The translations under genes and the position numbers were made by a program. A DNA stretch of 53,542 nucleotides, from NCBI GenBank assembly GCA_021399395.1, contig JAAFKJ010000079.1, positions 1 to 53,542 of the forward strand, given 5' to 3'. This document shows positions 1 to 53,542 of the stretch, piece by piece; position 1 is the first letter of the stretch; each line of letters starts with the position of its first letter. A model generated the notes under the pieces. That model did not search any database and was not told the DNA's origin. It worked only from the letters and a program-made list of their open reading frames with translations. The DNA comes from Candidatus Heimdallarchaeota archaeon. GTDB lineage: Archaea > Asgardarchaeota > Heimdallarchaeia > Heimdallarchaeales > Heimdallarchaeaceae.

Positions 1-2
1 CT

Positions 3-1334
3 CACTAGGATGACATCTTGTTGTTTATCAGCTACTTCTTTTGCTCTATCAGCATCAAAAATCGCTAACCCAGTTGCTGCTGCCGCACCTGCGGCTAAAC
101 CAGAACCTAGGAATTTATCATCCATGCTTGCTTTAACTTGTTTAATTGGGGCATTGGCGTCTATTTTTCCCCAATCCACAGATGGAAATAGTGTGTTTTC
201 GACATCACTTGGGTTGACTCTTAATATTGCTTCTTCCTTTGAAATTTTACCTTCATTAACTAAATCATATGCTATCTGACCAGCAGCTATACCTGTTCTT
301 TTTCCGTTTCTTGTTTGGAGCATGAACATTTTTCCTTGCTGGATAGTAAATTCCATATCTTGCATATCGCTATATCTTTCTTCTAATAATCCAGAGATTT
401 CTAGAAGCTGATTATATAGTTCAGGCATTGTTTTTTGAAGATCTTCAATTGGTACTGGTGTTCGAATTCCTGCAACAACATCTTCTCCTTGAGCATTTAC
501 TAAGTATTCACCATATAGTTTCTTTTCACCATTTGATGGATTACGTGTAAAAGCTACTCCAGTAGCTGATGTTTCTCCAAGGTTTCCATATACCATAGTC
601 ATAACGTTAACTGCTGTACCTAAATCATGTGGAATACCTTGATGGTTTCTATAATCAATTGCTCTTCTAGTATTCCAACTTCTGAAAACAGCACGAATGG
701 CATCATCTAATTGTTTTCTTGGATCTTGAGGAAATTCTTCTCCTAGATGTTCTTTGTAAATTGTCTTGTATGTTTGTATTAACTTCTTGAGATCATCAGC
801 AGATATTTCAGTATCATTTTCAACATTTAATTCATGTTTGAGTTTTTGTAATTCTTTCTCAAAATGTTCTTTACTTACACCTCTGACTACATCAGCATAC
901 ATGTACATGAAACGTCGATATGAATCATAAGCAAATCTTGAATCGTTAGAAACTTTTGCTAATCCCTCTACTGAAACATCATTCAAACCCAGATTTAGTA
1001 CTGTATCCATCATACCAGGCATTGAAATTTTTGCCCCTGAACGAACAGAAACTAGAAGCGGATCTTTCTCATCACCTAATTTCTTACCCATGTGATTCTC
1101 CAATGCTTCTAGTGTTTCATCAATACTTTCCTTTAATCCTGGAGGATAGGATTCATTGTTCTCTAAGAAATGAAGACATGCTTGAGTAGAGATTACAAAA
1201 CCAGGTGGAACAGGCAAACCTAAAGAAGTCATTTCTGCCAAATTTGCTCCTTTTCCACCAAGTGTATCTTTTAAATCTGCACTCCCTTCGCAGATTTCTT
1301 TATTAAAAAATTTGTAAACGTATTTCTCTGTCAT
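3..1334 (-). CDS. ppdK: Pyruvate, phosphate dikinase (5' part; gene runs off the left edge)
   Basis: Not in the ORF track. Manual translation from ATG at 1334 gives MTEKYVYKFFNKEICEGSADLKDTLGGKGANLAEMTSLGLPVPPGF, then LVSVRSGAKISMPGMMDTVLNLG and TGVAFTRNPSNGE, which are PPDK signature segments. Confidence 0.95.
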   Translation of the reverse strand, partial: MTEKYVYKFFNKEICEGSADLKDTLGGKGANLAEMTSLGLPVPPGFVISTQACLHFLENNESYPPGLKESIDETLEALENHMGKKLGDEKDPLLVSVRSGAKISMPGMMDTVLNLGLNDVSVEGLAKVSNDSRFAYDSYRRFMYMYADVVRGVSKEHFEKELQKLKHELNVENDTEISADDLKKLIQTYKTIYKEHLGEEFPQDPRKQLDDAIRAVFRSWNTRRAIDYRNHQGIPHDLGTAVNVMTMVYGNLGETSATGVAFTRNPSNGEKKLYGEYLVNAQGEDVVAGIRTPVPIEDLQKTMPELYNQLLEISGLLEERYSDMQDMEFTIQQGKMFMLQTRNGKRTGIAAGQIAYDLVNEGKISKEEAILRVNPSDVENTLFPSVDWGKIDANAPIKQVKASMDDKFLGSGLAAGAAAATGLAIFDADRAKEVADKQQDVILV

Positions 1335-1446
1335 CTAATTGACACCTTCTGGTTAAGCTTTGAAACATTAGGTTTAAAAATTTATGATTAAGCAAGTTTT
1401 TCTTTGAAAGGGATAAATTTAACTAATCTCAAAAGAAAACAATAAT

Positions 1447-2259
1447 GTGAAAGATAAATTAATACTATTAACAAATGATGATGGAATTAAATCCCAGGGT
1501 CTAAATTCCTTAAGAGAAGAAGTAAATAAAATAGCGAAAGTTGTCTGTTTTGCACCTGCAGAACCAAGTTCAGCCGTTTCTAAAGCACTTACTTTCCACA
1601 AACCAATAAGATTCTTTCAAGTTGATTATGAGGATGGATCTATCGGATATAGTACAACTGGTGCTCCTGCTGACAACATCTTTGTTGGATTTCATGTTCT
1701 TAAAAGAAAACCTGATCTTGTAATTAGTGGTATTAACTATGGAGATAATTCATCTATTCATTCGATTCTCACTAGTGGTACTTGCGCCGCTGCCTTTGAA
1801 GCTGCTTTCAACAATGTTCCTGCAATTGCTTTTTCAACTGATGTTGCTGACGACTCGCAGTTAATTGATCAAAAGGGAGTGGATTTTAGTAAAATAGCAA
1901 AAATATCAGCAGAAATCGTAAAAATAGTTCTAGAATTAGATTGGCCTGAGAATTTAGCATTTCTTAATGTGAATTATCCAAAAGAAATTACAAAAGACAC
2001 TCAAGTTTTCATTACATCTCCAACACTCTACAAATATGACAATTACATGGTTGAGAAGTCTGATCCTCGGAACTTACCCTACCTATGGTTATGGGGCGAA
2101 AGAAAAAAGACATTTCAAGAAAACACAGATAGTTGGGCAGTTGTTGAACAGAATGCCATCAGTATTTCTCCAATCAGTTTGGATTTGCACCGTATATCTG
2201 AACCTGCAACTAAAATTATGGAAAAATTACAGGATCAGATTAGAATTAATATAAGCTGA
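1447..2259 (+). CDS. surE: 5'/3'-nucleotidase SurE
   Basis: LLTNDDG, GAPAD, PDLVISGINYGDN and SGT motifs. Confidence 0.95.
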   Translation: MKDKLILLTNDDGIKSQGLNSLREEVNKIAKVVCFAPAEPSSAVSKALTFHKPIRFFQVDYEDGSIGYSTTGAPADNIFVGFHVLKRKPDLVISGINYGDNSSIHSILTSGTCAAAFEAAFNNVPAIAFSTDVADDSQLIDQKGVDFSKIAKISAEIVKIVLELDWPENLAFLNVNYPKEITKDTQVFITSPTLYKYDNYMVEKSDPRNLPYLWLWGERKKTFQENTDSWAVVEQNAISISPISLDLHRISEPATKIMEKLQDQIRINIS

Positions 2260-2319
2260 CACTCAATCCTCAAAAATCCATTAATCTTTTCCTTTAAATA
2301 CTAAAATCTTGATAAGAAA

Positions 2320-3729
2320 GTGATTGGTTTGGCCATTGAATCACGCGAGTACCAGAATTTCATAATTGAAAAAATATCCTCACTAGTTAAGGATAACCAT
2401 AGCGTTATTTTGGAGCTTGACTGTGGAATGGGCAAGCGCGTTATGATGTACAGACTTCTAACTGAGACATTCAAAGAAAAGAAAGTTATTGTTTTTCTTC
2501 AGACCCATTCTTCTCTTGAAGAAACAGTTCTGTACCTTGAGAGAGAATATGGGGGCATAGAAAAGTTAGCAGCAATTAAAAGTGGTACCAATGCAAATTA
2601 TAGGAAGTATATCATTGAGAATAATAGAGTAATTTTATCATTACCCACTGTTTTTTCAAATACTCTAAAGAAATATCCTGAGTTAGCTAAGGATATTGAA
2701 TTCATAATCATTAATGAAGTAGATCAAATAATTAGAAGGGTTTCACATCGTAGAGTATTGTGCGTTCCTTGGAATATGTTGCTCCCAGCTTTGGAAAACT
2801 CAAAAGTAATAGGTATGAGTGGTACATTAAGAGATGACCACGTTGTATTAGATGAAGATCAACTGAAGATTCGAAATGAATTGAAGACCTTGCTAGATTT
2901 TATTCCTAGAAGTGCAACAATCACAATTGAGGATTTTATGGATACAGATATTAAAGAATATATTCAAGATACAGAAGTTCTCATCAATCCTGTAAAAGAT
3001 GAAAAAACAGCTACCATAATCAATACGATTACAGAGCACATTAAACTTACGAGAGAAGAGATCATCAAGGAAGTAGGAGAAACATCTCCTAAAGATTTAG
3101 CAAAACTGCGAAAGGATTTCTTCAATAATCTACCGCTTATTGCAGTTGAAACAGAGTTGGTAGAAAACCTAAATAGTCTTCTATTATTGCGCAAATATGT
3201 TTATTCAATGCCTGCTAGTTCGTATAGGAACTATCTTTTTAGATATGATTTTGAGAAAAAAGAAACCTTCGATTTACCAGAAATTAGTGGGAAGGAATTG
3301 GAAATTGTAAAAATTGCAAAAGAATATCAAAAAATAACAGTTCTGTGTTCTTTTCTATCTACTGTTGATTCCCTAGCTTCGTTGTTAGAAAAAGAAGGGT
3401 TTGAAATATTCATAGTTACAGGAAGAATAAAAAATAAAGGAGAAATTATTGAAGCGTTTAAGAAATCAGAGAAGCAATCAGCTCTTATTTTATCACCCGT
3501 TGGGGAGAGAGATTTAGATCTTCCACAAACTGAGGTTATCATAGTATTCGATTTAGTTAATTCTCCCAAGACCGTTTATCAAAAAATGAAGAGAGGTAGA
3601 GGTGGGAAGGTAGTGCTACTTTTCTACGAAGACACTTCTGAGAAACAAAAAGTCAAAGGTGTTGTTGATAAGATAGCAATCCGTTATCCTTGGTCACTTA
3701 TCTTTCACGTTAATAAGAACAAGAAGTAG
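2320..3729 (+). CDS. SF2 helicase-like protein (Hef/FANCM-like fold) with degenerate motifs
   Basis: Motif order is preserved but altered: I LDCGMGKR, II IINEVD, III MSGT, V SPVGERDLDLPQTE, VI YQKMKRGRGG. Confidence 0.7.
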   Translation: MIGLAIESREYQNFIIEKISSLVKDNHSVILELDCGMGKRVMMYRLLTETFKEKKVIVFLQTHSSLEETVLYLEREYGGIEKLAAIKSGTNANYRKYIIENNRVILSLPTVFSNTLKKYPELAKDIEFIIINEVDQIIRRVSHRRVLCVPWNMLLPALENSKVIGMSGTLRDDHVVLDEDQLKIRNELKTLLDFIPRSATITIEDFMDTDIKEYIQDTEVLINPVKDEKTATIINTITEHIKLTREEIIKEVGETSPKDLAKLRKDFFNNLPLIAVETELVENLNSLLLLRKYVYSMPASSYRNYLFRYDFEKKETFDLPEISGKELEIVKIAKEYQKITVLCSFLSTVDSLASLLEKEGFEIFIVTGRIKNKGEIIEAFKKSEKQSALILSPVGERDLDLPQTEVIIVFDLVNSPKTVYQKMKRGRGGKVVLLFYEDTSEKQKVKGVVDKIAIRYPWSLIFHVNKNKK

Positions 3730-3754
3730 TCTAGTAATAGCAGTCTTGATTCAT

Positions 3755-3769
3755 AAGCTTTTTAATATA
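3755..3769 (+). promoter_or_regulatory. Putative BRE/TATA promoter of rpoB
   Basis: AAGCTTTTTAATATA lies about 55 nt upstream of the ATG. Similar AAG(C/T)TTTTTA elements precede rps12 (~33858) and trpS (~40223). Confidence 0.4.
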
Positions 3770-3823
3770 ACAGAAAACCACTTTACTGCGAGGAATTAAT
3801 TTTTATTTGGTTAAGGTGTTTAA

Positions 3824-6800
3824 ATGGCCAAAAAGAAAAGTAAAGCAGACGCTAACAGTCGTTGGGTTTTAGTTAACTCTATGTTTGAGGAACTAGGTTT
3901 AGTTCGCCAGCATCTTGATTCTTTTAACGATTTCATTGAAAACGGTCTTCAATCCGTTATTAAAGAAATAAAGGTTATAGAACCTGAAGATTCTGAATTT
4001 TATGTTAAGCTGGAAAAAGTTGAAGTTGAAGAACCCACAATCCGAGAAGCAGATGGATCCCAAAGTTCCATTTATCCTATGGAAGCAAGAATTAGAAATC
4101 TTACCTACGCATCTAGATTAAATCTTCATATGACACCTATTCGAAAAGGTGGTAGCGATGGTGTCGAGATTCCCTTGGAAACAATCAGTGTTTTTATTGG
4201 ATATCTTCCCATAATGCTGAAGTCTAAAAGATGCCAATTATATAACCGTGCTCCAGAATCTTTAGTTAAACTTGGAGAAGATCCAAAAGATCCTGGTGGT
4301 TATTTCTTAGTTAACGGGAGTGAGAGAGTCATTGTTACTCAGGAAGATTTAGCTCCTAATCGAATTCTAATTGAGAAACTAAAAAGTAAAGGAAACGTAA
4401 CAAGTGAAGCTAAAGTTTTCAGTGTTATTCATGGTTTTAGAGCACCTGTTACTGTTGAACATACAAATGATGGTCAATTAAGAGTCAGTTTTCCAAGTAT
4501 GCCTAGAAAAATCTCTCTAATATTGCTTATGAGAGCACTAGGAATTGAGAGGGATGACATGATTGCAATGGCTATAAGTCCAACTCCAAAACTTCGTGCA
4601 AGAGTTATGTCCATCTTAATGAGGGAATCTTCAGAAATTGATACTACTGAAGAATCTTTAGATTATATAGGAAAGAGAGTTGCTGTAGGACAAACCAAGG
4701 AATATCGTATTAACCGTGCGATGCAAGTGTTAGATAAATATTTACTACCTCATCTTGGAAGTGATGAGGATTCAAGATTAAAGAAAGCATTCTTCTTAGC
4801 AAGAATGGCTCAAAGATTACTGGAACTTGAATTAGGTATTAGACAACAAGACGATAAAGATCATTATGCAAATAAAAGGCTAAAACTAGCTGGTGATTTA
4901 CTATTAATGCTATATAGAGTAGCTTTTCATGCCTTATGTCGTGACATCAAATACCAGTTAGAGAGAGTTACTGTCCGCGGTCGAAAACCCAATCTCAAAA
5001 CAGCTGTTCGTGCAGATTTAATTACAGAGAGATTGCGTCATGCTTTAGCAACAGGAAATTGGACAGGTGGAAAATCTGGAGTAAGCCAGCTTCTTGACAG
5101 AACAAATTACATGTCAGCATTAAGCCATCTTAGAAGAGTTGTAAGTCCACTAAGTAGAAGTCAACCTCACTTCGAAGCAAGAGATCTTCATCCAACACAT
5201 TTTGGTAAAATATGTCCAAATGAAACACCTGAAGGACCAAACTGTGGTCTAGTGAAGAATCTTGCCCTTCAAGCTTTCATAAGTGTTGGTTTGGATAGTG
5301 CAGATGTCGAAAAGAAACTTATCAATGAGTTGAAGTTAAATAAAATTGAACCAAAAGATATGATTGAACCTAGCTCACCTCTTGCTAAGCTTGTTGCTGA
5401 CGCTGAGTATTGTAAAGTATTCTTAAACGGTAGTTTTCTAGGTGTTGTTCAAGATGCTAACGAATTTCGTAAAATAATTATACAAAAGCGTAGATCAGGT
5501 GACCTTCATCATGAGATTAATATTTCACATTATTCTGATACAAATGAAATCATGGTCAGTTGTGACGCAGGTAGAGTTCGTCGCCCTCTAATAATTGTTA
5601 ATGAGGGGACTCATGCACTCACAAAAGAGATGTTCAACTGGATTAAAAGCAATAAATGGTCATGGAGTGATTTAGTAAGAAATCAAGTTGTTGAATATGT
5701 TGACGCTGAGGAAGAAGAAAACCTATTCATCGCCATTGATGAAGATTATTTAGTATCCGAATCTTCTCATATGGAAATTACTCCAAGTACAATTTTAGGA
5801 ATTTGTGCTTCATTAATTCCATTTCCAGAACACAATCGTTCAGATCGTAACGTCTATGAAGCTGGGATGGCAAAACAAGCCCTCGGTATATTTTCAGCTA
5901 ATTTCAGATATCGTATGGATACAAGAGCTCATATCTTGCATTATCCGCAGAAGCCGTTAGTAAAAACTCACGGTATGGATTCCATTCATTTTGAAAGCCG
6001 TCCTGCTGGGCAAAATTTCATTGTAGCTATCTTATCTTATGAAGGATATAACATGGAAGATGCTTTGTTAATTAATAAAGCAGCCATAGAAAGAGGTTTG
6101 GGAAGAAGCACATTCTTCCGAACATATGATGCTGAAGAACGAAAATATCCTAATGGTCAAGAGGACACCTTTGAAATCCCTGATGATACAGTTAGAGGTT
6201 ACAAAGACGAATCCCAATATGTACATCTCGGAGAGGATGGAATTATTGAACCAGAAATTTCTGTTGATGGCAGTCGAGGAGAAGTTCTTATCGGCCGTAC
6301 CAGTCCACCTAGATTTCTAGAAGAATATACTGAATTTGAAGTTCCTCCTCAAAACAGAAGAGAAACAAGCAAGGCCATGAGACATGGTGAAAAAGGCATC
6401 TCTGACACGGTAGTGCTTACAGATACTAACGAAGGAAATAGGCTCGTAAAAGTCAAAGTAAGATCTGAAAGAGTTCCTGAAATTGGTGATAAATTTGCTT
6501 CACGACATGGTCAAAAAGGTGTAATTGGTTTAATCATCCCACAGGAAGATATGCCTTTTACTGAGGAAGGATTAGTACCTGATATTATTATCAATCCCCA
6601 CGCCGTTCCATCAAGAATGACAATAGGGATGCTAATGGAATTGCTTGCTGGTAAAGTTGCAGCACATTCTGGTGACGCAATTTACGGAACAGCTTTTAGC
6701 AAAATGAAGATTAGCGGATTGCATGAAGCTTTAATGAAACTTCAAATGCACCCACTTGGTAGAGAAGTAATGTATGACGGTAAAACAGGAAGAAGATTAG

Positions 6801-7222
6801 AGGGAACCATTTTTGTTGGATCTCAATTTTATCAAAAACTCCACCATCTAGTCCAAGACAAAATACATGCTCGTGCCCGTGGTCCTATTCAGATGCTCAC
6901 TAGACAACCAACAGAAGGAAGAGCTCGTGAAGGTGGTCTTCGTTTTGGAGAAATGGAAAGAGATTGTCTTATTGGTCATGGAACCTCCATTCTACTTAAA
7001 GAAAGATTGTTGGATGAATCAGATAAAACAGATGCTCTTATTTGTTCGAAATGTGGATTTCTTGCAATGTATGATAGAAATAGAGATAGATATCATTGTC
7101 CAATTTGTAAAGAGGAAACCACAGTCTCTAGAGTTGTCATAAGTTATGCATTCAAATTGCTAATGCAAGAACTAATGAGTTTAGGTATTGCACCCCATAT
7201 TGAATTAGAAGATGTAGCTTAA
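3824..7222 (+). CDS. rpoB: DNA-directed RNA polymerase subunit B (Rpo2), unsplit
   Basis: GDKFASRHGQKG, RQPTEGRAREGGLRFGEMERD and a C-terminal Zn ribbon; 1132 aa. Confidence 0.99.
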   Translation: MAKKKSKADANSRWVLVNSMFEELGLVRQHLDSFNDFIENGLQSVIKEIKVIEPEDSEFYVKLEKVEVEEPTIREADGSQSSIYPMEARIRNLTYASRLNLHMTPIRKGGSDGVEIPLETISVFIGYLPIMLKSKRCQLYNRAPESLVKLGEDPKDPGGYFLVNGSERVIVTQEDLAPNRILIEKLKSKGNVTSEAKVFSVIHGFRAPVTVEHTNDGQLRVSFPSMPRKISLILLMRALGIERDDMIAMAISPTPKLRARVMSILMRESSEIDTTEESLDYIGKRVAVGQTKEYRINRAMQVLDKYLLPHLGSDEDSRLKKAFFLARMAQRLLELELGIRQQDDKDHYANKRLKLAGDLLLMLYRVAFHALCRDIKYQLERVTVRGRKPNLKTAVRADLITERLRHALATGNWTGGKSGVSQLLDRTNYMSALSHLRRVVSPLSRSQPHFEARDLHPTHFGKICPNETPEGPNCGLVKNLALQAFISVGLDSADVEKKLINELKLNKIEPKDMIEPSSPLAKLVADAEYCKVFLNGSFLGVVQDANEFRKIIIQKRRSGDLHHEINISHYSDTNEIMVSCDAGRVRRPLIIVNEGTHALTKEMFNWIKSNKWSWSDLVRNQVVEYVDAEEEENLFIAIDEDYLVSESSHMEITPSTILGICASLIPFPEHNRSDRNVYEAGMAKQALGIFSANFRYRMDTRAHILHYPQKPLVKTHGMDSIHFESRPAGQNFIVAILSYEGYNMEDALLINKAAIERGLGRSTFFRTYDAEERKYPNGQEDTFEIPDDTVRGYKDESQYVHLGEDGIIEPEISVDGSRGEVLIGRTSPPRFLEEYTEFEVPPQNRRETSKAMRHGEKGISDTVVLTDTNEGNRLVKVKVRSERVPEIGDKFASRHGQKGVIGLIIPQEDMPFTEEGLVPDIIINPHAVPSRMTIGMLMELLAGKVAAHSGDAIYGTAFSKMKISGLHEALMKLQMHPLGREVMYDGKTGRRLEGTIFVGSQFYQKLHHLVQDKIHARARGPIQMLTRQPTEGRAREGGLRFGEMERDCLIGHGTSILLKERLLDESDKTDALICSKCGFLAMYDRNRDRYHCPICKEETTVSRVVISYAFKLLMQELMSLGIAPHIELEDVA

Positions 7223-7266
7223 AGTCTCCATTCTTCAAATTTCTTTATTTCTTTTCTTAAAATCGT

Positions 7267-7668
7267 TTAAGTACGAGATAGTATTAGGTCATCATATTCC
7301 TTATTGGAAATTTTCTTTATATTATAGTGGTGAAATTTTTCTCCTATAATTTTAGCAAGAAGATGATAGCACAGATTTTTTTCCCCTCTACTTAAAACTC
7401 TAATTTGATAATCTGTACATTCACAGAAGTTATCTTCGATTATCAAATAATTCTGGCTCTTTCCTTCTACTTCCCAAATGGCAATTTTCTCATTTAAAAC
7501 GTGTTTGTGCAATTTGTTTTCTTTGAGAATATTGAATGCTTTCGCACCCCTATTTTCAAAAAGAGACATCATTTCATTCTCGAATATTTCCGAGAGAGTT
7601 CCTTCATTTTGAATAAGAGCTAGTAATTTATCCAAATTCTTTTTATCATCAGTAGAAGATTGCCTCAT
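7267..7668 (-). CDS. SWIM zinc-finger protein (SWS1/ZSWIM7-like)
   Basis: CxC-x(15)-CxH SWIM motif in FCECTDYQIRVLSRGEKNLCYHLLA. Confidence 0.8.
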   Translation of the reverse strand: MRQSSTDDKKNLDKLLALIQNEGTLSEIFENEMMSLFENRGAKAFNILKENKLHKHVLNEKIAIWEVEGKSQNYLIIEDNFCECTDYQIRVLSRGEKNLCYHLLAKIIGEKFHHYNIKKISNKEYDDLILSRT

Positions 7669-7774
7669 TTATTCTAACCTTGTTTTATTTTGCTATAATT
7701 TTACTTATGTTCAGTATTAGAATTTGTTTCTCTAAAAGTTTTTGACAAAATAGATGAAAGTAAAAGGTCTGATG

Positions 7775-8209
7775 CTATTGTTTGATCATTACATCAACAA
7801 TATCAAATTGTCTAAGAACTAAATTCTTTACTTTGTTGATGTTCTTACCGTTTCTTCCTATGGCCCTGCCTTTATCTTTATTATCAACTTCAACAGTTGC
7901 GACTTTTCCATTTTTCCTTTCAAGTAATGAGATATTCTTGATTATAATGGGTAAGAAACAGTTTTTGATGAATTTTGCAGGGTCAGAGGAATGTTCAATG
8001 ATTTCTACATCCTTTGCTATCATTTCTTTTAATTTATTGATGTTAATCCCTCTTTTACCTATCGCTAAACCAGCTTGTCCCTCAGAAACAACAAAGACAA
8101 CCTTGTTGTCTTCTTCCTCAACTATGCAATCGTTTATTGTAACATTTACAATTCCTTGGAGAATTGTTATATATTGCATTTCAGTTTGGGAAAGTTTGAC
8201 AGAAGGCAT
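7775..8209 (-). CDS. nusA: Archaeal NusA (two KH domains)
   Basis: Two GxxG KH motifs (GLAIGKRGINI, GRAIGRNGKNI). Likely start is MPSVK. Confidence 0.95.
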   Translation of the reverse strand: MPSVKLSQTEMQYITILQGIVNVTINDCIVEEEDNKVVFVVSEGQAGLAIGKRGININKLKEMIAKDVEIIEHSSDPAKFIKNCFLPIIIKNISLLERKNGKVATVEVDNKDKGRAIGRNGKNINKVKNLVLRQFDIVDVMIKQ

Positions 8210-8427
8210 TTTTTGTACTCCCACATTTTGGATAGTGTTTTGTTGATTTTTTCGCGTTGCTTAAACACGCCTATTTCTTTATGATTCAAGTTAATTTTAG
8301 TATTCAGTTGTTTAAAAGTGTATTCAAACATAAGTTTGTATCATTTTCTTTGGATAACAAATTTACATTAAACACGCTATAATAAAGAAAATGATTTGTT
8401 ATTTGCATCTATTCTTTACTCCCTATC

Positions 8428-8730
8428 CTATTTTTTCTTAACAGCTTTAATTATGTCACTATCTCCCATTGACAAAATTGTTAAAGCAGCTACGAAATGT
8501 GGACGACCACAAACAGCTCCCAGATCAAGAGATGACCCAGAAAATACCAATGTTGGTACTTCAGAGATTTCAGCATATCTATTTATATCCTCTTTAATGT
8601 CTTGAGGAGTGTTTTCTGCTAAAATTACTAACTTTGCTTGTTTGTTGAGTAAAGCTTGTTTAGCTGAATCTGCACCATAGGAAACTTTTCCTGTGTCGAC
8701 AGCTATTCTTATACTGCGGTTAATATCCAT
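8428..8730 (-). CDS. rpl30e: 50S ribosomal protein L30e
   Basis: AVDTGKVSYG and FSGSSLDLGAVCGRPHFVAALTILSMGDSDI; lies upstream of nusA as usual. Confidence 0.95.
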   Translation of the reverse strand: MDINRSIRIAVDTGKVSYGADSAKQALLNKQAKLVILAENTPQDIKEDINRYAEISEVPTLVFSGSSLDLGAVCGRPHFVAALTILSMGDSDIIKAVKKK

Positions 8731-8863
8731 ATGTTTACACCTTTCTTTTACTTGTGGTCTTTTTTTACTTAAATTCTTAAATATTTGCACTTTCGAGTTT
8801 TATATAAAATAGTTATTTGAGTCAAAGGTTTTTCAGATATCATAAATTTGCATGATTATGTAA

Positions 8864-9754
8864 TTAGACTTTGAAAGCTCCTGAGAAAAGAACATCCCAA
8901 GCTTTACTCCAACGATCAGGATGAGCAACATCAATCCAGAATGCATTTTTGGGGCACAAATATGCTTTGACTTTTTTCTCTGTTATAATTTCAGGTAAAA
9001 TATCACCCGAGATAGATTTTCCTTCTGCATTAGATAGATAATCAATAATCTCAGGTTCAAAAACATATATTCCTGTATTAATGAAGCCGCTTTGTTGGGT
9101 TTTTGTAGGGGTTTCCTCAAATCTAGTAACTAAATTAGTTGTAAAATCATCCACATAAAAAACACCATAGTCAGAAAAAAGGCCCTTATCAGTTTTCTTT
9201 CCCATAGATTGATAGTAGTCATTGACACCTATTCCACAGAGAGTTACAATGTGATTTTTTCTATGTTTCTTATGATATTCAATAATACTGTTAAGATTGA
9301 TATCTGTCAAAATATCTGAGTGCATAACAACAAATGTATCTGAAATGAGATTACGTGCATTATATATTGCCCCAGCTGTATCTAGATTTGCTGTTTCGCT
9401 TACATAACTTAAATTCAAATCATTCCAGTTTTGACCAAAATACTTCATTATTCGGTTTCCTAATTTTCCAATTAGAAGTATAACGTCAGTAATTCCGCTT
9501 TTAGATATTAGCTCTAAGTTATATTCAAGTAAAGGTTTGTAACCGACTGGAATCATTGCTTTAGGGATAGTTTCAGTTAGTGGTTTTAATCTAGCTCCTT
9601 CTCCTCCTGCAAGAATGAAAGTTTTAATTTTCCTTAGTTCAAACTCTTTTTCAATTAGTTTGATGAGAAAGTCTTTAATCGACCCGGGACCTTTTTTTTC
9701 ACAAACAGCATCCCATATTCTCTCTGGAAACTCAACTGTAAATTTATGAACCAT
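8864..9754 (-). CDS. Sugar-phosphate nucleotidyltransferase with an N-terminal RHH-like extension
   Basis: ILAGGEGARLKPLTETIPKAMIPV, INTGIYVF and WIDV motifs. There are about 42 extra N-terminal residues and no C-terminal hexapeptide domain. Confidence 0.85.
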   Translation of the reverse strand: MVHKFTVEFPERIWDAVCEKKGPGSIKDFLIKLIEKEFELRKIKTFILAGGEGARLKPLTETIPKAMIPVGYKPLLEYNLELISKSGITDVILLIGKLGNRIMKYFGQNWNDLNLSYVSETANLDTAGAIYNARNLISDTFVVMHSDILTDINLNSIIEYHKKHRKNHIVTLCGIGVNDYYQSMGKKTDKGLFSDYGVFYVDDFTTNLVTRFEETPTKTQQSGFINTGIYVFEPEIIDYLSNAEGKSISGDILPEIITEKKVKAYLCPKNAFWIDVAHPDRWSKAWDVLFSGAFKV

Positions 9755-9933
9755 CAAATTTCACCTAGCATAACTGTTGTTATGACTAGTTATTCCAACT
9801 CTTAATTCCTTTTTAGTTTTACCCTTTCTATTTCAAAAAGATAATAGTGAATTTTCTAGTACTCTCCATTAACCAATAGGTTTTTTTAACAGCTTTAGCA
9901 TAAAATGTTAGTCCAGATTGTGAAGGAATTCAA

Positions 9934-11037
9934 ATGTCTAACAAAATCTCAATTACGGGTTCTGCACTTGAAAGAAACAAAAGACATCAGGAAATTGCAG
10001 AGAAGTACAATCTTACACTTGATCAAATTATTGATTTGAGTCTTGGAGACAACTTATTCATCCCCCCTTCCCTTATTCAAGAACTTGTAATAAAGGACAT
10101 AAAATCGATTGATCCAAGAGACAGTTATCCAATTGATTACTATTCCTTTTTAGAAGAAATATCACGTTTTATTGGAGTTGAAACATCTTCGCTTTATCCC
10201 GGTTTAACTCACAATCAGCTCATTCAGAGAGTTTTGTCTACACTTACTAAATCAAAGAATGGAGTTATTTTGGTTTCACCAGACAAGGATATCTATTCAA
10301 CATTCGCAAAAAGCCAAAAGCTGAAAATTAACAAGGTTAGCTTACTGGATGATTTTGAATTAGATATCAATAGTATTTTAGAAGAAATTGAAACAAGTTC
10401 AGCAAAAGCAATAATATTCACTTCACCTCATTACCCTACAGCAAATCAATTTCGGGAAAGTGATGTGTTAACATTAGCCAAAGAAACGAATATACCTATC
10501 ATCATAGATGAATCTTATGTTGAATTTGGAAAGTATAGTCTTGTAAATCAAGTAAAGTTCTTTGAAAATTTAATAATTGTTAGATCTTTCTCCAAAGCTT
10601 GGGGTCTAGGTTCTTTATCTAGTGCATATCTTGTAGCAGACCCTAAAATTGTAAAAATGCTAAAAGATACTTATTTCATTGAGGAAATCCCCCCTATTCA
10701 TGCTTTAGCGACCAAGCACATTTTACAAGCCCCTTACAAATTTGTTGAACTGATCAATGCTTTTAATGTTGAAAGAAAGAGAGTTCAAGACCAATTGAAA
10801 ATGTTGAGTGGGTTGAAGGTTTATAGAAGTGACACAAACTTCCTTTTTATCAAATACAAGAAAAACATCAGAGAACTATACGAACAGCTTTGTAGCAAGG
10901 GAATTATTGTACAAACCTTTGATGAAACCCACGAATTTAATGGTTATGAACAATTTTTTGTTGTAACCTTAGGAGATAGTGAAATCAATAATAAATTCGT
11001 ACTAGCGATAATTGAATCATTAGAAGCCTTATCGTAG
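9934..11037 (+). CDS. HisC/CobD-like PLP-dependent fold-type I protein, divergent
   Basis: IIIDESYVEF and RSFSKAWGL (PLP lysine present), plus SDTNFLFI. Confidence 0.8.
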   Translation: MSNKISITGSALERNKRHQEIAEKYNLTLDQIIDLSLGDNLFIPPSLIQELVIKDIKSIDPRDSYPIDYYSFLEEISRFIGVETSSLYPGLTHNQLIQRVLSTLTKSKNGVILVSPDKDIYSTFAKSQKLKINKVSLLDDFELDINSILEEIETSSAKAIIFTSPHYPTANQFRESDVLTLAKETNIPIIIDESYVEFGKYSLVNQVKFFENLIIVRSFSKAWGLGSLSSAYLVADPKIVKMLKDTYFIEEIPPIHALATKHILQAPYKFVELINAFNVERKRVQDQLKMLSGLKVYRSDTNFLFIKYKKNIRELYEQLCSKGIIVQTFDETHEFNGYEQFFVVTLGDSEINNKFVLAIIESLEALS

Positions 11038-11067
11038 AATTTGATTCTCATTCTAGAACTTTTCTTG

Positions 11068-11586
11068 TTATTTTCTTTTGAAAAATCGTTTTACTGGACT
11101 ACCACAATCGATACAAGTTTTGCTTTCTTGGGAAAATTTACTCCCACACACTGTACATTTCCAATAGTATTCCCTCTTATGCCTTATACTGAAGTGTTGT
11201 GATACCACTTTGATTTTTAGAAACGCACTAACGTTTTGAACAGCGTTGTCATCACTATAGATCACAGAATCAGAAAAATCTAATGCTAATGCTAACACTT
11301 GAGTGTCAATTTTAGATAAAGCGCCATAGTCTCCTGATTTTTTAGCAATCTCTATAATCCGCTCTAGGGACTCTGAAGAAGGGGTTGCACGTATTAGTTT
11401 TCCTTCAGCTTCCAATATCGTTAATACTGATTTTGACTCAAATGACTTTAATTCAATCTCTAATAATTCAGGTATAATTAGAAAATCGTTTTCTTTCAAT
11501 CTACCATCAAGTACAAAATGATGCATTATTGCAGTAGAATCAACTATGAAATAGTTTAATCTTTCTTTGTCATTATTTTCATTCAT
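11068..11586 (-). CDS. nob1: rRNA maturation endonuclease Nob1 (PIN domain plus Zn ribbon)
   Basis: IVDSTA, SGDYGALSKIDTQVLALA, SDDNAVQNV and C-terminal CxxC...CxxC. Confidence 0.9.
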   Translation of the reverse strand: MNENNDKERLNYFIVDSTAIMHHFVLDGRLKENDFLIIPELLEIELKSFESKSVLTILEAEGKLIRATPSSESLERIIEIAKKSGDYGALSKIDTQVLALALDFSDSVIYSDDNAVQNVSAFLKIKVVSQHFSIRHKREYYWKCTVCGSKFSQESKTCIDCGSPVKRFFKRK

Positions 11587-12433
11587 CTGTATCATCAGGA
11601 TTGAATCGTAGAAGCTTTTCCCTAACCCTAGTAATGTAATTCTCTTCGAATCGGATGAAATTAATCTTATCTTCAGATTGCTTTATTTCTATAGAATCAT
11701 TGTGACCTAGATTGTAGTGTACTTTTCCATCAATTACAACACTCCCAAATTTAGTCTTACTCAAATTTGTAACTTTAAGTTTTGAGCTCAAAGGAAAAAC
11801 CATAGGTACTACTCTTCTAGAAAAAGGACAGATTGGCACCGTTATTATTGCCTCAACTGTTGGAACGATTAGAGACCCTCCAGCTGACAAGCCATAGGCA
11901 CTAGAACCTATACTTGTAGCGACAATCAAACCATCTCCATCAAGAGTGTAAACATATTGATTATCTACATGCAATTTTAGGCTAATTGACTGACCAATTG
12001 TATCACAAGTGACTACAACATCATTTACTGCTGAGACTGTTTCCAAATCTTTTGAAGATATTTCAATGGTGCTGAAACTTTCAATGAAACCCTCACCATT
12101 TTCAAGAGCATTTAGAGCTTTATCTATTCCACTTGGATCAATTTCTGTAAGAAAACCAACTTTTCCACAGTTAATGGCAAAAATTGGAATGTTTTTCCAA
12201 ATTTCATAGGTTTTAAGAATTGTTCCATCTCCTCCAAAAACGAAAATTATAGTGGGTTTTTTTCCTGGACAAGATAATTCAGGTTGCTCTAATGTGTCAG
12301 CCAAATATGTATCAAGAAATGAAGTATATCCTTTCTCCTCCAGTTTCTCGTGAAAGGACACAGCTAGTTGTCTACTATCTTTGTGTCTAGAGCTTGTAAT
12401 CAGAATGCACGCATCTTTATTCAAAAGACTCAT
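11579..12433 (-). CDS. nadK: NAD kinase
   Basis: GGDGT, GKVGFL, ND and DGLIVATSIGSSAYGLSAGG motifs. Confidence 0.95.
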   Translation of the reverse strand: MSLLNKDACILITSSRHKDSRQLAVSFHEKLEEKGYTSFLDTYLADTLEQPELSCPGKKPTIIFVFGGDGTILKTYEIWKNIPIFAINCGKVGFLTEIDPSGIDKALNALENGEGFIESFSTIEISSKDLETVSAVNDVVVTCDTIGQSISLKLHVDNQYVYTLDGDGLIVATSIGSSAYGLSAGGSLIVPTVEAIITVPICPFSRRVVPMVFPLSSKLKVTNLSKTKFGSVVIDGKVHYNLGHNDSIEIKQSEDKINFIRFEENYITRVREKLLRFNPDDTDE

Positions 12434-12474
12434 TTCATGTTAAAGAAAGAACAGAAATTAAAAAAGGTTCGGTA

Positions 12475-13656
12475 TTAACTCTTAGACTTCTTTAATTTAG
12501 CTATGAAATATCCTAAAGTCCTATCTTGTCCTGGCAAAAATCTTTGTACATAGGGGGAGAAATCAACATCAATTGACCCCATTTTGGAAGTTTTATAGTT
12601 GTGATCAACAATCTCTAAACCAAATTCTATAGCTTGATTTATTACGCTTTCATTTTCCTCTTTAGTTATTGTGCAGGTTGAATAAACTAACTCTCCACCT
12701 GGTTTCAGCAATTGCTCACACGCAAAAAGTATTGCTTTTTGATAGTCTGAAGTTGCCTTAATCGTTTTCTTGTCTGTTCCAAGAATTAATCTAGGTCTAA
12801 GTCCAAGAGCAGTACATGGAGGATCAACTAGTATTTTATCAAATTTAACATTCCATTCTTTACTTAATTCTATAATGTTTCCAACCACTGTTTTAACATT
12901 CTTTATTCTAAATCTTGAGAGTTTATCTTCTAGGTGATTGAGTCTTCCTTTAGATCTGTCTACTGCTATTATCTCTCCTGTACCTTTACTTAACTCACTC
13001 AAATGAACTGTTTTATTTCCTGGAGCTGCACAACAATCTAGTATCTTATCTTCTGGTTGCGGGTCTAGATTCAGACTGGTCAAGTATGCCGGAACACTCT
13101 GAAAATAAACCGGATATCCTTCCAATTCTAATTGGGGTACACTTGGCACTTTGTATGGAGATTCAAGATTTTTTGCTGCAATTCCTTTTCTTTTAGATAA
13201 AATTGTTTTGTGACTCATCATAGCTTTTGCTTTTGCAACAGATATCCCTCTCTGATTTTTAATTTGCACAAAATCATTTTCTCTCACTTTGCCTGCCTTT
13301 TTAACCCCAGGAACAAATACATCTGATCCTTGATATATCATTTCAGCAGCTCGATTATCTACAATTACTTCTTTCAAATCTTCAGAATAATCCACATCAA
13401 ACGGTCCTTTCGGTTGTGTTATTATTAAATTAGCAAAATTTGGGTGTTGATCTGCTTTGAACCCATTTTCCTCAATTTTTTCTATTATTTCCTGTGCTAA
13501 TTCTTGTTTTTGAAAAATGTGTAAAGTGTATTCTTCCATAGGAGTGGTTATAGCTTTCAGATATTTTTCAGCTGTTTCAATGCCTAAAAGTTCACCTAAG
13601 TATTCTCTTAGCTCCTCCGTTATCAGTGGTACTCGAGTAGAAGGCATTGTTTTCAT
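12475..13656 (-). CDS. RsmB/NOP2-family m5C RNA methyltransferase with PUA domain (NSUN6-like)
   Basis: PUA segment (GSDVFVPGV), LDCCAAPGNKT, DPPCTALG and VYSTCT. Confidence 0.9.
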   Translation of the reverse strand: MKTMPSTRVPLITEELREYLGELLGIETAEKYLKAITTPMEEYTLHIFQKQELAQEIIEKIEENGFKADQHPNFANLIITQPKGPFDVDYSEDLKEVIVDNRAAEMIYQGSDVFVPGVKKAGKVRENDFVQIKNQRGISVAKAKAMMSHKTILSKRKGIAAKNLESPYKVPSVPQLELEGYPVYFQSVPAYLTSLNLDPQPEDKILDCCAAPGNKTVHLSELSKGTGEIIAVDRSKGRLNHLEDKLSRFRIKNVKTVVGNIIELSKEWNVKFDKILVDPPCTALGLRPRLILGTDKKTIKATSDYQKAILFACEQLLKPGGELVYSTCTITKEENESVINQAIEFGLEIVDHNYKTSKMGSIDVDFSPYVQRFLPGQDRTLGYFIAKLKKSKS

Positions 13657-13666
13657 ATCTCTTTTC

Positions 13667-14161
13667 TCATTTCAGTGAATGAAATTCTACTTTTCTATCT
13701 ACTAGATTGAGAATTGCTACAGTTGGATCTTCATATAAATCGAATGTTTCTCCAGGATTTATGATCACTTTCTTTTCCACTTTTTTCAGAAGTTTCTTGT
13801 GTGTATGTCCAGTTATAACATAATCGTAAGGTAATTTTGAGTAAATCAATGAATTCAATTTCAGCTCATCTGTTCCATGGTACAGTGCAAAAGTTTTACC
13901 CTCTATTTCAAACTCTCCTATATCTTCGTAGAAGAATCCCACTTCTTTCATCATGTTACTTATTACTTCTGTATCCCCTAGATTGTTACCTGCACACAGG
14001 TAAAATTTTCCTTTGAACTCTTCAAACATTTTCACACAGAAAGGAGATATCAAATCACCTGCATGGATAATGACTTCAACCCCTTTCTCTTTGAATATTT
14101 CTAGAGCTTTCTGTATATTTGGTCTATGGTCATGACTGTCGCTCATTATTCCTATTTTCAC
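13667..14161 (-). CDS. YfcE/MJ0936 (Vps29-related) metallophosphoesterase
   Basis: SDSH, HAGD, GNN, HG, GHTH and NPG motifs. Confidence 0.9.
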   Translation of the reverse strand: MKIGIMSDSHDHRPNIQKALEIFKEKGVEVIIHAGDLISPFCVKMFEEFKGKFYLCAGNNLGDTEVISNMMKEVGFFYEDIGEFEIEGKTFALYHGTDELKLNSLIYSKLPYDYVITGHTHKKLLKKVEKKVIINPGETFDLYEDPTVAILNLVDRKVEFHSLK

Positions 14162-14198
14162 TTATTCCACCTCATTTTACGCTAAAAAATGATTACTT

Positions 14199-14283
14199 TG
14201 GTGCGGGGAGGGAGATTCGAACTCCCGAACCACTAAGGACTAGAACCTGAATCTAGCGCCTTTGTCCACTCGGCAATCCCCGC
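14199..14283 (-). tRNA. tRNA-Leu(CAG), CCA encoded
   Basis: Reverse complement reads GCGGGGATTGCCGAGTGGACAAAGGCG-CTAGA-TTCAGGT-TCTAG, then a long variable arm and GGGAGTTCGAATCTCCC-TCCCCGC-ACCA. Confidence 0.97.
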
Positions 14284-14376
14284 CAAGAGGATTGATTTTG
14301 CTATCGATTTTTTTCTAACAAGATATTTAAATCATTGTATCTTATGTTTTTTGTATCTAGAGGAAACTGTGATTTT

Positions 14377-15657
14377 ATGAGTTTAAGACCTTATCTTGAG
14401 ACCCTCAAACAAGCTGAGTTATTGATTGATATTCCTTCTGAAGTTAAACCTGATTATGAGATTACTGAACATCTTCAAACACATTCTAACAAAGCTGTTT
14501 TATTTTCTAATGTTGAAGGTTCATCTTTTCCTCTTTTAGGCAATGGTCTCTCTTCCCGAGATCAACTCAAGTTTGTTCTCAATGAGCATGAGGATTACTA
14601 CTCCTTCTTTCAGCAAGCTCTTCTTTCTCCTCAAGTTCCTTCATTGGTTGATTCCAGTCTCACTTTCTCTAATAAGGAACCTGCCAACCTTTCTCTTCTC
14701 CCCATCCCAAAATTCTTCCCTGTTGATGGTGGAAGATATCTCACTTCAGGCATTGTTTTTGCACAATTTCCAGGTACTGACGTTCCCAATCTTAGTATTC
14801 ATCGAATCATGGTGTTGAATGATCAGCAAGGAGCTATTCGTCTCGTTCCTCGTAATTTGCACCAAATTTTCTTAGAGAATAAGCAAAAGGGTTTGGATAC
14901 CCCTATTGCCTTTGTTAATGGTTATCACCCCATCTTAGCTTTAGCTGCTTCCTCCTCTACTCCTTCTGGTAGCTCTGAGCTGGTTATTGCCAATTCTCTT
15001 ATGCGTGGCAATCTTTCTGTTATTAAGACTCCCAAGTATGGTATTCTTGTCCCCTCTGATGTCGAATTTGTTCTAGAGGGCAAAATTCTCGCTGACCATG
15101 AAGTTGCTGAAGGACCTTTTGTTGACATCACTGGCACCCCCGATGATATTCGTTCCCAACCTGTCATTCAGTTTGAACACATGTACTATCGCGATCAACC
15201 TATCTTTCAGACTATTCTTCCTGCTTATGAAGAACATTTCATTCTCATGGGTTTTCCCCGTGAAGCCGCTATCCACAACCGTGTTAGTAAGGTTGTTTCT
15301 GATGTACACGGAGTTCATCTTTCTCCTAGTGGATGTGGATGGTTAGATGCGGTTATAGCTGTTACCACTCAATCTGATATTGACGCCTATAAGGTAGGGT
15401 TAGCAGCTTTTGAAGCCCACCCTTCCCTTAAGTGGTGCACAGTTGTAAACGAAGATATCGACATCTATGACGAGAAAGCTGTTCAGTGGGCAAGAATAAC
15501 AAGAGCCGGGGCCAACGACATAACAATTTTGGATAATATGCGAGGGTCGTCTCTTGATCCGTCGAGAAGAAGAGAAGATAACGTGTCAATAAAAGTCATA
15601 ATAGATGCGACGAAGAAGAAAGAAAAGGAAGGGTATGAAAGGGTAATAAAGGTCTAG
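14377..15657 (+). CDS. UbiD-family prenyl-FMN decarboxylase-like protein
   Basis: DGGRYLTSG, NLSIHR, EGPFVDITG and GSSLDPS motifs. Confidence 0.92.
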   Translation: MSLRPYLETLKQAELLIDIPSEVKPDYEITEHLQTHSNKAVLFSNVEGSSFPLLGNGLSSRDQLKFVLNEHEDYYSFFQQALLSPQVPSLVDSSLTFSNKEPANLSLLPIPKFFPVDGGRYLTSGIVFAQFPGTDVPNLSIHRIMVLNDQQGAIRLVPRNLHQIFLENKQKGLDTPIAFVNGYHPILALAASSSTPSGSSELVIANSLMRGNLSVIKTPKYGILVPSDVEFVLEGKILADHEVAEGPFVDITGTPDDIRSQPVIQFEHMYYRDQPIFQTILPAYEEHFILMGFPREAAIHNRVSKVVSDVHGVHLSPSGCGWLDAVIAVTTQSDIDAYKVGLAAFEAHPSLKWCTVVNEDIDIYDEKAVQWARITRAGANDITILDNMRGSSLDPSRRREDNVSIKVIIDATKKKEKEGYERVIKV

Positions 15658-15708
15658 GGAACAGGGGAGAGAAGAAAAAGAAGAAAAAAGAGCAAAGACA
15701 GAGGATGA

Positions 15709-15752
15709 GAATATCTTACCACGCGCGGGTATTTTTTTGTGGTAAGATATTC
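15709..15752. repeat. Perfect 14-bp inverted repeat with 16-nt spacer
   Basis: GAATATCTTACCAC (15709-15722) and GTGGTAAGATATTC (15739-15752). Confidence 0.9.
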
Positions 15753-15831
15753 AAAACTGTGTTTTTGCGTATTAGTGTGATTGAAAAAAATATTTAAAGA
15801 AAACTTTGTGATATTCTTCTGAGGATAAAAT

Positions 15832-17160
15832 ATGAACTTAATGAATGATATTTCAAGCTCTGATCCTGAAATAGCAGATATGCTTCTTAGAGAATTAAAA
15901 CGTCAAGAAGAAGGAATAGAATTAATTCCTTCAGAGAACTATACCTATCGTTCTGTTTTCCAGGCTATGGCGAGTGTTTTTACTAACAAATATTCCGAAG
16001 GATACCCTAAAAAAAGGTATTATGGTGGAAACGAAATAGTTGATGAAGTTGAGATTCTAGCAATAGAACGAGCAAAGAAGCTTTTTGGTGCTGAGCACGT
16101 AAATGTACAACCTTACTCTGGTTCTCCTGCTAATCAAGCAGTTTTCTTCGCTTTACTGAATTTGAAAGATAAATTTTTAGGGTTCAGTCTTACATCAGGC
16201 GGTCACCTTACCCATGGAAGTCATGTAAACTTCTCTGGTAAGAATTATGTTTGTGTTAGTTATGATGTTGATAAAGAGACAGAAATGCTAGATATGGAAG
16301 TAATTCATGAATTAGCTAAAAAAGAAAAACCCGAGATGATAATATCTGGTCTAACAGCTTATCCAAGAAAAATAGATTTCAAAGCTTTCCAAGAGATTGC
16401 AGATGAGGTAGATGCTTACCAACTTGCAGATATCTCTCACATCTCAGGTTTGATTGTAGGTGGAGCACATGAAAGTCCTGTACCATATGCAGATGTTGTA
16501 ACAACTACAACACACAAAAGTCTTAGAGGACCACGAGGTGCAATAATAATGTGTAAAACTGAAGATAGATTACATGAAATTCACCACCCTGAGAAGAAAA
16601 CAAAGAATGGTGAACCTTTCAGTTTAGCACGTTTAATAGATTCAGCAGTCTTTCCAGGACTACAAGGAGGACCACATGATCATACTACTGCTGCAAAAGC
16701 TGTTGCTTTCGCCGAAGCTATGAAACCTGAATTCAAGGATTACGCAAAACAGATTGTCAAAAATGCAAAAGTATTAGCTGATGAATTAATGGCTCTGGAC
16801 ATTAAACTTGTTACAAATGGAACTGACAACCATCTAATTCTTATCGACTTACGTCCTGAAGATTTAACTGGTAAAGGAGGACCTATGCAAACAGCTTTGG
16901 ATGAAGCAGGTATAACTCTAAACAAGAATACTGTTCCATATGAACCTTCAAGTCCATTTCATCCATCAGGATTGAGATTAGGAACACCAGCCATAACCTC
17001 TAGAGGAATGAAAGAATCAGAGATGAAAGTCATTGCTGAGGGTTTAGCAAAGGTCATAAAAGCAAAAGGTTACACCAAGGTAAATGAAGCAGTCAAAGAA
17101 GACATTCTTGAACTTACCAAGCAATTTCCGTTATATCCAGGATTATCAATCCTAAAATAG
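15832..17160 (+). CDS. glyA: Serine hydroxymethyltransferase (bacterial-type)
   Basis: ELIPSEN, NKYSEGYP, GGHLTHG, TTTTHKSLRGPRG and SGLRLGTPA motifs. Confidence 0.98.
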   Translation: MNLMNDISSSDPEIADMLLRELKRQEEGIELIPSENYTYRSVFQAMASVFTNKYSEGYPKKRYYGGNEIVDEVEILAIERAKKLFGAEHVNVQPYSGSPANQAVFFALLNLKDKFLGFSLTSGGHLTHGSHVNFSGKNYVCVSYDVDKETEMLDMEVIHELAKKEKPEMIISGLTAYPRKIDFKAFQEIADEVDAYQLADISHISGLIVGGAHESPVPYADVVTTTTHKSLRGPRGAIIMCKTEDRLHEIHHPEKKTKNGEPFSLARLIDSAVFPGLQGGPHDHTTAAKAVAFAEAMKPEFKDYAKQIVKNAKVLADELMALDIKLVTNGTDNHLILIDLRPEDLTGKGGPMQTALDEAGITLNKNTVPYEPSSPFHPSGLRLGTPAITSRGMKESEMKVIAEGLAKVIKAKGYTKVNEAVKEDILELTKQFPLYPGLSILK

Positions 17161-17181
17161 AAGCCAGATCTCAGTGCTTCT

Positions 17182-17529
17182 TTACTCTTTTTCTTCTTCT
17201 GTAAACAATTCTTTTTCGATGTTTTCCATGATTTTTAGTAAAATATCATTTGAAATATCTTGAATATTAAGAGAAACCAATACCAACTTTTGTATTCTTG
17301 TTGCTAATCGCTCTCCAATCATTCTTACATATTGTTCATTCTTTTGACCTGTAATATACAATGTAGATGCGGACATAAGCTCTGTTGATGGAACTGATAC
17401 TCCAAAAGTACCGAATCTAGGCGCATCTTCATAAATATATAAAGAAACAGCATTTTCTAGTGAAACTATAATTAATTCGTATTTTTGATCCTGTATTTCA
17501 AAAGATTTAGTAAGAGTTACTTCTTTCAT
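17182..17529 (-). CDS. Proteasome assembly chaperone 4 (PAC4/PSMG4)-like protein
   Basis: About 115 aa. FGTFGVSVP...ASTLYITG...IGERLATRIQKLVLVSLNI resembles the PAC4 pattern LAVAM...STSLLG...LAQRLARKTNKQVFVSYNL (recalled, not searched). Confidence 0.65.
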   Translation of the reverse strand: MKEVTLTKSFEIQDQKYELIIVSLENAVSLYIYEDAPRFGTFGVSVPSTELMSASTLYITGQKNEQYVRMIGERLATRIQKLVLVSLNIQDISNDILLKIMENIEKELFTEEEKE

Positions 17530-17574
17530 CAAAAAGAAGTAACCTTGTTTGTTCTAAATAACTTTGCGTGTATT

Positions 17575-18525
17575 TTATAAACAGGAATCTTTGTTTTCGA
17601 TTGCTTCGTAATTTGCATAATATTTTCGGAGACATCTTTGATGTTCTTCATTCATTTTTACTTGTTTCAACTCAAAAGCCAAAAATAGATTGCTTGCTAG
17701 CATGCAAACTGTCGCAGGACCACTTCCTCCTGGAACAGGGGATATTAAACTTGCATCTTCCTTTAAGTCGTCAAAATCTGTATCTCCCATTAACTTGCCA
17801 TCTTCAAAATTAACTCCTACATCTACTATGATTACACCTTTCTTTACCATACCTTTTCTAATCAGATGAGCACGCCCAACAGCTGCAATAAGAATATCAG
17901 CATCTAGAGTATATCTTTCTAGAGGTCTTGAACGTGAATGGCAAACTGTTACTGTTGCATGTTCTTTAAGGAGAAGATGAGCGACTGGTTTACCTACTAT
18001 CATACTTCTACCTACGACTACAACATGCTTTCCTTGTAGAGGAACTTGGTAATGCTTTAAAAGAGCAAGGACACCTAAAGCTGTTGCGGGAACCAAATTT
18101 GGTGCAGATTTTGTCCAAGCATGTACATTTCCTGGAGATAATCCTTCAATATCTTTGTTTGGAGAAATGCTTTCAATAACCAAATCTTCATCCATATGGT
18201 CTGGTAGAGGTAGTTGGACCATTATCCCGTCGATACTATCATCATTATTCTGTTTTGCGATTAATTCTAGCAGTTCTTCTTGTGTTGTTTCCTCTGGTAA
18301 ACTAGATACATCATAATCTACACAAAGACTTGCAAAAAACTTTTCCCTTATTCTCCGATAAGATTCGGAAGCTGGATCATTACCCACGATTATAGTAGAC
18401 AACTTAGGTATACTACCGTATTTCTCTTTAAAAATCTCACAACGTGGCCTTAGTACATTGTCAGTATATTCTTTCGAGAATTTCCTACCATCAATAATAT
18501 TGTTTTTTTCTTCAATGGAACTCAT
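17575..18525 (-). CDS. folD: Methylene-THF dehydrogenase/cyclohydrolase FolD (bacterial-type)
   Basis: GIMVQLPLP, VVVGRSMIVGKP, DVGVN and SPVPGG motifs. Confidence 0.95.
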   Translation of the reverse strand: MSSIEEKNNIIDGRKFSKEYTDNVLRPRCEIFKEKYGSIPKLSTIIVGNDPASESYRRIREKFFASLCVDYDVSSLPEETTQEELLELIAKQNNDDSIDGIMVQLPLPDHMDEDLVIESISPNKDIEGLSPGNVHAWTKSAPNLVPATALGVLALLKHYQVPLQGKHVVVVGRSMIVGKPVAHLLLKEHATVTVCHSRSRPLERYTLDADILIAAVGRAHLIRKGMVKKGVIIVDVGVNFEDGKLMGDTDFDDLKEDASLISPVPGGSGPATVCMLASNLFLAFELKQVKMNEEHQRCLRKYYANYEAIENKDSCL

Positions 18526-18675
18526 TCTTCTTCACTTGCAATATGACTTTGTATCTTATTATTATATAAATTATAAGAATTAACATTTTTTTAAACAGTC
18601 TTCCCCTTCTAGTATATTATATTATTAGTAAATGGTTTGTAATCGAGTAAAATAAAGATATTCTGAAGAGTAAAT

Positions 18676-20247
18676 TTAGAAATTGGTTATTGAAATTCTC
18701 ATTCTTGCTTTCTTTCTACTTATGCTTGTTAATCCAATAAAGGATAGAATGAAGATAATTAAAACTGAATGTGTTTCTTCTGTAGGTACATCTGTATTAT
18801 AACAATCATAATCATATACAAAAGGATAAGGATCTGTTCTGTTAGTCCTCCCATCAATCTGATACTCTCCTTCACCACTATAATCACTGTAGTAATTTCC
18901 GGTGTTTGTATTCTCATCGTACCAATCATTAAAACTTTCATCATAAGCTTGTGAATACCCGTCTTCTGTTCCATTCAGATTATTACACAGAAAATAATTA
19001 GAGTAAATTACATTCGAAGTAGAAAGCGAAGTATCTATCTTAAGTCCATATTTTCTGTTTTTTAGAAGAATATTATTTACAATTTCTGTGTATTTTGAAT
19101 CGACAAGTAGAATCCCTTGTCCATTAGATTCAACTGTATTATTCCAAATTTTTGCATGGAATGTTTCCCAAATTCTCATTCCTAATGTATTATTTCTACA
19201 AGTATTGTCTTCAATTATAAGGGGAATAACAGATGTAGATGAATCATAGTATGTATAGATCCCAGCATCTTTGTTTTCTGTACAAGTGTTTTTAAGCACC
19301 GTCATATTTGAACAACCATCTATTCTGATACCTGATTCATTATTTCTATTACTATAATTGTCCAATATCAGTGAATCATCTGTGTCCCTTGAAAAAATCC
19401 CATCTATATTATTTTTTGAACACTCATTATTAATTATCGTAATGTTCTGAGCCATATCAGTTATAATTCCAAAAACACCTCCAGTGCAATAATTATTCTC
19501 TATTCGATTGTGCTCTCCCCAAATCAAACTTATTCCACATAAACCATAATTAACTATGACATTGCGTTCAAATATCGAATAATCTACGTAATACGTTATA
19601 ATTCCTCCACCGGATAAGGTGTTATCTGTGACAATCGCATGATTTGAATAGACTGATTTGATGCTGTTCCCATTATTGTGACAATAGTTTTCTTTAATCT
19701 CAAGATAATCCACATGATCAGTAGCTATTCCATTCCGGTTTCCATAACATTCATTTTTTCTAATAAAGATATTATTAGATCCCCAAACGTAAATCCCCTC
19801 GGAATTGTGATATGCACAAGTATTGTTTTCTATGACAACAGTTCCAGCAATAATATCAGTGATTACTATTCCATCTTCTAGAGCAGATATGAAGCAATTA
19901 GAGATTATGAAACTCTTAGTAGTATTGAATACATATATCCCAACTGCAAAGATTGTTGAGATTTCGTAATTCTCAATCCGATAAGGATTAGTAGGTGTTC
20001 CTTCACCTGGAAACCCTTGTGTTATGAAATCCTCGTCTGATAGGATAATTATACTTGAGTGAGGTGTCAAACCTGATTTTGCTTTAGTTATTCCAAGAAG
20101 AGGTTTATCTTGCAGGTTTTTTATTTGAGATAAAACCCTCATATTATCAGAGTCTGAATCTAGCTGATCTAGCTGATGACTTATTGTAGCACAAAGAAAA
20201 ATTAGGACTGTGGAATAAAAGTAGATTTTTAAGAGTTTATTTGACAT
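18676..20247 (-). CDS. Secreted, membrane-anchored right-handed beta-helix (NosD/PbH1) protein
   Basis: N-terminal hydrophobic segment, repeated N-x-C-x-x-N-x-x-GI units, GNYYSDY motif, and a C-terminal TM helix with basic tail. Confidence 0.88.
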   Translation of the reverse strand: MSNKLLKIYFYSTVLIFLCATISHQLDQLDSDSDNMRVLSQIKNLQDKPLLGITKAKSGLTPHSSIIILSDEDFITQGFPGEGTPTNPYRIENYEISTIFAVGIYVFNTTKSFIISNCFISALEDGIVITDIIAGTVVIENNTCAYHNSEGIYVWGSNNIFIRKNECYGNRNGIATDHVDYLEIKENYCHNNGNSIKSVYSNHAIVTDNTLSGGGIITYYVDYSIFERNVIVNYGLCGISLIWGEHNRIENNYCTGGVFGIITDMAQNITIINNECSKNNIDGIFSRDTDDSLILDNYSNRNNESGIRIDGCSNMTVLKNTCTENKDAGIYTYYDSSTSVIPLIIEDNTCRNNTLGMRIWETFHAKIWNNTVESNGQGILLVDSKYTEIVNNILLKNRKYGLKIDTSLSTSNVIYSNYFLCNNLNGTEDGYSQAYDESFNDWYDENTNTGNYYSDYSGEGEYQIDGRTNRTDPYPFVYDYDCYNTDVPTEETHSVLIIFILSFIGLTSISRKKARMRISITNF

Positions 20248-20330
20248 TTTTCTCCTCTTGTTTGATTAATTTCTTATTTATTAAAACTTCCTCTCTTTTC
20301 CAAAAAAAAAAGAAAGAAATGTGTTTGGCA

Positions 20331-21401
20331 TCAGCCAAACCACTGTGTGTCAAGATTGTCATATAGCTGGCAGACTTGAGTTTGTGTTTTATTCAGATAA
20401 GTACTGAAGTAGGTAGCAGAATATGGACCTACTGAGCTATTTGCATTCGAGAAAGCAATATTTTCGCTATAATCATTTGCTAGATTATCAAAGAAGTAAT
20501 AGGAAAACGCTCCACCATATGAATTGTAAAGGGGAGGGTCATTAGCATCCCAATAAGTATAGTTGTCTCCAAACCACATTACAGCCAAATAGTCATCTGG
20601 GTGTTCATAGTATGTTGTTGCAATTATGAAAATATCTTCACTTGCGCGTGATGGTTTTTTATACTCGAAAACAAAATCTCCACTGTCACAACTCTCGATT
20701 ATTACGATGATATTTTCGGATTCTAGACATTCAATTTTATCGCAAAATTCAGAGCTCAATATAGCATCATCCATATTATCTTCTGTATTTTGACATACCA
20801 TAGAATCACCGCCATTGGCCCAATCAGAGCCCCCGGTTGTATCTCCATGGGCTATCACATATAAGAAAACTAGAGAATCTGAAGTTTCCAAATCATCTAC
20901 GTCATCTATGCTATCCTCCCAAATTTCTTGATCTTCCCTGTATAGTATATCTGAGAACCCTTCATAATCCACTAAATAATCGCCATACTCTTCCATAACA
21001 GTTTCATTAGTTGCATCAGAAGCCCACATAAAGAGCGCTACTCTTCCATCTATCTCAAAATCTTTATTGTGGGTAGAACTTGGAAAGGTTGCCCAAGTAG
21101 ATTGGTCTCTGTAACCCGATTTTTCAATTTTCATAGTATAAAGTTTGAACCTAACAATCGTCCAAGTAAACGAATAATTGCCATTAGAGTCTGTGGTATC
21201 TGTACATTTTACAACTCCATCTTCTAGAAGTTTCACAGCTACACCGCTAATAGCGTCTTCGGATGTCTTTATGGTTACTCTACCTGTGAAATCTACTGAT
21301 CCATAATAGACAGCGGATACAGGCTGAGTTTCACTTAACATAACTGGTAGAACAAGAGATACTACCAGTATACTAACTAATATCATTTTATTTTTATTCA
21401 T
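20331..21401 (-). CDS. Secreted caspase/legumain-fold (clan CD) peptidase with N-terminal beta-sandwich
   Basis: Signal peptide and carboxypeptidase-regulatory-like segment (TTDSNGNYSF). Catalytic dyad motifs VFLYVIAHG and IVIIESCDSG. Confidence 0.75.
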   Translation of the reverse strand: MNKNKMILVSILVVSLVLPVMLSETQPVSAVYYGSVDFTGRVTIKTSEDAISGVAVKLLEDGVVKCTDTTDSNGNYSFTWTIVRFKLYTMKIEKSGYRDQSTWATFPSSTHNKDFEIDGRVALFMWASDATNETVMEEYGDYLVDYEGFSDILYREDQEIWEDSIDDVDDLETSDSLVFLYVIAHGDTTGGSDWANGGDSMVCQNTEDNMDDAILSSEFCDKIECLESENIIVIIESCDSGDFVFEYKKPSRASEDIFIIATTYYEHPDDYLAVMWFGDNYTYWDANDPPLYNSYGGAFSYYFFDNLANDYSENIAFSNANSSVGPYSATYFSTYLNKTQTQVCQLYDNLDTQWFG

Positions 21402-21672
21402 ATTTTTTCACCTTTGGTATAAGGAACTTATTCTATGATTTTTCAGTATAAAAATACAATAATCATTTAGTGACATTTCCTCTATTGTTCTTTCTTTAAC
21501 AACAGACTTTAGTTTTTGGAATATCTTTTTTAATATGTTAAATAGGAATAATACTGATGAGTGGGATGAAAGATTCAACATCTTTGGTATAAGGTAGTTC
21601 TGAAGTTCCACTCATCATTAAAAGCAACCATTTTTGACCCCTTCAAAATAGCTATTCCATCAATGTGTTGCA

Positions 21673-22836
21673 TTAGGATTTCAAAATTAAATTTCTTCTT
21701 CTGAAAACAACCAAAGAAAACAAAACGCTGCAAGCTAAGACAAAACATCTATCTACGGTGGTATAATTCTCTGTATTGTAACCATCTGGAAGAATGACTG
21801 GTTCTTGTAAGGGAAAATAATCTACTGATTCTGCATCCCCATCAATAAAGTATGGTGAGTCATGTTCAGCTTCTGACCAATAATTGCCAGCGTTTTCGTA
21901 TTTATCAAACCAAATATTGTTTTTTCCACTGTCGTATGATTGAGTATATTTTGAATCACCATTATCTATGAAATCATTGAATGATACTTCCCCAGATTCA
22001 CATCCCTTATCTAAGAATAAAGCAAAATCAATATTCTCAAGAAATAAATTATAGTTAAAATGGAAACGAGTAGAATCAGCAACAAATGCTCCTGTAAAAT
22101 GGTTCTTTATCAATTCGTTTTTCGATAGAAATACTTGATCGCTGTTTTCTAAATATATCCCTGAATCAAGATTTCCTTCACAGATGCTTAAGAAACATCC
22201 TGTTATATTGGAAGAAATAATAGATATACCATACATTGAATTATAGGAGCAGTTATTGGCAATAAGATCGCTGTATTCAGAGGCACCAACAGTTATACCT
22301 GAGTAGTTGTTCTCAAAACAAGTATTTTCGTAAATTATTGTGAAGGGAGAAAAAAATGCAGCAATCCCAAATTTCATGTTTCCATAACATGTATTGTTAT
22401 AAACCACTATTTTTTCTGAAAAGAGAATACCTATACCCATACCATTAGTACTCTTACTATTTACACAAAAGTTGTTAGCAACACCAGCTGAATCACTTGC
22501 TACACTTTCAATACAAATACCAGCGTACGAAGCATCTATGTAACAATTCTGAATAATAAAGTGTTTAGAAGTAAAACCTACATAAATACCATAGCTTTCG
22601 TTTGTTGAGATGTTTAGTCCTTCAATTATGTATGGATCATCAAGAATTCCTGTTCCATTGAAATCTACGAAATCCCCGTCAGATGTTATAGAGATGGGGT
22701 CATGTTCAACATATTTGTAATTTAGGGGAGTGTTCAAAGGTTGAAAACTCCTAGTTGAAGAATTTGACATCATGCTAGGTATGACCAGGAGTACAATTAT
22801 GAGTGGAATGGTTGCTTTGAAATTTACTTTTCTCAT
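21673..22836 (-). CDS. Secreted, membrane-anchored right-handed beta-helix (NosD/PbH1) protein, paralogue of 18676-20247
   Basis: Shares the HDPISITSDGDF...GTG...DPYIIEG N-terminal motif, beta-helix repeats, GNYWS and a C-terminal TM followed by RRR. Confidence 0.88.
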   Translation of the reverse strand: MRKVNFKATIPLIIVLLVIPSMMSNSSTRSFQPLNTPLNYKYVEHDPISITSDGDFVDFNGTGILDDPYIIEGLNISTNESYGIYVGFTSKHFIIQNCYIDASYAGICIESVASDSAGVANNFCVNSKSTNGMGIGILFSEKIVVYNNTCYGNMKFGIAAFFSPFTIIYENTCFENNYSGITVGASEYSDLIANNCSYNSMYGISIISSNITGCFLSICEGNLDSGIYLENSDQVFLSKNELIKNHFTGAFVADSTRFHFNYNLFLENIDFALFLDKGCESGEVSFNDFIDNGDSKYTQSYDSGKNNIWFDKYENAGNYWSEAEHDSPYFIDGDAESVDYFPLQEPVILPDGYNTENYTTVDRCFVLACSVLFSLVVFRRRNLILKS

Positions 22837-22950
22837 TTTATTAATTTTAAATCCAAAATTACTTATAAAAACCAAAAAGAAAAAAACTACAAATGTCCAA
22901 GTTTTTCTCTCGTTTTTATATGAAACTAATTATTATAATTTGAATATAAT

Positions 22951-25900
22951 GTGAAAATAAGGATAGCTATACTCTCTCTCATAATTTTGGGTAGCATGTT
23001 TATTGGGGAAAATCAGGTGATTTCTAGGGAAAAGCCTTCAGAAGTCCGAGCTGGAAATGAATCCCCACAGTTTATATTAGATGAAATAAGGTTTGAGTAT
23101 GATTCAATCTCTAAAAGTGAGTGTGTTTATTCAACAACTCTAGATCTTAACTTAACTACTTATAACGCTATTTCATTATATTTCGCCGTAAGTGGTGATC
23201 AAACCAATAGTGAGGGATTAAAAGTAACATTCTATGTTAAAGATATCATAACACAATTTATTGTTGATAGATATTATCAGAATGGTGAAACTCACAATCT
23301 AACGCAAACATTTTCTCTCCCAGAAAATTATAACGGATTTGTAGATGTCACAATTATTTGTGAAGGGCAATCATCATATCTAAATCAAAAAGGAACATTG
23401 ATAATCAGAGAGCAAACTAGCATCAAACCTATTCCCATTCTTACTCTCAACAATAATATAGATAATCTCCCTATAGTTCCAGAGTATCTATGGTTCCAAG
23501 GGAACATTGGTACTTCTAAATCGGAAAGCATTGTTTCAAAATTTATCTGTCTAAATGCATCTTTAAGCTTAAATCTCACTTTAATGTTCAAATCAAAGGA
23601 ATTCAGTTCATCATCCCAAGATTATACCATCAAATTAAATAATGAGATTTTGGTTACAGAGAAATTTGATGATGGAATAGAAATAAAAGATAACCATATT
23701 TTACCAATTCAAGAAGGTTTGAACACTATTGAGATATTTTTCACCATCGTTCAATGTCTTACTTACATTGAAATTTATGATATCGGTTTACAAGCTAATG
23801 CTTTCTCCTATGAGAAGTATCTCGAAGAAGTATGCTTTGATTTTGTTCAGTTAAGCGAAGAGAACAATAATCAGATTATTGTTTTATCAGATTTAAAACC
23901 CTCAGAGAGTAAAATAGAATGTGTGTTACTGATATCTCTTGACTATGATTGTTTAGGAGATATTAGTTGGTCAGAGTTAAATTACGAGATATTTTCTGGA
24001 ACTGATAAAATCAATGATGGCATTATTACTGATTCGGATAGTTACTCTTCTAAAACACTTCGAGTTGAAACATATACTAAGAACTTCAATGAAATACTCT
24101 ACCTTAGACTATTTGGCGAAGTAGAAGGTGAGGGTATGTTTTTACTTCTCCGAACAAGTTATATTTCGACTAATGATATATTTTTACTAGAAGATCGGAT
24201 AATAGATAAAACACTCTCTGAGGATAAGGTTTTTTCAATTGAGCCAAACAAACCCAAGATTCTGGAATTTTACGAGGTTCTGAAAATAACAGATTTGGAA
24301 AACTCAGAAACACAACTTGGGGTAATAATCGATTGTTATTCAACGTATGACAGACACATTGATTACGTAACCATAGTAGTCATATTAGGGGAGGAAAAAA
24401 TCATCGATTCCGTCATAGCTTTCACAAGTAATACAACAAGATGTGATAAAAGAAAGACAATCAATTTCAATAGTAAATATAACGAAATTAGAATCATAAT
24501 CTCAATCTATGGTGACGACGATACGGTAGAATTTAACCAGATTAAATTGTTGGTTATACCTACCAATGTGTTTTCTCAAATCGAGTTACCAACAGCTATT
24601 AATGTTAGTATGGACATTCTTTGGTCTTTGTATGGTTTAATACTGCTCAAACTTGTAGGGGGATACTTCAGTCGAAGGAGGAAAATTGTGAAAATTTCTC
24701 AGGAACCTCAGCTAGAAAATGAACCCACCGAGATAAGAAACACTAAGAAGGAATCCGTAAAACAATTATGTGTTGCAATTACAATTTCCACGATTACATA
24801 CTTGTTGATGTTTTACTTCATGGTACTAGTTGTACACTTCAATAGCTTAATTGCATTTACAATCTCTCTAATCTATGGAGTTTTTGTTGGTTATATCTCT
24901 GATTCTCTTGAATTATATAAAATTAGAATCAAAGATTTAAAAGCAAAATTAGTACAACGAAGATTTAGTGATGCTAATACTTGTGAATCTTCTTCAAGAT
25001 TCATGAATTTCTTCTCTTCTTCTGAATTTCTAATACTTCGAGCTACTATCATACTAACAGTTCTACTATTTTGCTGGCGTTGTATGGATTTTCTTTTTAT
25101 TTTATATACAGAAATATATTCAGCAAACTTCTCTGTTAAGTATTATTGGTTCTTTTATGCGGTTATTGCCCTTAGTGTTGCAATGTTACAGTGGAGTATT
25201 AAGTTGTCTCTAAATTTCACATTTTTGGAAGATAACCTTAAAAGAGTCAGGATTTTTGGTCTTGTATTAATAGGTCTTATATTGTCATTTTGGTTTCCAA
25301 TAATCTTTAGCGTAATCATCCAAACAAAAAATCTCGAAATTCTTCTTACAGTATTTACACCCTTGTTTCTCGGCTTAAATGTTTATTTCAGTAACTTCTT
25401 AGGAAAACGTATAGCTATGGAAAATAATGAATTTTTCAGGAATTTTAGGAAAAGAGGGATTATTTTTACAAAACAAGAAGATGTTAAACAGGCTCTTTCG
25501 TGGAATATAACGACACGTAAGGAGTGGATTAAAAAGAAAAACGAAGAGAAAAGAAAGAAAGATAAAGAAAAATTGCGAAGTAAAATACTGTGTGAAATTG
25601 AGGAAAAGGATCCAGTGTATCTTAGAAGACTATCTGAATTGATTGACGAAACAGCTGAAACAACAGAAATCTACCTTCAAGAAATATTAGAAGAAGATAA
25701 AGAATTGGGAACATACAATAAAGGATCTCAAGTGTTTAGAAAAAACAAAATAGAGAATAATGTTGAATATCTCAATTTAATGCAAGTAAATGAAACTGAG
25801 ATAGACGTTAGAGAGAAAGATGCTGAGCCTACTGTAGAACTATCAACTATTCGAAATGATGATGAAGAAGATTTGGAGAACATTCATTTTATCAAATTCA

Positions 25901-28900
25901 ATAAGCAATCAGGTCTATTTCGGATCAATCAAGAACTAGAAAAAATAATTGCCAAACTAAAAAACGGTGACAAAATTATTCTTGTCCACCGAAATGAAAG
26001 CGGAGAAGAAATGGAAAAAACCATTTCATTTGAATTCTTAGCAGACGGACACTCTTCTGCTCTGGTGTTAGCTAAAGCCCTTATGCAGAGAATACGAGGA
26101 TTGGTGAAACAAGCCAATAAAACAGCAACAGAATATTGGGGAGAACAGAAAATAGATTTTTCTTCACTTGATGAGGAGAAAAAGCGTATTCATCTTAGCA
26201 CCTTAGCTATGAGAATTAATGTAGGTCTTTCCGTGAGTAAAATCTTTACAAAGGAACAATTTGAGCGTGATGCGGTATTGTTCTGGAATGACGATTATGA
26301 ATCATTTGCCAAAGATGCTGAACCCATGGATATTCTTTCAGCCAATTTATCAACAACCCTTAAGGGAGAATTTGCAATCATCATGGTTTTTATTCAGTCA
26401 TTACTTCTAATGCAGAAGGATTCTCTAGAAGCAAATAGAAAGAGGTTTAACAAAATCAAAGAAAACCTTGAAAGAAGAAGAAAGGAACTAGAAGTAGGTT
26501 CTGTGAAGGAGGGTTGTTTATGTTATACTCTGACGGATTATTACAATCCTTTCATCAAACTAATCTATTCTATAGATGAGAATGGCATTGCAAAATTGGT
26601 AGGATGGGAGTTCATACGACCAGAAGAGAGAAGTTATGTCAATTCTTTATGGGGTGAAAAACTACCATATAACCCAGAAAATGAGGGTTCTGTTATTGAA
26701 GCAATCAAAAATGAATGGGAAAATTTGTCTACTAGAAGAAAGGAGAAAGAGTTCAACAATCTTCCAGAAATCACTCAAAAGAAGATTACAAGGTTTGTTG
26801 AGAAAAATTATGGTAAAGGAACAAGCTTACTTGCACTCTATGCTCATCTTAGATACTTCTCAGATGTTTCTACACAGAAATTCAAAGAAAAAATTCAAGC
26901 GATTTTAAAATTCTTTCCTACAGAGATTGCAGATTGGTCTTTGTATATTGTTGATCGTCAAATACAATGGATCAATAGGGGACAGGACATGTTTGGTTCA
27001 ACCGCCTATCTTCTGATGAGAAGTAGGATCAATGAACGAGGTGAAGTCTATTCTTATGCTCTCCCTAACCCTTCTCCTTCTGGTCATAAATGGTTGAGAG
27101 AAGGTTGGGCAGAGATAGAAGCTAAATCTGGCTGGGATAAGAACCCCAAAGCGCTAGACACAAACCTTATCCGTTTCACCAACAACCCCGAGCATGGATC
27201 TAGTATATATCTTTCTGACGATTCATTATTTCAAATAGCGAAAGCAGTCAAGAGGAAAGAATATGATGTTTTGGTTAAACATAAAGGGAAAAAGAAAAAA
27301 ATCTCAGAACTAATAACGGCAAAATCAGGTTATAGACAAATTGCTGGAATGTTAAAAGGTGATTACTTTAACATCATTTTTCGTTCAATAGATAGAGTAG
27401 ACATCAATACCGCCATCAGCACACAAAAACACCTTCTACGCAGATTGTTGGATGCAACAGTTACTTTCCCTCACCTAATTACTAATGACGAATGGTTAGA
27501 AGCGTTAACATCTAAAGAAAATAGCAATCAGTTCTTTGAGCTTGTTCAAGCAGTAATTACCAATAAACCCGAGTGGAAAGGATTAAGACTTCAACCTGTA
27601 GAAGACAATAAAGTCGTTAAAGAGATCTTTTCTGAGTTCTTCAGCTCTCTTCTCTATTACAACATACTCCTCTTCGCTTCAGGTTTGCCTGTCCTTCAAT
27701 TCAACCAAGATCTGCTCAACAAGGGGTTCTATCTACCTCAAACCATTGGTCTTGATGAAGATATGAAACAGATTAAGTTAAACACTAAGGAACCTCCAGT
27801 TTACCGAAATATCAGAGGGAGGTTAACTCAGCTGGTTTATGGTGGAACTAATCTTAGTGTTATGATCACCATTCCTCGAGCTAACAAACCTCTTCTAGTC
27901 GATCTGTCTCATAACACTTTCCAACGACCTATTTACGTCCGAAGGATCATCGAAGATGTTCATCTAGAGGAAAAGATTGTTTATGCTCCAAGAGTTATGG
28001 TCAATGGGAAGGAGAAGGTGATCATTCTTAGTTCTCAGGGATATGTTTTGAAAGAACTTGTCCTCGCAGCAGATAAAAGGGAGACTATGGTTCTAACTTC
28101 CGCTCATGAAACAGTCTATGGTGCGGTAGCTGTTGTAGAAGGGGGGTTGTATGTTAACAGCTATGCCAGACAGATGCTCACTCAACTGTTAATTTACGGA
28201 GGTATGCATATTGATGGAAAGGTGTATGAAGCCGTAATTGAGCTGTTTAACAAAGAAAAAGTGGATAGTCTAACCCTAGAACCTAAACAGACTCCGTTTT
28301 TGTTCTTTTCGCTCATTTCAGCAACAAGAGCAAGAGGAGAAGGGCAGCTAAAGGGGTTAACTAGTCCTGTAAAACACCAAATAAAGAAAGGGAGAAAAGA
28401 GTACAACTACCAGCATAGACCGGTTATTTTAGGAGTGGCTCTGACCAGTATGGAAGAGATGTTGTGTAAGGAGGTAGATTATTCGATAGCTTTTGGAAGT
28501 GGGTTAGAAAAGTATGACCTACTATATTGGAACAGATCAAGAGTAAAAGGAGAAAAAGATGTAAGGTATAATGTAAAGGGGAAGAATGGGTATGTGAACA
28601 AGTTACTGCATACTTTTCAATTGGTGTTCAGAAATGCGTTCAATATAGTTTCAATGGAAGGTAAAGGGGGGGAGAGAATACATCAGCAGTTGTGGGCACG
28701 CGTTCATAACAAAAGAGTAGAGGTTTCTTTCACTAAACCAAATGAAGAAAAGTGGCACAATGCCAATCTTAGTATTCCATTGATTACTACAAACAAATAT
28801 AGTAAGAAAGACTGTTATTATTCTATAAAAACTATAGCACAGCGAATCCCCCACATATTATTGTCTAAGGATATAAGTGAGAGAAGGATAAATGATCTGA

Positions 28901-29763
28901 AAAAGATATCAATGAGTTTCCTTCTCATGATGAAATATTCAGAAGAGAGTTTTCATAATAAGATACAAAACTCAGTTTGGAAAAGTCTAAGAAAAATAGC
29001 TGTTAAATATAATATAGAAAAACAACCATTAATTGATAGAAAAGACTGGGCAAAAATTATCACATTCTTATTTCCAGAGGTCTTAAAAGCTTCCAGACTT
29101 ATCTCCTCTACTCATGCAGAGAAATTCAAAAAACAGTCTCTCAAAAGCATTAACATAGATGAATTAGAAAAAACCAATCCAAACCCTGATGAACTTCTAA
29201 AGATCTTCCCACCTGAAACTAGAAGTGATTGGCATTTGAGAGTGCCATATCATGCCTTTTTCATTTTCTTTGGTTATTATCTAGGAAATAATTGGACGCT
29301 TCTCTATACAAAAACAAATAGCCATAAAAAATATAACAAAGTTTCTAACTCCAAACCAGATTCGCTTATTGAAAAAGTATACAGACTATATGTACCTTGG
29401 TTATTTTGGAGAGCTGAAGCTTTGAAAACATACTTTGAAGAAGGAATGAATGGTTATTCAAGTATTCATGAGTTATTATGTAAAGGATTACTCGATAAGG
29501 AATTAAGGGGGCTATTAGATTACACCTATCAAGATATCATTACTACTCAAGACTTTAGTTCACAAGTTGTCAGCCATAAGAAATTAACATTTATTGAAAA
29601 AATGATATGGTTTCATATTAAAGAAGTGCAAATTCTGGATATAATAGCGTTTAATCACTCCGGATCATTTCAAATTATGGATGAAATTACGAAAAACTTT
29701 GGTGAGTTTGATAAAATTCAAGAGGTTGCAGAAAACATTGACTCGCTGTTCGAGTTGGTTTAA
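22951..29763 (+). CDS. Giant 2270-aa multipass membrane protein of unknown function
   Basis: Uninterrupted ORF. It has a signal peptide, a ~530-aa beta-rich region, about 7 hydrophobic helices (aa ~556-817), a winged-helix-like segment (~875-930) and a ~1300-aa unassigned tail. Confidence 0.85.
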   Translation: MKIRIAILSLIILGSMFIGENQVISREKPSEVRAGNESPQFILDEIRFEYDSISKSECVYSTTLDLNLTTYNAISLYFAVSGDQTNSEGLKVTFYVKDIITQFIVDRYYQNGETHNLTQTFSLPENYNGFVDVTIICEGQSSYLNQKGTLIIREQTSIKPIPILTLNNNIDNLPIVPEYLWFQGNIGTSKSESIVSKFICLNASLSLNLTLMFKSKEFSSSSQDYTIKLNNEILVTEKFDDGIEIKDNHILPIQEGLNTIEIFFTIVQCLTYIEIYDIGLQANAFSYEKYLEEVCFDFVQLSEENNNQIIVLSDLKPSESKIECVLLISLDYDCLGDISWSELNYEIFSGTDKINDGIITDSDSYSSKTLRVETYTKNFNEILYLRLFGEVEGEGMFLLLRTSYISTNDIFLLEDRIIDKTLSEDKVFSIEPNKPKILEFYEVLKITDLENSETQLGVIIDCYSTYDRHIDYVTIVVILGEEKIIDSVIAFTSNTTRCDKRKTINFNSKYNEIRIIISIYGDDDTVEFNQIKLLVIPTNVFSQIELPTAINVSMDILWSLYGLILLKLVGGYFSRRRKIVKISQEPQLENEPTEIRNTKKESVKQLCVAITISTITYLLMFYFMVLVVHFNSLIAFTISLIYGVFVGYISDSLELYKIRIKDLKAKLVQRRFSDANTCESSSRFMNFFSSSEFLILRATIILTVLLFCWRCMDFLFILYTEIYSANFSVKYYWFFYAVIALSVAMLQWSIKLSLNFTFLEDNLKRVRIFGLVLIGLILSFWFPIIFSVIIQTKNLEILLTVFTPLFLGLNVYFSNFLGKRIAMENNEFFRNFRKRGIIFTKQEDVKQALSWNITTRKEWIKKKNEEKRKKDKEKLRSKILCEIEEKDPVYLRRLSELIDETAETTEIYLQEILEEDKELGTYNKGSQVFRKNKIENNVEYLNLMQVNETEIDVREKDAEPTVELSTIRNDDEEDLENIHFIKFNKQSGLFRINQELEKIIAKLKNGDKIILVHRNESGEEMEKTISFEFLADGHSSALVLAKALMQRIRGLVKQANKTATEYWGEQKIDFSSLDEEKKRIHLSTLAMRINVGLSVSKIFTKEQFERDAVLFWNDDYESFAKDAEPMDILSANLSTTLKGEFAIIMVFIQSLLLMQKDSLEANRKRFNKIKENLERRRKELEVGSVKEGCLCYTLTDYYNPFIKLIYSIDENGIAKLVGWEFIRPEERSYVNSLWGEKLPYNPENEGSVIEAIKNEWENLSTRRKEKEFNNLPEITQKKITRFVEKNYGKGTSLLALYAHLRYFSDVSTQKFKEKIQAILKFFPTEIADWSLYIVDRQIQWINRGQDMFGSTAYLLMRSRINERGEVYSYALPNPSPSGHKWLREGWAEIEAKSGWDKNPKALDTNLIRFTNNPEHGSSIYLSDDSLFQIAKAVKRKEYDVLVKHKGKKKKISELITAKSGYRQIAGMLKGDYFNIIFRSIDRVDINTAISTQKHLLRRLLDATVTFPHLITNDEWLEALTSKENSNQFFELVQAVITNKPEWKGLRLQPVEDNKVVKEIFSEFFSSLLYYNILLFASGLPVLQFNQDLLNKGFYLPQTIGLDEDMKQIKLNTKEPPVYRNIRGRLTQLVYGGTNLSVMITIPRANKPLLVDLSHNTFQRPIYVRRIIEDVHLEEKIVYAPRVMVNGKEKVIILSSQGYVLKELVLAADKRETMVLTSAHETVYGAVAVVEGGLYVNSYARQMLTQLLIYGGMHIDGKVYEAVIELFNKEKVDSLTLEPKQTPFLFFSLISATRARGEGQLKGLTSPVKHQIKKGRKEYNYQHRPVILGVALTSMEEMLCKEVDYSIAFGSGLEKYDLLYWNRSRVKGEKDVRYNVKGKNGYVNKLLHTFQLVFRNAFNIVSMEGKGGERIHQQLWARVHNKRVEVSFTKPNEEKWHNANLSIPLITTNKYSKKDCYYSIKTIAQRIPHILLSKDISERRINDLKKISMSFLLMMKYSEESFHNKIQNSVWKSLRKIAVKYNIEKQPLIDRKDWAKIITFLFPEVLKASRLISSTHAEKFKKQSLKSINIDELEKTNPNPDELLKIFPPETRSDWHLRVPYHAFFIFFGYYLGNNWTLLYTKTNSHKKYNKVSNSKPDSLIEKVYRLYVPWLFWRAEALKTYFEEGMNGYSSIHELLCKGLLDKELRGLLDYTYQDIITTQDFSSQVVSHKKLTFIEKMIWFHIKEVQILDIIAFNHSGSFQIMDEITKNFGEFDKIQEVAENIDSLFELV

Positions 29764-29838
29764 TTCATTGTAAGATCTACTCTTATTTGAGAAGTCCAAA
29801 ATCAAAAGGTTTTTATCAATTATTAGAACCCGTGAGTA

Positions 29839-29850
29839 AGTCACGTGACT
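29839..29850. promoter_or_regulatory. Perfect 12-bp palindrome upstream of rpoA1
   Basis: AGTCACGTGACT lies 41 nt before the rpoA1 ATG. Confidence 0.4.
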
Positions 29851-29891
29851 AGTGTAGAGATTCAAAATTATTTTTGGGAGAAATATAAAGA

Positions 29892-33790
<3,899 letters not shown>

Positions 33791-33948
33791 ACCAGCTTAC
33801 TTCTTTTTCGTGTCTTTTTTAATTTAACTTGTTGTGACGCATAAGTAAGTGAACAGAAAGTTTTTATTAAAAACTAAGGAGGAAACTCTAACCAGAGTTT
33901 AAAGTCTAACAATGGTACATACATTCGCACTAAAAAATGTGATTTAAT

Positions 33949-34392
33949 ATGACTGGATCAAAAAGTCCGAAAGGAGAATTTGCTGCAAGAAAGCTAAAAA
34001 ATAAGAGAAAACACTTCCGTTGGAAAGACATCCATTATAAAAGAAGAATGTTAAGATTGGACAAGAAAACAGATCCATTAGAGGGCGCTCCAGCTGCAAG
34101 AGGGATTGTCATAGAAAAATATGGTGTTGAAAGTAAACAACCTAACTCAGCAATGCGAAAGTGTGTAAGAGTTAGACTAACTAAGAATGGAAAACAAGTT
34201 GGTGCTTTTGTTCCTCACGATGGTGGTCTTCTTTATATTGATGAACACGATGAAGTCCTTGTTTGCAGTATAGGCGGTGCCCAAAAAGGAGCTATGGGAG
34301 ACATTCCAGGTGTAAAATGGCAAGTAACACACGTTAATGGTACTGCTATCAACCAAATTGTTATAGGAAGGAAAGCCAAACCTCAAAGATAA
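33949..34392 (+). CDS. rps12: 30S ribosomal protein S12 (uS12)
   Basis: [15 protein letters not shown] and GDIPGV motifs. Confidence 0.98.
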
Positions 34393-34533
34393 TTCATTCT
34401 TTTTCCTTTACCAGTTCTTTCATATATTTCAAATATCTTCGACTTGCATTATTGTAACCAAAATCCTTTAAATATATTATATTAATAAAAGTTAAATAAT
34501 AAAGAAAGAAGAACTCGTAGGAGATATAAACAA

Positions 34534-34944
34534 ATGTCTGAACACGATATCAACCCTGTAAAAGCAGGCCAAATAAAAGAAGGCTATTATATTATTCACA
34601 ATGATGATGTTTACTTAGTCCGTTCTACTGAAAAATCAAAAAGTGGTAAACATGGACATTCGAAATGTAGAATGAAAATAGAGAATATTTTCACAGGAAG
34701 TAAAACTGAAATCAACCTCCCTGGTGATTTTAAATTACAATCTCCAGTAATTGATAAGAGAAGTGCCCAAGTTTTATCTCTATCTGTAGATAGTGTTCAA
34801 CTGATGGATCTTGAATCATATGAAACTTTTGAAGCAGCTGTACCTGATGAAGAAGATATCAAGAATAATATCAAGGAAGGATCAGAAGTTGAATATTGGA
34901 ATGCTATTGGAAAAAGTAAGATTATGAGAGTCAAAAGTTCTTGA
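34534..34944 (+). CDS. eif5a: Translation factor aIF5A
   Basis: Hypusine motif KSGKHGHSK. Confidence 0.97.
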   Translation: MSEHDINPVKAGQIKEGYYIIHNDDVYLVRSTEKSKSGKHGHSKCRMKIENIFTGSKTEINLPGDFKLQSPVIDKRSAQVLSLSVDSVQLMDLESYETFEAAVPDEEDIKNNIKEGSEVEYWNAIGKSKIMRVKSS

Positions 34945-35032
34945 TGGAATTCTCATAAATTTATCATCTTTCCCCATCAGTGTTTATTTTATTTTATCAG
35001 TTTACAAAGAAACCGATATTCTTGTCTCTCTT

Positions 35033-35109
35033 GGGCCGGTAGATCAGTCTGGGAGATCGCTTCGTTCGCAATGAAGTAGCCCCGGGTTCAAATCCCGGTC
35101 GGTCCACCA
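35033..35109 (+). tRNA. tRNA-Ala(CGC), CCA encoded
   Basis: GGGCCGG...CTTCG-TTCGCAA-TGAAG...CCGGGTTCAAATCCCGG-TCGGTCC-ACCA. The G3:U70 alanine identity pair is present. Confidence 0.97.
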
Positions 35110-35247
35110 CCTCATTTTTAACACAATTTTTCAAAGTTAAATGGCGTTTTCACAAGTAAAATCCTTTTTGTCGCAATTATAGATTAGAGCAAAAAGATTA
35201 AAAGGTTATTACATTAATTAAACATTAAGTATTGCGGAGGAACTACT

Positions 35248-36624
35248 ATGAGAGATGTATTAAACTTCACTCGTACTATCAGAGACCCTATTTACGACGA
35301 AGTACGTATGACAGACATAGAAAATAAAATAATCGATACACCTATCTTTCAAAGATTACGCTGGATAAGCCAGCTTTCAGGAGTTCGACAGGTTTATCCT
35401 TCAGCTATTCACTCTAGATTTACACATAGTGTTGGAGTTATGCATTTAGCAGGTAAATATTGTGAAGAAGTTTTCAGAGAACATGATGATGTAGTCGAAA
35501 TAACTCAAGCTGCTCGAGTCGCTGCACTTCTACATGATATTGGTCATGGTCCTTTCAGTCACACTTATGATGATGTTGTTTTCAAGAGAGTGTATCCTGA
35601 TGCACCTCATGGACATGATGTTCACAGAGATAAAATGGTTTTCTCTGAATTTCTCAAACCATTTATAGAGGAGTTTACTAATCCAGAAGAGTTAATGAAA
35701 ATCTGGAATGGTGAGAACTATCTCGTTCATCCACTAATCCAAGGTGCGCTCGGAGCTGATCGTTTAGATTTCATGCTTAGAGACTCATTCTTTGCAGGTA
35801 CTCTTCATTTTGGCATAATAGCAGTAAACCGCATTATCAATAATACAACTATACAGACTCATATTGATAAAGAAGCAATTCATTATAATTGGAAATGTTT
35901 AGATGACATATATTCTTCGCTTATCGGTCGATTTTTTGAATATAAGAACGTATATTTCCATAAAACAGCAAGAGCAGCTGATATTACAATACATGAGATG
36001 CTTAGAGAGGCATGTGAACCTCTTGAACTTATTGAACGAACAAACGATTTGTCCAGATATACATATCTTAACGAATATACTCTCCTAGGAGAAATATTTT
36101 CCAAAGAATCAGAAGAATTAGCTGTAGCAAAATCACTAGCAAAGGATCTATTTGATCGTCGTTTATACAAAGCAGTTTGGGAAAAAATCATTGATGAATC
36201 AACCGCAGATAGTTTAGGCATCAGTGTTGAAGAGCTATGTAATCTAACTGCACAAGAATCTTTCATTAAAAAAGTTAAAAAATATGCAAAGGGAAACAAA
36301 ATCAGATTCAAATTTGATATGAAAATCGATTCAACATATAAATTATCTACAATAAATGAGCAAGAGTTTCAAGCTTCAAACATATATATTTATGACCCAT
36401 ATGATCGAATTCGACCAGGTACAACTTCATTCACACTAAATGAAGCACTCAATACCACATCATATATAACTACATTTTCGGGACCTAAAGCCTATAGAAC
36501 ACTATTTACTCTAGTCAGAGCATATGCTCATCCAATTGATGCAGGAAAAATTAGAGAAATATGGAAGAACATAAGACCTGAGACATCTGATAAAGAACCG
36601 GATGTGTCAGTTACATCTTATTAA
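35248..36624 (+). CDS. HD-domain phosphohydrolase (SAMHD1/YwfO-like dNTPase)
   Basis: FQRLRWISQL, HSRFTHSVG, LLHDIGHGPFSH and DRLDFMLRDS motifs. Confidence 0.92.
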   Translation: MRDVLNFTRTIRDPIYDEVRMTDIENKIIDTPIFQRLRWISQLSGVRQVYPSAIHSRFTHSVGVMHLAGKYCEEVFREHDDVVEITQAARVAALLHDIGHGPFSHTYDDVVFKRVYPDAPHGHDVHRDKMVFSEFLKPFIEEFTNPEELMKIWNGENYLVHPLIQGALGADRLDFMLRDSFFAGTLHFGIIAVNRIINNTTIQTHIDKEAIHYNWKCLDDIYSSLIGRFFEYKNVYFHKTARAADITIHEMLREACEPLELIERTNDLSRYTYLNEYTLLGEIFSKESEELAVAKSLAKDLFDRRLYKAVWEKIIDESTADSLGISVEELCNLTAQESFIKKVKKYAKGNKIRFKFDMKIDSTYKLSTINEQEFQASNIYIYDPYDRIRPGTTSFTLNEALNTTSYITTFSGPKAYRTLFTLVRAYAHPIDAGKIREIWKNIRPETSDKEPDVSVTSY

Positions 36625-36641
36625 TTGAAACCAAGTTCTAC

Positions 36642-37016
36642 TTAAGCAGATGAAAATAATTTCTCTGCTTCCCTAATTATATCTATGCTGGACTTATAAT
36701 CAAGTAGACTATTTTCTACTTGTTTTATTGCATGATCTAATTCTTCTGAGGAGATAATTGTTTGATTTTCTGCAAGAGAGTAAATCCCATTATTCGTAAA
36801 TTCTACAGTCTTATTACAACACATATGGCGTAAATACGATGAAACAGTCTCTGAAATAACAGAATAGCCATTGAAATACCAATCAAAAATATTGAAATCC
36901 TTCTGTTTAGAAGACATTAGAAACAGACCACTGTGTATTGTTTCTTCATGTTTTGGTAGAAATTTATGCACAAGACCAGCGATGTAAGAATTAATTTTTA
37001 AATCTTGTTCCCCCAT
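36642..37016 (-). CDS. Small hypothetical protein, possibly winged-helix (YwgA/DUF4065-like)
   Basis: ORF of about 124 aa from MGEQ, with a GAGGGA SD-like element upstream. Segment FDWYFNGYSVISETVSSYL. Confidence 0.55.
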   Translation of the reverse strand: MGEQDLKINSYIAGLVHKFLPKHEETIHSGLFLMSSKQKDFNIFDWYFNGYSVISETVSSYLRHMCCNKTVEFTNNGIYSLAENQTIISSEELDHAIKQVENSLLDYKSSIDIIREAEKLFSSA

Positions 37017-37156
37017 AATTATTCCCTCATTGATTCTCCTCAAAAGCAATTGTAATACGGAAGCTTTTTACTTATTGTTTCAAACAAATTTTGAAAACAA
37101 ATTATGATTTTATAGAATCTTCTAAGAAGGTGTATCAATTCATTTTAACTCAGAAA

Positions 37157-38569
37157 TCAAGCTATAATTGTACCATAAAGTTTGGCTTTTAGTGAATCAT
37201 TGACCAACACATCAGTAAGGGTTAAGTGAAGAACGTTATATTCATTCAGTAATTTACTGGCACTTTCTTCCATTACATCCGCCACAACTATACAAAGAAA
37301 TTTGTTTCTTAAGCCTGCAATTGAGCTCAAGTTTTCAACAATTTCGTAAGCATCACGTTGATTCAATATATCTTTGAAAAATCTGACAAATACATAATCT
37401 GAGCCTTTTCTTAGTACTAAGTCAAAGTTCTCTTCAAAAATCATAGTTTCTTTGAACTCAAATTCTTTGAAGATCTTGTTTATTCTTACTTTCAGGTATT
37501 CAGTATCAAAAACTGCATTCATCGTTCTTGGGGCAGGTACAGTAAGTTCTTCAATATTACTAGGGGAAAACTCCTTTATCGTATCGTTGACTACACCAAT
37601 TGCAGGTTTTTTATGTATAATTTCTGCCTCTACCTTTTTTCTTACACTAGGATATGGTTTCATTCTTTGAAACATATCTTGAGTTATCGCTGTTTCCATT
37701 TTTCTTGGCTTGGGTGTTACTTCAGGTTGAATAGAAACAGCCTTCACCTTTTCAGTAGCAGGAAATGGAACGACTATGCGTCTGCCTTGCATTGTTGTGC
37801 TTAGCAATTTAGGTACGTCAACTACATCATTGAGTACTCCATAATGCTTTATCCAAGGGACAAATAATCTAAAATTTGTTTTGTACCTAGTTATTTCCCT
37901 CTTTGTAAGAAATTGAAGTTGACAATTCAATTTTTCTGTACTAACAGAAATATACCTCTGAAATTCCTTTTCTTTTTTCTGAATCAACTCTTTCTCATTA
38001 CTTCTTGTCATAAACATTATTCCCCAAGTATTAGCACGTTGACTAGCATCGTCCCTTGTAGCAAATTGTGTCAGTATAATTGAGAAAATATCAGCTTGTA
38101 CAAGATCCTTAGCGAAATTACCAAAATTTCTACTAATCGATTGAAGGTTAGTACCTACGCCAGATAACAAACAAGTTAAGAAATACTGCTTAGTTGTATT
38201 ATTGTTGTAATTAAGAACAGTAAATTTACCATCTTGTTCTACTTTTCTTATCGCAGGAATAAAAAAATCTTCTGTATTTGCCACCTCTTCTAGAGAGTAT
38301 GATCCTTGCAGATGTTTCAACAGATTATCTCTTGTTGACTCATTTCTATATAGATTGTTCAGACTATAGATGACTAGATGGGTTTTTTCTTTAGAGATTT
38401 TTATTGAAAATGTGACACCTCTTGAATAAAGCTCATTTATTAAGTGTGAAGAATTTTTCTCAAAAACCTTAGTAGTTACCTCGTAGACTCTAATATTTAG
38501 ATTTGTTTCTTGATTAATATCTGAACTTTTTGGAAAATCGTCTATTATAGTTGTTGCACTCATATTCAT
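37157..38569 (-). CDS. Hypothetical protein with a C-terminal restriction-endonuclease-like fold
   Basis: The C-terminal ~120 aa (FDLVLRKGSDYVFVRF...CIVVAD...ASKLLNEYNVLHL) follow an Mrr-like topology, after a Pro/Lys-rich linker. Confidence 0.55.
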   Translation of the reverse strand: MNMSATTIIDDFPKSSDINQETNLNIRVYEVTTKVFEKNSSHLINELYSRGVTFSIKISKEKTHLVIYSLNNLYRNESTRDNLLKHLQGSYSLEEVANTEDFFIPAIRKVEQDGKFTVLNYNNNTTKQYFLTCLLSGVGTNLQSISRNFGNFAKDLVQADIFSIILTQFATRDDASQRANTWGIMFMTRSNEKELIQKKEKEFQRYISVSTEKLNCQLQFLTKREITRYKTNFRLFVPWIKHYGVLNDVVDVPKLLSTTMQGRRIVVPFPATEKVKAVSIQPEVTPKPRKMETAITQDMFQRMKPYPSVRKKVEAEIIHKKPAIGVVNDTIKEFSPSNIEELTVPAPRTMNAVFDTEYLKVRINKIFKEFEFKETMIFEENFDLVLRKGSDYVFVRFFKDILNQRDAYEIVENLSSIAGLRNKFLCIVVADVMEESASKLLNEYNVLHLTLTDVLVNDSLKAKLYGTIIA

Positions 38570-38666
38570 CTACTCATCCATTGAATAACTTCTTCTGTAT
38601 TTTATACTGAAGTAATTATTTAAACACAAGAATTCCTTCTTCATTCGGCACAAAATCGCTCTGTCT

Positions 38667-40085
38667 TCATTGAGTCTCATAAAAAATAGAAATAGAAGAT
38701 ATGAGATCACCTAAACCCACTATTACTTTTGGGTTCTTTACTACTATTGTGGGCACACCTATCAAAGAAAAGGAAGAAGAATGAACAATCCCATTTTGTA
38801 GCAGATTATTTTTTATGGAATAAGTTGTTTCTAGATGTTCTTGGAGTTGTTTTATGTCCTCAAGTCCTTCTTTTGAAATATCTATAGAAGCACTCTGGAT
38901 TTCATCTAAAGAAGTAATTTCTTTGCCTTCTGCCTTTATCGCGGCAAGTAATGAAGACATAAGGAGCCCTTGTTTCCGTATAATTGCTTTCCTTTGTTCA
39001 ATAGGCTTAGAAAGGATCAGATAGTAACCAAGATAATGAAAATGAATTCTGAGATTCGGATATCTGTTCAAAATCTCGTTCAATGCTTTAAACACTAATA
39101 CAGAACCCATAGATTCTCTTAAATTATCAGTAAGCTTGGAACTTATTACTTCAATGAAAGACATCAATTCTTGCTCATTTAAACCAATAGAATCAACTAA
39201 TGGAAACAATGTTTCGATGATTGTTTTTCTTAATTCAATATCCTTTGTAGAAGCAATTTCCATATGTAAACAGAGGTTAGGGGTTGTAAGTTTCCATTTC
39301 TTAAGCATTGTTTCAACAGGTTTTATTACATCATAGAAAGAAAGAGATGGATTCATTTTTCGATCAATTAGATGAAACCCAGAGATTATTGCGAGGGAAT
39401 ATTCTGAAAGAAACTCACCACAATAATCTAAGAAACCTACATTGAACTTCAATTTTGTGTTTATCTCATCATGGGAAAGAATGAATCTATTTGCCCTATT
39501 ACAATCAATCTTTTGATTACCGATCACATAAGTTCCTGTTGAAAATTCGAATATATAATGCACAAGTGGCTTTTCTATTGGGTCATCTTTCCTTGAAATT
39601 TTATTAATAGAATAACCGGTATCACTGTTTGAGAGGGTTAGAATATTAGAATTTAGTAAACTAATCAGATTATTATCTAATACGGGTAAACTCAGTAATA
39701 CTTGCTTTAAACCCAGTGTGCTATACAAATTTGCAATTATTCCTGCTTGACCACCAATTTTAGTTTCTTTAATCTCGAAAGTTTTTTCAATCCAGTTTGA
39801 CAACTCCTGAGAGTTTGTTAATACTTCGTCTGCTTTTCCATGTTTAATTGAATGAAATAAACATAAGAAGAAATCAACGACACTTTCAATATAGGAAGGG
39901 GGATTTTTGGTTAAATCAGTTTGATCAAATGCTTCTGAAGAGATTATTTTTGAAATTATCATTGGATTTATTTCAATAATTTTGTCGATATTGACGTTGA
40001 AACCTATCAAAACACCTTTTCTTTTATCAACTGCATGAGGTTTCAAATTTACCATCATTGAATAAGTATCAATCCAATTTTCCAT
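38667..40085 (-). CDS. ADP-dependent glucokinase/phosphofructokinase family
   Basis: GFNVNID, GGQAGIIAN, RANRFI, SIGLNEQEL and VGLGDLISS motifs. Confidence 0.93.
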   Translation of the reverse strand: MENWIDTYSMMVNLKPHAVDKRKGVLIGFNVNIDKIIEINPMIISKIISSEAFDQTDLTKNPPSYIESVVDFFLCLFHSIKHGKADEVLTNSQELSNWIEKTFEIKETKIGGQAGIIANLYSTLGLKQVLLSLPVLDNNLISLLNSNILTLSNSDTGYSINKISRKDDPIEKPLVHYIFEFSTGTYVIGNQKIDCNRANRFILSHDEINTKLKFNVGFLDYCGEFLSEYSLAIISGFHLIDRKMNPSLSFYDVIKPVETMLKKWKLTTPNLCLHMEIASTKDIELRKTIIETLFPLVDSIGLNEQELMSFIEVISSKLTDNLRESMGSVLVFKALNEILNRYPNLRIHFHYLGYYLILSKPIEQRKAIIRKQGLLMSSLLAAIKAEGKEITSLDEIQSASIDISKEGLEDIKQLQEHLETTYSIKNNLLQNGIVHSSSFSLIGVPTIVVKNPKVIVGLGDLISSISIFYETQ

Positions 40086-40261
40086 TGATTTACTTGGGCG
40101 ATATTCTTATAAAGAGTTTTTTCTTAAAAACATTTGAGAGTGGTAACTTGGACTGGAAATAGCCTTTCTTGGATTGTTTTCCCTAATCAGTAAGTTAGAG
40201 GAGATTCCAGTACAAGATAATCAAGCTTTTAATTGTAGTTTCTTTTCTATGAGGTGTAAAA

Positions 40262-41377
40262 ATGAATCAAAGTACGGAATCCCACGATATTGAAAAACGA
40301 GAAGACTATGAACAAATTCTCAAAGAATTTGGTATTTCAAAAATAGATAAAATTCTCCCTAGAATTGGAACAGAACATCTATTCTTCAGAAGGCGTGTTG
40401 TTTTTGCCCATAGAGATTTTGACAAAATCTTAGACAGGGTTGAAAAGAATAAATCTTTTGCCATAATTAGTGGTCGAGGACCTTCTAATGATTTACACTT
40501 TGGTCATCTAATATTATTTGATTTAATTCGATATCTGCAAGACAAATATAGTTGCCAGTATTTCCTACCTTTTTCTGATGATGAGAAGTATGTATTTCGA
40601 AAGGTTGATACCTTGGAAGGGACTTATAAGTTAGCTATTCAAAATGCAATTGACATCTTTGCTATTGGCTTCAAACCAGAGAATGTACATGCATATGTTT
40701 CAAGCATAACTCCTAGAATACATTATTTAGCTCTTACTTTTTCAATAAATCAAACCTATAATGCAGTCAAAGCTGCTCTTGGTCTTACAGGAGAGGAAAA
40801 TGTTGGTACTAGTTACTATACCTTTATCCAAGCAGCACATATTCTACAACCCACAGTTGATCATGATTTACCAGTGGTTGTACCCATTGGATTAGATCAA
40901 GATGTATATATGAGATTAACTAGAGATATATCGAGAAGAAGAAAAATAACATTGCCTGGTTCTCTATATATCAAGTATCTAAAAGGCTTAACTGGAGGAC
41001 CTATGTCTTCCTCAATTGAAGAAACATGTGTATTTCTAAGGGATGAACCTGAAGTCATTAAGAAGAAAATTATGAATGCACTTACTGGCGGTAGAGCCAC
41101 TATCAAAGAACAAAGAGAGCTTGGAGCGAATCCCGTTATTTGTACTGTGTTTGATTGGTTCAGAAAATATTTCGTAGAAGATGATGAAGAACTACAAAAG
41201 ATAGAAACTGGATGTAAATCTGGAGATTTAATCTGTGGTCTTGATTGTAAACCAAAACTTATCGAAAAGATACTGAATTATCAAGAAGGTTACAATAGAA
41301 GGAAAAAGGACGTTATCAAGAATATTGACAAATACTTTGATCATGAAGTTGATTTATCAGTACTTGGAAGTGATTAA
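40262..41377 (+). CDS. trpS: Tryptophanyl-tRNA synthetase (archaeal/eukaryotic type)
   Basis: GRGPSNDLHFGH, DDEKY, PIGLDQD and ALTGGRATIKEQRELG motifs. Confidence 0.96.
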   Translation: MNQSTESHDIEKREDYEQILKEFGISKIDKILPRIGTEHLFFRRRVVFAHRDFDKILDRVEKNKSFAIISGRGPSNDLHFGHLILFDLIRYLQDKYSCQYFLPFSDDEKYVFRKVDTLEGTYKLAIQNAIDIFAIGFKPENVHAYVSSITPRIHYLALTFSINQTYNAVKAALGLTGEENVGTSYYTFIQAAHILQPTVDHDLPVVVPIGLDQDVYMRLTRDISRRRKITLPGSLYIKYLKGLTGGPMSSSIEETCVFLRDEPEVIKKKIMNALTGGRATIKEQRELGANPVICTVFDWFRKYFVEDDEELQKIETGCKSGDLICGLDCKPKLIEKILNYQEGYNRRKKDVIKNIDKYFDHEVDLSVLGSD

Positions 41378-41379
41378 TT

Positions 41380-42492
41380 GTGACAAAAAATCAACATAAA
41401 GGAAACCCATTTAGAATTGTCAAGTATGTTCCTTCAGTTGATGAAATAATTTCAGTTGCATTTAAGCAAGCAAAGTCTGTGAGAATGAAAACCTCTAAAC
41501 GCAAATCAAGAGAAGAGAAAATTGCCTCACTCGAAAGAGACCGAATCTCAAAACTTTCAGACGTGATAACCGACAAATTACACGGCATAAGTAAACAATT
41601 TCCTTGGATAGAAGATATACATCCTTTCTATATTGAGCTTTGTGATTTACTGGGAAGTATAGATCAAATCAGGAGAATTCTGGGGAGAGTAGAAGGTATA
41701 GCTAATCAAACTAAAGAAATTGAGAGAGAACAGTTGTCTAAACTAAGATTAACTGACCATCCTTTAGAAATGTCTAAAATCAGAAAAGAAAACAGTGGCA
41801 GAATTGCCTCTTTGGTCAAAAAATCTAGAGGAGATGTTAACTATCTCATAAGAATCATAAAAAAACTGAAAACTATCCCAGATTTTAACGTCACATATCC
41901 TACAATTGTTATTGCAGGAGCACCCAATGTGGGAAAGTCATCTCTTGTAAGAGAAATTTCTTCAGGAAAACCAGAAGTTGGTGAGTATCCATTTACAACA
42001 AAAGAAATTGTTTTTGGTCATAGAGATTTGACTCTTACCAATGTTCAAATTGTAGATACACCAGGTCTATTAGATAGACCATTCAAAGAACGAAATATAA
42101 TAGAAAGACAAAGCATTGCATCAATGAAACATGTTTCAGACATCATTGTATATATCTTTGACATTTCTAAGGATGCAGCAATTACACCCGATGAACAATT
42201 AAGTCTTCTTGAAGATATTGAAAAGGAATTCCCTAATGTCCCAATAATAAGGATTTTGAATAAAACCGACCTATTGTTAGAAGATGAAATTAGTAAAAGT
42301 AGAACAATATTCGAAACTGAATTTCATATATCCACTAAAGATGTAAGCAGTTTGAATTCTTTAATATCTGTTTTAGAAGAGAAAATAATAAACATCGTTA
42401 AAACTGCTGAAAAATTCAAAGAATCACAGAAAATAAAAATATCTGAAGAATTTCTTCCCCCTAACGAGGAAGAAATTAATTATGAATTTTAA
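41380..42492 (+). CDS. Nog1-family GTPase
   Basis: HPFY helical N-domain, GAPNVGKSS, YPFTTK, DTPGLLDRP and NKTD motifs. Confidence 0.93.
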   Translation: MTKNQHKGNPFRIVKYVPSVDEIISVAFKQAKSVRMKTSKRKSREEKIASLERDRISKLSDVITDKLHGISKQFPWIEDIHPFYIELCDLLGSIDQIRRILGRVEGIANQTKEIEREQLSKLRLTDHPLEMSKIRKENSGRIASLVKKSRGDVNYLIRIIKKLKTIPDFNVTYPTIVIAGAPNVGKSSLVREISSGKPEVGEYPFTTKEIVFGHRDLTLTNVQIVDTPGLLDRPFKERNIIERQSIASMKHVSDIIVYIFDISKDAAITPDEQLSLLEDIEKEFPNVPIIRILNKTDLLLEDEISKSRTIFETEFHISTKDVSSLNSLISVLEEKIINIVKTAEKFKESQKIKISEEFLPPNEEEINYEF

Positions 42493-42501
42493 TCTATGTT
42501 G

Positions 42502-43245
42502 TTAAACAAACATTCCCTCATCTGAATCCTTCTCAGAATCTTTTCTGGATCTGCTTGCTTGCAGAAGAGATTCAATTTCCTTTTCTATCTTTTGTGCCTC
42601 ATCAAGCAACTCTTGAACATTGACATCAATATCTAGAATTTTGTTGATTTCTTTTACTGCAATACTTGCTGCAACAGGGTCTGGTCTTGATCTTTCTGCA
42701 TATGGTAAAAGCGCTATTGCCTCAAAATCATTCAATTCATAGAACATTAACATATAGGCTAAAGGACCTGTAACATATAATCCTTCATCAAGAAAGGGTA
42801 TTTCTACATCAGTTCTATTTTCTCTAAAGGCTTGTGTATATATTGCCTTAATCTCCGCTTCATCTTGCAAACGTCTGTCCAATCCACCGATTAGGACGGC
42901 TTGCTTGAATTTTTGGTCTATTGACCATTGAACAACAGACTTTGTAAATATTAGATGTTCAGATTTAATAGGTTCGAAAATCGGTAAAATAACCACCATA
43001 TCATCTCTTCTATAAATTTCAAATGGAAATGTTATTTTGTTGTTCTTTATTGTTATAAATTGTGGAATGTTGCTTGTAATAATGTAACCTATTCTTTCTG
43101 CACCCAATTTGTCTACAAGATGACTCATTGAGATAAAACCACATTCACCAATTCCATGCCAACCATTAAGTAATGTACAACCTTCAAAGTTTTGGGGCTC
43201 CTTAAAAACAAACTCTAGGTCCCCATAAAGATTCTTGTCTTTCAT
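42502..43245 (-). CDS. PAC2-family proteasome assembly chaperone (PbaA/PbaB-like)
   Basis: GWHGIGECG, FPFEIY, IGGL, TGPLAY and PDPVAA motifs. Confidence 0.9.
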   Translation of the reverse strand: MKDKNLYGDLEFVFKEPQNFEGCTLLNGWHGIGECGFISMSHLVDKLGAERIGYIITSNIPQFITIKNNKITFPFEIYRRDDMVVILPIFEPIKSEHLIFTKSVVQWSIDQKFKQAVLIGGLDRRLQDEAEIKAIYTQAFRENRTDVEIPFLDEGLYVTGPLAYMLMFYELNDFEAIALLPYAERSRPDPVAASIAVKEINKILDIDVNVQELLDEAQKIEKEIESLLQASRSRKDSEKDSDEGMFV

Positions 43246-43323
43246 AATTATCTCCTTGATGTAAAATTCCTAACTTGCTTTATAATGACTGACTTACCAT
43301 CTTCATATTAAACTTATGTATAA

Positions 43324-43345
43324 TCTGTTTAAAGTCTGTTTAAAG
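43324..43345 (+). repeat. Tandem 11-bp direct repeat upstream of tnpB
   Basis: TCTGTTTAAAG at 43324-43334 and again at 43335-43345. Confidence 0.7.
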
Positions 43346-43402
43346 GAATAGTGAAAAGAGATATTACGGGGGCTTTTATAGGAAAACCAGAGAAAATTAC
43401 TG

Positions 43403-44677
43403 ATGATAACATCGTTGAGAATAGAGTGCATAGAATTAACCTATACTCCAGCTTTAAGCAAGCTTTGTCATCACGTTAAGAATCTCTACAACCGAGCGAA
43501 TTTTCTGATAAAATCTTCACTCAACAAACAGAACAAGGTGTTAAGTTATTATGAACTGAATAGCTTACTGAGATCTGAAGAATGTTACAGAGTACTACCT
43601 GCTCATACTGCCCAACATACTCTCAAACTCCTATGCAGAAATTGGAAGGCATTTTTTCAAGCTCAAGAGGAGTTTAAGAAGTACCCAGACAAATTCTATT
43701 CTAACCCAAAACCTCCTAAATACAAACCTAAGAAGGGAGAAGGAGTGGCGATTATATCAAACCAGCAAGCAAAGATAAGAAATGGGTGGGTAGTCCTTCC
43801 CAAGAAAGTAGGGTTCTACTACAAAAAACGACTAACTAAGCGTATTGTTTTGAAAGAAGCAAGAATCGTTCCTAGAAACGTAGGTTACACCTTAGAACTT
43901 GTTTATGCGAAAATCCTTCCAAAACGGAGGAAGAAGAACACTAGAAAGGGAGCTATTGATTTAGGATCTGTCAACCTCATGACCTTCGTAGATAACCTCG
44001 GGAATCAGCCGATTGTTGTCAAGGACCACGGCAAAGGTATCAAAAGTATTATCCAGTATTATATGAAAAAACAAACTCAGTTAAGAGCAAGGTATGTCCA
44101 ACAGCAAAAAAAGAATTTGAAGCAACAACAGAAATTGGTTTATGGGAAGGGCTACTATAAACTTAGTGAGCGGTACCGTAAGAAACTCAAGAACGCTATT
44201 CATCATCTTACCAAATATTTAGTAGACTTGTTCGTCGAACGAGACTTACATGAAGTAGTTATAGGTTACAACCCCAAGTGGAAACAACACGTAAGATTGG
44301 GGAAGAAGAACACACAGATGTTTGTTACTATTCCCTTTCTTAAAATTATCAATCAATTGAAGTATAAAGCTGAAGAACAAGGGATTGATGTAGAGACTAT
44401 ACCTGAGAACTATACATCTAAGAGTAGTTTTCTTGATAATGAAATGTCACAAAAACGAGACAAATATATTGGTAAACGCTCCTCTCGAGGATTGTTCACT
44501 TCTGCTCAAGGACACAAGATCAATGCAGATGTGAATGCAGCATATAATATCTTAATCAAAAGCGATCCGAAAGCCATACCTAAGCGTACGGTGAACGGGG
44601 TAGGAGGGTACGTGATGTACCCACGTAGGGTGTGTGTGGACCCACCAAGAATGATATGCACATCGACTATGAAATAG
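43403..44677 (+). mobile_element. tnpB: TnpB RNA-guided nuclease of an IS200/IS605/IS607-related element, with no tnpA in the window
   Basis: KNLYNRAN, AIDLGSVN (RuvC I), QLKYKAEEQGI, ENYTSK and INADVNAAYNI (RuvC III). Confidence 0.92.
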
Positions 44678-44760
44678 GCTCAACTATGTTCGGCTAAGAT
44701 GCCAGTATGACAAAAACACATCATAATGACTAATTTTTGTACACTTTGAATCAAATATAC
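44580..44760 (+). ncRNA. Putative omegaRNA/right-end region of the TnpB element
   Basis: GC-rich segment overlapping the tnpB 3' end, with hairpin GGGTAC-GTGAT-GTACCC. The position is as expected for TnpB omegaRNAs; boundaries are uncertain. Confidence 0.45.
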
Positions 44761-44818
44761 GTCCTATTATTTGGAAAAATAAGACGAAATTTTTCCTCCA
44801 GCTTGGTTTCCAAACTAA
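44752..44818 (+). pseudogene. Degenerate copy of the PPAW micropeptide gene
   Basis: CAAATATACGTCC...GAC GAA ATT TTT CCT CCA GCT TGG TTT CCA AAC TAA reads QIY/.../DEIFPPAWFPN*, with a frame offset and an in-frame TAA. A T-tract follows. Confidence 0.55.
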
Positions 44819-44920
44819 ATCTACTCTTTTTCTTTTTTCTTTCTTGTCACATTCTTTCTTGAGGTGTTTTAATAGTTTCCTTGCACTATTAAGGTAACCC
44901 TTTCCTACGAGTGATTTATA

Positions 44921-44989
44921 ATGTATAACAAAATATACGACCCTGATGAAGGTGACGATGGTATCCTCCCCCCAGCTTGGCTCCCTTAG
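44921..44989 (+). CDS. 22-aa micropeptide MYNKIYDPDEGDDGILPPAWLP
   Basis: The ATG is preceded by SD-like GAGTGA with a 6-nt spacer and the ORF is followed by a pyrimidine/T tract. The C-terminal half is conserved in the adjacent degenerate copy. Confidence 0.6.
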   Translation: MYNKIYDPDEGDDGILPPAWLP

Positions 44990-45113
44990 TAAAAGAGAGC
45001 TATCTTCTTCTTTATTTTTCTTCCAATTCTAAACTAGATATTTCCCTAGTTTATATATGAAAGTAAGCATTATAGTTTGAATAAATCTCTAAGATTTATC
45101 AAGGCTGAGTTAT

Positions 45114-46694
45114 ATGAGACCAATAGAGATAAGGAAGAAACTATCTGTTTTAAATTCCAAAGATGAATTGAGAGAAATAATATCTCAGTTAAAAATTGTT
45201 GCTTCAAATAGAAGATCTGATGAAAATATAATCCATATAATCGAAGACAGTATTGGTGTAGCAACAGAGATTAAGGATTTTGAATCTCTAGTCATTCTAA
45301 AAGGTCTTCTAATCCTTCAATACATTCAACAATCGACTAATATGGAAAAATCTATCCGAATTCTTGAGAAAATGCAATCTTTAGCAACTAAAATAGATTA
45401 TAAAGAAGGATTAGCGTTTTCCTTTTCTTTTGCTTGGTATATAGCACGAATTAGAGGAAATAAAGAAGAGAGAAGAGAGTCTATTATTAGTGCTGTAACG
45501 TTATTAGATGAAGTTAACCAACCAAATCAGTTTATCTACTATTTTGTAAAGTACACTCAAGCATTAGAAATGTGGTTTGTATCAAGAGATATTAGATGTG
45601 TAGACATCTTAGAAAATTGTATTGTCTATTTTTCTGAAAAAAGACTTTACCATAGTCTCGTAATGTCACTTGGTATTCTAAGCTTGATTTTTCAGCAAAC
45701 TCAAAACAAAGAGAAAGCTATAAATTTAACAAAAACAATTCTTATGAGAAGAAACTTTCTTAATCAAGTACCTGAGGAAATCAGATCTAATATTCACTTC
45801 TTTATTGGTTTTAGTCAAGAATTATCATTTAGCCTCAATGTGGCAGAGAAGCATCTAAAGGAAGCAATAAGGATACTACAACCTATCTATGAAACCAGTA
45901 TTTACTCCAGTTACTATTTGACTGCTCTTTCCTATCTTACTGCAACCTATGCACTTCAAGGAAAGCTAGAATTAGCTTACAATCAGATAATAGAAGTAGA
46001 TGAACTGATAGAAGAAGGAATAGCAACAAGAAATCTAGATGACTTTAATAGAGGGCAGATGAAACATATCTTTGACTTAACAAAATTCTATATCCTTTCA
46101 AGATTACGAAATTTTGCACCCAAAAATTTGTATGAATTAAAACAAAAAATCCTTGAGAATATAAGCAAATATTATAGCAACGCAATCTTTTTCAGTGAAT
46201 TTCTCTTAAATGCTGAATTAACAAAAGAGCAACTTATAGAAATAAAGGATTTAAAAACCCCAAGTACTAAGAGGATTGAGCACATACTTAATTTCCTAAT
46301 AGAAAGAGCTATTATAACTAATGAGCAAGATTTAATAAATTCAATTTTTGAATTGAAGAGAAGACCTGCGAAAAAGCGAATGACTTATGAGGAAAAAGCT
46401 TTTGCTGATTTGTTAGCTGCACAGGAATATTACAAAATCAGACGCTTCTCCGAAATCTATCCTCTTCTCAAGAAGTATAAAAATAATCTAAATCGAATTG
46501 AGGTGCTTGAACTCCGTATCTTTATGGAAGCATTTATCCAAATTAGTGCCTTCAAGAACGGTGATCCTATGGGACTTGCTTTACAATATGTGGCTATCAG
46601 AAAATGCCAACAGTATGGTTTCAGTGGGTTAGAAAACAAATTGTTAAGCTACTTAGAACTTCAACGCAAGGATGTTGTTAAAGCTTTATTCTAA
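45114..46694 (+). CDS. TPR-like all-helical protein
   Basis: Repeated TPR-like helix pairs, e.g. LNVAEKHLKEAIRIL and LTATYALQGKLELAYNQI. No signal peptide or catalytic motif recognised. Confidence 0.75.
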   Translation: MRPIEIRKKLSVLNSKDELREIISQLKIVASNRRSDENIIHIIEDSIGVATEIKDFESLVILKGLLILQYIQQSTNMEKSIRILEKMQSLATKIDYKEGLAFSFSFAWYIARIRGNKEERRESIISAVTLLDEVNQPNQFIYYFVKYTQALEMWFVSRDIRCVDILENCIVYFSEKRLYHSLVMSLGILSLIFQQTQNKEKAINLTKTILMRRNFLNQVPEEIRSNIHFFIGFSQELSFSLNVAEKHLKEAIRILQPIYETSIYSSYYLTALSYLTATYALQGKLELAYNQIIEVDELIEEGIATRNLDDFNRGQMKHIFDLTKFYILSRLRNFAPKNLYELKQKILENISKYYSNAIFFSEFLLNAELTKEQLIEIKDLKTPSTKRIEHILNFLIERAIITNEQDLINSIFELKRRPAKKRMTYEEKAFADLLAAQEYYKIRRFSEIYPLLKKYKNNLNRIEVLELRIFMEAFIQISAFKNGDPMGLALQYVAIRKCQQYGFSGLENKLLSYLELQRKDVVKALF

Positions 46695-46753
46695 ACCAAG
46701 AGACAACAAGATGAATTTCTGCTCTTACAGCGAAGCGAGAACAATAGATTTCC

Positions 46754-46788
46754 ATCTTACCACTTAATCAAAAATTACGTGGTAAGAT
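46754..46788. repeat. Perfect 10-bp inverted repeat with 15-nt spacer, same arms as 15709-15752
   Basis: ATCTTACCAC (46754-46763) and GTGGTAAGAT (46779-46788). Confidence 0.88.
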
Positions 46789-46927
46789 AAATTTTCGAGA
46801 AATTTGTGTACTGCAAAATCTGAATCATAAAATTCATTTTATCAGACTAATTATGCATAACATATATAGTGATTTGCGCTTAGAAAAATCTCGAATAAAA
46901 ATAAAAAAAGAAATAAAGTGGGTAAAA

Positions 46928-47662
46928 CTACTTTTTACCTCTTCTTCTACCACTTCTTCTAGCCGCAATCAAACCAACCTTTCTACCAGGTTGTGCATGC
47001 CTTGATACTGTTGTTGATCTTGGAGGACCTTGATGTGCACCACCACCATGTGGATGGGAAACCGCATTCATCGCTACACCTCTAACCTTTGGATAGTAAT
47101 GTCCTTTGGCTTTCTTTAGATGGAATTTATTACCAGCCTTTACAAAAGGCTTTTCTGTTCTTCCACCACCAGCAACAATACCAATAGTTGCCCTACATCT
47201 TTGTGGAATTTCTTTCATTTCTCCACTTGGAAGCTGTAGAGTAACTTTTCCTTTGTCTCTACCAAGAATTGTTGCATATCCGCCACTAGAGCGTATTAAT
47301 CTTCCTCCATCTCCGGGTGTTAATTCTATGTTAAAAACAGGAGAACCATCTGGAATTGATTGTAAAGGCATGGTGTTACCTAATTGAACTGCTGCTGTAG
47401 CGCCATATTCAACTTTTTGCCCTACTCGCAAGCCTTCTGAAGGTAGAATAATTTTCTTAAGACCATCTTCAAATAAGACTCGAGCTACAGGAGCACCTCT
47501 ACCGGGATCGTGTACTAAATCTCTAATTTCACCTGTAATGGTTCCTGTATATTCCAGCTTCGCTAGTTTTCTATATTTAACACTACCTTTTTTCTTGTGT
47601 GAAGCGGCTCTAAATTGTGAAGTTCCTCTTCCGCGTCTTTGAACTAATATCTTCTTACCCAT
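46928..47662 (-). CDS. rpl2: 50S ribosomal protein L2 (uL2)
   Basis: HDPGRGAP and VRGVAMNAVSHPHGGG motifs. Confidence 0.99.
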   Translation of the reverse strand: MGKKILVQRRGRGTSQFRAASHKKKGSVKYRKLAKLEYTGTITGEIRDLVHDPGRGAPVARVLFEDGLKKIILPSEGLRVGQKVEYGATAAVQLGNTMPLQSIPDGSPVFNIELTPGDGGRLIRSSGGYATILGRDKGKVTLQLPSGEMKEIPQRCRATIGIVAGGGRTEKPFVKAGNKFHLKKAKGHYYPKVRGVAMNAVSHPHGGGAHQGPPRSTTVSRHAQPGRKVGLIAARRSGRRRGKK

Positions 47663-47676
47663 TCATATCACCTTCT

Positions 47677-47937
47677 TTAGAACAAGCCCATCCTTGATGC
47701 AATATCTGCTGCATCATCAAAATCACTAAGTCGCACGTATGCTTTCTTAGTTCCTTTTGGAGTTATCAGAGTATTAACACTATCAACTTTAACGCTGTAA
47801 AGTTTCTCTATTGCTTCTTTGATTTGCTGCTTAGTTGCTTTGAGATCGACTAATATTACAAGTTTATTTTCCTGTTCTATTAACTCAAAATCTTTTTCAG
47901 ATATGAGAGGTTTCTTGATTATTTTATATGGATCCAT
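47677..47937 (-). CDS. rpl23: 50S ribosomal protein L23 (uL23)
   Basis: VNTLITPKGTKKAYVRL motif. Confidence 0.98.
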   Translation of the reverse strand: MDPYKIIKKPLISEKDFELIEQENKLVILVDLKATKQQIKEAIEKLYSVKVDSVNTLITPKGTKKAYVRLSDFDDAADIASRMGLF

Positions 47938-47944
47938 TTTTTAT

Positions 47945-48736
47945 TCACCCAAAACGTTCAGTTAGAGATTGTATCGCATCCTCTGTCCAGATAGTAAGTC
48001 TGCCTGGATAAGTTCCTGGTGCTAAAATCTCGGTAGTAAGCTCATTGATTGTTATAACTTCTGTACCTAGAATGTTCCTTCCTGCTTTAATTAGGGAGCT
48101 TTCTTTATCCTTTACTACAATTAAAGGTCCTACTGGAACTTTGTATTTGCGTCCCCTCATTTTACCTTTGCCTGCACGAACTTTCTTACCTATTTTTATT
48201 CGCATAAGTTCTAAAGATAGTCCTAGATTGTTTAGCAATTGGATAGCATCACTAGTTTTTTCAATGGTTTCAGCTTTAGATTCAATGATAATTGGAAACT
48301 CCATTTTACTCTCAAATCTATGTCCTCTGTCACTTACGGCATCTTTCTTAGATGTATAAGCAATTGCAGATTTTAAAGCGAGTAAATGTTCCTTTCTGTT
48401 AATCTTCTCTATTATGTTCTTCTCAGCTGTTGGTGGATGTGCTTTGTGACCACCTCTAGCTTGTGGAATGAACGCTGTTCTTTGAGCACTGTGTGTTCGA
48501 GATCCCTTTATACGAGGAACACGTGCTACACCTCTACCAGTACCCCAATTTTCAACAGCAACCATTTTACCTGCTAATGGACTTACGCCTTTTGGTTGTC
48601 TCTTCCAACTTTGTTCAGCAAGAACAGCCCTCTTAATAACATCAGGACGCAAGGTTGATTCGAAAACATTTGGAAGTTCAACTTTTTCACTCATTTTTTG
48701 TCCTTTGATTGAGTATTTTGTTACATTCATTTTCAT
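47945..48736 (-). CDS. rpl4: 50S ribosomal protein L4 (uL4)
   Basis: WGTGRGVARVPR, RAGKGKMRGR and LAPGTYPGRLTIW motifs. Confidence 0.98.
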   Translation of the reverse strand: MKMNVTKYSIKGQKMSEKVELPNVFESTLRPDVIKRAVLAEQSWKRQPKGVSPLAGKMVAVENWGTGRGVARVPRIKGSRTHSAQRTAFIPQARGGHKAHPPTAEKNIIEKINRKEHLLALKSAIAYTSKKDAVSDRGHRFESKMEFPIIIESKAETIEKTSDAIQLLNNLGLSLELMRIKIGKKVRAGKGKMRGRKYKVPVGPLIVVKDKESSLIKAGRNILGTEVITINELTTEILAPGTYPGRLTIWTEDAIQSLTERFG

Positions 48737-48746
48737 CTACCTCTTT

Positions 48747-49748
48747 CTAACCTTGCTGACTCTTCGTTGAGATGAAGAGAATTTGTGGCTCTTTTATCGC
48801 TTGAGGAACTTGTCTAACAGGTCCTCTTAGCATGACTGTTCGCTTTTTGGATCCTGGAATTGATCCTTTAACCAACAGATAGTTATTTTTCACTATACCA
48901 TATTTTACAAAACCACCTTTAGGAACAATTTGTGCTCCATCTGAACCAATTTGCATAATCCTTTTATTATAATCTGTTCGCATATGGAAACCCATTTGAC
49001 CATATCTTGGTATGGTCCACATAGTTCTTGCAGGAGTCCATGGTCCTATAGAACCTACTCCTCGTTTAGTTCCTTTAGATTTGTGTTGGAGAATTTTAAC
49101 TCCATGTCTTTTAACTGGTCCTTGGAAACCTTTACCTTTGGTTACACCCATTGCATCAACAAATTCTCCTGCTTTGAAAACATCTCTTATCAACAGTTCT
49201 TTACCTAATAGAGAAAGACCATATTCATATCCTTCTTTAATAGAGTTACAGCCGATTTTGATTTCAGCAATTTGAGGTGTCTTCATCCCAATCCCAGTTA
49301 AATATGGTTGTGTATGAACAACAGCTCTGAGTTCCACAATAGCTTCAAGATTATCGTCAAATTTCTTTTTAGATTTCTTAAAGTCATAGTTCTTTGGAAG
49401 CTTAATCTTTCTTTTGAGTTCTTCTTTAGTTTCAGATGCCATAAGATCTGCTGCAATCTGAAGCCCATAAGCTGTTTTCTTGTAACCTCTTAGACTAAAT
49501 ATAACTATTGGAGGTGTTTCAATACAAGTTACAGCTGTAGTAACCTCTCTATTCGCCAAGTGACTCCTTGGTCGATCCTCAATGTACGCACAGTGTGTCA
49601 TCCCTGCTTTTATTCCCAGAAATCCTAACAATTTCGGAGCACCCTCGTATTGTTGCCAATCGCGAGGTGCGGGGACGATCCTTCTTGCTCTTACCCTTCG
49701 GTATCCGAGTGATGACCGATGGGGAGCACTGACCCTTCGATGCCCCAT
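48747..49748 (-). CDS. rpl3: 50S ribosomal protein L3 (uL3)
   Basis: KAGMTH, TKGKGFQGPVKR and GQMGFHMRTDYNKR motifs. Confidence 0.98.
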   Translation of the reverse strand: MGHRRVSAPHRSSLGYRRVRARRIVPAPRDWQQYEGAPKLLGFLGIKAGMTHCAYIEDRPRSHLANREVTTAVTCIETPPIVIFSLRGYKKTAYGLQIAADLMASETKEELKRKIKLPKNYDFKKSKKKFDDNLEAIVELRAVVHTQPYLTGIGMKTPQIAEIKIGCNSIKEGYEYGLSLLGKELLIRDVFKAGEFVDAMGVTKGKGFQGPVKRHGVKILQHKSKGTKRGVGSIGPWTPARTMWTIPRYGQMGFHMRTDYNKRIMQIGSDGAQIVPKGGFVKYGIVKNNYLLVKGSIPGSKKRTVMLRGPVRQVPQAIKEPQILFISTKSQQG

Positions 49749-49878
49749 AAACATCACATTTGTTTATTTTAGTTTATTATGACACTTTTATACATATGTC
49801 GTACTTCGGCACAGGTAGCATCATATAAATATGTCGTTAAGAAAGAACTTCAGACAAAATTACCCATTAAAAGTAGTT

Positions 49879-50910
49879 TTAACTCACAATGATTCTGAAA
49901 CAATTTTCTTCCTTTTCGTAACTGACATTTCGTTTCATAAATCTACGAACCAATTCAATATTAGTCCTTGTATGATTTGTTATTTCAGTTGTTGTAATCT
50001 CAGATTTACCTTCAGTTAAAGCCATTGGAACAATCAATTGATCAGCTGCATAAGCGTCGATTGAAGCAGAACTATTAGAGTTCTTTTTCCAAAGTAAAGC
50101 ACACATTTCACCTATTTTTTCTGAAGATAATTTTCTTTCTCCTGGAACAAAACATCCCATTCGAGTTCCTGAAGAGTAATGATCTACAACAGTTAAACCA
50201 GTACCAGCTGACAAACTATCCACATATTGAATATGCTCAATCACATCAACTCTAGAATTTACTCCCTTACGGAATGATGTTATTTGACGTTCAGCTACGT
50301 TTCTTTCGGCTAAGCTTTTTGAGGTTGTAGAATAAATCTCAATCTTCTCAAGTTCTCCTCTGTCAACCATAGTAAGCGGTACTAGACAATCGTGAGAACT
50401 GAAATTAATACTCACTTCAGCTCCACCTCTTGGAAAGAAACCATATCTAGATGGTGAAACGGTGATATTCTTGTTCATTTTTCCAACAATTTCATTTGTT
50501 ACATGCCGAATATACTCAATTGAGGGTGCCCATTTACCATGAGTTGCACCACCTTTGATAATTAACTCAAGATCTCTCTTTTGCGAAAAGGAATAGAACA
50601 TAACAGCTTGAGCAACTAAACCAATACTACCTGCCGTTCCTATGTTAACATAAGCAACATCATTTTCATTATTTTCTTTTGTAAGAGCTAATTGAGATTT
50701 ACCTACCTGTAAATCTTGGGATGTCATGCCTGAGAATTGTTTTATTGCACTTATTGCTTCAATATGCTGAGCTCTAAGTCCAGGTTTAGTCCTATTTGCC
50801 CGGATATTGAATAGTTTGATGTCATTATTTTGACCAGCAGCTAAAGCTACTGATACTCTGACTACTGACCCTCCTCCTTCACCCATAGAACAATCTAATT
50901 CAACAGTCAT
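49879..50910 (-). CDS. rtcA: RNA 3'-terminal phosphate cyclase
   Basis: GEGGG, RTKPGLRAQH, GFFPRGG, ADQL, and a catalytic His in TNHTRTN. Confidence 0.92.
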   Translation of the reverse strand: MTVELDCSMGEGGGSVVRVSVALAAGQNNDIKLFNIRANRTKPGLRAQHIEAISAIKQFSGMTSQDLQVGKSQLALTKENNENDVAYVNIGTAGSIGLVAQAVMFYSFSQKRDLELIIKGGATHGKWAPSIEYIRHVTNEIVGKMNKNITVSPSRYGFFPRGGAEVSINFSSHDCLVPLTMVDRGELEKIEIYSTTSKSLAERNVAERQITSFRKGVNSRVDVIEHIQYVDSLSAGTGLTVVDHYSSGTRMGCFVPGERKLSSEKIGEMCALLWKKNSNSSASIDAYAADQLIVPMALTEGKSEITTTEITNHTRTNIELVRRFMKRNVSYEKEENCFRIIVS

Positions 50911-50942
50911 TTAATTAAAAATAAAGTAAAGAAATAAAATAG

Positions 50943-51347
50943 TTATCTATATGATTTCTGGAATCGAGATCTTGAACTTTTTCCACCAAAATGTTTTGGC
51001 TCAGTTCTTCTAGGGTCGCCGGATACGATTGTCTTATCATACAGAACAAATTTTTCCTTCATACCAAGATCATCGAAATACTCGATTAAACCTCTAGCAA
51101 TGGCTGTTCTTATTGCTTCAGCTTGTCCCATATAACCTCCACCCCTTACATTGATTTTTACATCAATTGATTCTCTTTTGTCTTCCCCGGCTATAACAAA
51201 AATCTCACTAATCTTAATCCTGCTTAACTCATTTGGCAAAACTTCTAGAGGAACACCATTTACTCTTATTCTACCTTTGCCTTCCTTGAGAGTAGCTCTA
51301 GCGATTGCAGTTTTTCTTTTTCCTGATGATACAATTACTTTACCCAT
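50943..51347 (-). CDS. rps9: 30S ribosomal protein S9 (uS9)
   Basis: GKRKTAIARA, GGGYMGQAEA and QKSYR terminus. Confidence 0.98.
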   Translation of the reverse strand: MGKVIVSSGKRKTAIARATLKEGKGRIRVNGVPLEVLPNELSRIKISEIFVIAGEDKRESIDVKINVRGGGYMGQAEAIRTAIARGLIEYFDDLGMKEKFVLYDKTIVSGDPRRTEPKHFGGKSSRSRFQKSYR

Positions 51348-51360
51348 AATTTTCACCTTT

Positions 51361-51834
51361 TTATTCCTTCCATCCGAACTCTTTGCATAGTTCACCGATT
51401 GTTACTCTTTTGCTTGTAAGTTTATTTGCATCTGCAAATTTAGGTTTTATAATCTCACTTTTGGTGAATTCCTCTGGAACTCCAATATAAGTTAATAGTC
51501 TATGATATGCTTGTTTTCCTCTGGGTTTTTTCCAGGGGAGCATACCTCTAACAGTTCTTCTTACCAAACGATCTGGCCTTTTAGGATGGAAAGGACCTCT
51601 TCTTGGATTTGTATGTGTATGTATCTGTTGCATAACTCGGTATTCTTTTAAGATAGAGTGTTTTTTACCAGAGATTATGGCTTTTTCACAATTTAGAATA
51701 TTAACTGCATATCCCTCTAACAGGTATTTGGCTACTTCGGAACTCAACCGACCCAAAATTGCATTGTCTGCATCTATATTGATTTTTTGTCTTACGACTT
51801 GAGTTGCAGCCACATTATTCTGTTTTTTTGACAT
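51361..51834 (-). CDS. rpl13: 50S ribosomal protein L13 (uL13)
   Basis: ILGRLSS and RRTVRGMLP motifs. Confidence 0.98.
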   Translation of the reverse strand: MSKKQNNVAATQVVRQKINIDADNAILGRLSSEVAKYLLEGYAVNILNCEKAIISGKKHSILKEYRVMQQIHTHTNPRRGPFHPKRPDRLVRRTVRGMLPWKKPRGKQAYHRLLTYIGVPEEFTKSEIIKPKFADANKLTSKRVTIGELCKEFGWKE

Positions 51835-51848
51835 TTTTATTTCCTCAA

Positions 51849-52214
51849 TTAGATAATTATTTTCATTTTGCTTACTTCTAACCCAGATTCCATTAGTTCG
51901 TCGAGAGTAATTGTCTTACTATTAGTAGAACTAATTTTCTCTTTTGCTCCTTCTGAGAATCTGAGAGCAGCAATAGTGACCTTGTGTTTAAGATCACCTG
52001 AACTTAAAACAGAACCTGGAACAATAACAATATCATTGGTTTTTGAAAACCTATTTATTTTACTGAGATTCACCGCGACTCTTTGTCGTCTAGGTTTTTC
52101 TATCCTATTTGCGACAGTTTTCCATAGAGCTTTGTTTGTTTCAGCTGATTTTTTCTTTAGTTTATGTATCAGTTCAAGTATGTTTGGATCAGTTGGTCCT
52201 GTTCTTCTTGGCAT
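51849..52214 (-). CDS. rpl18e: 50S ribosomal protein L18e
   Basis: VNLSKINR, VPGSVLSSG and AALRFSEGA motifs. Confidence 0.97.
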   Translation of the reverse strand: MPRRTGPTDPNILELIHKLKKKSAETNKALWKTVANRIEKPRRQRVAVNLSKINRFSKTNDIVIVPGSVLSSGDLKHKVTIAALRFSEGAKEKISSTNSKTITLDELMESGLEVSKMKIII

Positions 52215-52224
52215 TTTGATCACT

Positions 52225-53058
52225 TTATGATTCTTTTTCTTTATCAATCAATGTTGATTCTAATGTCTTTTTGAATTCGTCGATGTTGGAGATAAGTAAC
52301 TCACCGGCTTTTGTTAAAACTGTAGCAGGGTTCATACCTCCATTGGTCTCAAACGAGAAGATAACTTTTGTAGGATCATTGTTAATAGTTATAGCCCCTG
52401 GTTCACACAAATCTAAACAATAACCACACAAAGTGCAGTTTAGAGGATTTGCAACTTGGACATTGTCACCTACTTTTTGAAAAACACCTCTGTAGCATGC
52501 TTCTATGCAAATAAGGCAGTTTGTACATTTGTCTTTGCTTATCTTTGGAATTGGAAAAATCTGGTAACCCATAGCTGAAACAGGTTGCCATTTTGCATGT
52601 TCTTTACCTTGACCAAGTTGTGCCATGCATTCAAGTTCCAAAGCTTGATTTGGACCCAATTTTACGATGGGGATGGTTGAACTTATTGGTTCAACACCTT
52701 CAGTTGACGAAATCAAATCAGAGCTATAAACGACTGTAGTTGTTTGATTATCTGTTTCTTTAGAAATTGTTAAAGTTACAGTACACATATTACAACCAAT
52801 TCCACCGCAATCACATTCATCTCTGAAATTCAAATCGAGATCATTGATATCATATTTCAATGGTACTAATCCGAGCCGATGTGCAATAAACTCATCAAAT
52901 AGTGGAGAAGTATTTTTTAGAACGTAGACATCCTCAATTACTAAGGATGAAACTTCGGCTAAACCTGTCCTTCTGATCGCATTAGCAAAAGCTAAAGATA
53001 CATCTGATAAGATAAATTTTATCGAATTAGGAAACAGTTCTATAAGCTCTATATCCAT
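52225..53058 (-). CDS. rpoD: DNA-directed RNA polymerase subunit D (Rpo3) with ferredoxin-like domain
   Basis: FANAIRR, AHRLGLVP and EHAKWQP motifs, plus two CxxCxxCxxxC motifs. Confidence 0.97.
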   Translation of the reverse strand: MDIELIELFPNSIKFILSDVSLAFANAIRRTGLAEVSSLVIEDVYVLKNTSPLFDEFIAHRLGLVPLKYDINDLDLNFRDECDCGGIGCNMCTVTLTISKETDNQTTTVVYSSDLISSTEGVEPISSTIPIVKLGPNQALELECMAQLGQGKEHAKWQPVSAMGYQIFPIPKISKDKCTNCLICIEACYRGVFQKVGDNVQVANPLNCTLCGYCLDLCEPGAITINNDPTKVIFSFETNGGMNPATVLTKAGELLISNIDEFKKTLESTLIDKEKES

Positions 53059-53271
53059 AGACACACCCGGCAAAGGATTCTATATCGCACCCCCTTATGA
53101 TACTAAAAAAGGTTTTCCATATCCAAGTTTTTTAGTTAGAGTGTTATAGGGTTGGTTTTGATTGTTGAAAATAAATTTACTGTTGATTATCAATATTACT
53201 GTAAAACGTAGAATCTAACGTTCTCGATTTGTGGTGCTTAAATATCCGCATCAGTATAATAGCTGAGAATT

Positions 53272-53448
53272 ATGTTGAGGATATTATTATTTAAAGAGCT
53301 TAAACTCTTCAAAAAGAAGAGAGGATCACCTATACTAGAGGAGATTTTACTCATTGGCATCGCAATCTTAATCTTCGCAATTATCTTTGGAGTTATTTTC
53401 AGTCTTATTGATTGGTCAACAACATCTATAGATAATTTATTTGGCTGA
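53272..53448 (+). CDS. 58-aa type IV (Flp-like) prepilin with class III signal peptide
   Basis: Not in the ORF track. Manual translation gives MLRILLFKELKLFKKKRG|SPILEEILLIGIAILIFAIIFGVIFSLIDWSTTSIDNLFG: basic leader, Gly at -1, Glu at +5, then a hydrophobic helix. Confidence 0.7.
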   Translation: MLRILLFKELKLFKKKRGSPILEEILLIGIAILIFAIIFGVIFSLIDWSTTSIDNLFG

Positions 53449-53459
53449 AAAGTAAAATT

Positions 53460-53542
53460 TGGTGCGGAGAGGGAGATTCGAACTCCCGGACCACTAAGGA
53501 CTAGATCCTCATTCTAGCGCCTTTGACCACTCGGCAATCTCC
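53460..53542 (-). tRNA. tRNA-Leu(GAG), CCA encoded, 5' end cut by the window edge
   Basis: Reverse complement reads GGAGATTGCCGAGTGGTCAAAGGCG-CTAGA-ATGAGGA-TCTAG...GGGAGTTCGAATCTCCC-TCTCCGC-ACCA. Confidence 0.95.

Follow-up and report, generated by a model that had tools for sequence, protein, structure and literature searches.

The window (the whole stretch of DNA that was analysed, 53,542 nucleotides long) carries a tnpB gene followed on the same strand by a very short open reading frame and by a gene for a TPR-like protein, here termed the receptor, with these features:

43403-44677, + strand: tnpB, encoding a 424-aa OrfB/TnpB protein of the IS200/605 type (Pfam Cas12f1-like_TNB, E=3.3e-12; OrfB_IS605, E=2.3e-8).
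44678-44724, + strand: conserved 47-nt 3' flank of the tnpB element, with 8 more genomic copies (78-91% identity, E<=5e-5).
44752-44818, + strand: remnant of a distal WFPN-type peptide gene, decayed and ending in ...DEIFPPAWFPN*, aligned to the intact copy and to two copies on contig C126 (repeat D1/D3).
44844-44898, + strand: promoter-like linear motif, TTGTCA..TTTCTTTCTTG..GTGTTTTAATAG..TAAC, conserved in 113 units of the genus and in a 44-unit alignment.
44909-44915, + strand: Shine-Dalgarno-like GAGTGAT (GAGTGA at 44909-44914), 5-6 nt before the ATG, as read from the sequence.
44921-44989, + strand: unannotated micropeptide gene of 22 codons plus stop, with the translation MYNKIYDPDEGDDGILPPAWLP.
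45003-45024, + strand: T-rich tract past the peptide stop, with T5 at 45015-45019.
45050-45058, + strand: TATA-box-like TTTATATAT, 56 nt before the receptor ATG, as read from the sequence.
45114-46694, + strand: receptor gene, 526 aa, encoding a predicted all-alpha TPR-like solenoid; the next co-oriented gene after the peptide gene.
45114-45518, + strand: receptor residues 1-135, the first seven predicted helices; a variable module that tracks the peptide C-terminal W-x-P (plus extension).
45567-46466, + strand: receptor residues 152-451, central TPR-like repeats that track peptide positions -1 and -4 and block -7 to -4.
46467-46694, + strand: receptor residues 452-526 and stop; conservation and basic charge are highest in this part.

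The initial annotation had drawn attention to the 22-codon ORF, to the SD-like GAGTGA before it and to the T-rich tract after it, and all three were read as described. It had also spoken of tandem cassettes. Two copies are present, and alignment of the upstream copy with the intact one, which it matches from AAATATACG onward, confirmed that its frame is disrupted. However, this copy contains an internal in-frame TAA, is devoid of a start codon and has no match upstream to the position weight matrix (PWM) of the promoter-like motif, so that the tandem consists of one live gene and one decayed remnant. The remnant begins approximately 27 nt past the 3' flank of tnpB, an incidental insertion that lies outside the peptide/receptor module and borders, and has probably truncated, the distal peptide gene. 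The peptide unit as a part of the tnpB element was rejected, since only the 47 nt past tnpB (which may represent a transposon end or omega-RNA region) recur with the insertion sequence, and the peptide unit recurs beside receptor genes independently of it.

A six-frame translation of the 2.8-Mb genome was searched for the motif DP..G[DE]-x3-6-PP.W. By this approach, seven matches were detected, all of which are intact ORFs of about 22 codons and represent the seven intact paralogues of the micropeptide gene in the source genome. The family as a whole comprises 113 distinct peptide genes spread over 23 genomes, with the core consensus [YF]-D-P-x2-G-D-x4-P-P-x-W-x-P, in which conservation extends to about 17 residues. 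By the start-codon rule chosen for the analysis, the peptides have a length of 18-32 residues (mode 22), and they are acidic. Cysteine occurs in just 6 of the 113, no Ser or Thr is conserved in the alignment, and the stop codon directly follows the final Pro in 51 of 95 units, with the rest longer mostly by one residue (N in 27, G in 8). Four peptide genes were compared to a collection of 15 billion proteins, and none of the four had an entry.

Sequence variation within the family is that of a coding region. Over 95 canonical non-identical units, the entropy at codon positions 1, 2 and 3 was 0.52, 0.50 and 1.39 bits, and the third positions of the invariant D, G, D, P and P codons reached 0.9-1.85 bits. 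The concentration of entropy at the third position reveals that selection acts on the peptide, as had been suspected from differences between the two local copies at Pro codons (CCT/CCC, CCA/CCT) and from F/L substitutions, which are as stated. RNAalifold analysis of 44 units gave no sign of a conserved structure (-0.38 kcal/mol, with 2 trivial pairs and 0 covarying), and an Rfam scan of positions 43000-47000 returned just two sub-threshold chance matches. Given the codon periodicity and these two null results, a non-coding repeat or structured RNA was rejected; the conservation extends beyond the nucleotide level, a point that the initial annotation had singled out for checking.

The flanking signals are likewise a property of the family. 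The promoter-like motif at 44844-44898 scored 57.2 bits against its PWM, and above 18 bits only seven matches were found in the genome, all of them at peptide genes, live or decayed; a regulon search with the motif found no genomic target besides peptide genes and their remnants. The motif may act as a TATA box or as an operator. The element (G)AGTGAT is among the best-conserved columns upstream of peptide genes. In 98 of 113 units a run of five or more T was detected within 50 nt past the stop, whereas a control window upstream has one in 55 of 113, and the T-rich tract at 45003-45024 is likely an archaeal transcription stop. Further downstream, the block GTTTATA(T/A)ATGAAAGT is common to the C9 and C126 modules as well, and TTTATATAT may serve as a separate promoter for the receptor gene. 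The sequencing runs listed for positions 44700-46700 comprised six DNA runs from 2 studies, two of which may be the source, and no RNA run.

Peptide and receptor genes occur together. Of 30 genomes from one Asgard family, Heimdallarchaeaceae, 26 were found to carry the receptor family (~525 aa), and 1 of 369 other genomes gave a weak match. In the source genome, all seven intact peptide genes lie co-oriented within about 270 nt upstream of receptor genes, which number five paralogues, two of them with two peptide genes each; a peptide gene without a receptor, on contig C21, is decayed (TGG to TGA and P to S). Short ORFs upstream of homologous TPR genes, for which the initial annotation had proposed to look, were found at 92 of 113 receptor matches (from fetched loci that partly overlap) and at all 6 receptors of the sister genus g10. 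Each such receptor has one to three peptide genes, and receptor matches occur in arrays, up to 12 per genome in Heimdallarchaeaceae. Divergent receptor subfamilies mostly have no peptide gene: no PPxW peptide ORF was found at the single-copy L048 type (L048, L088-L094), at L065 and L080, or at two G052 copies. The L048-type receptor gene adjoins a beta-CASP/metallo-beta-lactamase gene and a UDP-glucose dehydrogenase gene. In a second low-scoring receptor type (L055, L065, L080), L055 has the peptide MYDPEPGDEDTLPPHWFP 159 nt upstream. Chance is far too weak to account for the occurrence of the micropeptide/receptor pattern.

The next co-oriented gene had been described as a 526-aa TPR-like solenoid, with which the AF2 model (pLDDT 89.3, pTM 0.87, 28 helices, all-alpha, with a loop at residues 133-138) and a Foldseek search agree. 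The best of the Foldseek matches listed were the TPR solenoids TSK-H3.1, SRP68/72 PBD, LGN-Inscuteable and MalT domain III (E 3e-5 to 3e-3), several of which are complexes with a peptide or partner, judging by entry titles. The similarity (TM 0.24-0.53, identity 10-15%) is a generic likeness of fold, and thus no homology is claimed. By its predicted fold of tandem helix-turn-helix repeats in a superhelix, the receptor belongs to the TPR superfamily. Sequence searches were less informative: the best Pfam match was TPR_MalT at E=0.066, under the cut-off, with the other Pfam TPR models sub-threshold for the 526-aa copy and no HTH family detected; a few relatives carry PF13424, PF13374 or PF17874 in precomputed annotation. 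NCBIfam gave no match, the best match of a profile search against PDB sequences was a designed protein at E=0.008, and ESM Atlas gave no functional hint (recognition 1994, under 2300). No enzymatic, toxic or DNA-binding domain was detected by Pfam, NCBIfam, AF2 or Foldseek, and the receptor sequence has no N-terminal hydrophobic or transmembrane segment.

Co-variation was analysed in 67 pairs of receptor and proximal peptide, with peptide positions numbered from the Trp. Position +1 and the extension were found to track receptor residues 12-131, with peak r of 0.43 and 0.38 at residues 32-71 and nothing past residue 170, while position -1 tracked residues 152-251 (r 0.43) and position -4 tracked residues 232-451 (r 0.39). 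By contrast to these segments, residues 452-526 displayed no co-variation with any variable peptide position in the 67 pairs; their mean pairwise identity is 71% and their net charge +4.1 over 75 residues. In Mantel tests on the maximum over windows, the observed value was reached in 0 of 500 permutations for -7, -6, -4, -1, +1 and the extension and in 18 of 500 for -5, counts that overstate significance because the sequences are related paralogues and orthologues. Fitch parsimony separated the two ends of the peptide: the W-x-P end with its extension required 19 changes on the N-terminal receptor tree (minimum 16, shuffled mean 47.9) compared to 39 on the central tree, and block -7 to -4 required 32 on the central tree (minimum 24, shuffled mean 53.5) compared to 43 on the N-terminal tree. 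Read along peptide and receptor, the co-variation is a colinear, antiparallel map, and it is consistent with the ligand-receptor pair suggested initially.

Because the 3' end of the peptide gene and the 5' end of the receptor gene are contiguous DNA, repeated exchange of a contiguous tract (peptide C-terminus, spacer and receptor N-terminus) could be a partial source of this pattern without selection for binding. The crossed arrangement makes such exchange less likely, as the receptor region tracked by block -7 to -4, only about 12 nt away from the +1 codon, is the distant central one. A control with the distal peptide in 23 receptors that have two upstream peptide genes makes it less likely as well: the distal peptide (~170-470 nt further upstream, mostly ~170-230) required 14 changes (minimum 10, shuffled mean 15.6), and 120 of 1000 shuffles did as well, so that it does not track the receptor. 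The proximal peptide of the same 23 receptors required 11 changes, equalled by 0 of 1000 shuffles.

Co-folding of receptor and peptide, which had been recommended as a check, gave a median ipSAE of 0.32, above the best of three controls (0.00), but the signal is weak, with runs at 0.32, 0.05 and 0.40. At least 41% of contacts agreed among the runs, and partner pLDDT was at least 38. In a calibration on chains of 30 residues or more, 58 of 80 solved complexes passed the mark used for co-folding, as did 2 of 110 mismatched pairs; 7 of the 80 solved complexes and both passing mismatches reached it at 0.60 or below. The predictions thus lend weak support to receptor-peptide binding.

Taken together, these results lead us to a main reading with a probability of roughly 0.65: the 22-codon ORF is a genuine gene with its own expression, encoding a small acidic peptide, and peptide and TPR protein form cognate binding pairs with a logic like that of RRNPP systems, without being members of them. 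The TPR solenoid from the gene directly downstream would recognise the micropeptide as its cognate ligand and bind it in an extended, antiparallel conformation in the concave groove of the superhelix. The hypervariable C-terminus of the peptide (W-x-P and an optional residue) would lie against the variable N-terminal repeats (~1-135), and the residue before Trp and the block before Pro-Pro against the central repeats (~150-450). The invariant acidic YDPxxGD half may dock on the invariant basic C-terminal repeats (~452-526), or these repeats may instead bind a common partner. Because neither an enzymatic nor a DNA-binding domain is present in the receptor, the peptide most likely switches receptor binding to a third partner, as Phr does to Rap. 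The peptides have no export signal and almost no dispensable residues, and thus we take action inside the producing cell as the default, with release and re-uptake as the alternative. Duplication of modules into arrays followed by combinatorial diversification would have produced many peptide-receptor specificities.

Release and re-uptake are central to RRNPP-style quorum sensing, in which the peptide would build up with cell density, be re-imported by an Opp-type transporter and be bound by the TPR protein in the cytoplasm, with the variants as pherotypes. A short peptide gene beside a cytoplasmic TPR protein, the many pairs per genome and the co-varying specificity residues all suit this explanation, which we nevertheless consider unlikely. 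At least 10 Opp/Dpp-type binding proteins (SBP_bac_5) were found in the genome above the Pfam cut-off; these proteins are not specific to the micropeptide, and Opp-type transporters are common in peptide-fermenting archaea and do not count as specific evidence. At 5 fetched loci the arrays contain or adjoin a gene for a permease with an FtsX-type Pfam domain, and at 4 an ABC ATPase gene family, which adjoins the permease in the one array checked, but most modules have no adjoining conserved exporter or processing protease. The peptides of the family also have no signal sequence or hydrophobic N-terminus, with a mean net charge of -3.7. In g10 the whole product is 18-23 residues and begins with M-[FY]-D-P, or with MSRKLFDP in one gene, so that no residues are spare for a pro-region. 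Finally, peptide signatures were not found to be distinct within genomes, with 13 of 331 pairs identical compared to 11.7 expected from shuffling. There is bacterial precedent for dozens of pairs per genome: the abstract of PMC7425212 describes more than 25 distinct peptide-receptor pairs in one Paenibacillus genome, arising by duplication and diversification. The Paenibacillus pairs resemble the present ones in number, but are of the secreted-peptide RRNPP type, whereas the pairs described here are archaeal and non-homologous.

Several properties separate the module from the RRNPP family in general. RRNPP receptors carry an N-terminal HTH (PlcR, PrgX, Rgg, AimR, NprR) or a Rap-type helical bundle that acts on a response regulator, their pro-peptide has an export signal and is processed to a mature peptide of 5-10 residues, and in most cassettes the gene order is other than peptide first. 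Rap-Phr, of Bacillus and its phages and plasmids, is the branch without an HTH. Similarly to Rap-Phr, a short encoded peptide here adjoins an apparently all-helical cytoplasmic TPR protein without a DNA-binding domain, there are many paralogous pairs per genome with diversifying specificity residues, and the peptide is expected to switch TPR binding to a third protein. By contrast, the host is an Asgard archaeon, no sequence homology was detectable and no RRNPP chain was among the Foldseek matches listed. The peptide gene lies upstream with its own promoter-like motif rather than downstream, neither a signal nor a pro-region is present in the peptide, conserved residues number about 17 instead of 5-6, and the receptor, at ~525 aa, appears to carry a mosaic N-terminal and central specificity code. 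Thus, a predicted TPR-type cytoplasmic receptor, an adjacent peptide gene and apparent cognate co-variation are shared with RRNPP systems; family homology, an output domain (residues 1-135 are modelled as seven TPR-like helices, with no HTH) and a pro-peptide with an export signal were not found, and the RRNPP membership considered in the initial annotation is not supported. Background on Rap-Phr is given in the abstract of PMC3601992.

The Rgg-SHP and ComR-ComS (XIP) systems of streptococci offer a further comparison (background in the abstract of PMC13361665). Their peptide genes, of ~17-25 codons, usually unannotated and without a classical Sec signal peptide, lie beside a TPR-type receptor as they do here, and in ComS/XIP an aromatic, Trp-containing C-terminal end gives specificity. 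The Rgg/ComR receptors, however, are transcription factors with an N-terminal HTH, which was not found here, and SHPs are hydrophobic and cut to about 8 residues after export by a dedicated transporter, whereas the present peptides are strongly acidic and conserved over nearly their full length.

The frequent pseudogenes, tandem arrays and mosaic reassortment of this lineage-restricted, multi-copy family, together with apparently specific peptide-protein binding, would also be expected of a conflict or addiction pair in which the peptide is the labile antidote of a harmful or defensive TPR protein, caught in an arms race with viruses or mobile elements. We regard such a pair as improbable. The TPR protein lacks domains of a toxic or enzymatic kind, PADLOC defence models and PHROGs gave no matches, and the neighbours at syntenic sites are housekeeping genes (pyrophosphatase, Orc1/Cdc6, RNA polymerase subunit D, M42 peptidase, PEPCK) rather than defence islands; the tnpB gene beside the 44921-44989 copy is an incidental insertion.

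Arrest peptides, of which TnaC is an example, typically have Pro-Pro and a Pro near the stop codon. The peptides described here share this feature, and the ORF is upstream of and co-oriented with the receptor gene, with a T-tract between the two; a cis-acting leader peptide, in which ribosome stalling on the nascent PP-x-W-x-P-stop would govern read-through into the TPR gene, could therefore be imagined, yet it is very improbable. A single cis-coupled ORF with an RNA structure or overlapping signal was not found: up to three peptide genes precede one receptor, most aligned units have their own conserved promoter-like motif, RNAalifold found no conserved structure for a terminator or antiterminator in the 44 units, and the stop lies right after the final Pro in little more than half of the units. 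The residues also differ among paralogues of one genome despite a single ribosome, and they co-vary with receptor regions, which is unexpected for a peptide directed at the ribosome.

The least credible explanation is the RiPP-like or peptide-modifying pair raised initially, with the peptide modified (e.g., at Trp) to a natural product and the TPR protein as scaffold or recognition element: several precursor-like genes may stand before one large gene, hypervariable positions are few and the Trp is invariant (compare ComX, with its prenylated Trp), but almost the whole product is conserved with no leader/core division, conserved residues include no Cys, Ser or Thr, the neighbourhoods show no recurrent radical-SAM enzyme, cyclase, prenyltransferase or dedicated protease as a co-located maturase, and the large protein appears to be a plain TPR solenoid.

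Cognate peptide-TPR binding has a counterpart in the recognition of short linear motifs by eukaryotic TPR proteins, such as that of W-acidic and Y-acidic motifs by kinesin light chain (abstracts of PMC6214655 and PMC13078783); structures 7t7t, 3sf4 and 5a7d are among the Foldseek matches listed. Kinesin light chain, LGN-Inscuteable/NuMA and TSK-H3.1 tail are the closest examples, and here likewise we propose that an extended acidic peptide with Tyr and Trp occupies the concave TPR groove. The ligands differ in that theirs are motifs in a larger cargo or adaptor, whereas here the ligand would be a free-standing gene product. Beyond binding itself, we consider it an even call that Heimdallarchaeaceae possess a combinatorial peptide-TPR code, in which acidic peptides of about 20 residues are read by exchangeable receptor modules, the W-x-P end by the N-terminal repeats and the middle by the central repeats.

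We know of no genetically encoded peptide ligand-receptor system from Archaea. No published description of this peptide/TPR system was found in the literature searched at title and abstract level, and in PMC12700828 the word 'archaea' is confined to the reference list. The system is confined to one family of Asgard archaea, and because gene callers overlook its peptide genes, annotations lack dozens of genes per genome. If such a combinatorial code exists and the peptides leave the cell, Archaea would have their first genetically encoded peptide pheromone-receptor system; with peptides that stay inside the cell, the module would represent a new class of intracellular micropeptide switches, comparable to eukaryotic TPR/short-linear-motif recognition. 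From the colinear, modular co-variation it can be predicted by which receptor segment each peptide residue is read, and the module could supply natural orthogonal peptide-binding TPR modules. TPR recognition of acidic Tyr/Trp motifs is common in eukaryotic cell biology, and Heimdallarchaeaceae are close archaeal relatives of eukaryotes; the module would offer a prokaryotic model for this mode of recognition.

The region that runs from an IS200/605-type tnpB to the downstream TPR-like solenoid protein (hereafter the receptor) lies in the window, contig C170 of a 2.8-Mb genome (34% G+C, 81.8% complete), and holds the following features.

43403-44677, tnpB, IS200/605-type, 424 aa, with Pfam domains Cas12f1-like_TNB and OrfB_IS605
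44678-44724, 47-nt 3' flank of tnpB, recurring at 8 other sites of the genome with 78-91% identity
44752-44818, distal peptide copy, one frame of which ends in DEIFPPAWFPN and a stop
44909-44914, Shine-Dalgarno-like GAGTGA ahead of the micropeptide ORF
44921-44989, + strand, micropeptide ORF of 22 codons, translation MYNKIYDPDEGDDGILPPAWLP
45114-46694, + strand, receptor, 526 aa

The 22-codon ORF after tnpB, with its Shine-Dalgarno-like GAGTGA and the T-rich tract 3' of its stop, was found exactly as the initial annotation had described it. The second copy, proposed to form a tandem cassette with the first, is related in sequence but not live: alignment to the intact copy and to a pair of copies from contig C126 shows a decayed gene that lacks both a start codon and a promoter-like motif and is broken by an internal TAA. 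Since this copy begins ~27 nt past the 47-nt flank, which is probably the right end of the transposon or an omega-RNA region, the tnpB element that abuts it is an incidental insertion that probably truncated the distal peptide gene. Immediately 3' of the receptor gene, the ORF translations of positions 46928-49757 (minus strand) resemble a ribosomal-protein operon, whose genes we take to be uL2, uL23, uL4 and uL3.

A six-frame scan of the whole genome for the peptide motif gave seven matches, all intact ORFs of ~22 codons with products of the form M-x3-4-YDP-[DE][DE]-GD-x4-PP-x-W-x-P. Three decayed copies were also present, the distal copy at 44752-44818 and one each on contigs C21 and C6. The C21 orphan (C21:26086-26230; L025:787-931 in the fetched locus) carries TGG to TGA and P to S (DP to DS) changes, retains an intact promoter-like motif and has no receptor, the 3' part of an LSU rRNA gene lying next to it on the opposite strand; this arrangement fits decay after loss of the partner. 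On C6 (C6:1200-1324, minus strand; locus L021), the seventh match to the promoter motif lies downstream of the C6 receptor and is followed by a decayed peptide gene (...LDPAECDDFYITSKV...), left over from another module. Loci fetched from 22 further genomes in the genus contributed 101 more distinct peptide sequences; altogether the set comprises 113 distinct peptide genes, spread over 23 genomes. None of four peptides tested was present in a collection of 15 billion proteins; thus, gene callers miss these genes. Among 95 non-identical peptide-gene units of canonical spacing, mean entropy was 0.52, 0.50 and 1.39 bits at core codon positions 1, 2 and 3, respectively, and 0.9-1.85 bits at the third positions of the invariant D, G, D, P and P residues. 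This periodicity argues that purifying selection acts on the amino-acid sequence of the peptide.

A linear motif ~100 nt upstream of the ATG, TTGTCA-N-TTTCTTTCTTG-N4-GTGTTTTA(A/G)TAG ... TAAC ... (G)AGTGAT-N5-ATG, is one that is kept across the genus despite saturated synonymous sites and that we infer to comprise an operator/TATA, an initiator region and a Shine-Dalgarno sequence. A position weight matrix of this motif matched seven genomic sites at >18 bits, each of which belongs to a peptide gene, live or decayed. A TATA-like TTTATATAT of the receptor gene itself lies 56 nt ahead of its ATG. Within 50 nt past the stop, a run of at least five T was found in 98/113 units vs 55/113 in a control window. 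Peptide length, which depends on our own start-codon rule, was 18-32 residues with a mode of 22, and mean net charge was -3.7. Products of the sister genus g10 start with M-[FY]-D-P or, for one gene, MSRKLFDP, so that the conserved functional unit is essentially the whole peptide. In locus L051 (G009:C23), two peptide genes ahead of the receptor at oriented position 1372 encode Tyr in place of the otherwise invariant Trp (...LLPPLYFPN and ...LTPPMYFPN), with an aromatic residue retained and the remaining core intact.

All seven intact peptide genes of the genome are upstream of and co-oriented with five receptor paralogues of 489-535 aa (33-57% identical to the 526-aa protein), two of which have two peptide genes each. 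Likewise, one to three upstream peptide genes were detected at 92 of 113 receptor matches, drawn from fetched loci that in part overlap; the remaining matches were mostly cut by the locus end or belonged to divergent subfamilies. One such subfamily, of ~550-570 aa, had no upstream PPxW peptide gene in loci L048, L088-L094 and (genome G052) L111 and L112, and its gene is flanked, in L048 and L089-L091 at least, by genes for a beta-CASP/metallo-beta-lactamase on one side and a UDP-glucose dehydrogenase on the other; it may be an ancestral peptide-free form or the user of another ligand. The receptor had no Pfam match above threshold (best, TPR_MalT at E=0.066), none in NCBIfam, PADLOC or PHROGs, and no sequence relative found in the PDB. 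Neither these searches nor the fold revealed an enzymatic or DNA-binding domain. An AlphaFold2 model from a 25-row alignment was confident and all-helical (28 helices, pLDDT 89.3, pTM 0.87), and its Foldseek matches were generic TPR solenoids with E from 3e-5 to 3e-3. Going by entry titles, several are complexes with a peptide or partner protein; named matches included TSK with the H3.1 tail, the SRP68/72 peptide-binding domain, LGN with Inscuteable or NuMA, and MalT domain III.

The receptor family was detected in 24 of 41 related genomes (the present one included), with 23/24 positive in the genus of the window and 0/16 in three other families of the order. Among 400 genomes of the phylum, 26/30 of the same family were positive (by genus, g1 23/24, g10 2/2, g11 1/1, g12 0/1 and g13 0/2) vs 1/369 outside it, a single weak match (E=1.4e-7). 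Searched with a profile, 1.84 billion representatives yielded 119 proteins at E<=1e-3 (47 at E<=1e-30). Relatives for which a source gives a name come from Heimdallarchaeaceae or other Asgard archaea and are labelled hypothetical or 'TPR repeat' proteins.

Co-variation was analyzed in 67 non-identical receptors, each with its proximal (nearest upstream) peptide. Peptide types matched receptor clades on the whole-protein tree; as co-duplication alone would yield such a match, receptor regions were tested separately by correlating identity at single peptide positions (numbered from the core Trp) with receptor identity in 40-residue windows. By this approach, position +1 (the residue separating W from P) and the C-terminal extension (residues after W-x-P) tracked receptor residues 12-131, with peak r of 0.43 and 0.38 at residues 32-71 and correlations <=0.1 past residue 170, position -1 (separating PP from W) tracked residues 152-251 (r 0.43), and position -4 tracked residues 232-451 (r 0.39). 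No variable position peaked within residues 452-526, where r was at most 0.19 (position -1). In Mantel permutations (maximum over windows), the observed value was reached in 0/500 for six positions and 18/500 for position -5, counts that are not probabilities because the sequences are kin. In parsimony tests, the W-x-P plus extension label (17 states) required 19 changes on the tree of N-terminal residues 12-136, where the minimum is 16 and shuffling gave a mean of 47.9, and 39 on that of central residues 152-441. Block -7 to -4 (25 states) required 32 on the central tree, where the minimum is 24 and shuffling gave a mean of 53.5, and 43 on the N-terminal tree. The N-terminal tree grouped 13/14 WFPN and 7/8 WWP receptors regardless of central type.

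As a control, we examined 23 receptors that have two peptide genes upstream. The proximal label required 11 changes (minimum 10), equalled by 0/1000 shuffles; the second peptide, located ~170-470 nt (mostly ~170-230 nt) further upstream, required 14 (shuffled mean 15.6), equalled by 120/1000. The two peptides shared a signature in 0/23 cases. Distal peptides at two- or three-gene loci (e.g., L046, L054, L058 and L063) did not track the adjacent receptor, and TPN-type and LP-type endings recurred among them; such peptides may serve receptors encoded elsewhere or survive from lost modules.

The peptide-receptor map read from these correlations appears colinear and antiparallel. This leaves receptor residues 452-526, the best conserved (71% identity vs 34-45% elsewhere) and most basic (+4.1) region, as the part that the invariant acidic half of the peptide, YDPxxGD, would face. 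The peptide 3' end, spacer and receptor 5' end are contiguous DNA, and repeated exchange of this tract could couple +1 and the extension to the N-terminal module without selection. Three observations speak against linkage alone: block -7 to -4 sits ~12 nt away from the +1 codon but goes with the distant central region, not with the N-terminal region close by; this block is at least 19 extra changes away from the N-terminal tree, compared to only 3 for W-x-P across ~300 nt; and the distal-peptide control does not track the receptor. Within a genome, peptide signatures showed no distinctness (13/331 pairs identical vs 11.7 expected).

A cognate peptide-TPR binding pair is the best-supported reading, to which we assign a probability of about 0.65; comparative evidence supports the ligand-receptor idea of the initial annotation. 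The peptide would probably switch the interaction of the receptor with a third protein. Secreted signalling ranks lower and is rather unlikely. Five loci (L067:8475-11166, L075:3257-5933, L035, L061 and L064) encode a 603-aa protein whose C-terminal domain is a permease domain of the FtsX type, and an ABC ATPase family, found in four loci, adjoins it in L067, the sole array checked; the two may form an ABC transporter and candidate exporter. This pair accompanies only a minority of modules, and 0/113 peptides had a hydrophobic N-terminus. A conflict or antidote role is ranked below the cognate pair as improbable. Receptor matches reach 12 per genome and tandem arrays are common; the genes that recur beside the modules have housekeeping functions (pyrophosphatase, Orc1/Cdc6, RNA polymerase subunit D, M42 peptidase and PEPCK), and the module looks to be in a core chromosomal context and not an obvious mobile island. 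A cis-acting leader peptide, very improbable beside the cognate pair, would fit the upstream position of the ORF; RNAalifold on 44 units revealed no conserved RNA structure (-0.38 kcal/mol, two invariant pairs, no covariation), and Rfam gave no match above threshold. Least probable of all is a RiPP precursor, an earlier suggestion that is not supported; Cys occurs in 6/113 peptides.

The cognate pair is closest in logic to Rap-Phr, likewise a TPR protein without HTH, and to Rgg-SHP/ComRS, with its very short, unannotated peptide genes. Membership in RRNPP, to which the system had been likened, is not supported; no homology, output domain or export signal with processing was found, and the host is archaeal. 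Recognition may resemble the way eukaryotic TPR proteins bind acidic Tyr/Trp motifs, by analogy and not homology. No account of the present system turned up in literature titles and abstracts. The sequences point to a lineage-specific micropeptide-TPR module, so far undescribed, whose specificity code is modular. Should its peptides work as switches inside the cell, or turn out to be the first archaeal peptide pheromones, the module would be categorically new.
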